A stretch of DNA of 64,000 nt from Isurus oxyrinchus (Eukaryota): assembly GCA_026770705.1 (NCBI GenBank), contig JANJGN010000026.1:38812001-38876000 (forward strand). Reading direction: 5' to 3'. Position numbers and translations under genes: made by a program. Below are positions 1-64,000 of this stretch, one piece after another. The notes under the pieces were generated by a model. It had not been told where the DNA came from. It saw only the letters and a program-made list of their open reading frames with translations, and made no database searches. How positions within the stretch are numbered: position 1 is the stretch's first letter; every line of letters starts with the position of its first letter.

Positions 1-132
1 TCAAAATGCTGCAACTGCTGGAAATCTGAAATAAAGACAGAAAATGCTGGACAAACTCAGCAGGTTGGACAGCATCTGCGGAGAGAGAAACAGAGTTAAA
101 TGTTTCGAGTTCATATGACTCTTCTTCAGAAA
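1..132 (-). mobile_element. Penelope-like element terminal repeat fragment
   Basis: Same AAATGCTGGA-AACTCAGCAGG-CAGCATCTG-GAGAGAAACAGAGTTAA-GTTTCGAGT-CATATGACTCTTCTTCAGAA module recurs at about 22540, 24500, 31975, 43480, 44590 and 59390. At 24500 it adjoins a GIY-YIG ORF remnant. Confidence 0.65.
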
Positions 133-404
133 CATAGCCTAGTGTCATAGTTACAATGACCACTATAATGTAGACATAGTCAAGATTTAATATAACATAA
201 ACAGAGACAGGGCCTAGTGTAATATAAACAGAGAAAGAATCCAGTGCAATACAAACTGAGATGGATTCCAGTGGAACATTAATGAGATAGGGTCTATTTT
301 AAGACAAACGGAGGCCTGATCCAGCACAATAGAAATAAAGTAGCCCCCAGGGAATTAATAATCAAACCAGGATCCTGTATAACATGGGAGGGACAATCAT
401 GCAG

Positions 405-910
405 TGGGAACGTCATTGGATCAGTAATCCAGAGATCCAGGCCTTTTCCCTGGGGATAGGGGTTTGAATCCCTTTATGGTAGCATGTGGAATCCAAATTC
501 AATTAATAAATCTGGAATTGAAAGCTCATCTCAATAATGGTGACCATGAAACGATATTCGATTATATGAAACATCCACCTGGTTCACCGATGTCCTTTAG
601 GGCAGGAAATCTGCCGTCCTTACCCAGTCTGGACTACATTTTTTTTGTTCGTTCATGAGAATGGGGGCGGCGCTGGCTAGGCCAGCATTTATTGCCCATC
701 CTTAATTGCCTCCTTGAGAACAGTGCGGCTTGTTAGGCTGGGTTTTTACGACAATATTTTCATGGTCATCATTAGATTTTTCCATTCAAATTTCACCATC
801 TGCCGTGGTGGGATTCAAACCCAGACCCCCAGCGATTTACTAGCCCAGTGAGAATACCAGCACATCACCACCTCCCATACATATAACTCCAGACCCACAG
901 CTTTGTGGAG
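405..910 (+). mobile_element. Shark SINE, interrupted by an inverted SINE
   Basis: GGAAATCTGCCGTCCTTACCCAGTCTGG core shared with copies at about 4275, 51560 and 56100. The sequence resumes after 876 with ACTCCAGACCCACAGC. Confidence 0.7.
639..876 (-). mobile_element. Inverted SINE nested in SINE
   Basis: Begins with a T-run then GCCAGCATTTATTGCCCATCCTTAATTGCC, the reverse complement of the SINE 3' tail. Confidence 0.65.
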
Positions 911-1699
911 CCCCATTCTCCAGTTACTTGTTTACTTGTCTACCACCATTTACGACTGGATGTGACAGGACTGCAGAGGTAAATCCGATCGGTTTGAATT
1001 GGGAACTTCCAGACTGTGTGATATAAATATTGGTATTGACTGGTGCAGTATTATTTGAAACAGGGTACATTGAAATATAAAGAGAGACAATGTTTGGTCT
1101 AACATAAAAATGGATGGAGTCCAATTGAAAAAGACAGAGACAGGGTCCAGTGCAGTATTATCTGAGACAATGCCTGTTTCATAGAATGTGTCCATCAAGA
1201 TTCCATCTCCATCCGCTAGCCAAACGTTGCAATTGCAGCTACTGTGAAAATGTCGCTGTCAGGTTAGGTCTTTGACATTATTGTATCAAGAATCCACTTC
1301 CCCAGGTGTCACACCACATCGCCTTCTGCAGGAGGTGCCAAAATTTAACAAAATTCAACTAATTGCAGATGAACATGGTTGATTAGCGCACATTAAAGTC
1401 AGCACCAGAGTAAAGCGGCCCAATTCCTGGTGATGGATCTTTGTTCATCTTGATTAAAGGGAGGGATGTTGACCAGGGAGCTGTATAGAGACGGCGGGTG
1501 CTTTAATATCCACCTCAACAAACATAGTGTTGGGAAGAGTTTATAGGTTCATGATACCACCTGATAGACAGTTAGGGTCATTTTCTTCAATGGTTAAGTC
1601 TTATGGAGCCTCCCAGGAAGTCAAGGTGGCATCTTAAGTTGGTCTGTGTGTGTGAGGGAGATTGGGAGGAAGAGAAAGAGTGAGAAGCACATCACATTG

Positions 1700-3010
1700 T
1701 TTGCAACTGAAATTCACGGTAATCCTGGACAACCTTCCATCTATGAAAGGTCACAGACACACAATGGAAACAAACCCATTTCAGATGTGCTGATTGCTAA
1801 GGAGGCCAATTGTTGTGAGGCAGGCTCTGCCATAAGTGCTGCACATGAAGCTGCAAAGTGTCGTTGTGGCTTGTTTTTTTTTCTCGGTGTTGGCCTGGAG
1901 TGCCAAGCCGCTTTAGCCGCTGGTCATCGTGGTGATTCACGTCAACCCACAGGAGGTGTCGCCATTTTCCTCAGCTGTCAGTTAGTTTCACTCCTTTGTG
2001 ATAATCGATATTTAGGGCCTTCACTTCAAGCAGCCTTGAAGCAGAGTTTTGGGCGTCCCACTGGTTGCCTGCCTCCAGCTCCCTCACCAAACAGAAAGTC
2101 CTTGTGTCTGTGACCATCTTCCATCTGCGAACGTTCCCAAGCCACAAAAATCACTTCTGTTTGATGAGTTCTTCAGTCTTGGGAGCTCTGCCTTTGAGAG
2201 TATCATTGCATTCGTGACTTTATCCAGCCAGTACATACCCATGATGTGCAGCAGGAATTGAAGATGGAAATTGTGGAGCTTCTTTATGAGATAGCTGTAA
2301 GTCGCCCATGTTTCACAGCCATTCAACAAGGTGCTGAGAACATAGGCCTTATAAACCATCAGCTTGGTCCTAAGGGTCAGATTTAATGCTATTACATGGG
2401 CGTTTCATGAGTCAGGCAAAGGTGGCAGCTGCGGGTATCAAGTTCTTCATCAAGGAACAGGCTGCCTGTCACTGTGGAATCCAGGGAGCGGAATTTACTT
2501 CCATCCGGGTGTTATTTAGTGTGATCAATGATGGAAGTGCAACACCTTTTCCCATGACCACGGTTTTCTCCATGTTTATAGTCAGGGAGAACAACTTATA
2601 GGCATGGGAGAGTCAGTTCATCATTCTTTGTGGATGAGTTTCCGTTTTGTTGACAGAGTTATCAGTGTGGAGGAATTCTCTGATCAGAATTCAATGTGTT
2701 TATGTCTTCGCTTTCTGTCTTATAGATTGTGGAGCTTGCCGTCTGATCGAGTGTAAGTCGACTCCTTCCATATTTACAAGGAAGACAAAGATCAGCTGCA
2801 TGGAGAAGGTGCCCAACAGAGTGGGGGTTGGACACAAGCCTGCTTCACTCCATTCTTCACTCCGAATCTGTCGGAAGTGGAATCATCAATCTGTACAGTG
2901 CAGTGCATGTTGTCATGGAAGGAGTGGATGAGACTGGGGAGTTTTGGTGAACAGCCAATTTTCCCTAAAATCTTCTACAGTGGTGCTCTGCTGACGGTGT
3001 CGAGCGTATG
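1700..3010 (-). mobile_element. Degraded RTE-clade (BovB-like) LINE, RT C-terminal part
   Basis: ORF 2084-2359 (-) VYKAYVLSTLLNGCETW...ILSKAELP is typical of the RTE RT C-terminus. Frameshifts and stops surround it. Confidence 0.7.
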
Positions 3011-3264
3011 GAGCAAATCTTGTCCAGTGTATATCTTCTGAAACAAACATCACACTCTGCTTCAGCCTGCAATCAAATGAAGTATTTAAAGCATGACCCG
3101 AGCAACGGCCTTCTCAGTGACTCTGTGAGTGAGATATCTCTGTAATTGTTGCAGGCTAACTTGTCAGCTTTGTTTTCAGATAGTGTGGTGATTTTTGCAT
3201 CATTAACCTCCTGTGGAAGGGATCTTATCTTTCAGCAGAGGAGAAGAAGGTCGTAAAGGCTGAG

Positions 3265-3520
3265 AAAGATAAATAATTATCAACACCAACCATTATCAAT
3301 TCACTAAGGTAAATAATTATATTCAATAATTATCATCAATTCACAAAGATAAATAAGTATATTCACTCAGTGGCATCAATTCGCAAAGATAAATAGTGAT
3401 ATTCACCAACTATCAACAATTCACAAAGATAATAAATTATATTCACCAATTCCCATCAATTCACAAGACAAATAATTATATTCAGAAATTATCACCCATT
3501 CACAAAGATTAACAATTGCA
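3265..3520. repeat. AT-rich minisatellite, 40-bp period, about 6 copies
   Basis: AAAGATAAATAATTATATTCAC..ATCAATTCAC units recur at 3271, 3311, 3351, 3391 and 3431. Confidence 0.85.
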
Positions 3521-4274
3521 TGAACCAATCATTTTCAGCATTTTATTCCATACAAAATGTAATTGCGATTCATTTCATTTCATTAACATTGATTGAGATC
3601 ACATTGACCATTCTGTCAGTAAGGAATCACATCTGTCCCAAAATTCAGTGGGAAATGGAATTAAATCAGACGGAGGATAATGAGCAGCTACCCAGCAGCC
3701 TCTGCGCTTTATTGACAGGTAATCACCTCATCATCGCACAGAAACTCCTGATATATAACTGGAGTGTGTGAGGATTTGTAAAGTGGTGGTATAAATAAAA
3801 CTACCTGGACCTGACTGTAAGTTAATGTGGCTCTCCAGTGAGTAATATATGTTACCTTCACTAATTTGGGTGAGGATATGTTGAATGTTTTGCTGCACAT
3901 GCAAGGACCACATATTTCAAATATTACAATCCTCCATCGAAATCGAATTATGTACCCTCTGAAAGATGATGATTCACCATCAGCAGGGAAGAATCATCGG
4001 TACCGCAGGGACATTTTCAGTCTTCTCTTGTGACGTTCAGCTCGTTAGCCTGGGGATGGAATACATCCAGAAAATCTGGAGGGACTGAAGGTATTAGACT
4101 TACACAACTGAAATACTGAACCTGCTTCAAGATATAAAGTCGTCATGCACCAAGATGGGAAGGTAGCACAGAGTTTTTCATGTGCACCGATTGATACATC
4201 GGTCAACCCATTCATTGATTCCTTAATCAAAGTATTCAGGCATCCAACTACCATTCATCCCTCCATTATTTGGC

Positions 4275-4650
4275 AGACGGTTGTGTTGTATTAATGTCAC
4301 TGGATAAGTTACAAAGACACGAATTCAAATCCCACCATGGCAGCTAGTGGAATTTAAATTCAATAATACATCTGGGATTGAAAGCTGGTCCAGTGAAGGA
4401 AGCCATGAAACTACCATTGATTGCAGAAAAAAACTCAGCTGATTCACTAATGTCCTTCAGGAAAGGAAATCTGCCACTGTACCTAGTCTGGCCTACATGT
4501 GGCTCCAGATCCGCAGCAACATGATGGACTCTCACTGCCCTCTGAAATGGGCGAGCAAGGCACTCAGTTCAAAGGCAATTAGGGACAGGCAACAAATACT
4601 GGCCTTGCCAGTGACTCCCACATCCCGTGAAAGAGCAAAGGGGCAAAAAG
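4275..4650 (+). mobile_element. Shark SINE, near full length
   Basis: Colinear with the copy at 56100-56495. Ends in GGCAATTAGGGA..AAATACTGGCCTTGCCAG..CACATCCC plus an A-rich tail. Confidence 0.75.
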
Positions 4651-6359
4651 ATCACACAAATGTATATGTTTGACTGTGACAAAATGTATCCTCTCTCTGA
4701 GTCCTCTCTGATAATCTGTCTGTAATTCTTTCCATCCATCCATCCATCAGAATATTATGAGGTGTTGGAGAGATCCTCCAATGAGCCATTGATGCCAACA
4801 GGGTGTCAGAGAAGCTGGATAACTTTTCTTCCCTGAGAGATGGAAACAGTTCACATAGGTTCACAACTTAAAAAATAAAACTGACTCCAGTGCTGTTGCT
4901 GGGTAGATTTGTTATAAATAGGTCTTGTTGACAGTGTTAAGGGTTTGAAGTTGGCTTGCAGCCAAGCGGTCAGTACTGAGGAAACAGATCTTTCATTTAC
5001 TGCACAAACCCGCAGATGCTTCTTGTAAACAACATCGGACATTCGAGCCTCCCTGACTGCAGCTGGCTGGGTTGCTTCCAAATACTGTGTGGGGCAGATT
5101 AGCCTGGATATGAATGAACAAAATGGTTTTAGCCATTCAAACAATAAATGTTTCTGTCGCACACGAAAGGCACAGTTTAAATGGTATTTCATCTAAGGAA
5201 ATATTTGAATGAATGCCATGTTCACTGTGAGATTAAACTCGATCAGAAAATATTAAATTCACCACATATTACTTAATTTATATTATTTCTAAGTAAAGGG
5301 CATTCTAGTTATTAAAGCCGGTTCATTAAGAACTTCATGGAGTGTGAGAGAGGGATGTTGATGGTCCCAATCCCCCAGTCTAATGAGCTGAGTAGAATGG
5401 CAAAAAAAAATTGAAAGGAATTAAATTAAAAGAAAATCATAGAATTGTCTTGAACCTGCAGGAATTCCTTGAATATTCTCCCAGTTGTGCACCTCATTTA
5501 GCCTGTGGGGTCCCTTATACCTCATTAGCACCGTAAATTGTATAGTTTATTTTGTGCTGATTTCGATTATTTAACAGTCCCCCTCATAGCTGCCAATGAG
5601 TGGAGAAATGACCAGTTCATGACCCGCTTCAGTGGAAGATAAAACATTTATTCTTGTGATATTGTTTAATATGCCGCTAAGTCCTGATATCCTGTGTTCC
5701 CAATACCAGTGAATGGTAGACAGCGGGAGGCCAATAAAACTAGCTGCAATGATTTGGATGCTGAAGGATAACTTTTCTGATCTCCGTGTCTGTTCTCATT
5801 CATTAACTTCTTTGTCAAAAGTTGATGTAAAATTTACATTTGCCTGTAAACTTACTGTTGAATTATCAGGCAGGCGGGCTTCTTTTAACGCTAATTTTCA
5901 CAGGGCTGTCTTTGGGTCAGGGACAGATCGAGAAATGCAAAGTGAGGCATTGTATAATGTGAGGAGACTCTTCTTATCTTCGGACACAAATTGTACAGCG
6001 ATAGCCACCCTGGCTGTAAATAAAATCACTTTGTTCATCCACTGCATTTAGTTACATAAATCAATAATAATTCCTAAGACTGATGACGCTTAATTATTGT
6101 AGTGAGATATAGACCCTTTATTCCCTGATAATGTAATATTTTGTTTAGGTTCAACCCCTTAGGAAGTAGTGTAGAAATAAACGGACTTAATTTACAATGG
6201 AATTAGATTTTTATTAATAGATACTCAACTGCAATTTCACCATTAGAACCAATGGATACATTACAATGAATCCATTAAGCCAAGTATCCCAATACAGATA
6301 AAATTTCCATTTTTAGCAATAACCTATTGTAAATATCTGAGTCCATTCTGTTGGGGATG

Positions 6360-6450
6360 TGGAAGGTGGGGCGTGGATCCAGTCGCCGCCTCCACCAGGG
6401 AATCAACAGGCGGCGCCTGGGAACCCGCCCCCTTCTGCCGGGTATTTAAA
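6360..6450 (+). promoter_or_regulatory. Putative VH promoter (GC boxes plus TATA-like box)
   Basis: GC-rich patch with GGGGCGTGG (about 6368), CCCGCCCCC (6424) and TATTTAAA (6443-6450), about 90 bp upstream of the leader ATG. No octamer, consistent with what is known of shark IgH promoters. Confidence 0.55.
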
Positions 6451-6541
6451 TGCCGCTCACTGGGGCCGGAATCCAACAGTCCGGGAGTTGGTTTGTTCAC
6501 TGAGTTCTGGACAGAACCATTTTCCCCAAATGACCAGAAGG

Positions 6542-6587
6542 ATGAGGTCGGCGATTTCTCTCAGTTTGTTGCTGACTTTCTTATCCC
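6542..6587 (+). CDS. IGHV: IgH leader exon (MRSAISLSLLLTFLS-R)
   Basis: Hydrophobic signal peptide, phase-1 donor GTGAGT at 6588, and a second in-frame ATG at 6530. Confidence 0.92.
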
Positions 6588-6715
6588 GTGAGTAGTTTTG
6601 ATTGTCCAAGTCTCTCACTGTTATTGTCTCAGTGTTAGTCTCTCACTGGAATGTTACAGAGTCAGAAATCATTTCACCAGGATTAATCCTCGGGGTTTTT
6701 GATATATTTTTACAG

Positions 6716-7020
6716 GTGTCCTGTCGGAGGTTGTGTTGACTCAGCCAGAGGCAGAGACCGGGCGTCCCGGAGGCTCCCTGAGACTGACCTGTAAAACCAG
6801 CGGCTTCGATCTTGGCAGCTACTGCATGTACTGGGTCCGACAGGTTCCCGGACAGGGGCTGGAGTGGCTGCTTTACTACTATAGTTCATTGGACAACATC
6901 TATGCCCCAGCAATTAAGAATCGATTCACTGCGTCCAAAGACACTTCAAGGAATATCTTCTCCTTGGACATGACGAGCCTGAAGACTGAAGACACCGCCA
7001 TCTATTACTGTGCAAAAGAC
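6716..7020 (+). CDS. IGHV: IgM VH gene segment, open reading frame
   Basis: Acceptor TTTTTACAG ends at 6715. Translation [32 protein letters not shown] has the canonical Cys/Trp/YYC. Confidence 0.97.
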
Positions 7021-7059
7021 CACAGCGAGAGGGACCAGGGCTGGACCCGAACAAGAACA
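7021..7059 (+). other. V 3' recombination signal, 23-bp spacer
   Basis: CACAGCG (7021-7027), 23 bp, ACAAGAACA (7051-7059). Confidence 0.9.
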
Positions 7060-7420
7060 GATCGAGAGAAACTTCCATCGTAACCTAACGGTCAGTACTT
7101 GTTTTAAATGTAATATTAACTGTAATGATCAGAACCCGACAACAAGTTGCTTCTGACAAAAGTAAAACAGCAAATTTAACAGTAAAACCTAACAAACCAA
7201 TTGATATAATGGCTGAGCTTTTGGCTGTGCTTACATTTACTGTTAACAGTTTCCACAATTACAGAACTGGATATAATGTTCATTTTAATATGTCTGATAC
7301 TTGGAGGGGATCACTGTTCATTGCGTTTTGTAAATTGCTGCATAAGTACTAAACTAGATCAGAAGTAAACGTCCATTTGAAGTAAGTATTCAGAGGTAGC
7401 ACTGAACAGAGAGTGGGTGC

Positions 7421-7448
7421 AGTTTTTGTGCGGGTGTATTTCACTGTG
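7421..7448 (+). other. D1 5' RSS, 12-bp spacer
   Basis: AGTTTTTGT (7421-7429), 12 bp, CACTGTG (7442-7448). Confidence 0.92.
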
Positions 7449-7465
7449 ATACTACAGCAGTGGGT
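7449..7465 (+). CDS. IGHD: DH1 segment ATACTACAGCAGTGGGT
   Basis: 17 bp between two perfect heptamers. Open in all three frames (ILQQW / YYSSG / TTAVG). Confidence 0.93.
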
Positions 7466-7503
7466 CACAGTGCTGTGCACAGCGACATCCTCACACAAAA
7501 ACC
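7466..7503 (+). other. D1 3' RSS, 22-bp spacer
   Basis: CACAGTG (7466-7472), 22 bp, ACAAAAACC (7495-7503). The 12/22 flanking matches the known elasmobranch D1 pattern. Confidence 0.92.
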
Positions 7504-7813
7504 TCAGAAGGAGTTTGTTCAAATTGGTGATCACGATCACAACAGGAAAAGTCAAAGAAAATGGGAGCTAAATAAAATAATGGGTATAAGTAATACTGGT
7601 TTGTAAAAATATATATAAGTCTTCCGCTTTGTTTGTGTTTACTGACACGCTAAATCTTCAGAGAGGCTTTTAAAGAACTTCAATCACATTTACAAATATA
7701 ATGACCAGCACAAGCTGAAATATCTCATTGGTTTACTCTTAGGCGAGTCAGGATCAGGTTTTTGAGAGCGCAGTGAGATTAAATCTCTGTATTTACAGTT
7801 AACAGTCTGCCGC

Positions 7814-7841
7814 AGTATTTGACATGGTGTGTCTCACTGTG
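7814..7841 (+). other. 12-bp-spacer RSS in front of the D2-J segment
   Basis: AGTATTTGA (7814-7822), 12 bp CATGGTGTGTCT, CACTGTG (7835-7841). The 23-spacer position reads CAGTCTGCC, which is not a nonamer. Confidence 0.8.
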
Positions 7842-7889
7842 ATATGCTGGACTACTGGGGGAAAGGGACCATGGTGACGGTGACTGCCG
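7842..7889 (+). CDS. IGHJ: JH segment, probably germline-joined D2-J (MLDYWGKGTMVTVTA)
   Basis: WGxG motif, phase-1 donor GTAAGA at 7890. Directly follows a 12-RSS at the expected D2 position. Confidence 0.9.
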
Positions 7890-9664
7890 GTAAGAACCAC
7901 ACATTTATTTAGTAACTGTTTTATTTGAGTCTTTGCTTTTTTTGTCTATTTTAATAATTCATTCAGCCAATGAGACCTGGGTTTGGTGGATTCTGTATGC
8001 AGAATTTTTACAATGTTTCATGTGATTCTGCTGAAATTGAGTTATATAATTCCGCTGTGTCTTGATAAAAAGGTGCTGCTGAGGGATTGAGACCCTGGTT
8101 GTTGTGATTTGGTGTTTATCTGCTGAGGATACTCTGTGGCCAGGCTACTTGAAATATCTAACGTTTGTAAAAACAGTTTGACGTTTCTGCAATGTTTAAT
8201 CTCGGTGACATCTAATCGCTGCGGGTTTTACCATCTGTTGCACAAAGGTGTTTTGCCATCTTTTGCACAAATAGGTTTGAAATCAAACCCAATATTAACA
8301 ACATATGCTTAAGTTTCAGTATTAATTTATTGAACATGTTCCGCCTACCCACAATGCTGTTGACATTATTCCATATTTCTGTTTAGTTTAATTATTCCTT
8401 CATTTGGTGACGAGCGGGTTGTCTGGATTCCATATTGAGAGTTTCTTGCAATGATTACATTGGATTCTGTTGGAAATGTTTGTAGAATTGAGCTGCTTCT
8501 CCATGAAACGGGTTTCAGCCCCCCAGTGATGTGATTTGGTGTTTTTCTGCTGAGGAGATTGTGTATCTAGGTGACTTTGAATAAGTAGAATTTATGAAAT
8601 CATTTGGCGGTTCTGCATTGTTTCTGCTTTGTTTAAACTCGGTGATATTGAGCGGTTACACGTTTTGCGATTGAATCGAAGTAGCCTCCGCGTTTGTATC
8701 TGCTTGAAGCGCGATTGTAGGCAGAAAACAAACAGGCTTCAGAAATGGGCAAAAAAACATTTAAAGATGTGTTAGAACATTTTGTCTTTATTTTAAGTGG
8801 TAATTGCAGAATAAACTAAACCATGGATTATGACGCTCATTCTGAACATAATTCGTTACTGCAATCAGAAACTATACAATTCCCAAGTTTTCAAATTGTA
8901 GAGTAAAATTAATGCAATTCAAACAATTATAATGCAGTAATATTTCTCCATATTGACGGAACATTTTTCATATTAATCTAATTGATCATTAATCGCCTTT
9001 CACAATTCTGCTGTCTCTGCGCACAATTAACACGATTGGGAAAGTTTTTAGGATGGAAACATTTTGTGATTATGCATGAAAAAATCTCAGTAAGAATATA
9101 CTGACTCTACAGAATTGTTCAGTTTCAAAAGAGATTTTGAATTACTTTTTTTATGTCCATGATAACATTTGCATTGACTTAAAGAGGAGTTTGATATTGC
9201 AGTTTGGCAATATGGCTATTCGGTTATTACATTCTTTCTGTGAAGCCGTAACCACATTATTCCTTCAATGTCATTGGGAGTTGGCTAGCGAGAGAATTGT
9301 CACTTATCTAATTTTAAACAGTTTAGTGGGGGGGGGGGGGGGGGGGGGGGTGGGGGTTTAATTCGCTGGCAGTAAAATAATTGTTCTTACATTTTTTGAA
9401 CTGCAGGAAGGTGCAGACCGCATATAAATAGAGACTGACAAGTAAAAGCTTGAAACTCGAACAGATTAATTTAATGGCAAATATTAGTATTCGTTTTGAA
9501 CTTAATAACAACATTCTGTCTCCCATAGCTGTGCTGTACACAGGATAGAATTATAGGAGAAGAACAGATTATATCTGAGATTCATGCATAATTCTTATTA
9601 AATATTAAATTGAAGAACAATATTTGCGCCCTCCATTCAGTCAAATCATGGCTGATCTACCTCG

Positions 9665-10530
9665 ACACACTCAGTGTCTTTACCACACACCCTCACTCGC
9701 TCACTCTCACTGTCACACACACTTTCTCTCACATACATGCACACACACTCTCTCACGCAATCTCTCTGACAGACATACACTCTCTCTTTCTCTCTCTGTC
9801 ACACACACACACTCACTTTCTCTCTCACACACACAAACTCCCTTTAACACGCACACACTGTCTCTCACACATTGTCTCTCTTTTTCACACACACTCTCAC
9901 ACAGACACATTCTCTCATACACATACTCTCTCAACTGCGCACACACATACACACTCTCACCCTCACACATGCATGCACTCTTTCTTTCTCACACATGCAC
10001 TCTCACACATGCCATTCTCTCTCACACACACACACGCACACCCACTCTCTCTCACACATACATGCACCCTTTCTCCCACACATATACACTCTCTCAATTC
10101 TCCCCCTCTCTCACACACAGACACATAACACTGTCTCACACACACACATCTTCATTCTCTCTCTCTCACGCACACAGAAACACAAACATATTCCCTTTCT
10201 CACACAGAAACACTTCTTCTCACACACGGACTCTCTCTCATTATCTCTTTCTCTCTCTCTGACCCACACACTGGCCCTCTCCTTCACACACTCTCTCCCA
10301 CACACACACACACACACACACAATCGCTCTCTCTCTCTTCCATATGCTCTCTCTCTCACACACACATTTCTTTATCTCACTCTCACACTTATACTCCCTA
10401 TGACACTCTCCCTCTCTCACATACACTCACAAGCACCCACACACACACTCTCTCCCACCCACACTCTTAGTCTTTTTGTCTCTCTGTCTCTCTCTCTCTC
10501 TTTCTCACGCAGACACACACACCCATTCTC
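9665..10530. repeat. Degenerate (CA)n/(CT)n low-complexity tract
   Basis: Mixed CA/CT dinucleotides. The His/Thr/Leu/Ser ORFs here are artefacts. Confidence 0.9.
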
Positions 10531-11129
10531 AAACACAGAAATGGGCTGAAAATGTTAATTTCAGAAAGAAAACCCGCTAAGCTGCAGGCATGTTTATTGT
10601 TCCATTTCTGATGTCTTTTTGTGTAAAATGAAATTACACAAGTGACATCACTATATATGTGGAGAATTTCCAAGTGTTGAGCCAAACACAAAGAAACAAG
10701 AAAAAGGGAAGGATGTGATGGAGACCACGGCCGCCTGGATCCCCAATACTGGTGCACACTTGGTGCAAGATGCCTGCACGGCCCATCCTGGTTTTGCTGT
10801 AACATTCCCCTCCAGCCCCCTCAGTCTGCCTATTCACGCACTGACACGGGTTTCTCAAAGAAAGGCATCAGCATTAAAGCAGCTGGCCAGCGATCTACAC
10901 TGCTGCCTGACTTTACACAGCCAGTGTTACTGAAAGCTGATCAATATGGAGAATTGGGACAAGTTCGACTGAGAGGAAGAGGAGGGGATGGAGGTGGAGG
11001 TGGAGGTGGAGACGAATGGAGGAGCCCCCAGCTCGGCTGTGGACAACAGGCAACGGAAAGCTGAGCCGGCGCAGAAAATCATCTGGAAAAACATCACCAT
11101 GATGAGCCTGCAGCACCTGGGCACCCTCA

Positions 11130-11720
11130 CTACCCACAATCACTCACCTTCACTCACCATCACTCACACTCACTCAATCACCCTCACTCAGCCACCCTCA
11201 CTCACTCACCCTCACTCACCCTCACTCACACTCACTCAATCATCCTCACTCACCCACCCTCACTCACTCACCATCACTCAATCTCACTCCCTCACCTATT
11301 CTCACTCAGCCTCACCAATTCACCCAGCTTCACCCACCCTCATCCACTCATCATTAATTACTTTAACCTTCACTCACTCACCCTCACTCACTCACCCTCA
11401 CTTACCCTCCCATCCTCACTCACGTACCTTCAGTGACACTCAATAACTCATCCACCCGCACTCACACACCCACTCACCCTCACTCACATACCCACCCTCA
11501 CATACCCACCAACCCTCACTCAGCCACTCGACTACCCTCATTCAATCACCCACGCTCACTCACCCACATTCAGACACCCACCCACGCCCACTCAGCACCC
11601 ACCCTCACTCACGCCTTCACTCACCACCCACCCTCACTCACTCTGCCACCCTACCTTGCTCTGTCACTCAGCCACCCTCACTTTGTTAAACATGCACACG
11701 CTCACTCACTCGATCACTTT
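11130..11720. repeat. C-rich (CACT/CACCCT)n low-complexity tract
   Basis: Repeated CACTCACCCTCACTCA. Confidence 0.85.
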
Positions 11721-11829
11721 CCATAAATCGGTGTATAGGAGGGCGGGAACTGCGGGGAACAGAGACCTGGAAGCGAGGCCTGAGGCCTAGCAGTGCCAGA
11801 AAGTGAAACATGGCTGAAGGGAGCGACGA

Positions 11830-13270
11830 GCTTCATTGGAAAGTGCAGGGAGGCGGGGGGAAAGCTCGGAGAGCCTGGGGGAAAGGGCAGGGAGGCGGGG
11901 GAAATGGCAGAGAGCCGGGGGGGGGGGTGGGGTGGTGTTGGGGGGGAAGGGTAAGGAGCCGGGGAAAAGGGCAGGGATCCAGTGGAAAGTGCTTTGGGAT
12001 GGGGCAAAGGTCAGCAAGCAGGGGGAAAGCTCAGTGAGCCAGTGGAAGGCCAGAGAGGCAGAGGAGGAGGAAGGGCAGAGAGACGATGGAAAGAGCAGAG
12101 AGGTGGGGGGGGGAAAGGGCAGAGAGGCGAGGGAAGGGCATAGAGGTGGGACAGGGAAAGGGCAGAGAGGCGGAAGGAGGAAAGGGCAGAGAGATGGGAG
12201 GGGGAAAGGGCGGAGAGGCAGGAGGGCAAAGAGGTGGAGGGTTGACAGGGGAGAGAAGCGGGGAGTGGGACAGGCAGAGAGGTGAGGGGAAACGGCAGTG
12301 AGGTGGCAGGAGGAAAGGGCAGGAATGTGGGTGGGGGAAATAGCAGAGAGGCGGCGGGGGAAAGGGCAGAGAGGAGGGTGGGCAGAGAGGCAGGGGGGAA
12401 AGGGCGGATAGCAGGGGAGGAAGGGCAGAGAGGAGGGAGAGCAAAGAGGCAGAGGGGGGAAGGACAGAGAGGTGACGGAAAGGGTAGATAGTCGATGGAA
12501 AAGGCAGCGAGCTGGGGTAAGGGCAGAGAGGCGAGGGTGTAAGGGCAGAGAGGCGGGGTGTAAGGGCAGAGAGGTGGGAGAGGGAAAGGGCACAGAGGTG
12601 GGAGTGGGAAAGGGCAGAGAGGCGGGTGGGAAAGGGCAGAGGGGTGGATGAGGGAAAGGATAGAGAGGCAGAGGAAGGAAGGGCAGAGAGGTGATTGAAA
12701 GGGCAGCGAGCCAGGGGAACGGGAAAAGAGCAGTGGAAAAGGTCAGAGCTGGGTGAAAGCACAGAGCGCGGTGAAATGTGTGCAGAGACCTGGGGGAGAA
12801 AGGGCAGAGAAGTGATGGGGAAAGGGCAGAGAGGCGGCAGATGTAAAGGGCTGAGAGGTGGGAGTGGAAATGGGCCGAGAGGCAGGAGGGGGAAAGGGCA
12901 CAGATGCAGGAGGGGAAAAGGGCAGAGAGATGTGTGGGAAAGGGCAGAGAGGAGGGGGAAAGGGGACAGAGACGGGAGAGGGAAAGGGGCAGAAAGACGG
13001 GGGTGAAGGGCAGAGCGGTGGGTGGGGAAGGGCAGAGCGGCACGGGGGTCTGGGCAGAGAAGCAGGGGGTGGGACATGCAGAGAGCTGGGGGAAAAGTGA
13101 GCGAGCCAGTGGAAAAGGTCAGAGATCCGGGCGAAAGTGAATAGAACCGTGGAGTAAGTGCAGAGAGCTGGGGTACAAAGGGCAGAGTTGGGGGGGGGAG
13201 GCGGGTGGGCAGGGCAGGGAGGTGGGGGTGGGGGAAGGACTGAGAGCCGGGCAAAAGCTGGGAGAGCCGG
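11830..13270 (+). repeat. G-rich degenerate tandem repeat (AAGGGCAGAGAGG core) in the J-C intron
   Basis: Dozens of GGGCAGAGAGG units about 20-25 bp apart, with strong G/purine skew on the + strand. Confidence 0.9.
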
Positions 13271-13734
13271 GCGAAAGCAGTTGCGAGCGGGAGCCCCAGA
13301 CGCCCTGGGCCCCACGCTCTCTAACTCTTTCTTTCTCTATCCCTCATTGTCTCTCCTCCTCCTGAAATCTATTCCATCCCTGGAGAAAGGCACTCAGTGC
13401 CTGGGATGGATGGGAGACAATGTCTCTGTGCGCTTCCCCCGGGCTCCCTGCGCCTTTCTCCAGCGGGTGTTCGCTGCCCCTCCAATCACAACCTGTTTGT
13501 CTCCCACTTTTACTGCTGATAGGCCCGCTAGTCAGCCTATCAGCAGCTAATGGGTAGGAGACTGGGGGAAGGGGTGTAAGGGCAGAGAGGCGGGAGAGGG
13601 AGGAGCAGCTCCTTACAGATATCTTCAATTCCACTTACCCACCTGACCAGCATTTAGAACAAAGGCTCTGGGGGCCATATAGAGGGGCTTCGGGGGCCAC
13701 AATCCAGCCACAGGACATGGATTGGACAAGCCGG

Positions 13735-15310
13735 TAATAAAGGAAAATAAGGAAATGGGCTGAGAAGTTGGACAAATATTTTGGCCTTAACGAGGTGGTT
13801 ACTAAAATAGCAGAGACATTGTTTTTAATTTTCCAAATTTCCCCAGATTCTGGAAAGGTCTTATCAGATTGGAAAATAGGGAATGAGTCTTTTATATTAA
13901 ATAAAGGAGGGAAAGGGAAAGTAAGAACCTGCAGGCCAGTTAGCTTAACATCTGTCTGAGCGAAAATGCTGGAATCTATTAAGGCGTTTACCACGGGTCA
14001 CTTAGAAAATTCAAATGCAATTAGGCATTTGACCCACAAACCCATCTTGGTTTTGTGAAAGGGAAATCATGTTTGGCTGAAATATTTGAGGCCTATAGAG
14101 GAAGTAACAAAGAACATGAATAAAGGAGAACCTGTGGATGTGCTGTACTTGAGCTTCCAGAAGGCATTTGACAAAGTGGCACATCAAAGGTTACTGCACA
14201 AAATAATGGTGTCGGCAGTTACATTTCAGCATGGGTAGAAGTTTGGTTAGCTAACAGGAAACAGAGAATAGGGATAAATTGATTATTTTATGTTGGCAAG
14301 ATGTGACAAGTGAAGTGCCAATGGATCAATGCTGCTGCTTCACCTATTTACAATTTATATCAATGATTTGAATGAAAGGACTGAATGAATTTGCTAAATT
14401 TGCTGATGACACAAAGATAGATAGGAAAGTAAATGGTGAAGAGGGCATAAGGGCAGCAAAGGGATATCGATAGGTTAAGTGAGTGGGCAAAAAAATGTCA
14501 GTTGGAGTATAATCTGAGAAAATATAAACGTGTCCACTTTGGCAGGAAGAATACAAAAGCAGCATATTACTGAAAGGGAGAGAGATTGCAGAACCCTGAG
14601 GTACAGAGGAATGTGGATCCCTTGGTGCATGAATCACAAAAAGTTGGAATTCAGGAATAGCAAATGATGAAGAAGGCATGTTGGCATTTAGTATAAGGGG
14701 AATAGATTATAAATGGAAAGATATCTTACTACAGTTTAATGGGTTGGCGATAAGACCTCGCCTGAATTACTGTGTACAGATTTGGTCTCATTTAAGAAAG
14801 GATATAAAAGCATTAGAAGCTGTTCAGAGAATGTTCATTCAAATGATACTGGGAGGTGTCGTCGGTTATCTTATGAGGAAAGTATGGATAGGCTGGGCCT
14901 GTATCGATTGGAGTTTAGAAGAATGAGAGCTGATTTTATTGAAACACATTACATCTTGAGGGAAATTGACAGGGTGGATGTTGAAAGGATGTTTCCCCTT
15001 GTGAGAGAGACTAACGATAGGGAACACGGTTTAAAAATAAGAGGTCTCCCATTTCAGACGGAAATGAGAGGGTTTTATTTTTCTCTCAAAGGGTCGTGAA
15101 ACTTTGGAACTCTCTTCCCCAGAGAGCGATGGAGGAGGAGTCATTAAAATTTCAAGGCAGAGGTAGAGAGATTCTTCATTGACAAGGGAGTCAAAGGTTA
15201 GCCGAGAGGAGGCGGGAATGTGGAGTTAATGCCACAATCGGATCAGCTATGACCGGAGTGAATGGTGGAGGAGGCTAGAGAGGCCAAATGGCTACTACTG
15301 ATCCGCATGT
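13735..15310 (+). mobile_element. Degraded CR1 LINE (RT and 3' end)
   Basis: Peptides RPVSLTSV, KFADDTK, LSYEESMDRLGLYRLEFRRMRADFIET, with many stops. Confidence 0.9.
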
Positions 15311-15873
15311 TCATATATACATACGATTGGAAACTGTCGTACTTACTGTAACTGGTATTCAGTTTAGAGTTCTATGGTCATTATATAGTTACCATTACAA
15401 AGGTACTTTCGAAGGGTTATTGCTGTTCTTTGTTTTGGGGGGACGTGGAGAGGGGAGGGGGCATCAGTCAATTTGAACAGAGCTAAATTCCAAACTGCAA
15501 TGATATAAATGACGAGACAATTTCTCTATCACCAAGTGCTGTTGATTGAGAAATAAACGGTGACTGAAATAATGGGGAAGATGCTCTGCTCTTCCATTTT
15601 AATCCAATGAAAGGTCAGTCATTCAGATGACATCAAAATGTTCTCTTTTAGTAATGGGATAGAGGCGGAAAAAGAGGTGTGGGTTTCTAAAGAGGGAATC
15701 GACAGTTGAGGGCCATCAAATGATGGAAATAATAAATGATCAAATGTGGACGTGGGTTTCAATTGGAATATATTAGGATATGTTTATAGTTATAGTCAAA
15801 TTTCGAGTTGTTTGGTTACTTAATGATCACAAATCACAGAGTCTAACTTGTTCAATCGGCCATTCTTTCCCAG

Positions 15874-16173
15874 TGACACCGTCTTCGCCCACTCTCTACA
15901 GCCTGGTCTCCTCCTGTCAGCAACACAACACCGACGGCTCCGTCACCTACGGCTGTTTGGCGATGGACTACTCCCCAGAAATCACCAGCCTGACCTGGAA
16001 GAAAGATGGGCAGCAGATCACCACTGGATTTAAGACTTACCCATCAGTGAGAAACCAGAAGGGAACCTACACTCTGAGCAACCAGTTAACCATCACCGAG
16101 TCAGAGGGGGAATGCAGCATAATCAAGTGTGAGGTTCAACACAGTGTCTCAGACAAGAGCGTTAAAATGCCAT
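15874..16173 (+). CDS. IGHM: IgM C-mu1 exon
   Basis: Acceptor TTCTTTCCCAG, translation [30 protein letters not shown], phase-1 donor GTAAGT at 16174. Confidence 0.95.
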
Positions 16174-16372
16174 GTAAGTGTTGGGGAACCTGTGAGAAAC
16201 AGAAAGGCTGTGATTGACCTGTAGAGGGCCTTGGTTATAACGCATTAATAGTACTCTGCATAGTTCTGATCCCTGGAAATTCCAGGTTAGTGTCCATGGT
16301 TAAAATATAAGAACTCATTGTATCTGTTATCAATTTCTTCTGCAAGAAATGGCTAACCTGTGTTTTTTGAAG

Positions 16373-16681
16373 GTACTGACTTACCTCCAACTGTTCTCCT
16401 CACCGTGAGTTCCCGGGAAGAAATCACAACCAACAAATTTGCAACCACCGTCTGTTCAATCATCGATCTCTGTTCAAAGTCAATCACCGTGAAGTGGCTG
16501 AAGAATGGACAACCCATGAATTCAGGAATTGTCACCTCTCCTGTCTTTGAAGTGAACGGGAACTTCTCGGCGACCAGTTGGCTGAAAGTCTCCGCTGGGG
16601 AATGGTTCAGCGACGCAGTGTATACCTGTCAGGTCACTCACCAAGGGCTCACCCAAAGTCGAAACGCCACCAAGTGTGAGG
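16373..16681 (+). CDS. IGHM: IgM C-mu2 exon
   Basis: Acceptor TTTTTTGAAG, translation PPTVLLT..CSII..WLKNG..YTCQVTH, donor GTAAGA at 16682. Confidence 0.94.
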
Positions 16682-17305
16682 GTAAGAAATACAAACTGAG
16701 GAAGCAACAGATCATTCTGCTCTGTGATGTTAATCAAATCAGGAATTTATTGGAGTTAGTAAAAAGCACGGAAAAATTTCTAATTTACTTTCATGTAGTT
16801 ATTGTTTAATTCCGATGTAAGTGCTGTATTCGGATTGTTCACCATTCAGGATTTTATCACATCACGTCTCTACATTGACGTCACAGAGTGATTGAGGTGA
16901 ACTTGATATCAGCTTTACCCTGAGTCAGCTGATCATATTTCGAAAGGCAGAAGATGTCTGGAACCCTTCACTGGTAACAGCTTCGGGATAGAGTGTTGGA
17001 AAGTGCATCCACCCTATTTATAAAATGGCTTTCAATCCTGCATTCCAGGGCCCAGGAATTATACATTTGTATTGGGACTGGGGCACAGCAGATTCGTGAG
17101 AATGTTACCGGGGCTGAAGGACTTAAATTATGAGAACGATTTACACAGACCAAGCTGCTTTTCCATTGTGTAAAGAAAATTAAAGATGATAGTTAGGTGT
17201 TGATATGTCCAAGGTGATTAATTCTCCTTCAGGGAGTGAAGGCTGAATACTGCTGTCCTGCTCCTGAAGGTGAAACTTTGGTTGATCTTCATTTCTGTCT
17301 CACAG

Positions 17306-17617
17306 ATGATCACCACTGCCCCAACGATCCCACAATTACTCTACTGCCACCTCCAATAGAACAGGTCTTACTAGAGGCGACCGTGTCCTTAACCTGCATC
17401 GTTTCTAATGCTCCTTTTGGAGTCCTCGTGTCCTGGACACAAGAGAAGAAGCCTTTGAAATCAGAGATCGCCGTCCAACCAGGAGAGGATCCCGACAGCG
17501 TTGTCAGCAACATAAACATCTCGACACAAGCCTGGCTGAGTGGGGTTGAGTTCAACTGTGTGGTGAGCCATCAGGATCTGCCGACTCCTTTAAGAAATTC
17601 CATCCACAAGGAACAAG
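17306..17617 (+). CDS. IGHM: IgM C-mu3 exon with non-canonical (TT) splice donor
   Basis: Acceptor CTCACAG, translation [35 protein letters not shown]. The expected phase-1 boundary is followed by TTGAGC. Confidence 0.88.
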
Positions 17618-18009
17618 TTGAGCGGTGAAATTGAAGCAATAAGTTATTCAATGTGTCTATTTCCAGTGTAAGTGTAAGGAGCAATATTTACTATTCAGTG
17701 TATTCATGGTCTACTCTGAATAGCAATTTCGCCAACTAAACGCCCTGGGCCTGTAGACTTTCAGGGGGAAATTGATAAGTAGATGAATGAACAATGAATT
17801 GAAGGCTGTGCCATTAAGTTTAGATGAAGCAAGATGGGAGGAGTCTGGTGCGAAGCTGAAACACCAACATAGACCAGTTGGGCAGAATGGCCTGATTCTG
17901 TGCTGTAAACTTTGAGAAACTTTCTCATCCAACCCCATAAATTCTCAGGGAAAAGGATTGTGCCACCTCTGCTCCGAGCTGGAAAGCCGGACAGATCCCA
18001 AACTATTTT

Positions 18010-18215
18010 ATTTATTAATTCATGGGATGTGGGCGTCGCTGGCTGGGCCAGAGTTATTGCCCATCCCTAACTGCCCTTGACAAGGTGGTGGTGAGCTGCT
18101 TTCTTGAATCGCTGCAGTCGATGTGGTGTAGATACACTCACAGTGCTGTTAAGGCGGGAGTTCCAGGATTTTGTCTCAGCTATAGTGAAGGATCGGTGAT
18201 ATACTTCCAAGAAGT
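18010..18215 (-). mobile_element. LINE 3' end fragment (same family as 52017-52625)
   Basis: GCCCATCCCTAACTGCCCTTGA..GGTGGTGGTGAGCTG..TTGAA..CTGCAGTC is the reverse complement of that LINE tail. Confidence 0.7.
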
Positions 18216-18330
18216 GGATAATGAAACCCCTTAATATTCATCACAAAACACGTTTCTCTCACATCTAACCAGCGTTTCATTGTCTACGAAAGCATCCAGT
18301 TTATTGACATTTATTGTACATTTTCTGCAG

Positions 18331-18660
18331 TTAAAGAACCGCGGGAACCGTCCGTGTCTGTCCTCCTGCCCTCGGCAGAACATGTCTCCGCTCAGGGATT
18401 CGTCTCCCTCAGTTGCTTAGTGACAGGTTTCTCCCCGCGAGAGATTTTCATCAAGTGGATCGTCAATGACAAGCCGGTGGCTCCCGGAAACTACAAGAAC
18501 ACCGAGGTAGTGGCGGAGAACGGCAATCGCTCCTTCTTCACGTACAGCCTGTTATCCATTGCAGCGGAGGAGTGGGCCAGTGGCGCTTCTTACTCCTGTG
18601 TGGTGGGACATGAAGCGATCCCCTTGAAGATCATCAACAGAACGGTTGATAAATCCAGCG
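18331..18660 (+). CDS. IGHM: IgM C-mu4 exon
   Basis: Acceptor TTTTCTGCAG (phase 1), translation [31 protein letters not shown]. Internal donor G/GTAAAC at 18661 for the TM splice. Confidence 0.95.
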
Positions 18661-18722
18661 GTAAACCGAGCTTTGTAAATATTTCCCTTGCACTGATGGA
18701 CATCGTTAATTCATGTCAATGA
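18661..18722 (+). CDS. IGHM: IgM secretory tailpiece [20 protein letters not shown]
   Basis: N-glycosylation sequon NIS, penultimate Cys, stop TGA at 18720-18722. Confidence 0.95.
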
Positions 18723-18749
18723 GAATCTCTCGGTTACATTTCTAACTTC

Positions 18750-18765
18750 AATAAAAAATAATAAA
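18750..18765 (+). terminator. Secretory-form polyadenylation signals
   Basis: AATAAA at 18750 and 18760. Confidence 0.8.
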
Positions 18766-19159
18766 GTCCTTTTCTCCAATCGTGATTTAAATACACAATC
18801 GTTTAATGAATGTTGTTTTTCACTTTTGCTGATGTTAGACCTGTTTAGTTAAAATCGGATATTTACAGGACTCACGCCCAAGTCTTGTACATCCAGTGCT
18901 CCGAGTTCAGTTACAACCTGGGTTCGAGACAGAGTAAAGCTCATTCATTACGGGATTCTGCAAAATAACTTCACCAAATCCCCTCCCACTGAGGTGAAAT
19001 CTGACAAATCCCACTTCCGACAAACAAACACAGCACATTTAGATCTGGGTGTTCCTGCTTCTCTTATTGTCCATTCCTTTAAAATAGATGTCACCTTTAA
19101 GCTGCTACACCACACCCACTGGAAACTGAAGTGGAGTCCCACAGAAACATGTCCCAACA

Positions 19160-19560
19160 ATCCCCCATCAGGGAGAGGGGGAAGGGAAATTATTAACCAA
19201 CTGTACCCCCTCTTCCCCAACAGAGAGAGGGGGAAGGGGACATTGTTAACCCACTGACCTCCACTTCCACAACAGCAGGTGGGGGGGGGGCGAATTGTTT
19301 AGCCACTTTACCCTATTTTCCCAACAGAGAGAGGGGAAGGGAAATTGGTAACCCACAGTACCCCACTTTCCCAACAGAGAGAGGGGAAGGGAAATTGGTA
19401 ACCCACTGTATCTCCACTTCCCCAATAGAGAAAACTGAAAGGAAAATTTTAAGCCAATTTTACCTCCACTTGCTAAACAGAAAGACGAGGAAGGTCATGG
19501 TTAACCCGGTGTGTCTCCACCTTATCAGCAGAGAGAACCGAAAGGGAAATTGCTTAGACA
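19160..19560. repeat. Minisatellite, about 50-bp period
   Basis: AACAGAGAGAGGGGAAGGGAAATTGGTAACCCAC units, e.g. at 19323 and 19373. Confidence 0.85.
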
Positions 19561-20029
19561 ACCAGACAGAGCAAAACTATTAGCTCCCTGGACCCTCACC
19601 GAGCAGAGAATCTGGAAGGGAACGGGTCTCTACTGTCATGACTCTGTTACCAACAGTCCATGTCGGCTTCCAGCTTACTGGCCACAGATTTTAAACTCCC
19701 ATCATGTTTAGGATGTTGTAAAAACATCTAATTATGCAACATAATTTGAAGATCTTTTAACACCCTTGTTCCTGTTAAGCTTATGCTAAGATTCGTTTCC
19801 CATAATCCGAATCTAAACTGGTGATTGAATCCTGCCTGAGTTGTTCAATGTTCTGTCCCTGAATTTTATGAGGCACATGGTTGATTGTTTGCATTCGTTC
19901 ACCTGATATCACCTTGCATCTCACAAAAAGCACGTTAATACACAGAACATTGAAACTATTCACCAAAATTTTCACCATCAAGGTCAGACTCGATCATTGG
20001 TACTGGTAAAATTCTGGAAAATAGTAAAA

Positions 20030-21130
20030 ATACACACAGCTGACACAAATGGACAAACACAAACACGCGTACGCACACGCATAGGCACAGACACGCAAAC
20101 ACAAACACACACAGGTACAGGGAGACACATTTACACCCACACATGCGCACCCACACAAACACAGGCAGACACAGGCAGACGCACATAGACAAATACACAC
20201 ACACGTGCACACACACACACACACACACACACATGCGTGCACAATCACAACCACATGGGTGCAGACGCACAAACATACACGTACACAGAATCACACACAT
20301 AAACAGACACCCGCACACAATCAAACATGTAGAAATACACACACAGAGACACTCACTCACACACATGAACACAATCACACACACACAAACAGATAAAACT
20401 AGACAAGCAGACTCATACAAAGACACAAAGCACAAATGTAACTATTAGCATATGCAATATTACACGTTCACAATGAAATAAATACAGACGTAAAGACACA
20501 CACTATCGTACACATTAAAACAAATGCATGGACACACATTAATACATGCACACATATGAGCAGACGACACCCAGACACAAAAACACAGAGGAACAGACGA
20601 ACACATTCACAGACACACATGTAGACACAAACATGAATATACTCACACACAGTAGAAAACAAAAAACACACGTTAGTACATATGAAAACATATACACACA
20701 TTGATACATAGTTCTAAATATCGATCAACACACAAATGCACATATTAAAAACTCTCTCTCGCTGTGTCACACAATCACACAGACGCTGTGACACAGACAT
20801 AAATATGCTGACAGACACGTGGAACACAAAGAAATATTAACACTCATATTAGCAGGCACACATTAAACAGGTAAATACACATTAACACAGATAGTAATAA
20901 GTAAATATAGACATTAAGACATAAACACACACGCAATAACATACTCTTCCATCCACATTGGCAGAAAAACAAAATATACATAAAGATGCAGACACAAAAA
21001 TACACAAATCAGCACTCATTGGCACATGAACACACACATTAACACACATGTACACATATGGACACACAAACAAACAGTAATGCAAAGCGCGGGATACTCA
21101 AGCAGACATACACAAAAGCTAAAGCACAAC
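20030..21130. repeat. Degenerate (CA)n-rich tract
   Basis: ACAC-rich low complexity. ORFs here are artefacts. Confidence 0.85.
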
Positions 21131-21672
21131 ACAAACGCCAGGCTATTGAAGAAAGATTAATTCAGATGTACTTTTTAAGGGCATATCCTCCGGCAATTGT
21201 CTCTATTACATCATAACCCGATAAACACACTGAAACAATGTTCTTACTGAGAAACTGATTTAAGTTAATGACGCACCAAACATTCCCATCACAAATAAAC
21301 AAACCGGATGGGAAATCACACCCGAGCTTTTAAAAAGCAACGTGCACAGTTTCCAAATAAGTAGCTCAGTGAATCTCTCCCAATACCCATCATAATATTC
21401 TCCAATAATAGATCGTATGAAATTGTTCGAAACTAAACTGATACTGGAGAAAAGTTGCCATATTTTCCGACATGGACTGTATAAAGATTGTAAAGGAAGA
21501 ACAGCTGTGGAGATAGTTACAGAGATGGGTAACTGAGTGTCACGAACTTAACAGGAGATATATATTGAACATTGAATACATTAATAACAGGAAACAGTAA
21601 AGGAAATGTTTAAAAATGATATCCTAGATTAATAAACAATCTAATTATATCTCCTCGGCTATATCCTCATAG

Positions 21673-21800
21673 ATTCCACAGACCGCATATGGATTGAAGA
21701 CTCTGAGGATGATAACGGCAACATCTGGACAACCACTTCCACATTCATCATCCTCTTCTTCCTGAGCATTTTCTACAGCGCTGCCGTCACTCTGGCGAAG
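21673..21800 (+). CDS. IGHM: IgM transmembrane exon TM1
   Basis: DSTDRIWIEDSEDDNGNIWTTTSTFIILFFLSIFYSAAVTLAK contains the conserved antigen-receptor TM motif. Donor GTGAGA at 21801. A second in-frame acceptor ends at 21681. Confidence 0.94.
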
Positions 21801-21939
21801 GTGAGAAGATTCAATCCACTCACACTTCAAACTGACAGAAGCGGTTTGAAAAAATCTCTCAATGTTTCATTGATTAAAACTCTAACATAAATGTTCTAGA
21901 TCATAACAATCTGCTTCATTATTTCATCTTCTTTTACAG

Positions 21940-21948
21940 ATCAAGTGA
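21940..21948 (+). CDS. IGHM: IgM TM2 exon (IK*)
   Basis: Acceptor CTTTTACAG followed by ATC AAG TGA. Confidence 0.88.
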   Translation: MK

Positions 21949-22362
21949 CCGGTTGAATTTTGGACACCATAGATTTTCCTCAGCTCTTTATTGAGATTTC
22001 TGTATTCCGAATTGAAACATGTCCTCTCGGTGACTGTAAAAATGAAATACCTTCAGTTCATGTTTCTGAATTTGTAACTGAGACAATCATGGACGGTATT
22101 TCCGTTTCTCTGTTTCAAATGTGCGAGATAATTATGATTGCATTGCAATAGCAGCTTATAATTTCCCAGTAGTTTGAATTCCCTGTGTAAATAAGTAACG
22201 TTTATCATTCCTCATTCACAATTATTCCCTTCCCTTTTTATTGAGCTCCTGTTTTCTCTTTCTGGTCTCTGTTAAGTTGTACACACAGTTGGCAGCTTAG
22301 AGCGAATGTGCTCTGTTCTCAACGTGACTCTCAGTCATTATATTCACTTCAGTTAACTTTAA

Positions 22363-22404
22363 AATAAACTTTTCTGTAAAATGTTCTCTGAAATTGTTAA
22401 TAAA
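22363..22404 (+). terminator. Membrane-form polyadenylation signals
   Basis: AATAAA at 22363 and 22399. Confidence 0.6.
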
Positions 22405-22539
22405 TCATGAATGTGAAACGAACTGACTTTGCTGAACTCCTTTCTCTCAGGCCCATCGACAAGGCTCCATTTTCCCCATTACACTGTTTTCCCCCCGTTC
22501 CCAGGCAGGTGTTTTTAACCAGTCCTGTCTGGGATGTGA

Positions 22540-22645
22540 AACAAAAAACAGCAAATGCTGGAAAAACGCGGCAGATCTCACAGCATCTGTGGAGACAAAA
22601 AAACAGAATTAACGTTTCGAGTCCTTATGACTCTTCTTCAGAACC
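22540..22645 (-). mobile_element. Penelope-like terminal repeat with minimal hammerhead motif
   Basis: Minus strand reads CTGAAGA-A-GAGTC-ATAAG-GACTC-GAAACGTT. Confidence 0.65.
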
Positions 22646-22949
22646 CAAGGTCCTTCAGTGAAAGAGTCAGTGCGCCACGCAGCGACTCATCGGTGTTAAT
22701 ACACCTTTTCCTCTGCCTTTTTACGCCAAACCTCAGATGCAGAATGATTGCACAGCGAGGAGAACCTCGGTGATTTCACTCATACTCAGGCCTGTCACAG
22801 TCACATGTCAGATAATAGTAAACAGCAGGGGTCTGCTTCATCAGATGCCCATACACGACAGCATATGTAGGACTAAAGTTTCCTTTACACAGTCCCGTTA
22901 AACACTCCCAGGGTCCGTTTAGCAGGGATTAGATAGGGACTAAAAGTTA

Positions 22950-23270
22950 TTTTTTTCTCTTTATCCTTTCATGAGATGTGGGTGTCGTTGGCAAGGCCGC
23001 CCCGAACAGCCCGGCTTCCGAGGCCAATTCAGAGGGCAGTTAAGTCACATTGCTGTGGACCTGGAATCACATGTCGGCCAGTAAAGATGGCAGATTTCCT
23101 TCACTAAATGATATTAGTGCAGCAGATGGGGTTTTTACGACAATCGGTGATAGTTGCCATGGTCACCATTACCGAGGCCAGCTTTCAATCCCAGATTTTA
23201 TGAACTGAATTCAAATCCCAGCAGCTGCCATGTTGGGATATGAACCCGTACCGCCAGAGCATTCGCCTGG
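22950..23270 (-). mobile_element. Shark SINE
   Basis: Reverse complement of the SINE seen at 4275 and 56100. Confidence 0.7.
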
Positions 23271-23619
23271 ACTCTCTCTACCTTGTCCAATTAAACACTC
23301 ACAAGGCAGAGACGTCACAGTCCATCTTCTCAAGGCAATTAGGGATGTGCAATAAATGCTGGCCCAGACAGCCACGCCCACATCGCATAAATGAATAACA
23401 AAAAGTACACATTTAAGACAGAAGGAACAGCTGACACAAACCCAAGACTGACTCCCAGAAGCTGGGGCCGATCTGACAAAGACACATTATCGAGCAGTAA
23501 TCCTGCAAATTATTACCACAGTTTGGGGTTTATCAGAATCACCAGTGAGTACAAATCGTGGAAATTCTCAGAACGTGCGGCCTGCCTGACGCAACAAACA
23601 ACTGATCTCACTCAACATT

Positions 23620-23790
23620 ACCACAGGGATCCTCTCTCCCTGCTCCATTCTCTCATATCATCCTCCTGAACTCACTGAACATCACCTCAGGGATCCTCTC
23701 TCCCTGCTCCATTCTCTCTGATATCATCCTCCTGAACTCACTGAACATCACTCCAGGGATCTTCTCTCCCTGCTCCATTTCCTCTGATAC
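23620..23790. repeat. Tandem repeat, 64-66 bp, about 3 copies
   Basis: CAGGGATC(C/T)TCTCTCCCTGCTCCATT at 23624, 23688 and 23754. Confidence 0.85.
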
Positions 23791-24494
23791 CAGCTCTGAT
23801 GTGAAGCTTCAACTCTCACTCCACTGATTCGCCATTGCGGTTTCAGTCTTTTACCAATAATATAAACTCTCTGTTTAAGCAGTGTGGACAGGAGCAAAGA
23901 AACCTCATTCCCACACAAGGCCGTGGCAGTGAATGTGCTGAATCTTATCCACTCGGACACCAGGGGCGTTATCACTGTGCTTTAATTAACCAGAAATTGA
24001 ACGCGAGCCGCGGCAGTAGATGTTCCGAACCCTAGCCATGAGACCAGCAGTGGGGGGGTTACCCCTGCAGTTTGATAAACAATACTTTGCCTTTTTTTTG
24101 CATTTTAAACCACTTTTTCCAGAGGCAAAATGACCTATTCAGCCAATTAAAACAACCATCCCCATTGGCTAGAACATGAAATTGACAGATTGGTGAAATA
24201 GTACCAAAAGCTGTGAAATGCAAAATTCAATTTCCAAAACCCACCAATCAAATCACTGCGGTTCCTGCAAACATTTTAAGGCAGCACACAGCAGATATTC
24301 ATGACGGAAAATAATTGACCAACATAAAATTCTTCCACTTTCATGTCATATTTTTTAATTCCTAATCTCCAACTCAGACATTTCCCGTTCTATTTAATAC
24401 CCACGTGGAGCTTTAACTCTGTTTCTCGTTCCGCTGATTATGGCCGGCTTGGGCTTGCTATGCATTTCATGTTTTGATAAAGCCAGGAATTGGT

Positions 24495-25380
24495 GTTCTA
24501 ATAAAAACAGGGGGCGCTGAAGTTCACAGCAGGCCTGGCAGTATCTGTAGAGACAGAAACAGAGTTAACTTTTCCAGACAATATGACTTCTTCAGAACTG
24601 AAGGGAGGTAGAAATGTGATGGGTTTTATGCTGCTGCCGAGGGTGGGTGGAGCAGATGGAGCAAAATAGGTCAGGGATAGGTTGGAGGTCAGGAGGGATT
24701 CAATGACAAAGATGTCATGGAACACAAGTCAAGGGAAATGTTTATGATATCATTAAAGACTAAATCATGTGTTAATATCTAAACAAAGGTCAGCACTGAC
24801 TGGAATCAAAATAGCAGAATGTGTTAATAGCAGAAAAAGGGTCAGCGCTGTCTGAAATCAAAACATGAGAACAAGATGCAGACTGGAACTTGGGGGGTAG
24901 GGGGCTGCAGGGAAATTAAAATGGAGGACAGAGTTCATAATGTGAACTTGTTGACCTCAATGTTGAGTCCAGAAGGCTGTAGAGTGCCTTATGAGAAGAT
25001 GAGGTGCTGTTCCTCCAGTTTGCGTTGGACTTCACTGGAACATTGTAGAAGGCCCTGGACAGAAATGTGAACATGAGAGCAAAATGGTGAATTGAAATGA
25101 CAAGTGACAGGCAGGCCTGAGTCATGCTTATCGACAAGTTTGGCAAAACGGGCAGTTGGTCTGTGTTTAGTCTCCCTAGTGTGGAGGAGACCACATTGTG
25201 AGCGGTGAATACAACAGCCTGTATTGCAAGAAGTGTAAATCAATCTCTGCTTCACCTGGAAGTAGTGTTTGGGGCCTTGGAAGGTGAGAAGGGAGGAGGT
25301 AAAGGGGCAGGTTTTGCACCTCCTGCGATTGTATGGGAAGGTGCCATGGGAAGGGGATGAGATTTTGGGGGTGATAGACT
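24495..25380 (-). mobile_element. Penelope-like retroelement 3' part (GIY-YIG endonuclease remnant plus terminal repeat)
   Basis: ORF 24989-25504 (-) HGTFPYNRRRCKTC..CGLLHTRETKHR..HFNS..RKLEEQHLIF, followed by the terminal repeat. Confidence 0.85.
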
Positions 25381-25959
25381 TTTTCAAATTAGTAATTGAT
25401 TTCTGGTTGTGATATTGTTGCACAACAGCGAGACCAGGGATCAAACCTGGGCAATGAGAGCACCGAATCCTAACCATTAGGTCACCAGGGTAGTTGTGTA
25501 ACATCTTGTTTCGCGAATGCAGCTGTCAATCCAAACATTGATGGTTTCATACCATCTGGGGCCAGTAGATTCTCTCTATTCCTGCTTCTACTTAAATTAC
25601 TGACATAGTTCTGCGTTGTTTCCTTTGGCTACCAGAAAACATTGTCCAAACTTTGCCAGTCCTGTTGTTATCCCAACTACCTTTCCAGACAAATAGTTTT
25701 ACGAATATTTATTTCAAAGAAAATAAGATAAATTAGATCAAACATATGTATAACATCCAACCCATTAGAAATATTGGATTCAAAGCAGCAAATAGAAATT
25801 GATTCTATAATTGCACAAAAAAAACTGGAACATACCATCGCACTGAATGAATCCATTGCCTGTTTACATGTTCCTCAGTGAAAATTTCAATCTTCCTTGA
25901 CTTTGTGGCATATGGGCACTGAAAGCAGCCTGGATTCAAAGTATGTGTGACGATATGAA

Positions 25960-26610
25960 GAAGGAGCAGGAGCAGGCCACTGAGCCATTCAAGCCTGCTT
26001 TCCATGCTTCAATAAGTTCATGCCTGATCTGATTGTAACCACCCACCGACACCCCGATAACTTTTCATCCCCTTGTTGATCAATTATCTATCTAGTTCTG
26101 CCTTCAAAACATTCGAAGACTCTGATTCCACTGCCTTTTGAGGAAGATAGTTCCAAAGACTCACGACCCTCTGAGAGAAAAGAAATTCTCTCATCTCTGT
26201 CTTAAATGAACTATTCCTTATTTTTAACCAGTAACCTCTAGTTCTATATTATCCCACAAGAGGAAACATCCTCTCCACATTCACCCTGTCAAGGCCCCTC
26301 AGGATCTGAAAGATTTCAGTCAAGTTGCCTCTTAGCCTTTTAAACTCCAGCGGATACAAGCCTAGCCTGTCCAGCCTTTCCTCATAAGACAACCTGATCA
26401 TTCTTGGTATTAGTCCAGTAAAACTTCTCTGAACTACTTCTAACGCATTTACACCTTTCCTTAAATAAGGAGGCCAGTCATCTACACAATACTCCAGATA
26501 TGGTCTTACCAGAATGCTGCACAACTGCAGCATAGTCTTCTTACCTCACATTTCCCTCACATTAAATTATAACATTCTATTAGCTTTCCTAATTACTTGA
26601 TGTACCTAAT
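25960..26610 (-). mobile_element. CR1 LINE 3' fragment
   Basis: LVRPYLEYC..LSYEERLDRLGLYPLE. Confidence 0.88.
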
Positions 26611-27249
26611 AGTTCAGCTATTAAAAAATTTCTTTCAGACCTTCTGAAGCGCTTCGCACATCCCGAAGCTATACTCCATGTTCCATCCTTGTTGCCCTGA
26701 TCTGTCCTAAATCTCTTTGCAGTCTATATACTCCCCTGTATCTTCCCCACAGCTTACAGTTCCATTGCTTTCATCAGCTAAACTTTAACTACAGGCACCA
26801 GCAAGGACTGAACTCACATCACCTGGTTTCCGAGATCAATATGTTAACCACTGGGCTTTGCCAATGGGTCTAGCATGTACAAAGAGGTCAATCCCATCGT
26901 GCAACTTTTAAGCCGGCTGTTTTTCTCTGTACCATTTACCATGAAGATACATAACGAAAGTGAATAACGTTTGCGATGGTAAAAATGCGTTTACCCGCTC
27001 AGGGAACTGAACCACACTGACACAAGGCGAGGAACACACACAGACATTGACACCAATAGTGACAGAGGCCGAAGGAGAGACAAACATTCAAAACTCAAGG
27101 ATGTCGCCAAATTGGCTCCACTTCTGTTCCATTTGCAACTGCAAGTTTGGCGAATGCCTACGAATGAACAGAAATGAAAAACACACGGGATCATTTGAAA
27201 GATTCTTTAGTCAATTTCATAGATAATTAATTCTGTAACTTAAGCAAAT

Positions 27250-27587
27250 TGATATAGGGAGTGACAAGGTATTGGAGGTACTGGCAGGCTTAAAAGTGAA
27301 CGTATCTCCAGGTCCGGGTGCTTTGTGTCCCAGACTGCTGAGGGAGGCAAGGGAGGAGATCACAGGGGCTCTGGCCCAAATTTTTAATTCCTCCCTGGCC
27401 ACGTGGGAGGTGCCAGAGGACTGGAGAGCAGCTAATGTAGTTCCGCTATTTAAGAAGGGTTGTAGAGATAAGCCAGGTAACTACAGGCCCGTGAGTCTGA
27501 CGTCAGTACTGAGGAAACAATTGTAGAAAATTCTGAAGGAGAGTATCTATCCACTTGGAGAGGCAAGGTTTGATCAGGGATAGTCAG
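27250..27587 (+). mobile_element. CR1 LINE fragment (RT N-terminal)
   Basis: EVPEDWRAANVVPLFKKG..PGNYRPVSLTSV. Confidence 0.88.
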
Positions 27588-28220
27588 CACAGAAAAAGGC
27601 CCTTCGACCCATCGAGTCTGCGCCAGTCAAACAAGTACCTAACTATTCTAATCCCATTTCCCAGCACTAGACCCAGAGCCTTGTATGCCATGGCATCACA
27701 AGTGCACGTCCAAATACTTCTTAAATGTTATCAGGTTTTCTGCCTCTACCACCCTTTCAGGCAGTGAGTTCCATGTTCCCACCACCCTCTGAGTGAAAAA
27801 ATTCTTCCTCACATCCCCTGTAAACCTTCTGCCCCTTAACTTAAATCTATGCCCCCTGGTTATTGATTCCTCCAACAAGGCGAATACTTCCTTCCTGCCT
27901 ACCCTATCTATGCTCCTCATAATTTTTTTACACCTCAATCTTGCCCCCCTCAATCTTCTCTGCTCCAGGGAAAATAACCCCAGTCTATCCAATCTCTCCA
28001 CATAACTAAAATTCTCCAGCCCAGGCAACATCCTGGTAAATCTTCTCTACACTCTCTCTAGTGCAATCACATCCTTCCTATAATGCAGATTCCAGAACTG
28101 CATGCAATACTCTAGCTGTGGCCTAACCAGCGTTTTATACAGTTCCAGCATAACCTCCCTGCTCTTTTATGCTATGCCTCGGCTAATAAAGGCAAGTTTT
28201 CCATATGCCTTCTTAACCAC
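27588..28220 (-). mobile_element. CR1 LINE 3' fragment
   Basis: SYVERLDRLGLFSLEQRRLRG..FFTQRVV. Confidence 0.88.
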
Positions 28221-29114
28221 CTGTTCTTTGTCAAAATTGTGATTTGGGATCTTGTACATCCAAGAGTAGACGAAGCCTCAGTTTAACATCTCGTCAAAAA
28301 GGCATGTTACACTCGAAAGGTTGTGACTCCATCCGTATTGCACTGGAATCTCAGCCTAGGCTGTTGTGCTCCAGTCTGGCAATGGTGTTTGAGTTCACAA
28401 TTTTCTAAATTAGAGGCAAGAGTGGTACCAGCTGACCCATGGAAGATGAAACAATTCAATTTAACGTATCTGGTGGAAGGATTAGAGAAAAGCTGTAGAG
28501 TAATTTATTTCACACAGGAGGTGGTGGGGGTCAGGACCTCACTGCCTGAGCTGATCAAAGAGGCAGAAACCACCATTGAAGTAAAGGAACTAACACATGG
28601 AAAAGCATTTGTGGTGCTGTAACCTACAAGGCTATGGAGCAAGAGCTAAAACATAGGATAAGGCTGGATTGCTCCTATTGTACTGACATGGACATGATGG
28701 ATTGAATGGTCTCGTTCTGGATCATAAATATTTCTGTTTCATTGTTTCAATGCTTCAACTGATGATTTTCTTTCCCCTTTGCCAGTTGTGTATTTGCTTA
28801 ATTAAATACTTCCATAAGGCAATGGAGAAGAAGGAATCAGTTTCCAACGTGGAGCAGAAGAGAAATGGATCAACAGTGAAACAACACATTTCCAATCAGA
28901 GCCGAAATCGGTGACAGAAACAGAATGGTTCTCCCACCTTTAGTTTCTTCACTAGTCCAAATACCATTCCATTCCATTCGCATTGCTTTTGCCTGGCATC
29001 CTCATCCCTATGTTATTTATTCTCTTCTGCCTTCCACCCAATCACACTCTCTCCTGCTATTAACGTCTTTAATAATAACTTCTAACGTTTACCTTGACAT
29101 CTGTCAAGGTCACC

Positions 29115-30360
29115 ATGATTTTCGGAAAGTGGAATCATGTTTAACCAAGTTATTGGAGTTCTTTGAAGAAGTCACATGAGCTGTGGATAAGGGGGAACCG
29201 GTGGATGTACTGTACTGAGATTTCCAGAAGACATTTGATAAGGTGCCACATCAAAGGCTATTGTTGAAAATAAAAGCTCATGGTGGAGGGGATAACATAT
29301 TGACATGGATAGATGATTGCATTAATCGGTCATTTTCTGGTTGACAAGATGTAATGAGTGGTGTGCCTCAGGAATCAGAACCGGGCCTCAATTTTTTACA
29401 ATTTATATAAATGACTTGAATGAAGGGACCGAATAATGGTTGTAAAATTTGCTGATGACACAAAGAAAAGTAGGAAAGTGAGGTGTGAAGAGGACATAAG
29501 GAGGCTGAAAAGGATATAGACAGGTTACATGAGTGAGCAAATATCTGGCAAATGGAGCATAATGTGGACAAATGTGGAATTGTCAAATTTTGGCAGGAGG
29601 AATAAAAAGGCAGCTTATTACCTAAAATGGTGAGAGAGCTCCGAGATGCAGATGCGTCGTGGTGTCTGAGTGCATGAATCACAAAAGGTACAGCAAGTAA
29701 TTAGGAAAGCTAATAGAATGTTATCGTTCATTGTGAGGGGAACTGAACATAAACATTGGGAGGCTATGCTTCAGTTTACAGGGCAGTGGTGAGACCATAC
29801 ATAGAGTACTGTGTACAGTACTGTTCCCCTTATTTAAGAAAGGATGTAAATGCGTTGGAATCAGTTCGGAAAAGGTTTACTAGGCTAATAGCTGGGATGG
29901 GCACATTGTCTTCTGAGGGAAGGGTGGACAGGCGAAGCTTATATCTGCTGGGGTTTAGAAGAGTAAGATGCGACTTTATTGAAACATATAATATCCTGAG
30001 GACCCTTGAGAAGCTGAATGCGAAAGGGATGTTTCCTCTTGTGGGAGAATTTTGAATTAGGGGTCACTGTTTGAAAATAAGGGTCACTCACTTAAGATAG
30101 AGATGACAAGTTTGTTTTTCTTTCAGAGGGCCATGAGTCTTTGTATCATCTTTTCCCGAAAAAGCGATGGAAGTAGAGTCTTTGAACATGTTTTTTAAAC
30201 AGAGGTAGATAGGTTCTTGATTAGCAAGGGGATGAAAGTTTATCGGGGGTAGGCAGGATTGAGGTTACAATCAGATTATCCATGATCTTATTGAATGGCA
30301 GAACAGGCTTGAGGGGCTGAGTAACCTACTCCTGTTCCTAATTTGTATGTTTCTCTGTTC
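29115..30360 (+). mobile_element. Degraded CR1 LINE
   Basis: SCLTKLLEFFEEVT, KFADDTK, VRPYIEYCVQY. Confidence 0.88.
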
Positions 30361-30469
30361 GTATGTTCGCAATGTTCTTTCCCTCTCCTCCTTTCCCTGT
30401 CTGTGTACTTTCTTGAAATTTATTATAGCTTTCTTTTTCTATTTCATTTGATAGTTCACGGACCTGAAG

Positions 30470-31130
30470 CATTCACAGTGGAAAGGGAAACAAGGTGAAT
30501 GTTTCAGCTCGTTGACATTTTATCCAAACTGGAAGAATTTAGAGATTCAATAGTTTAGCAGCAAGTACAGAGTCAGGAGAAAGAGAGGGGGAGAGGAGGG
30601 AAGAACATCTGGAGAGATTAAATGACAAAGTGATTCAAGACAAAAGTGTGTGATAATGAGACAAGTAAATAAACTAATGGGGCAAAAGAAGAAACAAAAA
30701 ACACGTCCAGAGTGGGTTCATATGGTAACAGCAGAACTATTACCAGCACCTACTGTCCGAAAAAATTGGAGCGTGGTTATGATCTGAAATTGTTGAAGTG
30801 ACCACTGAGTCCATAAGGTTGTAAAGTGTCTAATCAAAAATGCTGTTCCTCGAGCTTCCATTGAGCTTCATTGGAACAGTGCAGGAGGCCAAGGACAGAG
30901 AGGTCAGAGAATGAACACGCTTGAACACTCAATGGTAATATTTCACAAAACAATTGCCCAAGCTGGCTTGAGTCTCCTCAGTGCAGAGGAGACCGCATTG
31001 TGCCCAGTGAAACCACAATAATGAATAGCAAAGAGTAGCATTCACTGTGTCACCTAGAAAGTGTGTTTGGGGCCCTGGAATGTGGGAAGGGAGGAGGTGA
31101 AAGGGTGAGTACTGCATCGGTTGTGCTTGC
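30470..31130 (-). mobile_element. Penelope-like fragment
   Basis: Colinear with 24940-25330 (TGCTGTTCCTC..TTCATTGGAACA..GGAGACC.CATTGTG..GTGTTTGGGGCC). Confidence 0.7.
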
Positions 31131-32229
31131 ACTGTGATGTTCATAAGAACGCAACAAATAGGAGCAGAGGGAGACCATACAGCTATCTGAACCTGCTCCA
31201 CCATTAAACGATCTTGCAGCTCAACTTCACTTTCTCACCCTATCCCCACATCCATTGAATTACTTAATATGCAAAAAGTAATGGATTTGTATTTGAATAT
31301 ACTTAAGACCAAGAGTGATAGATTCAATACATTTTCATCTGGAAAATGTAAAGAAGAAGTGTACATGAATTGCAACTGCTCCATATCATTGCTCGGCAAT
31401 AATATTAACAACTTAACCTGGCCTCGTGTCACCACACTGAAATCCTGCCATTCTCAGACAGCTGTTCTTCATGTCATTATTGATGGATAAACAGCCCACT
31501 GTTTCACTGTAAGGTAACTTTGTAGGTGCTCCGTAGTGTTACAGACTAGCTCATTGGATCTGCTTATTCCATCCCATCTCATATTTAGCTAAGGCGGAAA
31601 ATTAATAAAATAGTGAAACATGCAGTGATTTGTGGACAGTGGTGAGTTCGTTGCTCAGATAAGCTGAGGTCTCCATATTATAACATGCATTTAGAAGCGA
31701 TGCAAGAAGTGAGCGATGGAGGCAATGCACGAAAGATTTATTGGACGAATGCTATAGCTTACAGGTAATACCTGTCAAGAAATAGTGAACAGGCTGGAGA
31801 TGTTTATTGTGGAAACGTGAGTGAGGAGTGACTTGATCAGGGAATTTAAATCGCATAAGTGTTTTTACAGGTTAGACAGCTAGAAGATGTTCCCACTTGT
31901 GCAAGGACGAAAATAAATACAACTTAGTAATGAATCTAATGCGCAGTTCAAGAGAAACTTCCTTAACCAGAGATAAAAACAGAAAATGCTGGAAATACTC
32001 AGCATATCTGGCAGTATCTGGGGAATGAGAAACAGACTCAACGTCTGTGTAATGATGCAATGCAGTTCTAAGGAAAAGTCATAGACCTTAAATATAAACG
32101 ATGTTTCCCTTTTTACAAACACAACACGTCTGCTTAGTGTTTCGATTCAACAATTTCGACTCTGGATGGCTGGATGTTTACCCAGCATTCTCAGTGGGGA
32201 AGAATATGTCCTTTCCAGGCGAAAGGGAG

Positions 32230-32580
32230 CTTGCTGCGCAGGCGTACTACCGAGCTGGAAGTTGAGCATGCGCAATGCAGTCCCTGACTAGTCCATGCGC
32301 AGTGCGAGTTGTGCCTGGAGTTCGGCGAAGGGGAGAAACAATCGAGTGCGGTTGAATAATGGAGCCACTGGGTGGGTGGAGAGGATTAGAACCATCGGAG
32401 TGGGCGGGGAGGATTCATAAACACCTGGTGGAGGCCTCAAACCCTCCACTACGAAGCTACCGATTCTGCATTTGCGCGGGACGGGACGGGACGACAGCTG
32501 TTCGCCTGCTCTGGATCACAGGCCGCCATCTTTACCAGGGGGCGAGGTGCAGTATGGCGCATGCGCAGTCATCCCTGTCA
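32230..32580 (+). promoter_or_regulatory. CpG-island promoter of the + strand ZNF gene
   Basis: CpG-rich, several NRF1-type GCATGCGC sites, YY1-type CCGCCATCTT at about 32522. Homologous in inverted orientation to 42620-42900. Confidence 0.65.
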
Positions 32581-33959
32581 GCAGGAGGAGAGGATGTTGT
32601 GAATTCCTATCTTGAACTGACGGATGGATTTTGAAAGCTCCTTTTACAGGGGGTTAGAAGGGGACGATTTAGACACAGCAAACTCAAACCAAGAGTAATG
32701 TTTGTCTCTTCTAAATTTCTATACTGGACTGACAATAAAAGTCTTTGCAAATTTATTTTACAGGGTCATTAGAAATGGTGGTTTGACAGACGGGAAACTC
32801 AAACCAAACGTCACATCCAGATGTGACAGTCACTCAATTCATCAGAACCTGAATATCATCAGCATCTGAATGTGGAGTGAAAGAGGTTTGTCTGTTCTGT
32901 CTGTAGAAAGGCACCAAGATGCAGAAACCCTGGTTAGCCCACACCTAGATAATACAAAAAAAAAACTGCGAATGCTGGAAATCCAAAACAAAAACAGAAT
33001 TACCTGAAAAAACTCAGCAGGTCTGGCAGCATCGGCAGAGATAATATGTTCAGTTTTGTGCAACAAACCTAAGGAAGGATAGAATGGTCATGAAGAGAGT
33101 GTAGCACAGATTTACCTGATTGATAACTGAACGCCATGGGTTTAATTACAAAATGAGATGGCAGGGAAGACCCACAGAGTCATTATGGCACAGAGGCCAT
33201 TTGGCCCATTGAGCCCATGCCAGCTCTCCAGAGCAATCCAGTGAGACCTATTCCTCTGCTTGACATCCCTGTATCCTTGCAAGTTTATTTCCGTCAAGTG
33301 CCTATTCTCCCTCACATCCCCCTGTATCCCTTACCCAAAAATTTAAACCTGTGCCTCCTAGTCCTTGTACAATCAACTGATGGGAATAGATTTTCTTTGT
33401 CAATCTTATCTAAAGCTTATCTATCAATCTACCCTCCGCTCTTTGCTAGAACCATTCGGTTAAATCTCCTCTGCACCTTCTCAAGGACCTTTACATCTTT
33501 CCTGAAGTGTGGTGATCAGAACTGGACACAAATACTCGGGTTGTGGCCTAATCAGAGCCTAACAAAGATTCAGCATAACTTCCTTGCTTTTGTACTCAAT
33601 AGCTCTATTTAAGAAGCCCAAGATTCCAAATACTTTGCCAACTGCTCTCTTAATCTATCCTGTCACCCTCAAAAAATCTCTGCACATAAAGGGGCAGATC
33701 CCTCTGACTCTGTACACTGTTTTTACCTGTGCCATGAGGCCGCTATTGTCTTTCTCTCTCTATCCTTCCTGTCAAATTCCATCACCTCGCTGTGAGGGTT
33801 GTAATCCCTGAAATTTAGAAGATTAACAGGTGATTTGATTCAAGTTTTCGGGATATTAATTGGAGCTGACAGGGCAGACAGAGGAACTATTTCCACTGGT
33901 TGGGGAATCTAGGACGAGTGAGCGGAGTCCAAACATAGAATCAGGTTCCAGCACCTTTT

Positions 33960-34300
33960 CAGGTAGAGTTCCAGATCCTGATACCTCTCTGTTGGTGCAG
34001 AAACTGCTGAACTTGATATTGAGTTCTGAAGGTGGTAAAGTGCAGAATTGAAGAATGAGCTGCTGTTCCTCGAGCTCCCATTGAGCTTCATTGGAACAGT
34101 TCAAGAGGCCAAGGACAGAGAGGGTCAGAGTGGGAGTGGGGCGGAGAATTAAAATGACAAGTCAGGGTCAACCCACAAACTGAACAGAGGTTGTTCCACA
34201 AAGTGATCACCTAATCTGTTTTTCATCTTCCCTGTGTAGAGCAGACCAGATCATCAGCAGTTAACACAGTAACTGAGCTGCAAGAAGTACAAGTAAATCA
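33960..34300 (-). mobile_element. Penelope-like fragment
   Basis: CSNEAQWELEEQQLIL..PSELNIKF matches the C-terminus of the 24989 ORF. Confidence 0.7.
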
Positions 34301-34429
34301 CTGTTTGTTTCATCTCAAAAACCTCAAACGTAACCTGAAGAAATACACTTCATTTGGTGACGAAAGGATACAAGGTAAAGCAAACCGACTGCCAGAATAT
34401 TAAATTTCATCCGAGCCATAAAGATTGTT

Positions 34430-35365
34430 CGGGTGTAGGATTCGTAAGTTTGCAGATGACACAAAGATTGGCCAGGTGGTTAACAGTGAGGTTGAGTGTC
34501 TTGGGCGACAGGAAGATATAGACGGGATAGTCAAATGGGCAGCCAAGTGGCAGATGGAATTTAACCCTGAAAAGTGTGAGGTGATACCCTTTGGAAGAAG
34601 TAATTTGATAAGAAAGTATTCAATGAATGGCATGACACCAGGAAGTTCTGAGGAACAAAGGGACCTCGGCGTGTGTGTCCATAGATCTCTGAAAGCGGAG
34701 GGGCATGTTAGTGACGTGGTGAAAAAGGCATATGGGACACTTGCCTTTATCAATCAAGGCATAGATTACAAAAGTAGGGAGGTCATGTTGGAGTTATATA
34801 GAACCTTGGTGAGGCCACAGGTGGAGTACTGTGTGCAGTTCTGGTCACCACATTATAGGAAGGATGTGATTGCACTGGAGGGGGAGCAGAGGAGATTCAC
34901 GAGGATGTTGCCTGGGATGAAACATTTAAGTTATGAAGAGTGGTTGGATAGACTTGGATTGTTTTTATTGGAGCAGAGAAGATTGAGGGACGACCTGATC
35001 GAGGTATACAAGATTATGAGGGGCATGGACAGGGTGGATAGGGAGCAGCTGTTCCCCTTAGTTGAAGGGTCAATCATGAGGGGACACAAGTTCAAGGTGA
35101 GGGGCAGGAGGTTTGGGGGGGATGTGAGGAAAAGCTTTTTTACCCAGAGGGTGGTGACAGTCTGGAATGCGCTGCCTGGGCGGGTGGTGGAGGTGGGTTG
35201 CCTCACATCCTTTAAAAAGTACCTGGATGAGCACTTGGCACATCATAACATTCAAGGCTATGGGCCAAGTGCTGGTAAATGGAATTAGGTAGGTAGGTCA
35301 CGTGTTTCTCACTCATGCAGACTCGATGTGCTGAAGGGCCTCTTCTGCATTGTGTGATTCTGTGA
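34430..35365 (+). mobile_element. Young 5'-truncated CR1 LINE with intact RT C-terminal ORF (287 aa)
   Basis: ORF 34425-35288 KFADDTK..LVRPQVEYCVQFWSP. 3' tail TGTGATTCTGTGAT. Confidence 0.93.
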
Positions 35366-35885
35366 TCAGCAGAAATAAACCCCAATGTCAAAGTCAACAT
35401 GGTTCAGTCCTCAGTGTGATTAACAGCAGCAATAACAGCAGAATCCAACCCCTGCTGTCACTTGTCAACTCCCTGGTTGGCCTGCAGGTTAGATTAATGA
35501 GTGAAGCTCTTTTCACACACGGAGCAGGTGAACACTCTCCCCAGTATGAACTCGCTGGTATTTCAGCAGATCCCTTGTGCTTTTGAATCTCTTCTTGCAG
35601 TCAGAACATTTAAACAGTCTCTTGTAAGTGTGCACTCCCTGGTGTGACTGAAAGTGTGATATAAATCCTTTCCCACACTCAGTGCAGGAGAACAGCCTCT
35701 ACCCTGTGTGACTGTGGCATTGAGTTTCCAGATCTGACAAATAATTGAATTGCTTTCAAGATCCCTGCATGGACACAGTTTCTCCCCAGTGTGATTGCAC
35801 TTGTGTTTTAACAAAAGAGATGATCAGTGAAGCCTTGACTATGCACAGAACACATATCTGGTTTCTCCCTGCTGTAAATGGTGCT
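35366..35885 (-). pseudogene. Degenerate C2H2 zinc-finger gene remnant
   Basis: Reverse-strand HTGE/FTCSVC-like linkers and a 3' UTR shared with the ZNF at 37310-37400. Confidence 0.7.
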
Positions 35886-36564
35886 GTTTGTGGTACTGAA
35901 GCGAGTCACAGTCCCAGTGACCAGGAGAGAAAATAATGGACTCATTTATTTTATTCTCACTCTGCAGACAGGAGCTGGAGAACTGAACCCAGCCAGAGGA
36001 GAGAGAGGGAGAAAACTGGGAGTGGAGGAAAGAAATGCTGGAGATGGTGAAATGGGTTTGGATTTCAGCCCAGGGAGGAGGGAGAGTGTGTGGGGTGGGG
36101 ACTTACAGCTTTGGGGGAACTAGAGAGGAAAAAATATTCCATAGAAACTAGAATTGTCTGCTCTGAATTTCTATCCTGGACTGACAGGAATGACTTTGTA
36201 AACTCCATTTCCAGGGCATAATACGGGGAAAATTTACAGATATGAAACTGAAATCAAACATCACATCAAGACCTGACGGTCACTCAATTCATCAGCACCT
36301 GAATATCATCGGCCTTTGAATGCAGCACAAGAAATTTTTGTCTGTAGGAAAAGATTTCAAACATCAGTGTGGCTGGAAAAGCACCGAGACACACACACCC
36401 AAGTGAGTGTCCCAGTGAACTGACTGGAAAGAGCTTTAACCAGTTACAGAGCCTGAAAATAAATCACACCATTTTCAGCGGAGAGAAAGTGTACCTCTTT
36501 TTCTGTGTGTGGACGAGACTTCAACTGATCATTCAACCTGGAGAAGCACAAGGACACCGGCACC

Positions 36565-37322
36565 ATGGAGAAACCATGGAAATGTGGGGACTGTGAGAAG
36601 GGATTCAATTATCCATCCAAGCTAGAAACTCATCGACGCAGTCACACTGGGGAGAGACCGTTCCTCTGTTCTGATTGCGGGAAAGGAGTCACTCAGTTAT
36701 CTACCTTGTTAACACACCAGTGAGTTCACACTGGGGAGAGACCATTCACCTGCTCCGTGTGTGGGAAGGACTTTACTAAATCATCTACCCTGACTGAACA
36801 CTAGCGAGTTCACACCGGGGAGAGGCCATTCAGTTGATCTCACTGCAGGAAGAGATTTGGACGGTCATCCAATCTCACTGAACATCTCCGTATTCACACT
36901 GGAGAGAGACCGTTCACCTGCCCCGTGTGTGGGAGGAGATTCACTTGTTTAACCAACCTCACATCACACCAACTTCTTCATACTGATCAGAGACCTTTTC
37001 AATGTTCAGACTGTGATTCTGGCTTTAAAAGCACAAGGGATCTGCTGATACACCAACGCAGCCACACCGGGGAGAGGCCGCTCATCTGCTCCGAGTGTGG
37101 GAAGGGATTCACTCACGCATCCAACCTGCTGGCACACCAGCGAGGCCACACCGGGGAGAGGCCATTCACCTGCTCCAAGTGTGGGAAGAGATTTCGTCGC
37201 TCATCCGATGTTCAGAGTCACCAGTGAGTTCACATGGGGAGGATCCGTTCAGCTGCTCTGTTTGTGGGTAGGGATTCACTCACTCATCCACCCTGCTGAG
37301 ATACCAGCGAGTCCACAAGTGA
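36565..37322 (+). pseudogene. C2H2 zinc-finger pseudogene
   Basis: [21 protein letters not shown] repeats, with in-frame stops at 36721, 36802, 36835 and 37225. Confidence 0.9.
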
Positions 37323-38904
37323 CTCCAGGGGTTGGATTCTGTTGTTAATGACATCCAGGAATGAACCATGTTCATCCTGATAGTTGGACTTTGTTTCTGC
37401 TGATGTTAATAACCCCATATAATGGTGTGAATTTAATGTTGTGACAAGTGCCAAATAAATCAGCATTATTTCAAACAAATAGTATGTTGTGCGCTTGATT
37501 TCTCTAACAGTGACCATAGTCCCACAGCATCTCTCCTACCTTCGATGTGTGAAGAGACCATCACACCTATAAACCTGGTTTAAATTTAAATCTGAATCCA
37601 CTCAGCAAATTAATTTAACAAAAGGTGAAGAGCAAACCGATCACATCAAATAATTGGCAAAAAGCCAGAGGGGAGATGAGAAAAGATGTTTTACTGAGCG
37701 AGTTGTGATTTGGAACACACTGCCTGAAAGGTGAACGCAGACTCTATAGGAGCTTTCAAAAGAGAATTGAATCTCTAGCTACAGGGCTCTGGGGAAAGGG
37801 CAGGGGAGTGGGACTAATTGGCAGCTCTTTGAAAGATGACCTGGCTCTTTATGCAGTTCTATATTGACAAGTGACAGTCTGATGTCCAACTCCCCAGGAA
37901 TAAGGAACGATCTTGGCTCTCTGAAAACCCCTTCAGCTCTTTGTAAGTGTCTTTCAAACGCTGACAGATTCTTTCTTTCTTTTGAAATTCCATTTCCATG
38001 TTAGGGGATGCAGACAGTGCTGGACATAGAGGGAGCAGCAAACCTGGTTCAGAATGGACACGCTTGGGTTCGTGTTTGGCCTGGCTTTCTGCTGAGCATG
38101 TGCTGGGGCCCCGTGGGCCTTCACTGCTCAGGGACATTTCTGAGTATGTCATAGGCACCATTAGATATAGGAGGAGGCCATTCAGCCCCTCAAACCTGCT
38201 CCACCAGTTAGGTCAGGGTTGATTTCTATCCGAACTCCATTGACCTGCCTTTTAAGATGATGTTGTCCCCTTGTTCTCAATTCCCCCACCAGAGGAAATA
38301 GCTTCTCTACTTTGACCCGATTGGCTCATCAAGCAGATTTTGATCATTTCCCCTTAATCCAGAACAACTGTATAAGTTTATCTTTACATTCCAGGAGCAG
38401 CAGTACTCCTGGAATTGTTTATCACAAGGAATTCACTACATCCGTGATCTGGCCCTGCTCAAACCATAACCACAAGGATATCTGTGCATTGTTCTGAGTG
38501 TGAGCACAAGGCTGTGTCACTATCACACACAGATACCGTTTCCTTGGTTCACATCTCCATACAAAGACCAGCTCTTTACGCATATCCCCTTTCTACACAA
38601 TTGCAGGAGACATGAGCAAGGATGTGAGGCTCATTAATATACACCCATATTTCATGACAGCAAAGGTTCCACTGGGACAAAGGTTCAGTCATTTTCCATC
38701 ACAGGCACATACAGAGCAGTACATGAGCTCACTGAAAGTTTAAGAGACTTTCATCAGCCTGCAGGCTCCTGTTAAATACAGAGCAGTACAGGAGCACATT
38801 GACAGTCTAACAGAGTCTCAACAGCCTGCAGGCTCCTCTCCAATACATTTACTGAGTGGATTTCAATTTAAACCAGGTTTTCAGATGTGATGCTCTAGTC
38901 ACAC

Positions 38905-39430
38905 ATTGGTCGCCACATTACCAGAAGGATATGGAGGCGTTGGAGAGGGTGCAGAGGACGTTTACCAGGATGCTGCCTGGTCTGGATGTTATTAGCTATG
39001 AGGAGGGGTTGGAGAAACTCGGATTGTTTTCACTAGAGCAACGGAGATTGAGGGATGACTTGATAGAAGTTTACAAAATTATGAGTGGCATGGACACAGT
39101 AGATAGTCAGAAGCTTTTTCCCAGGTGGAAGAGTCAATTACTAGGGGACATAGATTTAAGGTGAAAGGAGTAAACTTTAGAGGAGATGTGTGGGGCAAGT
39201 TTTTTACGCAGAGGGTAGTGAGTGTCTGGAATTCGCTGCCAGAGGAGGTGGTGGAAACAGGTACGATAGTGGTGTTTAAGAGGCAGTTTGACAAATATAT
39301 GAATAGATGGGAATAGAGGGATACGGACACCAGAAATGCAAAATGTTTTAGTTGACAGGCAATGTGATCGGCACAGGCTTGGAGGGCCGAAGGGCCTGTT
39401 CCTGTGCTGTACTTTTCTTTGTTCTTTGAG
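38905..39430 (+). mobile_element. CR1 LINE 3' fragment
   Basis: WSPHYQKD..LERVQRTFTRMLPG. Confidence 0.88.
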
Positions 39431-39704
39431 ATGCTATGGTACACACACTAAGTCCAGTAGCTGAACTAATTAACAGACTGAGTTTGGGTTTCCTGATCCA
39501 GTGCATGTTACTGATACCTTCCCTGGATCTCAAGGCTAAGACAGACACTCGGGAAGGTATGGGGAGCTGGGACTTGTCTATGAGAGTAACTGAAGGTCTG
39601 AGAACTGAAATAATCTAAAGTTAGAAAGGAGAAAAGGTTCAGTCCTGGACGTGATTCTTAGCAGCAACAACCGATTCTAACTTTGTCAGTAACATGTGAA
39701 GCCA

Positions 39705-40123
39705 CTAATGTTTCAGCAGGCTGTAAGACTGAGTAAATTGCTTCTCACATACAGAGCAGGTGAACGGTTTTTCTCCAGTGTGAACTCGCTGGTGTCTCAG
39801 CAGGCGGGATGAATCAATGAATCCTTTCCCACACTCAGAGCAGGTGAACAGCTTCTTCCCGCTGTGAGTACATTGATGCCTCAGCAGGCCGAACGAATGA
39901 GCGAATCCCTTCCCACACTCAGAACAGAGGAACGGCTCTCCCTGGTGAGGGTGCGTTGGTGTTTCAGCAGGTCATTGCTTCTTTTAAAGCTCTTTCTGCA
40001 TTCAGAACATTGAAAAGGTCTCTTATCAGTGTGAACGCGTTGGTGTTCAGTGCAGTAGGACAACTGAGCAAATCTCTTGCTACACACAGAGCAGGTGAAC
40101 AGCCTGTCCTCAGTGTGAGTGCG
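39705..40123 (-). pseudogene. Disabled 3' zinc fingers beyond the stop of the 40124-41245 ORF
   Basis: The same frame continues after TGA (RTHTEDRLFTCSVC..), then a 1-bp frameshift near 39940. Confidence 0.8.
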
Positions 40124-41245
40124 TCAGTGTCTCTGGAGGCTGGATGACTCAGTGAAACCCTTCCCACACACAGGGCATGTGAACCACCTCTCCCCAGTGT
40201 GAATAGTCCAGTGTCTCAGCAGGTGTTGTAAACAAGTAAATCTCTTCTTGCACACGGGGCAAAGGTACGGCCTCTCCCCAGTGTGAACACGCTCGTGTAT
40301 CACAAGGTGGGACAAACGAGGGAAACTCTTCCCACACATGGAACAGAGGAACGGCCTCTCCCCGGTGTGAACTCGCTGGTGCTTCAGCAGATAGCAGGAT
40401 CGAGTGAATCCCTTCCCACACAGCGAGCAAGTGAATGGCTTCTCCCCAGTGTGCACCCACTGGTGCTTCAGCAGGTCAGCTGGCTGAACGAATCCCTTCC
40501 TACCTGCGGAGGTGAACGGCCTCTCTCCAGTGTGAATACTCTCGTGTGTCAAAAGGTGTGAAAATCGAGTGAATGTCTTCCCACACACAGAGCAGAGGAA
40601 TGGCCTCTCCCTGGTGTGAACACGCTTGTGTGTCAGAAGGTGAATTGAATGAGTGAATCTCTTCCCACACACGGAGCAGGGGAACGGCCTCTCCCCAGTG
40701 TGAATGCACCGTTGTCTCAGCAAATTAATGCTTCTTTTGAAGGTCTTCTCACATTCAGTACATTTAAAAGGTCTCTTTTCTGAGTGGACCAATTGGTGCT
40801 CAGTGTAGTGGAAGGACTGAGCGAATCTCTTCCCACATTGGGAGCAGCTGAACGGCCTGTCCTTGGTGTGAACATGCTGGTGCTCAGTGAGATGCACTGA
40901 CTTGCTGAATGACTCCCCACATTGGGAGCAGCTGAACGGCCTCTCGTGTGTGTGAAGGAGCTGGTGCTCCACGAGGCAGGAGGACAGCCTGAACCTCTTC
41001 CCACAGTGGGAGCAGCTGAACGATCTCTCGTCAGTGTGAACTTGCTGGTGTTGGGCCAGTTCCTTGGAGATTTCAAAGCTTTTCTCAGAGTCAGAGTATT
41101 GAAGAGGATCCTCATAAATGTGATCAAGCTGGTGTGCCAGCCGGTTGGATGAACACATGAATTTCTTCCCACACACTGAGCAGGTGAACGGTCTCTCGCT
41201 ATTGTGAGTTCGCTGTCGTGTCAGCATGTTTACCAGCTCCATCAA
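40124..41245 (-). CDS. Tandem C2H2 zinc-finger protein (about 12 fingers), truncated or pseudogenising
   Basis: 373-aa ORF of CxxC..HxxxH/TGERPF repeats. Upstream acceptor near 41417. Confidence 0.8.
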   Translation of the reverse strand: MMELVNMLTRQRTHNSERPFTCSVCGKKFMCSSNRLAHQLDHIYEDPLQYSDSEKSFEISKELAQHQQVHTDERSFSCSHCGKRFRLSSCLVEHQLLHTHERPFSCSQCGESFSKSVHLTEHQHVHTKDRPFSCSQCGKRFAQSFHYTEHQLVHSEKRPFKCTECEKTFKRSINLLRQRCIHTGERPFPCSVCGKRFTHSIHLLTHKRVHTRERPFLCSVCGKTFTRFSHLLTHESIHTGERPFTSAGRKGFVQPADLLKHQWVHTGEKPFTCSLCGKGFTRSCYLLKHQRVHTGERPFLCSMCGKSFPRLSHLVIHERVHTGERPYLCPVCKKRFTCLQHLLRHWTIHTGERWFTCPVCGKGFTESSSLQRH

Positions 41246-41894
41246 TCCCTTCCTACAGGAGGAGCAGGGAAGCAGCCTCTCACCAGTTTCCAGCTGAAGC
41301 AGTCAATTAAATCCTTGCAGATGTATGAATCTTCAGATTCCAATGAACCGATTGACCCTGTCAGACGTGAGGTTTGGTTTGCTTTATCTGACTGCAAATC
41401 CTCCTCCTCTATTATCCTGTAAAGTAAGTTACAAACAGGCCATTCAGTCTATCCAGTTTGTACTGGAGTTTCTAGTCCACACAAGTCTCCCCCATTCTGC
41501 CAATCCCATCTCAGGCTTTCAGCTCATCTTTCTAATCCCTTTTCTCCCATGTTCTCATCTAGTTTCCTTCTAAAAATATCTGTTATTTTTCTTGACCACA
41601 TCCAGTAGTACTGAGTTCCACATTCTCATAGCTGTCTGAGGAACCATATATCTCCTGTGTTCTTCTTGGATTTATTTGTGTCTATTGTGTATTCATGACC
41701 CCCAGTATTGGTTAGACCTGCAAGTGGAAACATTCTGTCCACGTCTACCTGCCCAACACAATCAGAATTTAAAGACCTAGTTGACAAACATATCTCTCGA
41801 TTTGCTGTGTGTAAATCTTTCCCATTTAACCCCCGGAAAGGGAGTTTGCAAAATCCATCCCTGTCAGTCCAGGATAGGAATTCACCACATTCTC

Positions 41895-42620
41895 TCAGGT
41901 AAGCAAGTAGTTAGGAAAGCTAACAGAACGTTATTGTTTATTGTGAGGGAAATCGCATACAAAAGTAGGGAGGTTATGCTTCAGTTGTACGGGACACCCA
42001 TGAGAGATCTTGTAGTGTAGAGTATTTGAAGAAGGATATATATGCATTAGAAGCAGTTCCGAGAAGGTTTACCAGATTAATATCAAGAATGGGCAGATTA
42101 CCTTAAGAGGAAAGGTTGGACAGGCGAGGCTTGTGTCCACTGAAGTTTAGGAGAGTAAGAGGGGACTTGATTGAAACTTTTAAAATCCCGAGGGGAGGGT
42201 CTGATGAAGGGTCATACGGACTTGAAACATCAACTGTATCCCCCTCTACAGATGCTGTCAGAGCTGCTGAGTTTTTCCAGGTATTTTCATTTTTGTTCAA
42301 GATCTTGAGGGGCCTTGACAAGGTGGATGTGGAGAGGATGTTTCCTCTTGTGGGAGAATCTAGAATTAGGGGTCATTGATGAGGAGTTTTTTTCACTCAG
42401 AGGGTTGAGAGTCTTTGGAGCTCTCTTCCTCAAAAGGCGGTGGAAGCAGTCTTTTACTTTTAAGGCAGAGCTACATAGATTCCTAACAAGCAAAGAGGGT
42501 GGAAGGTTATCGAGGGTAGGCAGGAATGTGGGGTTTAGGTTACAATCAGTTCAGCCGTTATCTTATTGAATGGCGGAGCACGCTGGTGGGGACGAAAGGT
42601 CTGCTCCTCATTCACATGTT
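41895..42620 (+). mobile_element. CR1 LINE 3' fragment containing a Penelope-like terminal-repeat insertion (42196-42298)
   Basis: CR1 peptide RVRGDLIETFKI is interrupted and resumes as KILRGLDKVDVERMFP. Confidence 0.85.
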
Positions 42621-43110
42621 CCTACAGCCAGAGACGGTGATGACAGCGCATGCGCCTTGCTACAAGTTGCCCCCTAGAAAGATGGTGACTGCGCATGCGT
42701 CCTGCTGCTCTTTGCCCCCTCCCGATAAAGGTGGACCCGTTACCCCGGGTTTCAAAGCCGGGGAAGGGCCCATAGATGCCGCTCGGTGTAGCCGCAGGCC
42801 GATAGCCTCTTGGTTGGCATTTCTCGCCTACAATGGGTGTTTATGAAACCTTTCCGCCCACCCACGGCCCCTAATACCGCCACAGTGTGGTCTAAAACTC
42901 ACCGCCTGAAAATGCAATAAACAAGCGTCCGTCAATGACGTCACTCGCACTGCGCATGCTCCAAATCACTGCCCGTCTGGTTGACGGCAGCTGCGGACCA
43001 ATAGGAAGAGGGGGCGGGACTGTGTCGGAGACTAACCAATCGGAGTGAAAGAGGGGCGGGGCTAAGCCCAGATCTCCCTCATTGGCTGAAACTGCATCAT
43101 TTTGGAAGCT
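42620..43110 (-). promoter_or_regulatory. CpG-island promoter of the - strand ZNF gene
   Basis: GCGCATGCG sites, TGACGTCA (42936), CCAAT (about 42998, 43036), GGGGCGGG boxes. Homologous to 32230-32580. Confidence 0.7.
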
Positions 43111-43859
43111 GATTTGTCTCAAACTCCAGGAGAAAACTGGACCTTTCCGTTTGTGGCTTTAAACAGATGAAACCCTGTGGGTGTGAAGAACATTTCAACA
43201 TTTTTTAGTGAACTGCGGTAACATGAGGATAAAAGCACAATCAATTCAAGGGCTGACTTAAAGCAATAACTGGGCAGAGAGGGAATGTCATCTTCAGACC
43301 AAGGAGAGTCCCTGGTTTCAATAAATGAACTGGCAAGACAGGTTAGGACAGGTTAGGGATAAGGGTGACTTTCAAAACAACACAGATTATAAAGAAACAA
43401 CTGATCTCAAAGACAATCTCTGGCAGTGCTAACAGAAATTAACAATCAGACCTTAAGGGGTTAAAAGATATGTAAAAGCAAATTACTGAGGATGCTGGAA
43501 GTCTGAAATAAAAATATAGGTGCTGGAAAAACTCAGCAGTTCTGGCAGCATCTGTGAAAAAAGAAACAGAGTTAATGTTTTGAATCCAATATGACCCTTC
43601 TTCAGAACTGAATTAAATTATATATGTTTTCTATGTTGAATAATCAATTTAAAATCTGGAACTCGGATAGGGATGTGGATTGGTTTTCGCTGGGAAGATC
43701 TGGATTAGTATCTTACTCCAGGAAGCCTTAAAGTCAGAGTGGCAGTTTTTCAGAACTGAATCCTGTGAGAGCAGCAATCCCATTGCTATCTGTTAGTAAG
43801 ACCAATGAAAGTGTTTAAAGTGGAGACATTGGACATTTTTTTATTCATTAATGGGATTT

Positions 43860-44460
43860 TAGCATTAAGTATTTATTGCCCATCCCTAACTGCCCTTGAA
43901 GAAATGGTGGTGAGCCAACATATTGAACTGTTGCAGTCCATGTGGTGTAGGTACACCCACAGTGCTGTTAGGGAGGGAGTTCCAGGGTTTTGACCAAATG
44001 ACAGTGAGGGAACAGTGGTATATTTCCAAATCAGGATGGTGAATGGCTTGGAGGGGAACTTCCAGGTGGTGGTATATCCATGCATCTGCTGCCCTTGTCC
44101 TAGGTAGTAGAAGTCACAGGCTTGGAAGGTGTTGTCAAAGGAGCCTTCGTGAGTTGCTGTGGTGCATCTTGTAGATGGTACACATTGCTGCCATTGTGCA
44201 TTGGTGATGGACGGAGTGAATGTTGAAGGTGGTGGGTGGGCTATCAATCAAGCAGGCTGGAAGGTGTGGAAAATCTTGAATGTTTTTGGAGTGGCACTCA
44301 TCCAGGCAAGTGGAGAGTATTCCATTACATTCCTGACTTGTGCCTTGTAGAATATGGACAGGCTTTGGGGAGACAGGAGGTGGGCTATTCTGCACAGAGT
44401 TCCCAGCCTCTGACCTGCTCTTGTCACCACTGTATTTATATGGCTAGTCCCGTTCAGTTT
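43860..44460 (-). mobile_element. LINE 3' part (CR1-group) sharing its tail with the SINE
   Basis: LSIFYKAQVRNVMEYSPLAWMSA. Same family as 52017-52625. Confidence 0.8.
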
Positions 44461-44584
44461 CTGGAGGATGATGCACACAAGGAAGCTGTGAACAATCTGA
44501 GGGTCATAGTGAGGGGAAAGAAAGGTATCTGGAAAACAACAGACTCTTAATGTTGTTCCAGGAGAAGTGAGGTCTGGTTGTGCA

Positions 44585-44810
44585 GATAAAAACAGAAAAT
44601 GCTGGAAAAACTCAGCAAGTCTAGCAGCATCTGTGGAGAGAGAGGCAGAGTTAACGTTTTGAATCCATATGACTTCTTCAAAGCATCATATGGACTCGAA
44701 ACGTTTACTTTGTTTCTCTCTACACAGATTCTGCCAGCCCTGCTGAGTTTTTTCCAGCATTTTCTGTTTTTATTTCAGATTTTCAGCATCCGAGTATTTT
44801 GCTTTTATTT
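44585..44810. mobile_element. Head-to-head inverted pair of Penelope-like terminal repeats
   Basis: AAAACAGAAAATGCTGGAAAAACTCAGCA ... TGCTGAGTTTTTTCCAGCATTTTCTGTTTT. Confidence 0.75.
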
Positions 44811-45202
44811 TACTGGTTGTGCAGATGTCAGGTTTTACACAGGACGTGGTCAGCCTGTGGTTTCACCCTGTATGAGGAATCCCTGAATGGTACCATTCAA
44901 ATCGCTCGATGGAACATCATCTGCTTGGAGAGGATGGTTTGTGTTACAGCTAATGAGAAGCAGCACACACAGGCACACAAACTCATACACATGCACACCC
45001 ACATACTCAGACACACACACACACACACTTCGCTGATGTGTTGGAAGTTTAAATGACTGAGTGAATCCTTTCCGACACATGGAGCAGGTGAACAGCCTCA
45101 GCCCAGTGTGAACTGCCGCTGGAGATTGGATGAATCAGTGAATTCAATCTTATGATTGAACAGACAAATGGCCTTTACGTAGTGTGAATGTCCTGGTGAT
45201 TC

Positions 45203-46672
45203 ATCACAGAATCATACAGTGCAGAAGAGGCCCTTTGGCCCATCAAGTCTGCACCGACACGTGAGAAACACGTGACCTACCTACCTAATCCCATTTATCA
45301 GCACTTGGCCCATTGCCTTGAATGTTATGACGTGCCAAGTGCTCATCTGGGTACTTTTTAAAGGATGTTAGGCAACCTGCCTCCACCACCCTCCCAGGCA
45401 ACGCATTCCAGACCGTCACCACCCTCTGGGTAAAAATGTTTTTCTTCACATTCCCCCTAGACCTCCTGCCCCTCACCTTGAACTTATGTCCCCTCGTGAC
45501 TGACCTTTGAACTAAGGGGAACAGCTGCTCCCTATCCACCCTGTCCGTGCCCCTCATAATCTTGTACACTCGATAAGGTGGCCCCTCAGTCTTCTCTGCT
45601 CCAACGAAAACAACCCAAGTCTATCCAACCTCTCTTCATAACTTAAATGTTTCATCCTAGGCAACATCCTGGTGAATCTCTTCTGCACCCCGTCCAGTGC
45701 AATCAGATCCTTCCTATAATGTGGCAACAGAACTGCACACAGCTGTGGCCTCACTAAGGTTCTATACAACTCCAACATGACCTCCCTACTTTTGTAATCT
45801 ATGCCTCGATTGATGAAGGCAAGCATCCCATATGCCTTTTTCACCATCCCACTAACATGCCCCTGTGCCTTCAAAGATCTATGGACACACATGCCAAGGT
45901 CCCTTTGTTCCTCAGAACTTCCTAGTGTGACGCAGTTCATTGAATACTTCTTTGTGAAATTACTCCTTCCAAAGTGTATCACCTCGCACTTTTCAGGGTT
46001 AAATTCCATCTGCCACTTATCTGCCCATTTGACCATCCCGTCTATATCTTCCTGTAGTCCAAGACACTCAACCTCACTTTTAACTACCCAGCCAATCTTT
46101 GTGTCATCCACAAACTTACTAAACTTACCCCCTACATAGTCATCTATGTCATTTATATAAATCATGAATAATAGGGGACCCAGCACAGATCCCTGTGGTA
46201 CGCCACTGGACCTTGACTTCCAGTCACTAAAGCATCCTTCTGTCATCACCCTTTGTCTTCTACAACTAAGCCAATTTTGAATCCACCTTATCAAATTACC
46301 CTGTATCCTATGTGTATTTGCCTTCTTTATAAGTCTCCCATGTGGAACCTTGTCAAAGGTGTTGCTGAAATCCATATAAACTGCATCAACTACACTACCC
46401 TCATTGACACACCTGGACACCTCCTCAAAAAATTCAATCAAATTTGTTTGACATGACGTCCCTCTGACAAAGCCATGCTAACTATCCCTGATCAAACCTT
46501 GCTTCTCCACGTAGAGATAGGCACTCTCCTCCAGAGCTTTCTCCAATAGTTTCCCTACCACTGACGTGATATTCACTAGCCTGTAGTTCCCTGGCTTATC
46601 TCTACAACCCTTCTTATATAGCAGAACCACATTAGCTGTTCTCCAGTCCTCTGGCACCACCCCCGTGGCCAT
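45203..46672 (-). mobile_element. Young CR1 LINE, same subfamily as 34430-35365
   Basis: ORF 45554-46441 with SGVPQGSVLGPLLF and YINDID. 3' UTR nearly identical to 35281-35365. Confidence 0.93.
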
Positions 46673-46679
46673 ACTTAAG

Positions 46680-47850
46680 TTTCTTAGTTAACTATGGATT
46701 GTGCATCCTTCTCATAGAGTCATTCTTTGTCAATGGAATACATTGTTGTTCAGAGTTATGAATTAAATATCTGCCACTCCCGATCTACAGCCTTATCTTT
46801 CAACATATTGTTCCGGTCCACTGCAGCCAACCTCTGAGTTCATCCCTTTATCGTTGCCTTTATTTAACTTTAAGACCCAGTTTCAGACCTAGAGGTTCCT
46901 CATCGTCAAATTGAATGTAACGTTCTTTCATGTTATGATCACTCTTGACCAGATGATGTTTTAGTATGAAATCATTCCTAATTCTGCCTCATTACACATT
47001 TACTTGCCTGTTTCCTCATTAGTTCTAGAATATATTTTTGGATTAAACTGTCCTGATTATATTCAATGAACGCATCCTCCGCCAATTCGCTTTGTCCAAT
47101 TTATAAGCAAATTTACACTTACTCATGATTATTGAAGTACTTTTCTCACAAGTCCCCATGTTTTCTTCTGTTACTATCAATCCTACCACATCACTACTGT
47201 TCGATGACATATAAAATACTCCCAACAGTGGCTTCTTGGTCTCACTTGTATTATCTCCAAACAAGCTGATTCCACATCTTCATCTTCTGAGCCAAGATAA
47301 TTTCTCATGACTGTGCTGATTTCAGCCTTTATTACTATACCTAACCCGTGACTTTTTCATTTTGTTCTATCCTTCAGAAATGTCAAATACTCCTGAATAT
47401 TCAGCCCCCTGCCTTAAGAACGTTGCATACACATCCCTGTATTGGCTGTGATATCATACACCTTTATTTCTAATTGTTCCATCAATTCATACATCTTGTT
47501 ACAAATGCTGAAGCATTCAGATAAAGAGCTTTTAAATCTGTCTTTCTGTCAGTTTTCCCTACTCTGACCCTGCTTGCTGTTGCACTCTTATATTTGTACA
47601 ATCTGTTCCTTCCTATCACACTCTGGTTATCATTACCCATATTGCTAGCCTGCACTATTGCCTTGTCCTTTCCCGTCAACTTTCTAACTTTCCCTTCATC
47701 CCAAACCTGCCCCCTCCTCCACTATTTAGTTTAGAGCCCACTCTACAGCCCTATCTATGTGATTCACCTGGGCACTGATCCCAGTGTGGTTCAAGTGAAG
47801 GCCACCCCAATGCTATGGTTCCCTCTTTCCCCATTGTTGGTGCTAGTGGC
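46680..47850 (-). mobile_element. Old CR1 ORF2 5' (APE endonuclease) fragment
   Basis: Degenerate LKALYLNA and LLGVFY..NS peptides. Confidence 0.6.
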
Positions 47851-47879
47851 CCATGAATCAAAATCTATTTCTACCAACT

Positions 47880-48440
47880 GAGGGAGGGTCTGTACTGAGG
47901 GAGCGCTGCACTGTTGGAGAGTAAGCACTGAGGGAGCACTGCACTATCAGAGACGCAGAAGTGAGGGAGAGCTGCACTTTTGAAGAGTCAGTAATGAGGG
48001 AGTGCTGCACTGTCGGAAGGTCAGTACCAATGGGGAGCTGCACTGTTGGAGAGTCAGTAATGAGGGCGTGCTGCACTGTCAGAGTGTCAGTACTAAGGGA
48101 GTGCTGCACTGTCGGAGGGTGAGCACTGAGGGAGTGCTGCACTGTTGAAGACAGGTGAGATGTTAAACCACCACTTCGTTTGCTTTCTCTGGTGGATATA
48201 AAAGATCCCATGGCCGCTATTTGGAAGCCAAGAGGAGAAAGTTCTCCCCGGTGTCCTGGGGCCAATATTTATCCCTCTTCCAATGATCTGGGTCATTATC
48301 ACGTTGCTCTTTGTGGGAGCTTGCTGTGCACAAAATGGCGTCTCATTAGAACAGGGACAACATTTCAACAAGTGATATAATTGGCTGTGATGTTCTTTGG
48401 GACGTCCTTAAGCTGTGAAAGGCGCTAGAGAAATGCAATA
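47880..48440 (+). mobile_element. Deu-domain-type SINE (SacSINE1-like) with a tandemly amplified 33-bp head
   Basis: About 8 copies of ACTGAGGGAGTGCTGCACTGTCGGAGGGTCAGT, then AAAAGATCCCATGG..GTTCTCCCCGGTGTCCTGG..AATATTTATCCCTC. Family name is from recall. Confidence 0.65.
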
Positions 48441-49055
48441 CCTTCTATGGCTCTAGGACTGAGAGCTGGGTATTTCTGCTCTCGTCCGGGATCACTGCGT
48501 CTAAAAGTTGTCCCCCTTGCTAATTACCTGCCTAAGATTAGCTAAGCTGTAACTAATTACTTCATCTGCTTGAAGGGGAAAATACTTGCAGGGCTGTGGG
48601 CGGAAGAGCAGGGGGGACAGTTGGATTAATTGGATAGATCTTTCAAAGAGACTGCACAGGCACGATGGGCCGAATGGCCTCCTCCTGTGCTATAAATCTC
48701 ATAAATTTGGTGGCATCCCTTCGTTGCAGGAAACCAATGGATTAAACAGATAAATGGTAAGGTGAAACACGGTGAGACCCAGTAGTAGTCGACAGACACT
48801 TAGTGAATTTAATATTCTCTCTCCTTGTTAAATGTTTAATTCTGGCTGGACTTAGATTTCTCATTAAACCCTTACCTGCTGCTAAGAGGCGAGTGATGGA
48901 TCCCCCAGGCGGGATCCCTCAACTCTTAAACCCCTCCCCAGGACTGCAATGGTTAGTGGGGGGAATTAATTTCTGGTCTGTTGAGTTGTAATCCGATTGG
49001 GTGTCTGGCTTATTGTGAGAGAACATCAAACTGACAGGGAGAGGGATGATGTTGA

Positions 49056-49284
49056 NNNNNNNNNNNNNNNNNNNNNNNNNNNNNNNNNNNNNNNNNNNNN
49101 NNNNNNNNNNNNNNNNNNNNNNNNNNNNNNNNNNNNNNNNNNNNNNNNNNNNNNNNNNNNNNNNNNNNNNNNNNNNNNNNNNNNNNNNNNNNNNNNNNNN
49201 NNNNNNNNNNNNNNNNNNNNNNNNNNNNNNNNNNNNNNNNNNNNNNNNNNNNNNNNNNNNNNNNNNNNNNNNNNNNNNNNNNNN
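49056..49284. other. Assembly gap
   Basis: Run of N. Confidence 1.
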
Positions 49285-49529
49285 AGAGTTCAGTACAGGC
49301 AGCACCAGTGCAGCCCTGAATGATCGAGAACATCTCTCTCTGCCGGAGTGAGACTGTCCGCTATGTGGATGCTGCAGGGAAGGAAGATTGGAAGGACACT
49401 CTCAATGAGGAACTCGGTCTCTGGACGGAGCGGAAGTGAATGTGCTACCCAATTTTCAACACCAAGTTATCAAGGGGAGAAAACAGGAATGAAACACCAG
49501 TGGCGAAAGGTTGGTGATGCAGGTTGATA

Positions 49530-50130
49530 GAGACATTTAGAAGAGCAATAAACACTTGGTTTCATTTCTAGAGGGTGAGCATTGAAAAACAGAGGTTTTG
49601 TTCTACCCTGTATCAAGAGATGGGAGCACTGTGCACGGTTCTGGCCTCCATATTATAAAAAAGGATATAGAGGCACCAGAGAAGATGCAAAACAAATAAG
49701 ATTTACAAGGATGATTCCAGATCTGAGAGGTTATAACCATCAGGAAAGACTGAACAGGCTGAGGCTCTTTTCTCCAGAAAAGAGAAGGCTGAGAGGATGA
49801 CCTGATCATGGTCCTTAACATGATGAAAGGGTTTCGAGCGGGTAGCCATAGAGAAGATGTGGAGGAGACCAGAACTGGACTGTGGGTGTAGGGATGGTTA
49901 GTGGTTATCAATATAAGATAGTCATTAATAAATCCAAAGGGGAATTCAGGACAATTTACCCAGAGAGTGGGAAGAATGTGGAACTCGCTCCCATAGGGAG
50001 TGGTCGAGGTGTATAGCATTTAAGGGAAAGAGTTAGGGGTGGGGGTGGTGGTAGTGGGACTAACCCAATCGCTCGTCAGAAGTTCTGGCATGGACTCGAT
50101 GGGCTGAATAGTCTCCTTCAGTGCTGCACA
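49530..50130 (+). mobile_element. Degraded CR1 3' fragment
   Basis: RFTRMIPDLRGYNHQERLNRLRLFS. Confidence 0.8.
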
Positions 50131-50879
50131 ATTGGGTGAACGGGAGCAAACTTTCAGCCAAGCTTTCTTTCTATATCCAAACTGGTTGGGTTAAGACCTG
50201 TCAAAACCTAATTGTACCACCCTGTGATAACCCACTCCCTCTCGAAGGTGCCGCACTGCCTCCCTTGTGGGGGACGGGGGACAGCTTCGGGGAAATCAGT
50301 ACGGAGCTGGGAAATGGCTGCTGGTGCCCTCCTGCCACACTTGGTAAAGCCTGGCACCTTCACAGTCAGTTATTTGAACTGTAAATGGTTGGGCATTGAT
50401 ATCGTGACACCTTCCCTACAACCATCAGGGTTGTCGCTCGAGTAAACAAGGAGAAACTGTTTCCAGTGGCAGGAGGGTCGGTGAACAGAGGGAGACAGAT
50501 TGAAGTGAATCGGGAAAAAAACCAGAAGGGGAGATGAGGGGATTTTTTTTCTACACAGCGAGTTGTTGTGATCTGGGAAGTGCTGCCTGAAAGGGCGGTG
50601 GAAGCAGATTCAACAGGAACTTTCAAAACGGGAATTGAATAAATAGTAGAAGGGGAAATTGTGGCAGGGCTATGGGGGAAAGAGCGACGTGGGGAAAGTG
50701 GGACTAATTGGATAGATCTTTCAGAGAGTCGGCACAGGCACAATGGGCTGAATGGCCTCTTCCTGTGTTGTAAGATTTTATGAATCATTTATTTCTGCCC
50801 ACACACTGGATTTTGCACCCTCCACAGTCACTAACTAGCACGTTTGCTTGTTTTTGTCAGTTTTATTCTGTTCTCTGTC

Positions 50880-51560
50880 ATACCCGCCTCCCTCTCCTGC
50901 TCTTCCATTTTCCCTCTCCTCCTCTCCCGCTCTCCCACTCCCCCCGCTCTCTCTCTCCTTCCCTCCCGCTCTCCCACTTCCCCTGGTCTCTCTCTGCTTC
51001 TCTTCCACTTTCCCACTCCCCCTGGTCTCCCTCTCCTTCCCACCCTCTCTCCCATTCTCAGCGGTCTCTTTTTCTCTCCTTCTCTCCCACCCTCCCACTC
51101 CCTGGTCTCCTTCCCTTGCTTTCTGCTCTCCCACTCCCCTGGTCTCTCTCTCCTTCCCTCCTGGTCTCCCTCCCCTTCCCTCCCACTGTCCCACTACACC
51201 AGTCTCCCTCTCCATCTCTCCTGCTAGCCCACACCCCCGCTGTCTCCATCTCTCCTGCTCTCCCATTTTCCCCGGTCTCTCTCTCCTGCTCTCCCATTCT
51301 CCCCGGTCTCTCCTTCCCTCCCACTCTCCCACTCCCCATGGTGTCTCTCTCCTCTCCCGCTCTCCCATTCTCTCTGGTCTCTCTCTCTCTCCCGCTCTCC
51401 TGTTCTCTCTGGTCTCTCTCTCTCCTTCTCTCCCACTCTCCCTGGTCTCTCTCTCCTTCTCTCCCACACTCCCATTCTACACGGTCTCTCCCTCCTTGTC
51501 TTCTGCTCTCCCGTTCTCTCCAGTCTCTTTCTCCTTCTCTCCCGCTCTCCCGCTCCCCAG
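50880..51560. repeat. Pyrimidine-rich degenerate tandem repeat
   Basis: CTCTCCCACTCCCCTGGTCTCTCTC units. Confidence 0.85.
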
Positions 51561-51870
51561 TTAGGGGAGGCGATGGTGCAGTGATATTGTCGCCTGACTA
51601 GTCATCCAGAGACCCAGGGTAATGCTTTGGGGGCCCGGGTTCGAATGGTAGTGGGTTCAGATGGTGGAATTTGAATTTAGTAAAAATCTGGAATTAAAAG
51701 TCGTATGATAACCATGAAATCATTGCCGATTGTTGTAAAAACCCACCTGGTTCACTAATGCCCCTTTAGGGAGGGAAATCTGTCATCCTTACCTGGTCTG
51801 GCCTACATGTGACCCCAAACCCTCAGCAAAGTGGTTGACTCCTAACTGCCCTCTGAAATGCCGAGCTGCC
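51560..51870 (+). mobile_element. Shark SINE
   Basis: Colinear with the 56100 copy. Confidence 0.7.
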
Positions 51871-52016
51871 ACTCAAAACCGCTATAACGTCTCGACAAAG
51901 GAACGAAACTGAATGGGCCATCTGGCATCGACATAAGCACCGGAAATGACAACAGCAATCTCAGCCCCGTCGACCCTAAGTCCTCCCTAATAACACCTGG
52001 AGGAACCATATAAATA

Positions 52017-52625
52017 CTGTGGCTACAAGAGCAGGTCCAAGGCTAGTAATCCTGCGACGAGTAACCCACCTCCTGACTCTCCAAAGCCTGTCCATCATCT
52101 ACAAGGCACAAGTCAGGAGTATGATGGAATACTCCTCACTTGCCTGGATGAGTACAGCTCCCTCAACACTCAAGAAGCTGGACAACGTCCAGGACAAAGC
52201 AGCCCGCTTGATTGGCACCACATCCACAAACATTCACGCCCTCCACCACCAACACACAGTCACTGAAGTGTGTACCATCTACAAGATGCACTGCAGGTAT
52301 TCACCAAGACTCCTTTGACAGTATCTTCCAAACCTACGACCACTACCATCTAGAAGGACATGGGCAGCAGATAGATGGGAACACCACCACCCAGAATTTA
52401 CCCTCCAAGTCACTCACATCCTGACTTGGAAATATATCGGCCGTTCCTTCACTGTCACTGGGTCAAAATCCTGGAACCCCCTCCCTAACAGCACTATGGA
52501 TGTATCTGCACCACAGGGACTGCAGCGGTTCAAGAAGGCAGCTCACCACCACCTTCTCAAGGGCAATTAGGGCTGGGCAATAAATGCTGGCTCAGACAGC
52601 GAAGCCCAAATCCCATAAATGAATT
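52017..52625 (+). mobile_element. LINE 3' part (CR1-group)
   Basis: IYKAQVRSMMEYSSLAWMS..KLDNVQDKAARLI. Tail GGGCAATTAGGG.TGGGCAATAAATGCTGGC. Confidence 0.82.
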
Positions 52626-53134
52626 TTTTATAAAGTCTCTCTCTCCTTCTCTCCTGCTCTCTCATTCCCCAAGGTCTCCTTCTCCGTCTCTCCAGCTCTC
52701 TCATTTCCCCTGGTCTCCCTCTCCTTCTCTCCCTGTCCCACTCACCCTGCCTCCTGCTCTCTCTCTCCCCCTTTCCCTTTCTTCCATCCCCATTCATCAT
52801 CACCCTTTCTCGCTCTCTCTCTCTCCCTCGCTCTCCTCTAACCTGTTCTTCCTCTCTACCTCAATCTCTCTCTTTCTCCCCTCTCTCCCCCCCAACCCCC
52901 TTCCATCTGCCTCTCTCTGTCTCTGTCTTCCCCTCTCTGTCTCCTTCCCTCTCTTTCTCTCTTCACCCCAACCCCCACCCCCTCTCCCTTCGCTTTCTTC
53001 CACCCCACCTTTGGAAAATTGAGGGTTTGAATCCCAACTCTGTCTCTTTCTCTCCCACTCTCCCATTTCTCCTGCTCCCTCTCCTTCTCTCCCGTTCCCC
53101 TGGTCTCCTACTCTTTCTCTCCCTCTCCCTGTTT

Positions 53135-53440
53135 ATACAGAGGAGAGTGTCAGGATGAAATCCAGTGTGTTATAGAGAGGAGAGGGTGTCAGGGTGGAAT
53201 CCAGTGGGTGATGCAGAGGTGAGAGGGTCGGGTGGAATCCAATGGGTTTTACAGAGGAGAAAGGGTCAGGATGGGATTCAGTGATTTTTACAGAGGAGAG
53301 AGGGTCAGGGTGGAACCCAGTGGTTTTTACAGAGGAGAAAGGGTCAGGATGGGATCCAGTTGTTTTTACAGAGGGTAGAGGGTCAGGGTAGAATCCAGTG
53401 AGTTATACAGGGGAGAAAAGGTTGGATGGAATCCAGTGGT
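53135..53440. repeat. Minisatellite, 39-bp period
   Basis: ACAGAGGAGAGAGGGTCAGGGTGGAATCCAGTG units at 53251, 53290 and 53329. Confidence 0.85.
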
Positions 53441-54354
53441 TTATTCTTTCCTTCCCTCATATTTTTTCCTCCCTCCCTCCCTCCCTTCCAACAATTTCCA
53501 CAATTTTTTCCTTCCATTTCTTCATCCTTCCTTCCTCATGCATTTCCTCCCTCCCCTTCTTTTAACCTCGGAAGAGAGAGGAGGGCACCCGAGGGTTAGC
53601 CTGAGAGACAGGATTGGCTGGTTGATACCCGGTGAGATTGGCCCATGTGGTTTACATTGGGATTGGAGGTCCACTTAGCAGGAAAAGAGGAGATGATTGG
53701 ACAGTCTTCAAAGAGGTAAGTAGAGAGGATGAGGCGGATTTATGTAGGGAAAGAATCTAGAGAGAGAGAGAGGGGAGGAGGCAAAGCAGACTGGCAAGTT
53801 TTTGTCCCTGAGTATAATCCTACCTCTGCAGATCATTATCTATTGATTAATTTAATTCTGTGTGTAGACAGTCGACACACAATGAATGAGTTAAGAATAG
53901 TTTGGGGACCACAATTGTGTAGTTCATATCATGGCTGCTGATAGATTTCATATAATTATCTTCTCAAGATATTGTGAACACACATCCCTCATGTGAACTG
54001 ATTAATGCTAATAAATGGTCTGTGCACAATGCTTGACACACAAGATGTTTTACTGAATTAATAAATGTCTTAATGTGGCAGTTTTAATGGAATCGGATTA
54101 AGTTACCATTGAACATCTGGAGATAACACCTTCACTGACCATAATCCTGTTGGACAAAGCCAATTAGATTGGATTAAGAGGCACTGTTTAAGGGTTGTTT
54201 ATATGAACACTTTAGAGAACTATTGTTCACATTTTAGACCTGCCCATGTCCCAAAGCCTTTTATAACAAATGACAGAAGTACCAAACGCAGCTGCCAAAT
54301 TGAGCACAGCAAGATCCCGCCAACTTCAAGGTGGTTAATGACCAGATCATCTGA

Positions 54355-54660
54355 TTTAACCCTCCCTGTGTTCCTCAATCCTGCCCTCTTGAGCATCCCC
54401 GATTCCCATCGCTCCACCATTGGCGGCCGTGCCTTCAGCTGCCTAGGGCCCTAAGCTCTGGAATTCCCTCCCTAAACCTGTCCGACTCTCTCTCTCTCTC
54501 TCCTCCTTTAAGATACCCCTTAAAAACTGACCTCTTTGACTGAATTATTGGCTGCAATATCTCCTTATGTGACTTGGTGTCAAATGTAATAACGCTGCTA
54601 TGAAACACCTTGGGACGCTTTGCCATGCTAAAGGCGCTCGATAAATATAAGTTGTTGTTG
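54355..54660 (+). mobile_element. L2-type LINE 3' fragment
   Basis: IGGRAFSCLGP-LWNSLP motif. Confidence 0.7.
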
Positions 54661-54799
54661 CCGCTATTGCTTCCTTTTTACCCTTGGTGCCTGGATCGCC
54701 GGTATTGTTGCACCATTTTCCCACTTGGTTGAAGTTAAATTTTTTGCCTTCTTTTCTCTGCATGCTACTGAGGAGGTTGGAGTTCAAAGGCCGCGGCCA

Positions 54800-55078
54800 A
54801 TGGCTGCTCCAATCATGGCTGCCCTGAATGACTCGCAGATGAGGGAGCTAGGGCACTGGAGCGACTCGACCGGTGAGCAGTAGAGGCATTGCTACAACTA
54901 CTACGTGGCATTGCTCAGCCTCCTGATCTTCGTGGTGGTGTTTGGCAATGTGCTGGTGTGCATGGCAGTGCCCAGCGAGATGGCACTGCAGACCACCACC
55001 AACTACCTCATCATCAGCCTGGCTGTGACAGACCTACTGGTGGCCATGCTGGTGATGCCCTGGGTCATCTATCTAGAG
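54800..55078 (+). pseudogene. drd2: Dopamine D2-like receptor, first coding exon (TM1-TM2), with premature stop
   Basis: [58 protein letters not shown]. In-frame TAG at 54881-54883. Donor reads GCAAAA. Confidence 0.85.
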
Positions 55079-55337
55079 GCAAAACCGTTAGTTCAGTCCC
55101 GCGTATCGATAGGTGGGAGGGCCCCGAAGGGCGTTGGGCCTTGCAGCTACCGACATTACGCCTCAACAATCCCACCCACCGCCAAAGAGGTCCTATGTCC
55201 TTTTCCCACTTCCCTTCCTGGAGCCAGTCACTTGCGCATCAGTCACAGCCAGAACAAAGTCTCTCTTCTGGTCATCCATTTCGATACCAGGTGACTGGTG
55301 AACAACACATGACTGAACGTGACCATATAGAAACATA

Positions 55338-55466
55338 GGCCAGGATTTTATGGCCCCTCCTGCCTGGCGGGATATTACGATCCCGCCGAACTAAATGGAG
55401 ATTTAAATGGCTCGCCACTTCCTCTGGGGGAGAGACACGCTGCGGTGGGGCCATAAAATCCTGGCT
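55338..55466. mobile_element. MITE with 19-bp terminal inverted repeats (PIF/Harbinger-like)
   Basis: GCCAGGATTTTATGGCCCC (55339-55357) and GGGGCCATAAAATCCTGGC (55447-55465), with ATA on both flanks. Confidence 0.75.
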
Positions 55467-56000
55467 ATAGAAAATAGGAGCAGGAGTAGGTCATTCGGCC
55501 CTTGGAGTCTGTTCCACCATTCAATATGATCATTGCTGATCCTCTATCTCAATGCCACACTCCCGTGCTCTCCCCACATCCCTTGATGCCTTTGGAGTCT
55601 AGAAATCCATCTATTTCCTTCTCAAATATACTCAGTGACTTCTCTGTGGTAGAGAATTCCACAGATTCACCACCCTCTGAGTGAAGAAGTTTCTTCTCAT
55701 CTCAGCCCTATATGGCCTACCCCATATCCTGAGACTATGATGCCTTGTTCTTGACCACCCCACCAGCCAGAGGAAACGTCATCCCTGCATCCAGTCTGTC
55801 CAGCCCTGTCAGAATTTTATAAATTTCAATGAGATCCCCTCCCATTCTTCTAAACTCCAGTGAATACAGGCCTAGTCAGCCCAATCTCTCCTCATTAGAT
55901 AATCCTGCCACATCAGTAATCAGCTTGGTGAACCTTCACTGCACTCCCTCTATGGCAAGTATATCCTTTCTTAGGTAAGGAGACCAAAACTGCACACAGT
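55467..56000 (-). mobile_element. CR1 LINE 3' fragment
   Basis: CATAGAAA tail plus reverse-strand CVQFWSPYLRKDI. Confidence 0.8.
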
Positions 56001-56099
56001 AGCGACAGGAGCAGGCCGTTCAGTCCATCGAGCCTGTTTCACCATTCGATTGGGTCATCATGAAATGGTCCAGCACAGAAGGAGCCCATTTGGCCCATC

Positions 56100-56495
56100 A
56101 AATGGGGAGACAGTGGCATAGTAGCAATGTCACTGGGCTAGGAATCTGAAGGCCCAGTCTAACGCTCTGGGGACACGGGTTCAAATCCCTACAAGGCAGC
56201 TGGTAGAACTTAAATTCAATTAATAAATCAGGAATTGAAAGCCACTCTCAGTCTTGGTGACCATGAAATTATCATAAAAACCCAACTAGTTCACTAATGC
56301 CCTTTAGGGAAGGAAATCTGCCGTCCTTACCCAGTCTGGCCTACATGTCACTCCAGATCCACAGCGATATGGTTTACTTTTAATTGCCCTCTGAAATGGC
56401 CGAGCAAGCCACTCATTTCAGGGGCAATTAGGGATGGGCAACAAATGCTGGCCTTGCCAGCGACGCCCACATCCCATGAAAAAGATAAAAAGAAA
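56100..56495 (+). mobile_element. Shark SINE, near full length
   Basis: tRNA-like head (TGGCATAGTAG / GGTTCAAATCCC), shared core, LINE-derived tail and A-rich end. Confidence 0.8.
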
Positions 56496-58356
56496 ATTGA
56501 GTCTGCTGCAGCTTTTTGAAAGATCAATCCAATTAGTCCCCACTCTCCCCGCCGCCCCACCCACCCCCCCCCCGTCCCCCGCTGCTCTTTCCCCCGTGGC
56601 CCTGAAAATTTCTTCCCTTCCAGTATTTATCCAGTTCCCCCCTTTTGAAAGTCCCTGTTGAATCTACTTCCACCGCCCTTTCAGGCAGTGCCTTCCAGAT
56701 CACAACTCGCTGTGTGATTAAAAGCCGCTCTTCCTCATCTCGCCCCCTGCTGGTGACGCTCACTGCACCGAAGGCTTATCTGCCTGAGCAAAAACCTTTC
56801 CCACGTTGTCGCGGCCAACCCTCGGCCGCTGAACGATCTTCATGGATGGGGGATAGTATTGCAGCTGTCGGGCACACTTCTGAGTGTTGTGATCCTCCTA
56901 AGAGTGAATCTCGCAATCCCATCTCTCAATTGCTTTCATTACTACTTCAAATAAAGAAAAAACAAACATGAAATCAGCCGGCATAATGAAGCTATTCAGT
57001 GCACAAATGATAAAATATTCATTCATTATCATCCAACTGCTAAATGATTAATTTTGTATAATGTCTCCGCTAGATATCTAATCATACTACTTTCACACAA
57101 TTAAACCTGGAGCAAAATTAGTTTTATAGGAAATGAGAATTACTGTAATATTCTTTGCTGCAGCGCTTGTCAAACTAATTTATACTTCGCACTATCTAGA
57201 TTGTCTACAAGCGTTTAATCTCTTGGAACATTCTTCATCTTGAAATTAACCAAATTAATATTTTCGCCTTTTATATTCTTTTCAATGGAGATGTAATATC
57301 TCTATGGACCTCAGTGACTTTTGGGGGAAGAAAGTAAATGAGAATTTATGGTCAGGGAGAATTCATTAAAAGGGAATGAATTACTTAAATTAGAATATAT
57401 AGGCAGGCCAATGCAAATCAGTAAATCAACAATTAAACAGTTAAACCAGATGAACCTTTTACACTGTCGAACTTTGGACACCCTCAGGGTTTGCAATCAC
57501 CAGCAAGGTCCTGGGAATTAGACTGGAGTCAGAGGGTGGCAATAACATAGATTAAGTGTGCTCTTCAACAGATAGGGGAAGGACAGATGGTCCCAGTTTA
57601 GATAGAAAGGCAGGTCTCTGCCTGGGTGAAAGCAGGGTCAGATGATGCATGTACCAGAGACTTGTCTGTTTAATGTAAACCTATATGTTAACAAGATCGG
57701 AATCTGGAGCATGTTCTTGTATGTGACCAATAATATAAAAATGTTAACAGAGCACTGTCTCAAGCTGTATTGAGATGGTGACCTCCTTGCAATTGCTCGA
57801 ATGAACGATCGTAACCTGTATCTGAGCCTCCTGTGGTCCGTTCATCCAAGGCACCACATCAGTCACAAATGCATAAAACGACCCAAGTGTTAAGCCAATG
57901 TTCTCCAAGTTTGATTAATGTAGGTGCAGAATAAATGTTAGTTTCTCAACAGAAGATTGTTAAGATGATGTTATAACACATATTCAATGATTCAAATCAA
58001 TACATTCTCTTAGCATATTCATGTTTAGACTTTGAAAATGTCTAGGCTTTTTCTCTGGCATGAATTAATAATTGATGTGTCATTTAATGAAAAAGACAAT
58101 GAGTGCAAATCTGTCAACAGCAAAACAGCAGCAGAAAGTTTATAATTTCAACAACAACTTATGATTCTACAGCACCTTCAATTTAATGAAGTGTCTCCAA
58201 GATGCCTCACAGGAGTGATTATCAAACAATATTTGACCCCAAGCCACATCAGGAGATATGAGGGATCGGTGACCAAAAGCTCAGTCACACAGTGAGGTTT
58301 TAAGGAACGTCTTCAAGCAGAAGAGAGAGAGATAGAAAGAGAGAGGGAGAGAGATA

Positions 58357-59100
58357 GGGGCTGGAGGAGGTTCCAGACATAGGGAGGGTTGTAGGGGCTG
58401 GAGTGAGTTACAGAGATGAGGATGATTGTAGGGACTGGAGGAGGTTACAGAGATAGGCAGGGTTGTGTGGGTGGAAGGAGGTTACAGAGATAAGGAGGGT
58501 TGTAGGGGCTGGAGGAGGTTACAGAGATGGGGATGGTTGTAGGGACTGGAGGAGGTTACAGAGACAGGAAAGGTTGTAGGGACTGGAGGAGGTTACAGAG
58601 ATAGGAAAGGTTGTAGGGACTGGAGGAGGTTACAGAGATAGGAAGGGTTTTAAGGACTAGAGGAGGTTACAGAGATAGGAAGGTTTGTAAGGACTGGAGG
58701 AGATTACAGAGATTGGAAAAGCTTTAGGGACTAGAGGAAGTTACAGAGGTAGGGAGGATTGTGTGGGCTGGAAGAGGTTACAGAGATACGGAGAGCTGTA
58801 GGGACTGGAGGAGGTTACAGGGATAGGGAGGGTTGTAGGGGCTGGAGGAGGTTACAGAGATAAGGAGACTTGTAGGGACTGGAGGAGGTTACAGAGATAG
58901 GACAGGTTGTAGGGACTGAAAGAGGTTACAGAGATAGGAAAGGTTGTAGGGGCTGGAGGAGGTTACAGAGATAGGGAGCATTGTAGGGGCTGGAGGAGGT
59001 TACAGAGATAGGGAGCGTTGCAGGGGCTGGACGAGTTTACAGAGATGGGGGGGGGGGGGGTGCGGGTTGTAGGGGCTGGAGAAGGTTCCAGAGATAGGGA
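58357..59100. repeat. Minisatellite, 37-bp period, about 20 copies
   Basis: GGGACTGGAGGAGGTTACAGAGATAGGAAAGGTTGTA, e.g. at 58542 and 58579. Embedded in an L2-like remnant. Confidence 0.92.
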
Positions 59101-59665
59101 GGGGGCACAAGGAAAGATTTGAAAACAGGGATGAGAATTATAAAATTGAGTTTGGGTGAACCTTAAGTTTCCATAAACATATTCCTTGGAGCCATTCTTC
59201 CCGTTAATTCTGATGAGCCTATTTGGGGGTAACTACTGGAAGTGCGTATGGTAGGATCGGTTGGTGGCCCTTTGACCCTGTTCCCTGCAGCCTCCCCAGC
59301 CCCTCCCACACCCCCTGCAAAAGTGATCTTCTAACGAAAGTGTTTTAGAAGCACTGCTCTTAGGTGTCTTGTGCCCAAAGGCAGTCGAAGAACAAAACAC
59401 TGAGGACGCTGGAAATCCGAAATAAGAACAGAAAATGCTGGAATCACCCAGCATCTGTGAAGAGAGAAACAGAGTTAACGATTCAGGTCAGAACCAAAGG
59501 GTAAGGCACTGTAGGAATGCAGATCTTTTATCTGGATTTAAGGCTGGATATAGAGCTCCAGATGGCTGGAGGTGTTCTGTGATCTCGTGGAAAGGTTTGT
59601 TTGAAGGGATGCTAACCTGGCTGTGAACTGTTGCTGATGCTGTTTGTACTTTGCTCTGGTTAAAG

Positions 59666-59775
59666 GTGGTTGGCGAGTGGCGTTTCAGCTGGGTTCACTG
59701 TGACATCTTTGTGACACTGGATGTGATGCTGTGCACAGCCAGAATCCTCGGCCTGTGTGCCATCAGCATCGACAG
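59666..59775 (+). pseudogene. drd2: Dopamine D2-like receptor, second coding exon (TM3, 110 bp)
   Basis: AG acceptor, translation [37 protein letters not shown], donor GTAATC. Boundaries match the DRD2 exon structure. Confidence 0.88.
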
Positions 59776-60157
59776 GTAATCAGAGGGCTTTCAGTGACGT
59801 TCGCCAGTGTGGAAACAGGCCATTCGGCCCATCTGTTCCATGCTAGTATTCCTCCTCCACACGAGGTCCCTCCCTCCCCATCTTCACCATATCCTCTATT
59901 TCTTTCTGCTTCGTGTGTTTATCCTGCTTCCCCCTTAAATTCATCGATGCTATTCACCTCAACCATTCCCTGGATGCGAGTTCCACATTCTCCCCAATCT
60001 TTGGGTAAAGAAGTATCTCCTGAATTCACCATTGGATTTATTTTTAGGAATGTGGGCATCTGCTGGCAAGGTCAATATCACCCTTCAAATTTTGAATGAC
60101 CCGTCAGTGTTAGGGTTAGAGTCAACCACATATCTGTGGGTCTATAAAAGGGTTTTC

Positions 60158-62886
60158 TGTAGTAATTATAGTTCTGATAAATATAGGATTGTACCTTTAA
60201 CCACAGAGGAGGGAAAAGAGGAGAGTGATTCTCCTGAGTATTTATGGGGGCAAATCCTACAGTTTAATTCGAAGCTTGACGACCCCCAGTGCCCCTGACT
60301 TGAAGACCCTCAGTAAATTAGTAACAATAAGGAACATTTTCAACCCAAACCCTCAGTCACAATGCAGAGGTTCAGGTTCAATTCACTGAATACAGCCCCG
60401 AGAGAAACCATTGCTACCCATGTGGCGAAAGTAAAACAACTAATGGAATATTGTGATTTTGGTGAAAGCCTGAAGGATATGCTCAGAGATCATTTTTGTC
60501 TCTGGCGTGCAAGAGGATGCTATTCAGTGAAGATTGCTGACTGAAGTGGACCTTGATTTTAAGAAAGCATTAGAAATAATGCTTGCGATGGAAAGTGCTG
60601 GAAGGGATTCACGAGCGATTCAAGGTGCACAAAATGGCGCCATTTTCCTAGTTGGGCAGAAATGGTCAACTGAAAGGAGCACGAAAATCCAGGACTCCGC
60701 CGTGAAGCGGGAAACAGCCCCCAATAACCGAAAACTGAGGAACCAGTTTATTAGCAAATTTGAAAACTAATTTTATCGACGTGGAAACGATCACACTCCT
60801 AATGATTGGCAATTTTAAAAAGTGGAATGTTATTTTTGTTGCAAAAGAGGACACATATTGAAACATTGCAAAGCGACATTAAAACAGGCTTCTGGGCAAC
60901 AAACAAAGCCCAATGAAGTATATAGTGAGGAAGAGCCAGAAACAACCAATTCTGATATTTAATCCTTATTCAACATGAGAGTTGGGAAGGCAGAGCCAGT
61001 CACTGTCACTTTACAGATAAATGGGAAATTCTTAATAATGGAAGTAGACATTGGTGCTTCTATCACTGTAGTAGGAGAACACACTTTCAAATATTTAAAT
61101 AAAGGTGCTCAACAATTAAATTTGGAACAAACGGCTACCAAGTTGAAAACATACACAGGCGAAGAAATCCAGGTAAAATATATCACCAGAGCACCTGCTT
61201 ATTATAGACACCAAACAGCACAACTACCAGTGATGGTATTAGAAGGTAGAGGACCAAGCCTTCTAAGTCGAAACTGGTTGAGGGAAACTAACCTTGATTG
61301 GCCAGTGAGATTTCAAAAGGAAGCAGGAAGAGTTCCTGAGTTGAAGAAGGAACAAGTCAAGGCCCTTCAGAAAGAGCCTGGAAAGTCCAAGGACCGCAAT
61401 TGGATGAAAATGGAGTGTGTAGCTATTCAGCAACCTGAAGAAATGAAGACTGTTTTAAACAACGACATGCAAGAACAGCAAAAGAAACCCAAGGCGACTC
61501 TGCTGAATTAGAGCTCAAGTTGAAGCGAATGAGTTTCGCACAAAGAAAAGAAAAACCCTGTTGAAAGACCCTCACACGCTACAAGGATCCCTCAGGTCAA
61601 AATTTGTACCTCTGGAAAATTACAAAGAGAAGCAGGAAGAATTTAATATCACCCTGAACAAACTGAAGAACCAATTGGCACAGAAGATGCAGCAATGTTC
61701 AAGGTTCCAGGAGGAAGCCAACAGATACATGAAAGAGACAGAAGAGCTGAAGAATCAGCTGAATGCAGCTAAAGAAACCTTGAAAGGAAAGATCGTAGAA
61801 CTGTCCAAGATGCAAGTAGATAATGAAGTCATGGGTAATTCAATTAGTGAACTAAGACAAGTTGAGAAACTACCTGAGAGAAGTCTGGCCGACAGTGAAG
61901 TTAAGAGGAAGGCCAAGACTAAACTCTGTGGTAGAAAGCAGAAGACAAAAAGGAGGAAGATCTTGAAAAGACAATAAAAGGCAGGAATGAAAAAGTTAAC
62001 AGGTGAATCATCAGAAACTAAACTTGCTCGTTTCCTATTTCAATACAGAACAATCCCAATTTGGAGGGGAAGGTGGAAAAAAGTCAAGGGAACCAAAAAG
62101 CAACTCCTGATTGGCATAGTCATGAGCAACAATTTACTTGGAGAAACAGTGTGTGTAAGGAATGTCGGTGGAAGACCGAAGTGGCTAGCTGGTAAAGTAA
62201 GCTCTGTGACCGGACCATTGTCATACCACATGGAAGTGGAGGGGCGGATCACCTGTAAGTATGTGGATCATTGAGGAAGAGAGATATCCCAACAAAATTA
62301 TATTCCACCTGTAACCATTGCTGAACCTATGGTTCCTGTTGAAGTTGCTCAGCCAAGGACAGACGTGCTCTGTCTCTGTTGGAGTGGAAGACACTGAACT
62401 GCCTGTATCTGTTGTTAATGCAGTTCCAGAGCATGTGGTTCCTGCAAAATAATCGGAAGTCAGGAGCTGCGACATTCCACAGGGCTCGGGAAACCATCTT
62501 AAAGACTGAACTTGTAATTTGATGACCTGTGTAAATATTGTGATGTAATGAGATAAATCTCCTCTAAGATACAAAAGGTACAGAAAAGTTTACGGGTGGA
62601 GTGGGAAGTGTGTGTGTGTGTGTGTGGGCGGGGGGGGGGGGTGGTTTGGGTGGGGGCTGCAGTAATTATAGTTCTGATAAACGTAGGACTGTAGCTTTAA
62701 GAGTATGCCTGTGTTGTAAAATCACATGAACTGTATAAACCAATGAATTAGAAGCACGGGGACCCTCGATGAGAGAATTCTTCTTTCATTATAGAGTCCT
62801 TTGCACACATGTAACTGCTGCCGTCTTGTAAATAAAGTCCAACGTTTCCACCAAGCAAAGCTGCCTAGAAAATCAACTCTATCACA
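60158..62886 (+). mobile_element. Non-autonomous Ty3/Gypsy LTR retrotransposon
   Basis: Shared LTR start TG(T/C)AGTAATTATAGTTCTGATAAA at 60158 and 62658. G-rich PPT. Gag remnant with CYFC..GH..C knuckle, protease VDIGAS, integrase tail LARFLFQYRTIP and GPLSY. Flanks TTTTC / CTTTC. Confidence 0.85.
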
Positions 62887-62909
62887 CTTTCCTTCCCGAA
62901 AGTACGAGT

Positions 62910-63660
62910 TATATTATCTAAATGGTGAGAGATTGCAGAGCTCTGAGATGCAGAGGGATCTGGGTGTCCTAGTGCTTGAATCACAAAAGGCTAAAATGCA
63001 GGTACATCAAGTAATTAGGAAGGCTAATAGAATGTTATCGTTTATTGCGAGGGGAATTGATTGTAGGGAGGCTATGCTGCAGTTTTACGGGGCACTGGTG
63101 AGACCGTATCAGGAGTACTGTGTACTGTATTGGTCACCTTATTTAAGGAAAGGTCTGAAGGCAGCAGTTCAGAGGATGTTTACCAGGCTAATACCAGGAA
63201 TGCGTGGGTTGTCTTATGAGGAAAGGGTGGACAGGTTAAGCACGTATCCACTGGAATTTAGATGAGTAAGAAGTGACTTGATTGAAACATTTAAGATCCT
63301 GAGGTGCCTTGACAGGGTGGATGTGGAGAGGATGTTTCCTCTTGTGGGAGAATCTAGAACGAGGGGTCGCTGTTTAAAAATAAGGGATCACTCACTTAAG
63401 ACAGAGATTAGGAGATGTTTTTTCTCTCAGAGGGACGTGAGTCTTTGGAGCTCTCTTCCTCAAAAGGCAGTGGATGCAGAGTCTTTGAATATTTCTAAGG
63501 CAGAGCTAGATAGATTCTTGGTTAACAAGGGTTTGAAAGGTGATCGGGGCTAGGCAGGAATGTGGTGTTGAGGTTACAATCAGGTGAGCCATGGTCTTAT
63601 TGAATGGCGGAACAGGCTCAAGGGGCTGAGTGGCATCCTCCTGCTCATATTTCATAATTT
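62910..63660 (+). mobile_element. CR1 LINE 3' fragment
   Basis: QRDLGVLV..LSYEERVDRL. Confidence 0.88.
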
Positions 63661-64000
63661 GCGATGTGTCCATCTGAATTCATACACATCAGGGTCCCAT
63701 GAGAGTACATGACACATCCGTGCCATTGTCAGTGGAATGCCGTCTGGGCTGCACAAAGGCAGCTCTTCTGTTCTTCCCTCTCTTCACCACGCCACCCCCA
63801 ACCCCCGCCCCCCCCCCCACCCCCACCCACCACCTCCCTCCTCAGGCCTTTACGCCCCCCCCCCCACCCATTCTCCCTCCTTCCTCCATTACTTTCCCTG
63901 GGCTCCCTTGTGTTGGAATGAGTGGGGCCAGCGAGACCCAACGGGCAGTGGTAGGCCCTTTCATGACTCTAGGTTGTCCTGATGTGCATTCACAAGGTTC

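Follow-up and report, generated by a model that had tools for sequence, protein, structure and literature searches.

An IgM heavy-chain cluster of Isurus oxyrinchus with a probable germline join of D2 to J

Introduction

The locus analyzed here raises the question of whether a shark IgM heavy-chain cluster can be inherited with D2 already joined to J, while V and D1 are still split. Germline-joined shark antibody genes have been known since the 1980s, from the horn shark (1988 onward) and from the nurse shark (IgM1gj). Partly or fully joined shark IgH clusters (VD-J, VD-DJ, VDJ) are textbook knowledge (PMC5192425; PMC4279169), and germline D2-J joins, in the form of VD-DJ, appear in a review's list of such genes (PMC5192425). 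In the germline-joined NS4 light-chain genes of the nurse shark, the joined ends are trimmed and traces of TdT activity are few (Lee et al, 2000; PMC2193156). In nurse-shark lymphocytes, V-D-DJ occurs as a somatic intermediate (Malecek et al, 2008; PMC2435157).

An earlier note on this DNA had described a V segment with a 23-RSS, a D1 segment with a 12- and a 22-RSS, and then a 12-RSS followed by a D2-like stretch running directly into JH. All of these elements were found where the note had placed them. What the last of them represents, and whether it is part of the inherited genome, is addressed below.

Results

Layout of the cluster

The window, that is, the whole stretch of 64 kb, contains one complete IgM heavy-chain cluster, which lies on the plus strand. 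It consists of a leader, V, D1, a J-like piece, four Cμ exons, the secretory tail and a transmembrane (TM) exon; no V, D or J besides the cluster's own was found in the 64-kb window. The features, with the evidence for each, are as follows.

6530..6587, plus strand: VH leader exon, ATG at 6530; from the sequence, and from the splice 6587 to 6716 with GT..AG ends in an RNA contig of run X15
6716..7020, plus strand: VH exon, open, with both conserved Cys, ending in ...YYCAKD; from the sequence and Pfam V-set
7021..7059, plus strand: V 23-RSS, CACAGCG at 7021-7027, 23-nt spacer, ACAAGAACA at 7051-7059 (nonamer 7/9); hand count
7421..7448, plus strand: D1 5′ 12-RSS, AGTTTTTGT at 7421-7429 (8/9), 12-nt spacer, CACTGTG at 7442-7448; from the sequence and the nonamer score
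7449..7465, plus strand: D1 coding, 17 nt; aligns to nurse-shark Group 2 D1 with no mismatch and one 3-nt gap
7466..7503, plus strand: D1 3′ 22-RSS, perfect CACAGTG at 7466-7472, 22-nt spacer, ACAAAAACC at 7495-7503 (9/9); from the sequence and the score
7504..7813, plus strand: D1-D2 intersegment spacer; related contigs are collinear from the V RSS or D1 to 7833-7851
7814..7841, plus strand: putative retained D2 5′ 12-RSS, AGTATTTGA at 7814-7822 (6/9), 12-nt spacer at 7823-7834, perfect CACTGTG at 7835-7841; from the sequence and the score
7842..7851, plus strand: probable D2-derived coding remnant, with 7848-7851 (TGGA) in common with J; left-flank contigs reach 7851 and then read TGGCACAGC
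7848..7889, plus strand: JH-derived coding (..DYWGKGTMVTVTA), donor GT at 7890; 13 ordinary-J contigs in 4 runs
15874..16173, plus strand: Cμ1 exon; C1-set
16373..16681, plus strand: Cμ2 exon; C1-set
17306..17617, plus strand: Cμ3 exon, expected donor reading G|TTGAGC; C1-set, boundary taken from relatives (P0028 ...SIRKEK|A...)
18331..18722, plus strand: Cμ4 exon and μ secretory tail; C1-set and sequence
21682..21800, plus strand: μ transmembrane exon 1; from the sequence

The VH exon matched the Pfam V-set with an E value of 6.5e-18 and was 83% identical to a V of Scyliorhinus torazame and 77% identical to Heterodontus HV01. All four C exons were assigned to the C1-set by Pfam, Cμ4 being 79-89% identical to shark μ sequences, and the Cμ exons, the secretory tail and the TM exons were all present and all open. 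The J-Cμ1 intron spans ∼8 kb; the splice from J to Cμ1 was present in an RNA contig, and that of the leader in RNA contigs as well. As in other shark IgM clusters, the V-set exon with its leader is followed by a 23-RSS, and D1, flanked by a 5′ 12-RSS and a 3′ 22/23-RSS, lies ∼400 bp from V. In place of a free D2 (12/12) and a free J with a 23-RSS, the cluster has one fused piece behind a single 12-RSS.

Several further elements were observed in the window. Upstream of the V leader (6300-6530), a TATA-like TATTTAAAT is present at ∼6443-6451; the exact octamer ATGCAAAT is absent from this region, the only two in the window lying at 9167 and 57411. Within the J-Cμ intron, positions 9700-13190 consist of strand-asymmetric repeats, C/CA-rich at 9700-11641 and followed at 11838-13187 by a 1.35-kb G-rich tandem array of ∼60 copies of a ∼24-nt unit, so that the GC skew turns from −0.35 to +0.48. 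By analogy, the position and G-richness of the array may be likened to those of a switch region. The flanks (34400-35300, 36900-41250, 45280-46450 and 54890-55340) contain reverse-transcriptase fragments, C2H2 zinc-finger ORFs on both strands and a short GPCR-like ORF, and a gap of 229 N is located at 49056-49284. A protein labelled Salmonella enterica (P0031; 112 aa, from a 478-bp contig) was 88% identical to part of the window's Cμ4; the bacterial assembly was almost certainly contaminated with shark DNA.

The third recombination signal

Every perfect heptamer in the window was scored for a nonamer at set spacings. For the signal preceding the fused piece, the nonamer score was 6/9 at a spacer of 12, and 3, 2 and 3 of 9 at spacers of 22, 23 and 24, respectively; reading it as a 23-RSS was therefore ruled out, and the absence of a 23-RSS at this position is clear. 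Nonamer scores of at least 6/9 occur at 1.4% of window positions, which makes the assignment as a 12-RSS only moderately significant from the sequence alone; among the 14 perfect heptamers outside the Ig cluster, two also reached at least 6/9 at one of six spacings. Judged by its own letters, the third signal is thus a plausible 12-RSS. Its distance from D1 is consistent with this position in the cluster: D1 and the fused piece are 376 bp apart, which fits the usual segment spacing of roughly 400 bp in shark clusters (PMC2435157).

The earlier note had also claimed that a D2 3′ RSS, a D2-J spacer and a J 23-RSS were lacking. This was borne out, because neither a D2 3′ RSS, nor a J 23-RSS, nor a second J core was found anywhere in the 64-kb window. 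GGTTTTTGA at 7757-7765 was also considered as a signal and rejected; there is no heptamer 12 or 23 bp away, and in the alignments of related contigs it is part of ordinary spacer.

Origin of the fused piece

The coding piece at 7842-7889 comprises 48 nt (ATATGCTGGACTACTGGGG...GCCG), is in frame (..MLDYWGKGTMVTVTA) and is followed by GTAAGA, a canonical donor. Its first ten letters, ATATGCTGGA, had been taken for D2 in the earlier note. From their sequence alone, this assignment had to be rejected, because they align about equally well to D2 and, with one 3-nt gap, to the heads of J segments. Because of this ambiguity, the argument for a D2-J join rests on the flanks, and these do favor D2.

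Contigs (Logan) from four public runs, of which X2, X6 and X3 are probably DNA and X15 is RNA, were placed on positions 6300-8300 at 80% likeness. An ordinary J was present in 13 contigs from all four runs, and these matched the window only from 7848/7850 rightwards. To the left of that point, they carry the heptamer CACTGTG (once CACAGTG), then 6-8 nt (ACGATA, ACGCTA, ACGGGA, ACTATA or ACTAACTT), then (T)GGACTACTGG, also written (T)GGACTACTGGGG. The flank upstream of this heptamer (...GGGAATGTAA) is unlike window positions 7818-7834; a J-type flank, or a reinserted copy of the excised spacer, was sought across the window and not found.

Other contigs matched the left side. Record 6 of X15 is collinear with window positions 7052-7833, record 12 of X2 matches 7495-7851 and then stops matching, and records 20 and 21 of X3 begin in D1 and are collinear with the left side of the window. 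Two short X3 contigs, which are the only evidence for the tail of D2, pass 7851 and continue with TGGCACAGC, made up of a further three coding letters and a 3′ heptamer, leaving a 9-letter loose end. Since left-flank contigs run on into TGG and a heptamer, the left flank of the window precedes a free D2 in relatives; by these X3 contigs, that D2 is ∼13 nt long and starts like 7842-7851. A comparison of flanks like that proposed in the earlier note, performed here on contigs of related sharks, thus showed the left flank to behave like the D1-D2 spacer plus the D2 5′ RSS, and a match to sequence upstream of J, the pattern that would have spoken against a join, was not seen.

In the nurse-shark Group 2 germline, D1 reads ATACTACAGTGGGT, D2 ACATACTGGGATAG and JH ACTATTTTGRTTACTGG (PMC2435157 Fig. 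S1). The J heads of the contigs were identical to the nurse-shark JH at 14 of 17 positions, and the D2 deduced here aligned to the nurse-shark D2 in 10 of 14 columns. When metagenome contigs were scanned for exact matches to the heptamer followed by the D2 head, 25 were obtained, all of them chance matches in unrelated flanking sequence.

These data bear on whether D2 was ever part of the fused piece. In a native single-D cluster, a signal with a 12-bp spacer would precede an ordinary J whose head has acquired small indels (ATA + CTG + GGAC...), and D2 would never have been fused. The 48-nt piece is indeed exactly as long as the ordinary J of the contigs, and a single 3-nt gap suffices to align its head with J heads. 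Upstream of 7848, however, J-bearing contigs do not fit the window, relatives have D2 following the same flank, and the 12-nt spacer of the third signal resembles that of the D1 5′ signal (7 of 12 letters in common). A single-D origin is thus considered very unlikely, and the agreement in length is a coincidence of trimming.

The flanks likewise bear on descent from a cluster with inverted spacers (12-D2-23 / 12-J), either by a D2-J join within it or by loss of D2 that left a 12-RSS against J. A join between D2(23) and (12)J would yield the same product, but differs from the origin preferred here in the ancestor only, and none of the features of the window requires it. Furthermore, the flank of the retained signal is collinear with D1-containing contigs, as would be expected of the D2 5′ signal and not of an inverted D2 3′ signal. 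Such an ancestry therefore appears highly improbable.

The breakpoint

Because J-type contigs fit from 7848/7850 and D2-type contigs up to 7851, the breakpoint of the D2-J join lies within TGGA (7848-7851). The earlier note had suggested a microhomology of GA; letters are indeed shared at the break, but they comprise TGGA rather than GA only. The two coding segments lie directly against each other, with the intervening spacer and both of its signals missing. Up to the trimmed coding ends, the flanks run in parallel with those of split relatives, as judged from contigs of related animals, and each letter from 7842 to 7889 can be traced to a D2 or J found in relatives, which leaves little or no N. 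With respect to the segments of the relatives, the breakpoints are situated ∼3 nt inside the 3′ end of D2 and 6-10 nt inside the 5′ end of J.

The most likely origin is a coding joint between D2 and J, lacking N letters, that RAG made in the germ line. The D2 3′ 12-RSS and the J 23-RSS would have been the sites of RAG cleavage in a germ-line cell; after trimming, by ∼3 nt at D2 and by 6-10 nt at J, the coding ends would have been ligated at up to 4 nt of common sequence (TGGA) with no N added, and the ∼400-bp spacer and both signals would have been lost. A RAG-independent deletion of ∼400 bp, by replication slippage or microhomology-mediated repair at TGGA, could also have removed the tail of D2, both signals and the head of J, and the 4 nt in common at the breakpoint agree with it. 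Sequence by itself does not separate the two mechanisms. Still, breakpoints at ∼3 and 6-10 nt from two heptamers are the signature of RAG cleavage with trimming and would be rare for a random deletion, which renders this origin extremely unlikely.

Rearranged relatives

Among the contigs were also some with other junctions. One type, present in X2, X3 and X6, runs from a D1-type 12-RSS heptamer (7448) through 23 letters (CGGGCACAAGTGCTCTCGATC[G/T]C) into J at 7850. That an almost identical 7448/7850 junction recurs in three runs of different samples points to a fused, V-DDJ-like cluster that is shared and inherited in those sharks. Three further junctions were each represented by a single contig: V joined via 33 letters to J in X2 (7011/7853; VDDJ-like), V joined to D1 with the 3′ flank of D1 intact in X3 (7015/7458; VD-), and D1 joined via 7 letters to J in X6 (7461/7848).

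Germline status of the join

The best of the four runs contained 36% of the sampled window words, and no contig bridging the join (7835-7860) was present among those listed from these runs. Every contig of all four runs differed from the window at many places (6600, 6624, 7266, 7374, 7494, 7616, 7643), which indicates that the contigs originate from paralogues or related animals and not from the window cluster. Since none of the four runs shows the exact cluster, the assembly is the sole source for both the join and its germline status.

A somatic D2-J rearrangement, carried by a lymphocyte clone in the sequenced tissue and not inherited, might in principle have entered the assembly. V-D-DJ intermediates occur in shark lymphocytes and thymocytes (PMC2435157), and the join was seen in none of the independent runs. 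Somatic joints, however, are clonally diverse and usually contain N; published somatic DJ joints of sharks do so, for example, that of clone JS23DD (PMC2435157), whereas the joint in the window is without N. Moreover, an assembly consensus requires agreement of most reads at a locus, and the numerous private substitutions and the broken splice donor of the window cluster are what an old, diverged copy would be expected to show. For a somatic origin, a clonal joint without N would have had to win the consensus, which is unlikely.

Taken together, the locus is best explained as a shark IgM minilocus of the type V-D1-D2-J-Cμ whose D2 and J have become united through a V(D)J-type coding joint, now carried in the assembled genome, resulting in the layout V(23) / 12-D1-22 / 12-[D2J]; we assign this explanation a probability of ∼0.8.

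The Cμ3 splice donor

At the end of Cμ3, the donor reads CAAG|TTGAGC (17617/17618), with TT for the expected GT (G|TT versus G|GT); it is the one splice site of the cluster that is not canonical. Reading through this site adds VER and a stop, and an alternative donor, CAA|GT, at the end of Cμ3 shifts the frame of Cμ4. The explanation is either decay of the copy or the loss of a G from a GG run in the assembly. As far as can be read from its letters, the window copy may be a non-functional or decaying pseudogene from which a normal μ chain is not made, and the Cμ3 donor makes functional predictions for the cluster uncertain.

Discussion

Like the IgH clusters of cartilaginous fish that are joined in the germ line, the window cluster probably has a V(D)J-type coding joint as a fixed part of an Ig locus of the cluster type, and a D2-J joint is part of the known VD-DJ. 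In the window, however, only D2 and J are fused, while V and D1 are split and have intact signals (V-D-DJ). A literature search, which did not cover the 1988 horn-shark paper, returned no paper on V-D-DJ as a germline type, nor was a paper on catshark IgH annotation found in it. The layout with only D2 and J fused adds one to the layouts known among germline-joined shark Ig genes; a germline D2-J joint itself is already on record.

With the NS4 genes, the window joint has in common trimmed ends and an N region that is small or lacking, and probably also an origin from split paralogues through a RAG-like activity in the germ line. The NS4 genes represent a VJ join of a light chain, the inheritance of which was demonstrated in erythrocyte DNA of many animals, whereas the join in the window is known from the assembly. 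The somatic V-D-DJ intermediates share the configuration of the window and the retained D2 5′ 12-RSS, but they are clonally diverse and contain N, whereas the window joint lies in a genome assembly and is without N.

The layout had been likened to that of TCR β. The order of spacer types is formally the same as in the TCR β/δ grammar (V23 / 12-D-23 / 12-J), but the resemblance ends there: the gene encodes IgM (four Cμ exons, μ tail, TM) with no TCR constant region, and the 12-signal before "J", having a D2-like flank, is that of D2 and not one borne by J. Restrictions on joining other than the 12/23 rule are not known for it.

If the cluster were to rearrange, the retained D2 5′ 12-RSS could pair with the D1 22-RSS or the V 23-RSS. 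Owing to this signal, the number of joins required of a lymphocyte would fall from three to two (V-D1 and D1-DJ) or to one. The earlier note had argued the same, and the count holds; the direct join of V to DJ is, however, not special to this cluster, since joining V directly to D2 obeys the 12/23 rule in ordinary clusters too. One N-region junction and ∼13 templated letters would be lost. The predicted CDR3s would thereby be somewhat shorter on average, as had been proposed, yet diverse; to call them semi-invariant is an overstatement, because the V-D1 and D1-DJ junctions remain, with trimming and N. Their 3′ end, said to be fixed as (M)LDYW, would be expected to have this form, but only unless the head of DJ is trimmed.

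A more far-reaching possibility is that the genome contains a heritable family of V-D-DJ clusters still competent for recombination. Together with V-DD-J, V-DDJ-like, VD- and inverted-spacer clusters, such a family would document, in readable form, that RAG has acted repeatedly in germ cells, and V-D-DJ would represent a TCR-β-like, two-step grammar of IgH, perhaps preferred early in life. At present, we regard this as speculative and rather doubtful.

For the immunity of the animal, the effect of the join would be modest, with one of three junctions fixed, and possibly nil for this copy if the defect in Cμ3 is real. The main evidence from nature for RAG acting in germ cells, and thereby reshaping antigen-receptor loci, comes from germline-joined shark Ig genes; the joint in the window is cleanly readable, with its trimming, four common letters and no N. 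Once compiled, the full set of layouts in one chromosome-level genome could serve to estimate the frequency and the order of such joins.
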